Part shown: positions 1-8,266 of the stretch, one piece after another | How positions within the stretch are numbered: position 1 is the first letter of the stretch | Layout: each line of letters opens with the position of its first letter | NCBI GenBank assembly: GCA_905178155.1 | Contig: CAJINV010000097.1 | Location: 1-8,266, forward strand | Source: Amoebophrya sp. A120 | Taxonomy: Eukaryota; Protista; Dinoflagellata | Length of the DNA: 8,266 nucleotides | Direction: 5' to 3' | Notes under the pieces: model-generated | Told to the model about the DNA's origin: nothing | What the model saw: only the letters and a program-made list of their open reading frames with translations | The model's database searches: none | Position numbers and translations under genes: made by a program

Positions 1-385
1 GTAGAAGATTGAAGAAAAAAATTGTGTCGTGTGCTCTAGAAGGTGCTTGGCGTGAGAAAAGACCAGAGTCGAAGATCATTCTGTCAAGAAGTAGAGAAAT
101 CGAGGATCCCAACATTGGCAGACGAAGCGTCGAAGCAGGCGATAATAGTTTTGAATCAGATGATCAGATCTGCCTCTGCGAGGATCCTGTTGAGCTGCCT
201 TCTGATTTTCATTTTTATCATGTTCTATTGAAGTCTGCGCATCATGATTACAGGAAGAAGCGAGTTTCGTAGGAAAAAGACGACACGGCCTTGTATTAAA
301 TGACTTCGTTAGCCGCGACAACAGCACAAGCCTGTGAGTATTAGCATTAGGCAGGGACACGATTTTTTTTTCTCGTTGCAAGGAC

Positions 386-1780
386 ATGAACATATGCGAA
401 ACAATACAAGAACGTACAAACTTTAAGCAAAAAGCGACTTCGTCAAACGAGATGATGAAACAACAAATGCAATCGAGAGGACAAGACCTTCTCTTCCGGC
501 AAGATGGCCGGCTCCCAACCGAGTTGCGGCCCCCGATCATCAACCGGTCGAAAACCGGGTCTTGCACCTACAAACTGGGCGGCACTTTGGTTGTCGCGAA
601 ATGTTTTGGGCCAAAGGAGAAATCAAGATTCGCCTCGCACGGTACAAGCTCCGCGCAGAACTGTCTCTTACCGGCGAAATACACGAGCTCGACTACGGTC
701 AAGGTGCTTTCATCGTCGCACGCAGCAGGATCGGGTTCTTCAAATGAGCAGAGTTCTTTGACAAATTCGACGAACTGCTCCCTGAAACTGAATTTCGAAA
801 TCACAAAATCGGCTGTAGGCTCAAGCGAAGGAGCACTCGCACAGCGGAACAAGTTCCAGGAGTATGCGCAATGGCTGTCCATGGTGTTTTCGAAAGTGGT
901 GGTCGGTGTCCTAGGCGAGAGCAAGAGCTGCGCGGGAGCATCTGCATCTACCGGAGCAGGAAGTGCAGGCGGCGCTGGAATATCGGCGGGCGGTGGAAGT
1001 AGAAGTAACGCGTCTACTGCTGGTTCTTCTTCCCATGCGGTCCAGCTGCTGAACAACGGGAACAGCAATCTGCTGAACCTGGACATTTCCCTGCACGTTT
1101 TCGAATTTGACGGGAGTTTGCTCCCCGCGTGCATCAACGCAACTTCGGTGGCGCTCGCGGACTTGCAGACGATCGAAATAAAAGAGCTGGTCGCTGGTGT
1201 AAATTTGGGATTAGTTTCCGAAAGGGACAATTTACTGGTGCGCACCGATTTCTGCGACAAGAGGATAGTCCTCAGTAGTGCTAGCAGGGGGAATAGTTCT
1301 ACTACTTCCGCAACAGCTGCAAAGAGGAGGAAACTCAACGACGACACAATCTTGAATGACAGCGAGGAACAAGAAGTACAAGATGCGGAGGAGGAGGAGG
1401 AAGAGACAGAGGACCAAGATGAAAACTCTACTTCCAACTCTGACAGTCTCGTCAAAAATAGACCGGGGCAATCGACAAGTACAAGTTCGAATTTGTCATG
1501 CGCAGCAGCAGCAGCAGCCGGAAAAGCTACGACTACTGGAGGTCTTGTCACCGTGGTTGATATGACAGAGGAGGAGGAATCTTGGAACCAGTCCGTGACC
1601 ACCGTGGCGACTAATTTGAAAGACGAAATTCTGCTTCTACACTGCGGCCGGGTCAGGGAGGAGAAGCTGCTGCGGCAGTTTGTCGAGCTCGGCCAGGAGG
1701 GGTGTGGGAAAATTCGGGCGGTCATGCGAGAGGCATTATTGAATGAGGAGGTGGGGCAGGAAGATGTTGTTGAGGAGTAA
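386..1780 (+). CDS. RRP41: Exosome complex RNase PH-like core subunit, most similar to RRP41/EXOSC4; intronless, with long low-complexity insertions
   Basis: 464-aa ORF with RNase PH signatures in the expected order: RQDGRLPTELRP, GSCTYKLGGTLVVAKCFGPKE, LDISLHVFEFDGSLLPACINATSVALAD, VVDMTEEEE and a C-terminal helix GCGKIRAVMREALL. RRP41 versus RRP46/MTR3 was judged by eye. The true start could be the ATG at 452. Confidence 0.85.
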   Translation: MNICETIQERTNFKQKATSSNEMMKQQMQSRGQDLLFRQDGRLPTELRPPIINRSKTGSCTYKLGGTLVVAKCFGPKEKSRFASHGTSSAQNCLLPAKYTSSTTVKVLSSSHAAGSGSSNEQSSLTNSTNCSLKLNFEITKSAVGSSEGALAQRNKFQEYAQWLSMVFSKVVVGVLGESKSCAGASASTGAGSAGGAGISAGGGSRSNASTAGSSSHAVQLLNNGNSNLLNLDISLHVFEFDGSLLPACINATSVALADLQTIEIKELVAGVNLGLVSERDNLLVRTDFCDKRIVLSSASRGNSSTTSATAAKRRKLNDDTILNDSEEQEVQDAEEEEEETEDQDENSTSNSDSLVKNRPGQSTSTSSNLSCAAAAAAGKATTTGGLVTVVDMTEEEESWNQSVTTVATNLKDEILLLHCGRVREEKLLRQFVELGQEGCGKIRAVMREALLNEEVGQEDVVEE

Positions 1781-3250
1781 ATTCAGTTTTACACTGATGG
1801 ACGTTTACACTGCGTACTATCTTCTGGGTGCCATTTTAACACTCGCGTCGAAGCGACAACTTTAGTACCACCTGCGCGAATGTAGCATTCTTGTTGCCCC
1901 GGTGATCTCCTGCAAAGATTGAAGCGCTAGTGCAGCTGCTGCTGTGTCTACTTCAAATTCATTGAATTGCGACCTGTAGTCCGCGAAGATCTTCATAGAT
2001 AATGTTCACAGCAAGCTGTGCTCAAATCGGAATCACTCAACAACCTGAAGTGTTGCTTATGGGACCACTGTGGCAAGTGTCGCTTGGTCGTGCTGTGCAC
2101 GAACTTGTGCTGGAAATGACGAGCAGGAGAACTGCTGGTGTTCTACTACGTTGGTACTACAACTTGCTCCACCGAGTACGTTCAGTTTCTAGAAAACGAC
2201 CAGGACCATCCGCTCGTGCGAAGAAGTCCAAGACCTGGAATTATTGCAATTGGACTATCGTCGTGCGTCGCTAGCTACTTGTTGCGTCTGCAGTTGCAGT
2301 CGAGATGTGTAGAAATAGGAATTTCAAGACGTAGAAGTAGAAGCACTACTGGGCAGGAGAAAGCGAAGCAAACGAAAGATGATCAGATCAGCAACTTGTA
2401 GAACGGTAGGAGCTCGTAAAGAAAAAGAACGCAAAAGAATCTGGAGCATGACAACTGCAAGCGTCTACTGCGTCTGAGCGAGTAAGTAAGTAGAGGACCT
2501 GCATTGAAAAAACAGCTGTTTTTGATTCTAAGTACTAGGCTACACCTTCACCTACACCCCGCGTGCGAGAAGTACCATGATCTTCCGAAAACAAGAACTT
2601 CTAGCGATCTGTACTACAGCCAGCATTTGGCGAACTTGTAATAAGGAACTCATGTTGCAGTCGAATTTTTATAAAAAAATATGGCTTTGAATTTATCATG
2701 AGCGGACTGCGACTAAAATTTTTTTTTGGGTCCTCTTTGTTGTGCTTTTGTCTACCGAGGAATCCTCGCGAGGACTGCAAGAACATTTATCGATCTGACT
2801 TGCGCGATTTATGCATGGAGTGTTGAAGTTTTAGTCATGATGCACTTTTAGTTTTACCGACCACACGGCCGCGCATTGTTTGTGCAAGCAGGGGTGCGAT
2901 GAACTAGGACAAACCCTAACCCTTTCAACAACAAACGCCGGCGCACTTTTCAAAAGTTCCCGTTCACCTGATGATCGAATGTTATTGTCCACAGTTGTAG
3001 TCAAATCAAGTATTGAAATTTCGAGCCACTTTTGTATAAACACAATGTACAACTTCGCTAATAATATCACTAAAGCTGTAGACGAAACATCAACAAGAGC
3101 TCGGATTTAGCAGATTGACAAAATGTAGTAGAAAAATTCAGTTTACTACCAACAAATTTTATAGTTACACTCAGTCTTGGTCGTTTCTTTTGTGAAACGG
3201 AAAATGAAGAGAAACTGGTACATCAGCAAAAAATTGTAACTCTCTGCCGC

Positions 3251-3268
3251 CTGATTACCATCTCGCAG
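3251..3268 (+). promoter_or_regulatory. Possible canonical 3' splice or trans-splice acceptor upstream of the ATG at 3278
   Basis: CTGAT (branch-like), then pyrimidine-rich TACCATCTCG, then CAG ending 10 nt before the ATG. A short motif that could occur by chance. Confidence 0.25.
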
Positions 3269-3277
3269 CCATCGAAG

Positions 3278-6200
3278 ATGGCCCGTGGCCGCAGCGACAG
3301 TCGAGGGCGAAGCGGTGACCAAAATCAGCGACATATCCTGTGTAAAAACGTGTCCATAGAGTCCTCACGATGGTGAATATTATGACAGTGAACTACAACT
3401 CCCCCGCCTCCCCCTCATTCGTATGGCATGAACAGCAACACACGCAACGGCAGATATGTGGCTTCCGCATGACAAATCTGTACACGGATGGTAGTGCTGT
3501 AGTTTGATAAGGTTTCAAAATTTGGCATGCAGATAGTGCCTAAATAAGGCAAGATATGGATTTGGTATTTCTGTTTTTCATTTACAAATGAGGGCGGGGG
3601 GACCAGTTGTGCAGCACTCTCATAATGGGAATTTTGCATACACAAATAACCAACAAGGTTTGGCTGATGTTCTTGCGCGTTTGCGGATTTGCATGACAAA
3701 GCTGGGCCGATGGAGACGTTTTTGCACCACATGATACGACAAACCAGACGACACCGCGACAACAGCCGAACCCGGAAAAATATCGCGTGTAAGAGCATTT
3801 TTGCACAACAACTCGTAATAATTGCAGTTTATGCATGCGAAAGCTGGTTGCATAGACAATTTAGCATGGAAAATTGCATTTGTCATGCTGACCAAATTTG
3901 TAAATGCAATTACTACTTCTACGTAGCAGTACGATGCATATTTTCCACTTCATAAGAAATAACCGGGGCCGAGACCGCAGGCGAGACACGAGCCGGTCGC
4001 GAAGCGGCGGGCGGCACCAAAACAAGAGAAATAACAGAGACCAGCAACAGCAGAGCAACAACCGGTCGCGCTCTCCGTCGCCACCGCGGACGCCGCGCGC
4101 CCCGCCGACGGATTTACAGCAGTATGAAAAGGACCAGGAGAAGAAGGGGTGGCTGACCTGGTATCAAAAGGAGAAATCCCCCCTCCCCATATCAAAACGG
4201 AAATTTGTGATGCTGATTTGTGGTCACAAATCCGAGCTGTCTTGCTGGAGAGCACTGCAGGCCCAGACCAAGCGCGAGTAGAGAGGTTTTGGCCTAGGCA
4301 CTTAGCATGATAAACATCCGCGCTGTAGGCCCAACAGCATGACAAACCACCTGCATCATGCGGCGGAGCCTGTGGAGTTGCCTTCTTGCAAGACAGGCAC
4401 GATTTGTGGCCACAAATCAGCATGACAAATTTCCAAAAGTATACCGTTTCAGTATGGGGAGGGGGATTTTTCCTCTCAATACCTGGTTCGGCAGGAATAC
4501 GCGCGACCGGGAGCGGAATCGAATAAAGCCGGTATCAAATGTAAAAGTGCCTGGGTCTGGAAAGTTGGAACTTGTGATGCTATCTTTGGACTCTAAAAAA
4601 AATTGCATTGCATGACCAGCAAGAGGAACCACATTTGTGCTACGCGAGGAGGGCATTTGTCATGCGGAAATGGCATCAGGGAGCTTTCCAAAAATCTGTG
4701 ATGCTGGGTCATGCATTACAAGCAGCATCGGTCGTGCCAGACAAGCATGACAAGCCTTCCACTCTTCCAGACCCAGACATTTTTACATTTGATAGCCGGA
4801 GTGGCAATACCACGAGGAGACGGAGCTGTTCTATTTCATCCCGAAAAACCTCTACTTCAAGCTCGAGCCGGTCAACGACAAGCAAATTGCGACCGCGAAA
4901 CTCCACTTGAAACACGGGGGCGGGGGTATGGTCAGCGCGACAAAGTCCGTGCAGTGGAAGATTTTGCGGCCCGACGAAAATTTGGAAGACTGGGGCGACG
5001 AGAAAATGATCAAGTTGCAGAAAGCGGAAGAGATGCGCAACGCGCTGAAGACCGCGGAGTTTCACTCGTTCGACGAACGAAATGTGATGTCGGCCGCAGC
5101 CAGCACCAGCAGCAATATCCAACAAGTAGGTCTAGGTGCCCATACCGGAACTTCAACTTCGCAACACGCTGGAGCCAGCTCGTCTACCACCGCGGGGGGC
5201 GGTGCGCTATCAACTGTAAAAGTGTCTGGGTCTGGAAGATTCTGACACTTGTCATGCACGTTTTGCATGAGCCCTGACGTCTGTGATGCATGCCCTAGCA
5301 TCACAGACTTTTTGAGAGCTCCTTGATGCCTATTCCGCATGACAAATGCCCTCTCCGCGTAGCAAAAATTGCATTCCCTTTGCTGCTCATGCAATACAGA
5401 TTTTTTTGGAATCCAAATTCAGCATCACAAGTTGCATTCTTCCAGACCCAGACATTTTTACATTTGATATGCGCAAAGTCGGAGCAATTTGCGGTCCAAC
5501 AGCTTCGGTCCAGAGGATAACAACAGCAACTCCAAGATGATTCCAGATCCCTTTACAAAAATATGCCGGCAAGACACCGGAAACAGCGAAAAGAACAACG
5601 ACGGCGGGAATAACAATGTCACGAAAAACACCTCGAAACATAACCTCGGCGAGCATGGGTTAGCGACCAGTGCGCCAAGCGACAATCAAATGTTGGCCTC
5701 CTCCAAAAGCGGCAACCACCAACACCAACCCGACAGCATGTCCACGACTGCCTCCACCTCGACGTCAGCCTCCGGCGTGAAGTATGAAGAGGGGATCGTG
5801 CTGCAGTGGCACGAAGACCGGGGGTTCGGTATCAAAATGAAAAATCCCCTCTCCCCATATCGAACAGGAAAGTTGTGATGCTGGATTTGCGTACACAAAT
5901 CGGATTTGTCTTGCTGGAGAGGACTGCAGGCACATCTCACGCCCGAGTACAGAGGTTTTGGCCTAGGCGCTTAGCATGAGAAACGTCTGCGCTGTATGCC
6001 CAACAGCATCGCAAACCGCCTGCATAATACGGCGAAGCCTGTGGAATTGCCTTCTTGCAAGACAGACATGATTTGTGGTCGCAAATCAGCATTGCAAATC
6101 TTCTGCGACATACCTTTTCGATATGGGGAGGGGGGATTTTTCCCCGCGATATTCGGCTTCATTTCCCACTCTACCATGACCCCCGCCACCCCCACCTCCC

Positions 6201-8030
6201 CGGCGTCGCAGCAAACCCAGACGCTGTTCGTGTATCGCAAGAAAAAACTGTTTCACTGTGAACCTGTGATGCAGAGAACGAAACACCAACGCGTTTGTCT
6301 TGCTACACCTGCAACACAATGGATTTTTAGGCGTGTTTTCCATTGGAAAACGCGCATCACAGATTTTCTGTGTCATGTGTAGCAAATTTGTGATGCAGAT
6401 CTAGCAAAACCGTCAACAGTGAAACAGTTTTTTCCTGGGATATCGTGCACCGGAGAAATATTGTAGGAAGCACGTCGCAGCGCCCCATCAACTTGCCGGT
6501 GAACATCAAGGTTATTTTCACAATCGGAGAAGATAGCTCGAGTACAACGCAAGCGGCAAAAGACAGCTCGACAGCAAGTGGAGGTAACACCGCGGCTTCA
6601 GGAGCTGGTTTAAATAAGGACGATAAATCACTGGTGGCGCTGCAGGTCCAGATGATCGACCCGAAGACAAATAAACCAGCCTTGGTGCATATGAACAGCA
6701 GAAGTATCCTACTCGTATACTAATGCATTACAAATTTCCTCAGCATGGGGAATAAAATTTGTGATGCGGATCTACATTGAGAAAAAGATTTGTATATGCG
6801 TGACTGCAATACGAGTGCGATATCGTTTTGCACAGGATAGTGCACTCCGCGGACTACCATGCGAAAATCGAGCACAACCGGTATCGTCAGGAAAAATCCG
6901 CCCTCCCCATATCGGACTGGAAGTTTGTGATGCTGGATTTCCGTACACAAAGCAGTTTGTGTTGCTAGAATGGCAAGAGCCGCAGTTGCGGCCTTAATTG
7001 CAGGCATATATTGTGATGCTGTTTCCCACTTCCAGTTGCCTCCTGTCATGCGGAACATGCAAAAAGGCCTTCTCACGTCAGCCAGCACGACAGTCCGCAT
7101 CTTTTGTCTTCTAGCATGGCAGCATGATTCGCGGTCACAAATCAGCATCAGAAATTTCTAGCTTGAGTATGGGGTTCGGGGTTTTTCCGTTTGATAGCCG
7201 GCTGCGCATGCACGTCACGCTGGAGTCCCTGCAGTTGAGGTCCTGGTGCGAGTCCTGGCCCGGGAAGAAGCAGCACCTGCAGGACCGGTTATCAAATGCA
7301 AATATGTCTGGGTCTGGAAGGATGCAACTTGTAATGCTGTCTGCGGATTCTAAAAATACCTGTGTTGCATGAGCAGCAAAAGGAGTCAGTTCTTGGCACG
7401 CGGAGAGGGCATTTCTCATGCGTAATCAGCATCAAGTAGCTCTCAAAAAATCAGTGATGCTAGCACCAGCATCACAGACCTCATGGGTGAAGCAACATGG
7501 GCATGACAAGCCCCGACGCTTCCAGGCCCAGACATATTTGCATTTGATACCGGTTCTGCCTGAACCAGGCTTTGGAGGACATCGGCATGTTTTTCGGCGT
7601 TTTCGACGGACACGGTGGGGTGCAGGTGGCGGATTTGGTTTCCGATCGGCTGTTATCAAATGCAAAGATGTCTGGGTCTGGAACAGTGGTTGAACTTGTG
7701 ATGCGTGTCTTGCATTCCTGGAAAATCTGTGTTGCATGAGCAGCAAAAGAGGAGCTTGCTTTGTCATGCAAAAACGCAATTTGTGATGCGTGGTAGGCAT
7801 CAGCAGGCGCCTCTAAAAACTTGTCATGCCTGGCTGCCATTGCAAGCGCTTCAATCATGCTCAATTTAGCATCACAGATTTCCAGACTCAGACATTTTTG
7901 CATTTGATAGCTGTGGAAGCACCTTCTGTCGCACTACAAACAACGCACCGTGCTAGCGGCGTCCCGCGACGAGAAGTTGCTGCAGAGCCACATCGCAGCC
8001 TACTTGCAGTGCGACGCCGAAATCTGCGAA
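3278..8030 (+). CDS. Spliced multidomain protein, 3' partial: RS-rich region + OCRE-like repeat + cold-shock domain + PP2C/PPM phosphatase
   Basis: Exons, keeping the left repeat copy: 3278-3333, 3742-3780, 3960-4161, 4487-4532, 4800-5207, 5475-5829, 6157-6232, 6448-6689, 6845-6881, 7202-7289, 7555-7653, 7915-8030. Total 1764 nt = 588 codons with no stop. Translation: MARGRSDSRGRSGDQNQRQTRRHRDNSRTRKNNRGRD...KKGWLTWFGRNTRDRERNRIKPEWQYHEETELFYFIPKNLYF...EGIVLQWHEDRGFGFISH...QTLFVHRRNIVG...SWPGKKQHLQDRFCLNQALEDIGMFFGVFDGHGGVQVADLVSDRLWKHLL...AAYLQCDAEICE. Junctions can slide within the 5-bp repeats. Confidence 0.88.
3334..3736. mobile_element. Introner A (403 bp, contains a nested element)
   Basis: Direct repeat CGACA at 3329-3333 and 3737-3741. 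TIRs: TATCCTGTGTAAAAACGTGTCCAT versus right-end reverse complement TATCATGTGGTGCAAAAACGTCTCCAT. Confidence 0.85.
3381..3624. mobile_element. Nested TIR element inside introner A (244 bp)
   Basis: Ends are TATGACAGTG..ACAACT..CCCTCATTCGTA versus reverse complement TATGAGAGTG..ACAACT..CCCTCATTTGTA, with TAT...ATA termini. No intact 5-bp direct repeat (AATAT vs ATGGG). Confidence 0.6.
3781..3954. mobile_element. Introner B (174 bp, degenerate TIR)
   Basis: TAT...ATA ends. Repeats AAAAA (3776-3780) and AGAAA (3955-3959) differ by one base. Removal restores the frame. Contains TTGTCATGC. Confidence 0.7.
4162..4481 (+). mobile_element. Introner C (320 bp, family 1; strand is relative)
   Basis: Direct repeat CCTGG at 4157-4161 and 4482-4486. 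Subterminal IR AAATCCCCCCTCCCCATA / TATGGGGAGGGGGATTT. Colinear with element F. Confidence 0.92.
4533..4794 (+). mobile_element. Introner D (262 bp, family 2; strand is relative)
   Basis: Direct repeat GCCGG at 4528-4532 and 4795-4799. TIR of about 30 bp: TATCAAATGTAAAAGTGCCTGGGTCTGGAA / TTCCAGACCCAGACATTTTTACATTTGATA. Confidence 0.95.
5208..5469 (-). mobile_element. Introner E (262 bp, family 2, inverted relative to D/J/K)
   Basis: Direct repeat TGCGC at 5203-5207 and 5470-5474. Same TIR as D. Its reverse complement aligns with D along the whole length. Confidence 0.95.
5830..6151 (+). mobile_element. Introner F (322 bp, family 1)
   Basis: Direct repeat TTCGG at 5825-5829 and 6152-6156. 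Interrupts the CSD RNP1 motif GFG|FI. Interior closely similar to C, e.g. AGAGGTTTTGGCCTAGGC-CTTAGCATGA. Confidence 0.95.
6233..6442. mobile_element. Introner G (210 bp, family 3)
   Basis: Direct repeat TCGTG at 6228-6232 and 6443-6447. 27-bp TIR TATCGCAAGAAAAAACTGTTTCACTGT versus TATCCCAGGAAAAAACTGTTTCACTGT (25/27). Interrupts RNP2 LFV|H. Confidence 0.95.
6690..6839. mobile_element. Introner H (150 bp, imperfect TIR; one end resembles the outer end of A)
   Basis: Direct repeat GTGCA at 6685-6689 and 6840-6844. TAT...ATA ends. Inner IR ACTCGTAT/ATACGAGT. The right end read inward, TATCCTGTGCAAAACG, resembles the left end of A. Confidence 0.85.
6882..7196 (+). mobile_element. Introner I (315 bp, diverged family 1)
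   Basis: Repeats ACCGG (6877-6881) and GCCGG (7197-7201) differ by one base. The end GAAAAATCCGCCCTCCCCATATC matches C/F. Removal restores the frame. Confidence 0.88.
7290..7549 (+). mobile_element. Introner J (260 bp, family 2)
   Basis: Direct repeat CCGGT at 7285-7289 and 7550-7554. TIR TATCAAATGCAAATATGTCTGGGTCTGGAAG. Interrupts PP2C motif 1 QDR|F. Confidence 0.95.
7654..7909 (+). mobile_element. Introner K (256 bp, diverged family 2)
   Basis: Direct repeat GCTGT at 7649-7653 and 7910-7914. TIR TATCAAATGCAAAGATGTCTGGGTCTGGAA / TTCCAGACTCAGACATTTTTGCATTTGATA. Confidence 0.93.
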
Positions 8031-8059
8031 GTAAACTATTGCTGTCACTGTCACATTAC

Positions 8060-8172
8060 TAAGCCGTGCAAAAGTAGTATCTTGATGAGTAGAAAGGAGT
8101 AGATTTGTCATGCGGTATTGCAATTCCAATTCCTACGTAGTTCGTTGTCCGATATCACTTTTGCCCAGGATA
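8060..8172. mobile_element. Degenerate introner-like remnant, probably inside a 12th intron
   Basis: TAAGCCGTGCAAAAGTAGTATC versus right-end reverse complement TATCCTGGGCAAAAGTGATATC (16/22). Resembles the end of H and contains TTGTCATGC. No direct repeat. Confidence 0.45.
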
Positions 8173-8266
8173 TCCGGTCCCGAAGTTGCTTTCGCGCAAC
8201 ACAGATCGGCGATTTCTTTTCCCGGGCGGTATGGACTTTCTACGCCGCGCCCTGCGGGAGCCAGGG

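What the first reader, a model, noticed from the sequence alone, without database searches (positions are those of the whole stretch)
3278..8030. Gene split by 11 transposon-like non-canonical introns (TAT...ATA, TIRs, 5-bp direct repeats), none GT-AG
Seen: 11 inserts make up 2989 of 4753 bp. Removing each with one repeat copy yields 588 uninterrupted codons and rebuilds conserved motifs exactly at the junctions (GFG|FI, LFV|H, QDR|F). Six removals are not multiples of 3, so retention would shift the frame. Sliding the junction through each repeat never gives GT-AG or GC-AG. Established: TIR plus target duplication is the mark of non-autonomous DNA transposons, and IR/DR-bounded non-canonical introners are reported in Amoebophrya genomes (from recall), where I know of no resolved removal mechanism. 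Inference: the gene is functional and the elements are removed precisely, either by unconventional splicing or by DNA-level excision.
Basis: partly seen in the sequence, partly recalled or inferred. Interest (0 to 1): 0.92.

Follow-up and report, generated by a model that had tools for sequence, protein, structure and literature searches.

The report
Transposon introns removed without splice signals
Eleven hairpin-shaped, transposon-like inserts split one gene of a marine parasite of algae and are all missing, to the base, from an assembled sequence that is likely its messenger RNA; this intron type is already published, and what is added here is the likely cut position, one base before and four bases after the hairpin.

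Summary
There are 11 TAT...ATA inserts with 5-bp repeats (2,989 bp). Removing them gives 588 open codons, and no precise removal reads GT-AG. One 1,853-nt contig of a probable RNA run shows all 11 joints at the predicted sizes.

It is not new. The joined protein equals a public Amoebophrya sp. A120 gene model (588 of 588 residues), and the inserts match the A120 introner elements of Farhat et al. 2021. The scan also noted similar introns in other genomes.

Added here, from 147 related loci:
- The repeat is exactly 5 bp in 217 of 287 elements.
- The main family lies in both orientations (22 vs 26).
- GT-AG-like junctions are not enriched (9 of 160, 8.4 expected).
- In-frame GT..AG pairs at two window inserts are not used.
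- Six imperfect repeats allow only one fixed cut, N-TAT...ATA-NNNN, leaving T at +2 as the only canonical base.

Removal is likely at RNA level and hairpin-guided. A U1-less spliceosome is slightly favoured over an endonuclease-ligase route. DNA excision is unlikely but was not tested on reads.

The parts
3278..8030 (+). First 12 coding exons of a gene that continues beyond the window (public model GSA120T00026197001.1, weak PP2C and cold-shock-domain similarity). Exons at the inferred register: 3278-3332, 3741-3779, 3959-4160, 4486-4531, 4799-5206, 5474-5828, 6156-6231, 6447-6688, 6844-6880, 7201-7288, 7554-7652, 7914-8030
3334..3736 (.). Element 1 (403 bp), repeat CGACA; removed length 408; inferred intron 3333-3740, ends AT..AC
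3781..3954 (.). Element 2 (174 bp), imperfect repeat AAAAA/AGAAA, weakest hairpin; removed length 179; left-copy base kept at repeat position 2; inferred intron 3780-3958
4162..4481 (.). Element 3 (320 bp, family B with 6 and 9), repeat CCTGG; removed 325; inferred intron 4161-4485
4533..4794 (.). Element 4 (262 bp, family A with 5, 10, 11), repeat GCCGG; removed 267; an in-frame GT..AG pair (4532-4795, 264 bp) exists and is not the joint seen
5208..5469 (.). Element 5 (262 bp, family A, opposite orientation to 4 and 10, 80-81% identical to them as reverse complement), repeat TGCGC; removed 267
5830..6151 (.). Element 6 (322 bp, family B, 83% identical to 3), repeat TTCGG; removed 327; splits the cold-shock-like GFGF motif
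6233..6442 (.). Element 7 (210 bp), repeat TCGTG; removed 215
6690..6839 (.). Element 8 (150 bp), repeat GTGCA; removed 155
6882..7196 (.). Element 9 (315 bp, family B), imperfect repeat ACCGG/GCCGG; removed 320; left-copy base kept at position 1; in-frame GT..AG pair (6881-7197, 317 bp) not used
7290..7549 (.). Element 10 (260 bp, family A), repeat CCGGT; removed 265
7654..7909 (.). Element 11 (256 bp, family A), repeat GCTGT; removed 261
8031..8266 (+). 5' part of a 12th intron with an ordinary GT donor; its 3' end is likely beyond the window; holds a decayed element-8-like right end at 8101-8172
   Evidence: (contig leaves at 8031 with 29 loose letters; no depth at 8117-8266)

Best explanation
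The 11 inserts are Amoebophrya A120-type introner elements, likely non-autonomous DNA transposons that duplicated 5 bp on insertion, and they are likely removed from the pre-mRNA by a hairpin-guided ruler mechanism, most probably a modified spliceosome. Shown: the anatomy, multi-copy families, a fixed 5-bp repeat, and removal of element plus exactly 5 nt in an assembled contig. Inferred: that the contig is mRNA; that the terminal inverted repeats pair in the transcript; that the cuts fall 1 nt before the stem and 4 nt after it (1+4 = the 5-bp duplication, so the old coding sequence is restored at any site and in either orientation). Untested: the machine. I favour a spliceosome in which the stem replaces U1 in bringing the ends together, the element's TAT supplies U+2/A+3 of a donor with a free first base, and the acceptor is set by distance, not by AG. 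Confidence is about 0.9 for RNA-level precise removal, 0.7 for the fixed 1+4 register and 0.5 for the spliceosome.
For: All 11 joints at the predicted lengths in one 1,853-nt contig, which also leaves at the GT donor 8031; zero depth in bins inside elements 1, 6, 9 and in intron 12. Word shares of 0.42-0.43 in X3-X6 fit exons only (0.38-0.44), not element-free DNA (ceiling 0.60). Exact 5-bp repeat in 217 of 287 elements defined by their inverted repeats alone, 4 of 5 in 47 more. Orientation-free: 22 same, 26 opposite, 7 unclear. Removed lengths mod 3 are 56/50/54. Register: left base kept at repeat positions 1, 2 (inserts 9, 2; L023:3305-3560) and 4 (L023:1778-2081, Lys in P0003, P0004, P0005, P0007); right base kept at position 5 (L071:4467-4675, L071:5197-5469 against P0002). 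TAT at 382 of 396 ends found without asking for it. Farhat Table S4: all 9 listed A120 classes begin NT, all 9 listed A25 classes begin TT. U1 undetected while U2, U4, U5, U6 are present in A120. The review PMC11282704 gives Fritillaria as a precedent for a spliceosome adapted to such introns.
Against: Nothing directional supports a spliceosome. 5' and 3' end logos do not differ at any of 18 positions (n=189; lowest p 0.10). G at +1 (48 of 160) and AG at the end (15 of 160) are not enriched. +1 and -1 do not covary (p=0.52). The branch-like yTnAT is as common mirrored at the 5' end (91) as at the 3' end (87). The candidate branch A is changed in 2 of the 6 non-TAT ends whose direction could be taken from a neighbour. 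The predicted 20-30 bp stem would hide both sites. The register rests on one locus for position 4 and two loci in one gene for position 5, read from gene models of a slightly different assembly. Table S4 may reflect aligner preference. X3 is RNA only by guess and inference and may underlie the public model, so the two are not independent. Raw RNA runs X9-X11 did not cover the gene (5, 2, 0 reads laid).
Confidence: 0.55

Rival explanations
1. A second, non-spliceosomal system: an endonuclease measures from the stem, cuts 1 nt before and 4 nt after it, and an RNA ligase joins the exons, releasing a linear or circular intron, as suggested for euglenid nonconventional introns.
For: Complete symmetry of the two ends, orientation independence, no G+1, AG or branch signal; in-frame GT..AG pairs ignored at inserts 4 and 9; Euglena introns use a paired motif plus fixed spacers and leave as circles (PMC12501133 abstract and discussion; PMC11282704).
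Against: The inferred donor reads N-U-A-U, and +2 T holds in both strains although their inverted repeats differ, which such an enzyme would not need; the loss of U1 points to a changed spliceosome; no candidate enzyme was looked for here.
Confidence: 0.3
2. Precise excision from DNA (element plus one repeat) before transcription, in the manner of ciliate internal eliminated sequences.
For: Transposon anatomy, symmetric ends and orientation independence fit a DNA enzyme; element plus one repeat is the product of a perfect reversal of insertion.
Against: Runs X1 and X2 hold 0.83 and 0.77 of the window's words, above the 0.60 ceiling for element-free DNA (they may be the window's own source). 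The joined contig also lacks a GT intron. The base kept at imperfect repeats depends on the direction of transcription (left at positions 1, 2 and 4, right at position 5). From general knowledge, the parasite has no separate germline nucleus, so excision would be inherited and the elements lost.
Confidence: 0.05
3. The joints are reverse-transcriptase template switches across strong hairpins flanked by direct repeats, and the gene is dead or unspliced.
For: Hairpin plus short direct repeat is the known substrate of this artefact (PMC13149111 passage; PMC2923612 seen in the listing only).
Against: Every insert has an in-frame stop, yet the joined frame is open for 588 codons. No retained form covers elements 1, 6 or 9. 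The weakly paired insert 2 is removed too. The GT intron is skipped in the same contig. Elements of this type also sit in conserved genes (L023 with hydratase and dehydrogenase domains, L013 SNF2-type).
Confidence: 0.03

Closest known systems
Introner elements among the non-canonical introns of Amoebophrya sp. A120 (Farhat et al. 2021, PMC7789003)
   Same: Same organism and gene model; TAT + 7 nt + AAA inverted-repeat motif; 5-bp direct repeats; about 240 nt; non-GT-AG borders; strain-specific families; mixed with canonical introns in one gene.
   Different: No difference in kind. The paper leaves the border position unknown (Fig. 3 legend) and reports no clear dinucleotide signature; here the cut is placed at 1 nt before and 4 nt after the inverted repeats.
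Euglenid nonconventional introns (Nomura et al. 2025, PMC12501133; review PMC11282704)
   Same: Paired terminal motif, fixed spacers to both borders, repeats like target duplications, probable MITE origin, coexistence with GT-AG introns, unknown machine.
   Different: The Euglena code is N3CDG...CHG-N5-6 with a purine next; here N-TAT...ATA-N4 with 20-30 bp stems. Circular products are reported in Euglena, untested here.
MITE-derived non-canonical introns of Fritillaria borealis (through review PMC11282704)
   Same: TIR and TSD, transposon origin, host machinery adapted to them.
   Different: Preferred borders AG-AC/AG-AT and removal by the spliceosome are reported there; here the borders are free except +2.
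TIR/TSD introners of Aureococcus, Symbiodinium, Chrysochromulina, Florenciella (Gozashti et al. 2022, PMC9860276)
   Same: Non-autonomous DNA transposons whose splice borders lie partly in the target duplication, so the mRNA length is unchanged.
   Different: Those recruit ordinary splice sites from element or target; here precise removal can be read as GT-AG in only 9 of 160 cases, as chance predicts.

Membership tests
Amoebophrya A120 introner elements | Borders other than GT-AG, supported by transcripts | tested here: met
   0 of 11 read GT-AG at any precise register; 11 of 11 joints in the X3 contig, RNA by inference; same joints in public model P0001
Amoebophrya A120 introner elements | Terminal inverted repeats of 8-20 nt or more that can pair | tested here: met
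   10 of 11 with 20 or more expected end-to-end pairs; insert 2 only 4.7
Amoebophrya A120 introner elements | 3-5 nt direct repeat at the borders | tested here: met
   5 bp; 9 perfect, 2 with 4 of 5
Amoebophrya A120 introner elements | End motif TAT + 7 nt + at least AAA | tested here: met
   18 of 22 ends (motif)
Amoebophrya A120 introner elements | Repeated families | tested here: met
   BLAST hits for all 11 in 147 loci, 68-93% identity among the best hits; only 1 and 2 partial hits for inserts 1 and 2; loci were fetched with a family-A pattern, so that family is over-counted
Non-autonomous TIR DNA transposons (MITEs) | Fixed-length target-site duplication of variable sequence | tested here: met
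   5 bp in 80 of 94 family-A elements and 217 of 287 overall, no strong base preference
Non-autonomous TIR DNA transposons (MITEs) | No coding capacity | tested here: met
   150-403 bp, stops in the host frame; longer family-A copies of 457-972 bp have stop-free stretches of at most 118 codons
Non-autonomous TIR DNA transposons (MITEs) | A cognate autonomous element with the same ends | tested here: inconclusive
   None in 415 kb of loci; no genome held; PMC12130899 describes an A120 TIR family with integrase-like ORFs, not compared here
Non-autonomous TIR DNA transposons (MITEs) | Empty orthologous site in DNA | not tested
   No relative of the window gene other than its own model was found
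U2-type spliceosomal intron | GT/GC donor and AG acceptor | tested here: not met
   At the inferred register 5 of 11 start GT, 0 of 11 end AG; no enrichment in 160 others
U2-type spliceosomal intron | Branch site near the 3' end | tested here: inconclusive
   yTnAT at 87 of 189 3' ends but mirrored at 91 5' ends
U2-type spliceosomal intron | Lariat intermediate, need for U2/U6 | not testable with these tools
   No raw reads covered the gene
Euglenid nonconventional intron | CDG at +4 to +6 with CHG 5-6 nt before the 3' border | tested here: not met
   +4 is T in all 11 at the inferred register (code)
Euglenid nonconventional intron | Release as full-length circular RNA | not testable with these tools
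   Needs total or RNase R-treated RNA
Known structured RNA families (self-splicing introns and others) | Match to an Rfam model | tested here: not met
   One chance hit (E=0.34, 23 bits against a cut-off of 83) in the window
DNA-eliminated sequences (ciliate IES type) | Absence from the transcribed genome's DNA | not tested

The most novel reading that the evidence does not exclude
A120 runs a second mRNA-splicing system beside the ordinary spliceosome, on the same transcript: it ignores junction sequence, measures from an RNA stem (cut 1 nt before, 4 nt after) and is matched to its transposase's 5-bp duplication, so that every insertion, in either orientation, is silent. Tens of thousands of introns would then be removed without spliceosome chemistry.
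Probability: 0.3. Interest if true: 0.9.

Novelty: already known. Interest (0 to 1): 0.45.

Why it matters
The class is published, but how these introns are removed is still open in everything I read. A fixed register turns a border reported as unknown into a rule (N-TAT...ATA-NNNN). The rule says where to look for lariat, circle or cyclic-phosphate ends, would correct border annotation across this genome, and explains why the transposons can enter exons anywhere without harm. Either outcome matters: a spliceosome that needs neither G+1, AG nor U1, or a genome-wide splicing system without a spliceosome. This gene offers 11 such introns, three families, both orientations, two unused GT..AG pairs and one ordinary GT intron in 5 kb, so it is a compact test substrate.

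Tried and rejected
No whole genome is held. No holder on record as RNA was listed. Raw RNA runs X9-X11 gave 5, 2 and 0 laid reads, those laid at element ends, so they are no test. The family-A end pattern had no match in viral contigs.

An apparent bias of repeat mismatches to positions 1-2 (9 of 9) vanished in the larger set (16/8/4/10/9). The low count at position 3 (4 of 47, p=0.03; 1 of 29 oriented, p=0.013) is one of five positions looked at and is not used. The symmetric cut N-element-N (+3 nt) was rejected: 0 of 14 in two other genes and not seen at inserts 4 and 9.

Of 20 imperfect repeats that change a residue (36 rows) I tested 6, and 3 were uninformative: L069 (my recalled likeness to RNA polymerase I found no support), L028 (alignment ends before the junction) and L013 (P0008 reads into the element; homologues have neither residue). 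L071:1804-2065 and 3074-3279 are synonymous.

No autonomous element was found among six long candidates. L051:3001-4031 is likely two elements joined by a chance repeat match. No branch-site asymmetry and no +1/-1 covariation. Roy et al. 2023 is not held.

Full report
What is there. A scan for TAT...ATA pairs with complementary ends gave 10 of the 11 inserts directly; the 11th (3781-3954) was placed by eye and checked. Element plus one 5-bp repeat sums to 2,989 bp. The rest is 588 stop-free codons, six removals are not multiples of three, and no precise register reads GT-AG or GC-AG. All 11 would stop translation if kept. Repeats are perfect at 9 inserts and 4 of 5 at inserts 2 and 9. Inserts 4, 5, 10 and 11 form one family (70-81% in the better orientation), 3, 6 and 9 another (67-83%), against a shuffle baseline of 52%. 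Insert 5 lies opposite to 4 and 10. Folding predicts end-to-end stems of 20-29 pairs in 10 of 11. Rfam gave nothing real.

Removal is seen. Of 11 runs listed, four were laid. Run X3, RNA by the tool's guess, has one 1,853-nt contig with 11 joints of 408, 179, 325, 267, 267, 327, 215, 155, 320, 265 and 261 bases, exactly element plus five. The contig then leaves the window at 8031, where the DNA reads GT, so the gene has a 12th, ordinary-looking intron and continues. Depth is zero in bins inside inserts 1, 6 and 9 and at 8117-8266. The word share of X3-X6 (0.42-0.43) fits exons only (0.38-0.44), whereas X1 and X2 (0.83, 0.77) exceed the 0.60 ceiling for element-free DNA; X1 and X2 may be the window's own source. 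The raw RNA runs X9-X11 did not cover the gene.

Identity. One exon found a single relative, 100% identical: an Amoebophrya sp. A120 model of 597 residues. It equals the joined frame at 588 of 588 residues when the left repeat is kept, then reads 9 codons into intron 12. The 11 joints are therefore already in public annotation. The protein's function is weakly indicated: PP2C E=0.052 and cold-shock domain E=0.17, both below cut-off.

Farhat et al. 2021 (PMC7789003; I read the abstract, passages, sections 10 and 16 in full, and supplement legends and Table S4 rows; figures not seen) describe A120 introners with inverted repeats starting TAT + 7 nt + AAA and 3-5 nt direct repeats, and count 29,850 repeated introns. 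They did not detect U1 and mark the border position as unknown. The motif fits 18 of 22 ends here.

Wider sample. With ends defined by the inverted repeat alone, the flanking repeat is exactly 5 bp in 80 of 94 family-A elements and 217 of 287 overall, 4 of 5 in 47 more. Host direction was inferred with a self-trained codon model for 195 of 309 elements; neighbours agreed in 114 of 118 pairs. Family A lies 22 times one way and 26 the other, with 7 unclear. Removed lengths are even across frames (56/50/54). A precise removal can be read GT-AG in 9 of 160 cases against 8.4 expected, and G-element-G sites number 17 against 16.9. So insertion sites were not filtered for ordinary splice signals. In the window, inserts 4 and 9 offer an in-frame GT..AG pair (264 and 317 bases) and the contig uses 267 and 320. 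In two other genes, 12 of 14 elements fit precise removal in the public models; one of the other two lies outside the coding part and one did not match.

Where the cut is. A perfect repeat hides the cut; an imperfect one shows which copy the mRNA keeps. The contig keeps the left base at position 1 (insert 9) and position 2 (insert 2). At L023:3305-3560 the model keeps the left base at position 1. At L023:1778-2081 only the left base at position 4 gives the lysine found in the A120 model, an A25 orthologue, a transcriptome protein and a fourth relative. At L071:4467-4675 and 5197-5469 the A120 model has the residue given by the right base at position 5. One fixed register fits all six: the intron starts one base before TAT and ends four bases after ATA.

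The limits are real: one locus for position 4, two loci of one gene for position 5, models from a slightly different assembly, and three further tests uninformative. In support, all nine predominant A120 border classes in Farhat's Table S4 begin with NT and all nine A25 classes with TT, although aligner preference could contribute. I found no statement of this register in what I read (searches). Supplementary figures S19-S25 are images I could not see, and Roy et al. 2023 is not held; either may show it.

How it likely works. A transposase inserts the element with a 5-bp duplication (inferred; none found in 415 kb; passages of PMC12130899 report an A120 TIR family with integrase-like ORFs). 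In the transcript the ends pair (predicted). A machine cuts at fixed distances from the stem, one plus four, which equals the duplication and restores the exon. At this register the donor reads N-U-A-U, like the ordinary GUA- donor without its G (consensus recalled), and TAT holds at 382 of 396 ends found without asking for it. With U1 missing and U2-U6 present, a modified spliceosome is my first choice (about 0.5).

Against it, the two ends are statistically alike, and G+1, AG, a +1/-1 coupling and a branch A all fail to show. An endonuclease-ligase route (0.3) fits the symmetry. It has a parallel in Euglena, where a paired motif with fixed spacers was defined by knock-ins (PMC12501133: abstract, introduction and discussion read) and the introns leave as circles (PMC11282704, section 6 read in full). 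DNA excision (0.05) and template switching (0.03; PMC13149111 passage) fit poorly. I also read passages of PMC9860276 and PMC11453091.

Verdict. Three earlier scan notes report like introns in other genomes (unchecked). The value lies in the unsolved mechanism and in the register proposed here, which a genome-wide count of imperfect repeats could confirm or refute quickly.

Noticed in passing
window 8031-8057: The public model P0001 reads 9 codons into intron 12 and is marked partial; the X3 contig splices at 8031 and goes on with sequence not in the window, so the model is likely cut short.
   Followed up: partly
window 8101-8172: A decayed right end resembling element 8, with the TAT-N7-AAA motif on the minus strand, lies inside the GT intron and has no matching 5-bp repeat.
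   Followed up: partly
window 380-1780 (+): An uninterrupted RNase PH-family (exosome-type) reading frame with no element, next to a gene with 11 (Pfam RNase_PH E=1.8e-9).
   Followed up: partly
elements in the window and loci: The motif TGTSATGC recurs about 30-50 nt inside both ends of all families (30 of 33 window copies lie in elements); a likely protein-binding site shared across families.
   Followed up: partly
window 4190-4443, 5858-6123, 3381-3624: Elements 3, 6 and 1 hold a second, inner TAT...ATA inverted pair without direct repeats, as if the ends were doubled.
   Followed up: no
L023:1778-2081 and L023:3001-3264: At the inferred register the second element reads GT..AG by chance of its target; the first has an AAG-GT donor but its right repeat has lost the AG, in a conserved gene. 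Some 'canonical' introns with repeats in this genome may be such chance cases.
   Followed up: partly
L055:3001-3972: A 972-bp family-A element with a perfect repeat and no long ORF follows an exon that looks like the RNA polymerase II large subunit (likeness recalled, not searched).
   Followed up: no
window about 5417-5470 and 7338-7525: Contigs of X3 and a few X9 reads carry family-A ends joined to other flanks: other copies present in unspliced RNA or in DNA carried over.
   Followed up: no
window 2911-2923: A short AAACCCTAACCCT stretch upstream of the gene resembles a telomere-type repeat (likeness recalled).
   Followed up: no

Follow-up and report, generated by a model that had tools for sequence, protein, structure and literature searches.

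The host gene and its inserts

The window, by which we mean the whole stretch of 8,266 nucleotides analysed here, contains an RRP41-like (RNase PH) ORF at 338-1780 and, from position 3278 onwards, the 5' part of a second gene, which we refer to as the host gene. The host gene is interrupted by 11 inserts with TAT…ATA ends, in which a short motif, YTGTSATGC, recurs. Removal of these inserts, each together with one copy of its 5-bp duplication (TSD), and of one GT-AG intron leaves 630 stop-free codons; the match of the host gene to the Pfam PP2C family is weak (E = 0.046, below the cut-off). The features are listed below, inserts without strand and with their family (F0 to F5); signs in brackets give the strands of motif copies.

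1493-1501, + strand: isolated motif copy within the RRP41-like ORF
2446-2454, - strand: isolated intergenic motif copy, exact match
3278-8266, + strand: 5' part of the host gene, with a PP2C-like GVFDGHGG segment, from reading frame and spliced contigs
3334-3736: insert A, F4 ends, nested F5 at about 3381-3624; TSD CGACA/CGACA; motif at 3467(-) and 3691(-); 408 nt skipped
3781-3954: insert B, F1; TSD AAAAA/AGAAA; a single exact motif at 3880(+), neither end with a nearby inward copy; 179 nt skipped
4162-4481: insert C, F3; TSD CCTGG; motif at 4205(+), 4337(-) and 4420(-); 325 nt skipped
4533-4794: insert D, F0; TSD GCCGG; motif at 4572, 4657 and 4696(+) and 4745(-); 267 nt skipped
5208-5469: insert E, F0, orientation opposite to D, J and K; TSD TGCGC; motif at 5249 and 5281(+) and 5298, 5337 and 5422(-); 267 nt skipped
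5830-6151: insert F, F3; TSD TTCGG; exact motif at 5873(+); 327 nt skipped
6233-6442: insert G, F2; TSD TCGTG; motif at 6264(+), 6354(-) and 6388(+); 215 nt skipped
6690-6839: insert H, F1; TSD GTGCA; exact motif at 6759(+), neither end with a nearby inward copy; 155 nt skipped
6882-7196: insert I, F3; TSD ACCGG/GCCGG; motif at 6925, 7011 and 7043(+); 320 nt skipped
7290-7549: insert J, F0; TSD CCGGT; motif at 7469 and 7501(-), one-mismatch variant at 7329(+); 265 nt skipped
7654-7909: insert K, F0; TSD GCTGT; motif at 7696, 7761, 7781 and 7821(+) and 7869(-); 261 nt skipped
8031-8140, + strand: GT-AG intron, the twelfth intron, placed by reading frame; no TAT/ATA ends, no TSD; exact motif at 8105(+)

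The TSD is perfect in nine of the 11 inserts and lies outside TAT…ATA. Contigs of two runs (X4 and X6) skip all 11 inserts exactly, each as the element plus one 5-bp TSD copy; the two runs represent one sample, are presumed to be RNA and, as contigs, hide rare isoforms. The inserts are short terminal-inverted-repeat (TIR) elements, and what is taken out each time is the element together with a single copy of the duplication. Their ends are predicted to pair at 0.49-0.98 in ten inserts and at 0.00 in B. An alternative GT-AG boundary for B, at 3815-3926, was rejected as it breaks the frame. The F5 element nested in A (3381-3624) has no matching 5-bp TSD at its TAT/ATA ends, and its flanks resemble a longer, imperfect repeat.

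Both spliced contigs leave the window at 8031, and the 8031-8140 joint is not among the joints shown. This GT-AG intron has no BLAST match to the element families. Elsewhere, motif copies are also present in introns, or stretches resembling introns, that start with GT and lack TAT…ATA ends (L006 at about 2215-2290 and L014 at about 18240-18290, both by eye), and all three may be former introners that have turned canonical. Outside the inserts, the RRP41-like ORF has no introns and contains long low-complexity insertions; its protein is so divergent that a search at E ≤ 1e-5 returned only itself. The exon around insert F (5779-5829 plus 6157-6170) reads EGIVLQWHEDRGFGFI, which we take to resemble the RNP1 motif of cold-shock domains, and AAACCCTAACCCT, at 2911-2923 upstream of the host gene, is presumably a telomere-like or telo-box-like word.

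Distribution and placement of the motif

The window contains 33 exact matches to YTGTSATGC where 0.43 are expected, a number reached in none of 200 shuffles. Thirty of these lie within the 11 inserts (2,934 bp; one to five per insert) and none in the 1,945 bp of exon. This bears out the original prediction of roughly 30 copies, on both strands and in all 11 inserts. It had placed the copies within 3467-8113, and had seen none in exons or RRP41 and one at about 2446. The exons are indeed free of the motif and the copy at 2446 is present, but the last copy (8105) lies in the GT-AG intron and not in a TAT…ATA insert, and the RRP41-like ORF has a copy at 1493, likely by chance. The predicted distances of inward-reading copies from the termini are all exact: D 40/42, E 42/40, J 40 (one mismatch)/41, C 44/54, F 44, I 44, K 43/33, A 38 (right) and G 32. 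An inward exact copy at 30-55 nt is found at 13 of the 22 insert ends, with none at either end of B or H.

An independent set of elements was drawn from 151 loci that were found by a pattern scan for the F0 TIR. We used 64 non-redundant stretches of at least 2 kb (593 kb), a set in which F0 is over-represented and from which shorter and nested loci were left out; these derive from a close strain, as their exons differ by a few bases from the runs in which the window is found. Calling elements without use of the motif (criteria TAT…ATA, perfect TSD and TIR of at least 9/17; about zero calls in shuffles) yielded 305 of them, with 8.8 motif copies per kb against 1.0 outside. After TSDs with one mismatch were added and homologous pieces masked, 1110 exact copies were counted in 125 kb of elements and homologous pieces and 91 in the other 468 kb (8.9 vs 0.19 per kb). 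The enrichment and the positional peak that the original prediction had proposed to look for are both present beyond the window, in the 593 kb from the close strain.

The 364 short elements in these 593 kb fall into 23 families, five of which are matched by the window inserts (BLAST). A de novo search for interior 8-mers common to the families ranked TGTCATGC first, with occurrences in 16 of the 23. Although the exact 9-mer is enriched as predicted, the motif proves wider and looser, with a consensus of approximately RAYYT(G/c)TV(A/t)TGCW; this looser form, which was derived from the same data in which it was then counted and was used for most later counts, is missing from just four of the 364 elements.

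Among 328 pairs of ends examined without regard to the TSD, the TSD is perfect at 5 nt in 215, at 4 nt in one, and at 6, 15, 16, 24 or 25 nt in none. The GC content of TSDs is close to that of the flanks (0.57 vs 0.55), and the duplication shows no preference for sequence. The termini read TAT[C/G] rather than the TATC of the original prediction, the fourth base being C or G, and a family-weighted logo gives A at 0.69-0.82 at positions 11-15 (TAT itself was demanded by the caller). One F0 insertion (L055:2282-2547) is absent from a contig of run X1, which joins 2276 to 2548 and keeps a single 5-bp TSD copy; this insertion is polymorphic between close strains.

We found that the first inward copy of the motif has two preferred starts relative to the terminus. 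Of 728 ends, 98 have it at 31-34 nt and 225 at 40-44 nt, as against 3 at 1-30, 23 at 35-39, 17 at 45-51, 21 at 52-55 and 28 at 56-66; the remaining 313 have none within 66 nt. The pattern is kept without F0 (69, 14, 62, 4 and 21 ends at 31-34, 35-39, 40-44, 45-51 and 52-55 nt), and the exact 9-mer gives matching peaks at 31-35 and 41-45 nt. Across 39 inward family sites the best period is 10.1 (P = 0.007), with sites that are not independent and a broad peak (9-10.5); 32 outward family sites have no period (P = 0.26). In 13 of the 23 families the motif recurs as a direct pair with a spacing of 31-33 nt (three turns), compared with a null mean of 2 (P = 0.0002 for any spacing interval). A partial reverse copy often follows 6-8 nt behind the first member of the pair. 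The sequence that separates the two members has diverged while keeping its length.

This placement does not support the strictly bipartite end originally proposed. In addition to the 313 ends without an inward copy, the 291 stranded elements include only 101 with such a copy at both ends and 81 with none near either end, and in some families the motif points outward. The 5-bp TSD and the two preferred spacings (32 and 42), which differ by about one turn, are points of likeness to Transib/RAG, which the original prediction had loosely invoked. Transib/RAG ends, in the available text of PMC1131882, comprise CAC termini (a CACAATG-like heptamer) and an A-rich nonamer at a fixed spacer, with 12/23 pairing and a 5-bp TSD. 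The elements described here have TAT and not CAC termini, and their motif is not A-rich and occurs in several copies and in both orientations. Nor do the 364 elements follow a rule of the 12/23 type: 32/42 pairing is found in 26, 42/42 in 58 and neither in 128. Given also the equal GC content of TSD and flank, it is scarcely credible that a Transib/RAG-type transposase recognises these ends as RSS-like signals of heptamer, spacer and nonamer.

Part of the sharing of the motif reflects ancestry, as families have modules of 44-63 nt in common at 75-82% identity; family TIRs differ, yet the interiors are in part related. The motif could then be a functionless relic of a single ancestor with a 31-32 bp internal repeat, of which the 31-33 nt spacing might preserve the unit. 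We consider this improbable: in all nine families with at least eight copies, motif columns (0.82-0.94 identity) are better conserved than the interior (0.68-0.84), to a degree similar to the TIR, and the divergence of the spacer at constant length also tells against it.

Recognition as DNA or as RNA

Constraint on the motif is stronger on internal branches (0.44) than on tips (0.65), with corresponding values of 0.45 and 0.72 for the TIR, and the gap for the motif exceeds the simulated gap (0.03-0.09); we count this towards recognition as DNA. Singleton counts, which are confounded by column variability, were inconsistent. Motif copies read in the sense direction (597) and in antisense (535) are similar in number, and 35 and 44 of the 291 elements lack one or the other reading altogether. 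The orientation of insertions with respect to transcription is even in F0 (37:38) and F1 (11:10). For F2 the ratio is 19:4 in favour of sense by one strand call and 20:11 and 22:12 by two others; for F4 it is 5:16 by one call and 8:10 and 11:17 by two others. Elements are skipped in opposite orientations, as seen for D and E in the window and for two F3 copies in L055. The centre base of the motif agrees across arms in 50 of 124 elements, against a null of 50.0, whereas TIR arms co-vary (0.786 vs 0.747), and in close convergent pairs it agrees in 22 of 58 against about 20 expected. Because orientation is mostly even and the centre base lacks co-variation between arms, the balance favours recognition of double-stranded DNA, tied to the element ends. 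The motif is likely a grip for the moving enzyme rather than a splicing signal.

Alternatively, the motif may act in RNA, where it would be read by a splicing factor or snRNA, or where opposite copies would pair, fold the intron and join its ends, replacing a missing U1 step. All 11 skipped inserts contain the motif, as do all but four of the 364 elements in its looser form, and the GT-AG intron has a copy (8105). Motif bases are predicted to be paired more often than other interior bases (0.78 vs 0.60), half of this pairing being motif-to-motif. Sites read in the sense direction retain the motif marginally better (0.64 against 0.82 mismatches, P = 0.052), the constraint persists on tips, and position 3 of the motif shows weak co-variation (agreement in 112 of 124 elements against 109; P = 0.025, this test being one of four). 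F2 and F4 are each biased under one strand call, and the available text of PMC7789003 reports no U1 in Amoebophrya. Against these points, strand use is even overall, and F4, whose full copies all share a strand, is found inserted either way round; skipping also takes place in B and H without an inward copy near either end, and in F and G without one near the 3' end. The absence of co-variation at the centre base tells against pairing, and one-turn steps are not expected of single-stranded RNA. We therefore regard a role in RNA as unlikely; should the motif prove to be such a signal, this non-canonical splicing system would gain its first cis element.

The RNA reading GCAUSAC found no support as a branch point, as it lies 30-60 nt from the 3' end in 150 of the 291 elements only. 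F2, F4 and F7 in the loci of the close strain show possible opposite orientation biases (F2 and F7 sense, F4 antisense) which are unstable across the three strand calls.

The phase, the strand symmetry and the degenerate centre would fit equally well a DNA site for a host protein (a chromatin, bending or transcription factor) on which families have converged, as an aid to transposition or to transcription through the insert. The background outside elements (0.19 per kb) also exceeds that of the window shuffle (about 0.05 per kb). However, the terminus of the element is the reference point for the phase, and this links the site to the complex that cuts there; the residual outside copies that we viewed by eye lie often in motif-rich, decayed-looking DNA. 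A host-protein site is in our judgement quite unlikely.

Related systems and the candidate enzyme

The inserts likely match the published introners of Amoebophrya A120, and are in that sense already known. In the available text of Farhat et al. 2021 (PMC7789003), A120 introners begin with TAT, seven looser bases and a run of A, have inverted and direct repeats at their borders (direct repeats of 3-5 nt), measure about 240 nt, are removed non-canonically and form many families; neither a transposase nor U1 was found, and both the mobility and the splicing of these introners are stated to be open questions. The present elements share the TAT start, the looser seven bases, the A run, the border repeats, the length of about 240 nt, the non-canonical removal and the repetition of families across loci. 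They differ in having a clean 5-bp TSD outside TAT…ATA, whereas the text available from PMC7789003 and PMC12130899 gives terminal inverted- and direct-repeat motifs only, with direct repeats of 3-5 nt; that text also argues against general mobilisation by a transposase, unlike our reading. Most A120 families are filed as TIR DNA of unknown superfamily in the sections available of Gozashti et al. 2025 (PMC12130899), where family 38, which has integrase homology, a 5-bp TSD and TA/TA termini, is filed as Ginger. We found no mention of the internal motif or of its phasing in the literature searched, including the text and the searched supplements of these two papers, although the inverted-repeat logo figures of Farhat et al. 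and the preprint of Roy et al. 2023 could hold it; the available parts of PMC12005148, PMC11282704 and PMC12166617 contain nothing on the motif. The shared motif is real and under selection, and is likely an undescribed cis element within a known introner class.

Three integrase-related groups, described jointly in the accessible portions of PMC10045372, PMC6839031 and PMC2836005, come close to these elements. IS3EU/GingerRoot has TA…TA termini, a TSD of usually 6 bp, no target preference and capture of gene fragments; the present elements share its ends (TAT…ATA), the lack of target preference and the cargo, but a 6-bp TSD occurs in none of the 328 pairs. IS481EU has TNT…AYA termini, which fit TAT…ATA, and a TSD of about 4, 15 or 25 bp, which does not fit (one of 328 at 4 and none at 15, 16, 24 or 25). 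Ginger1/Ginger2 elements end in TGTNR, at odds with the TAT termini here, while the 5-bp TSD made by Tdd-4/5 (Ginger2/Tdd) is shared. As each group fails one defining feature, the elements resemble IS3EU/GingerRoot, IS481EU and Ginger/Tdd in the way they work but are not placed in any of these groups.

On present evidence the motif probably comprises the subterminal binding sites of one shared transposase, which would likely be related to integrases (IS3EU/GingerRoot-like) and not to Transib/RAG. One DNA-level factor serving all families is argued for by the common motif, its TIR-like conservation and its helical register with the ends. The original prediction of a single trans-acting protein thus gains from a motif that is common to, and conserved across, families with different TIRs and that peaks in position in 364 independent elements. 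It had left the choice between a transposase and a splicing factor; an unclassified transposase is the best candidate, and a splicing factor is disfavoured. We propose that one trans-acting transposase moves all families and reads the array of motifs on double-stranded DNA. In this model the cut would be made at the TAT terminus, with additional subunits gripping the motif on the same face of the helix, so that the TIR interior of each family could drift while motif and phase are retained. Such an enzyme is likely kin to those of IS3EU/GingerRoot, IS481EU and Ginger.

Subterminal motifs offer a precedent. In the text available from PMC1636448, the MITE Emigrant/Lemi1 has short motifs in either orientation near its ends which the transposase binds cooperatively, and similar motifs are cited there for hAT, CACTA and Sleeping Beauty. 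The present motif is likewise short, internal, near the ends and in either orientation, and its binding by a transposase is predicted. Whereas the Emigrant/Lemi1 motif is a repeated stretch of a single family's own TIR, the present one does not occur in the TIR, is common to families with different TIRs and lies in helical register. For the RNA step, SOS splicing of DNA transposons (PMC12779559, as far as available) is removal from mRNA without GU-AG sites that is triggered by pairing of inverted repeats, independent of sequence, imprecise and dependent on AKAP17A, CAAP1 and RTCB. Removal here is similarly non-canonical and is likely driven by TIR-TIR pairing and not by the motif; it differs in being exact at 11 of 11 inserts in contigs, in which rare isoforms would be hidden.

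Searches for the enzyme covered less than 1% of the genome. In Pfam, none of 81 long ORFs (of 82 with at least 300 aa) and none of 12 cargo ORFs matched a transposase or integrase family, and a regular-expression search for integrase motifs in 940 ORFs found none. Viral contigs gave no TIR matches and 65 motif-pair matches, none BLAST-similar to the families. The motif can serve as bait for pull-downs, as a signature for an autonomous element and in the design of mutants that part mobility from splicing. A broader reading, which we put forward tentatively and hold to be possible but doubtful, is that a single undescribed transposase related to integrases, with TAT…ATA ends and a 5-bp TSD, would mobilise tens of thousands of introners in this lineage. 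Its specificity would reside in an internal motif that is modular and helically phased, and not in the TIR, so that new families with new TIRs could arise freely; the same architecture would enable a machinery that relies on TIR pairing and not on U1 to excise them exactly, whatever their orientation.

Several longer elements were also seen. Three of them (L074:11551-12698, L065:10792-11763 and L059:10001-11031) combine family ends with unique cargo or nested elements of other families, and the cargo ORFs tested in them had no Pfam matches. An 813-nt element with F0 ends (L014:1537-2349) contains unique cargo with a weak Seryl_tRNA_N match (E = 0.003, below the cut-off), possibly a captured gene fragment. 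Separately, a stretch of about 1.2 kb in a viral contig (L209, L213), BLAST-unrelated to the elements, contains 14 copies of the same 9-mer, all on the same strand.
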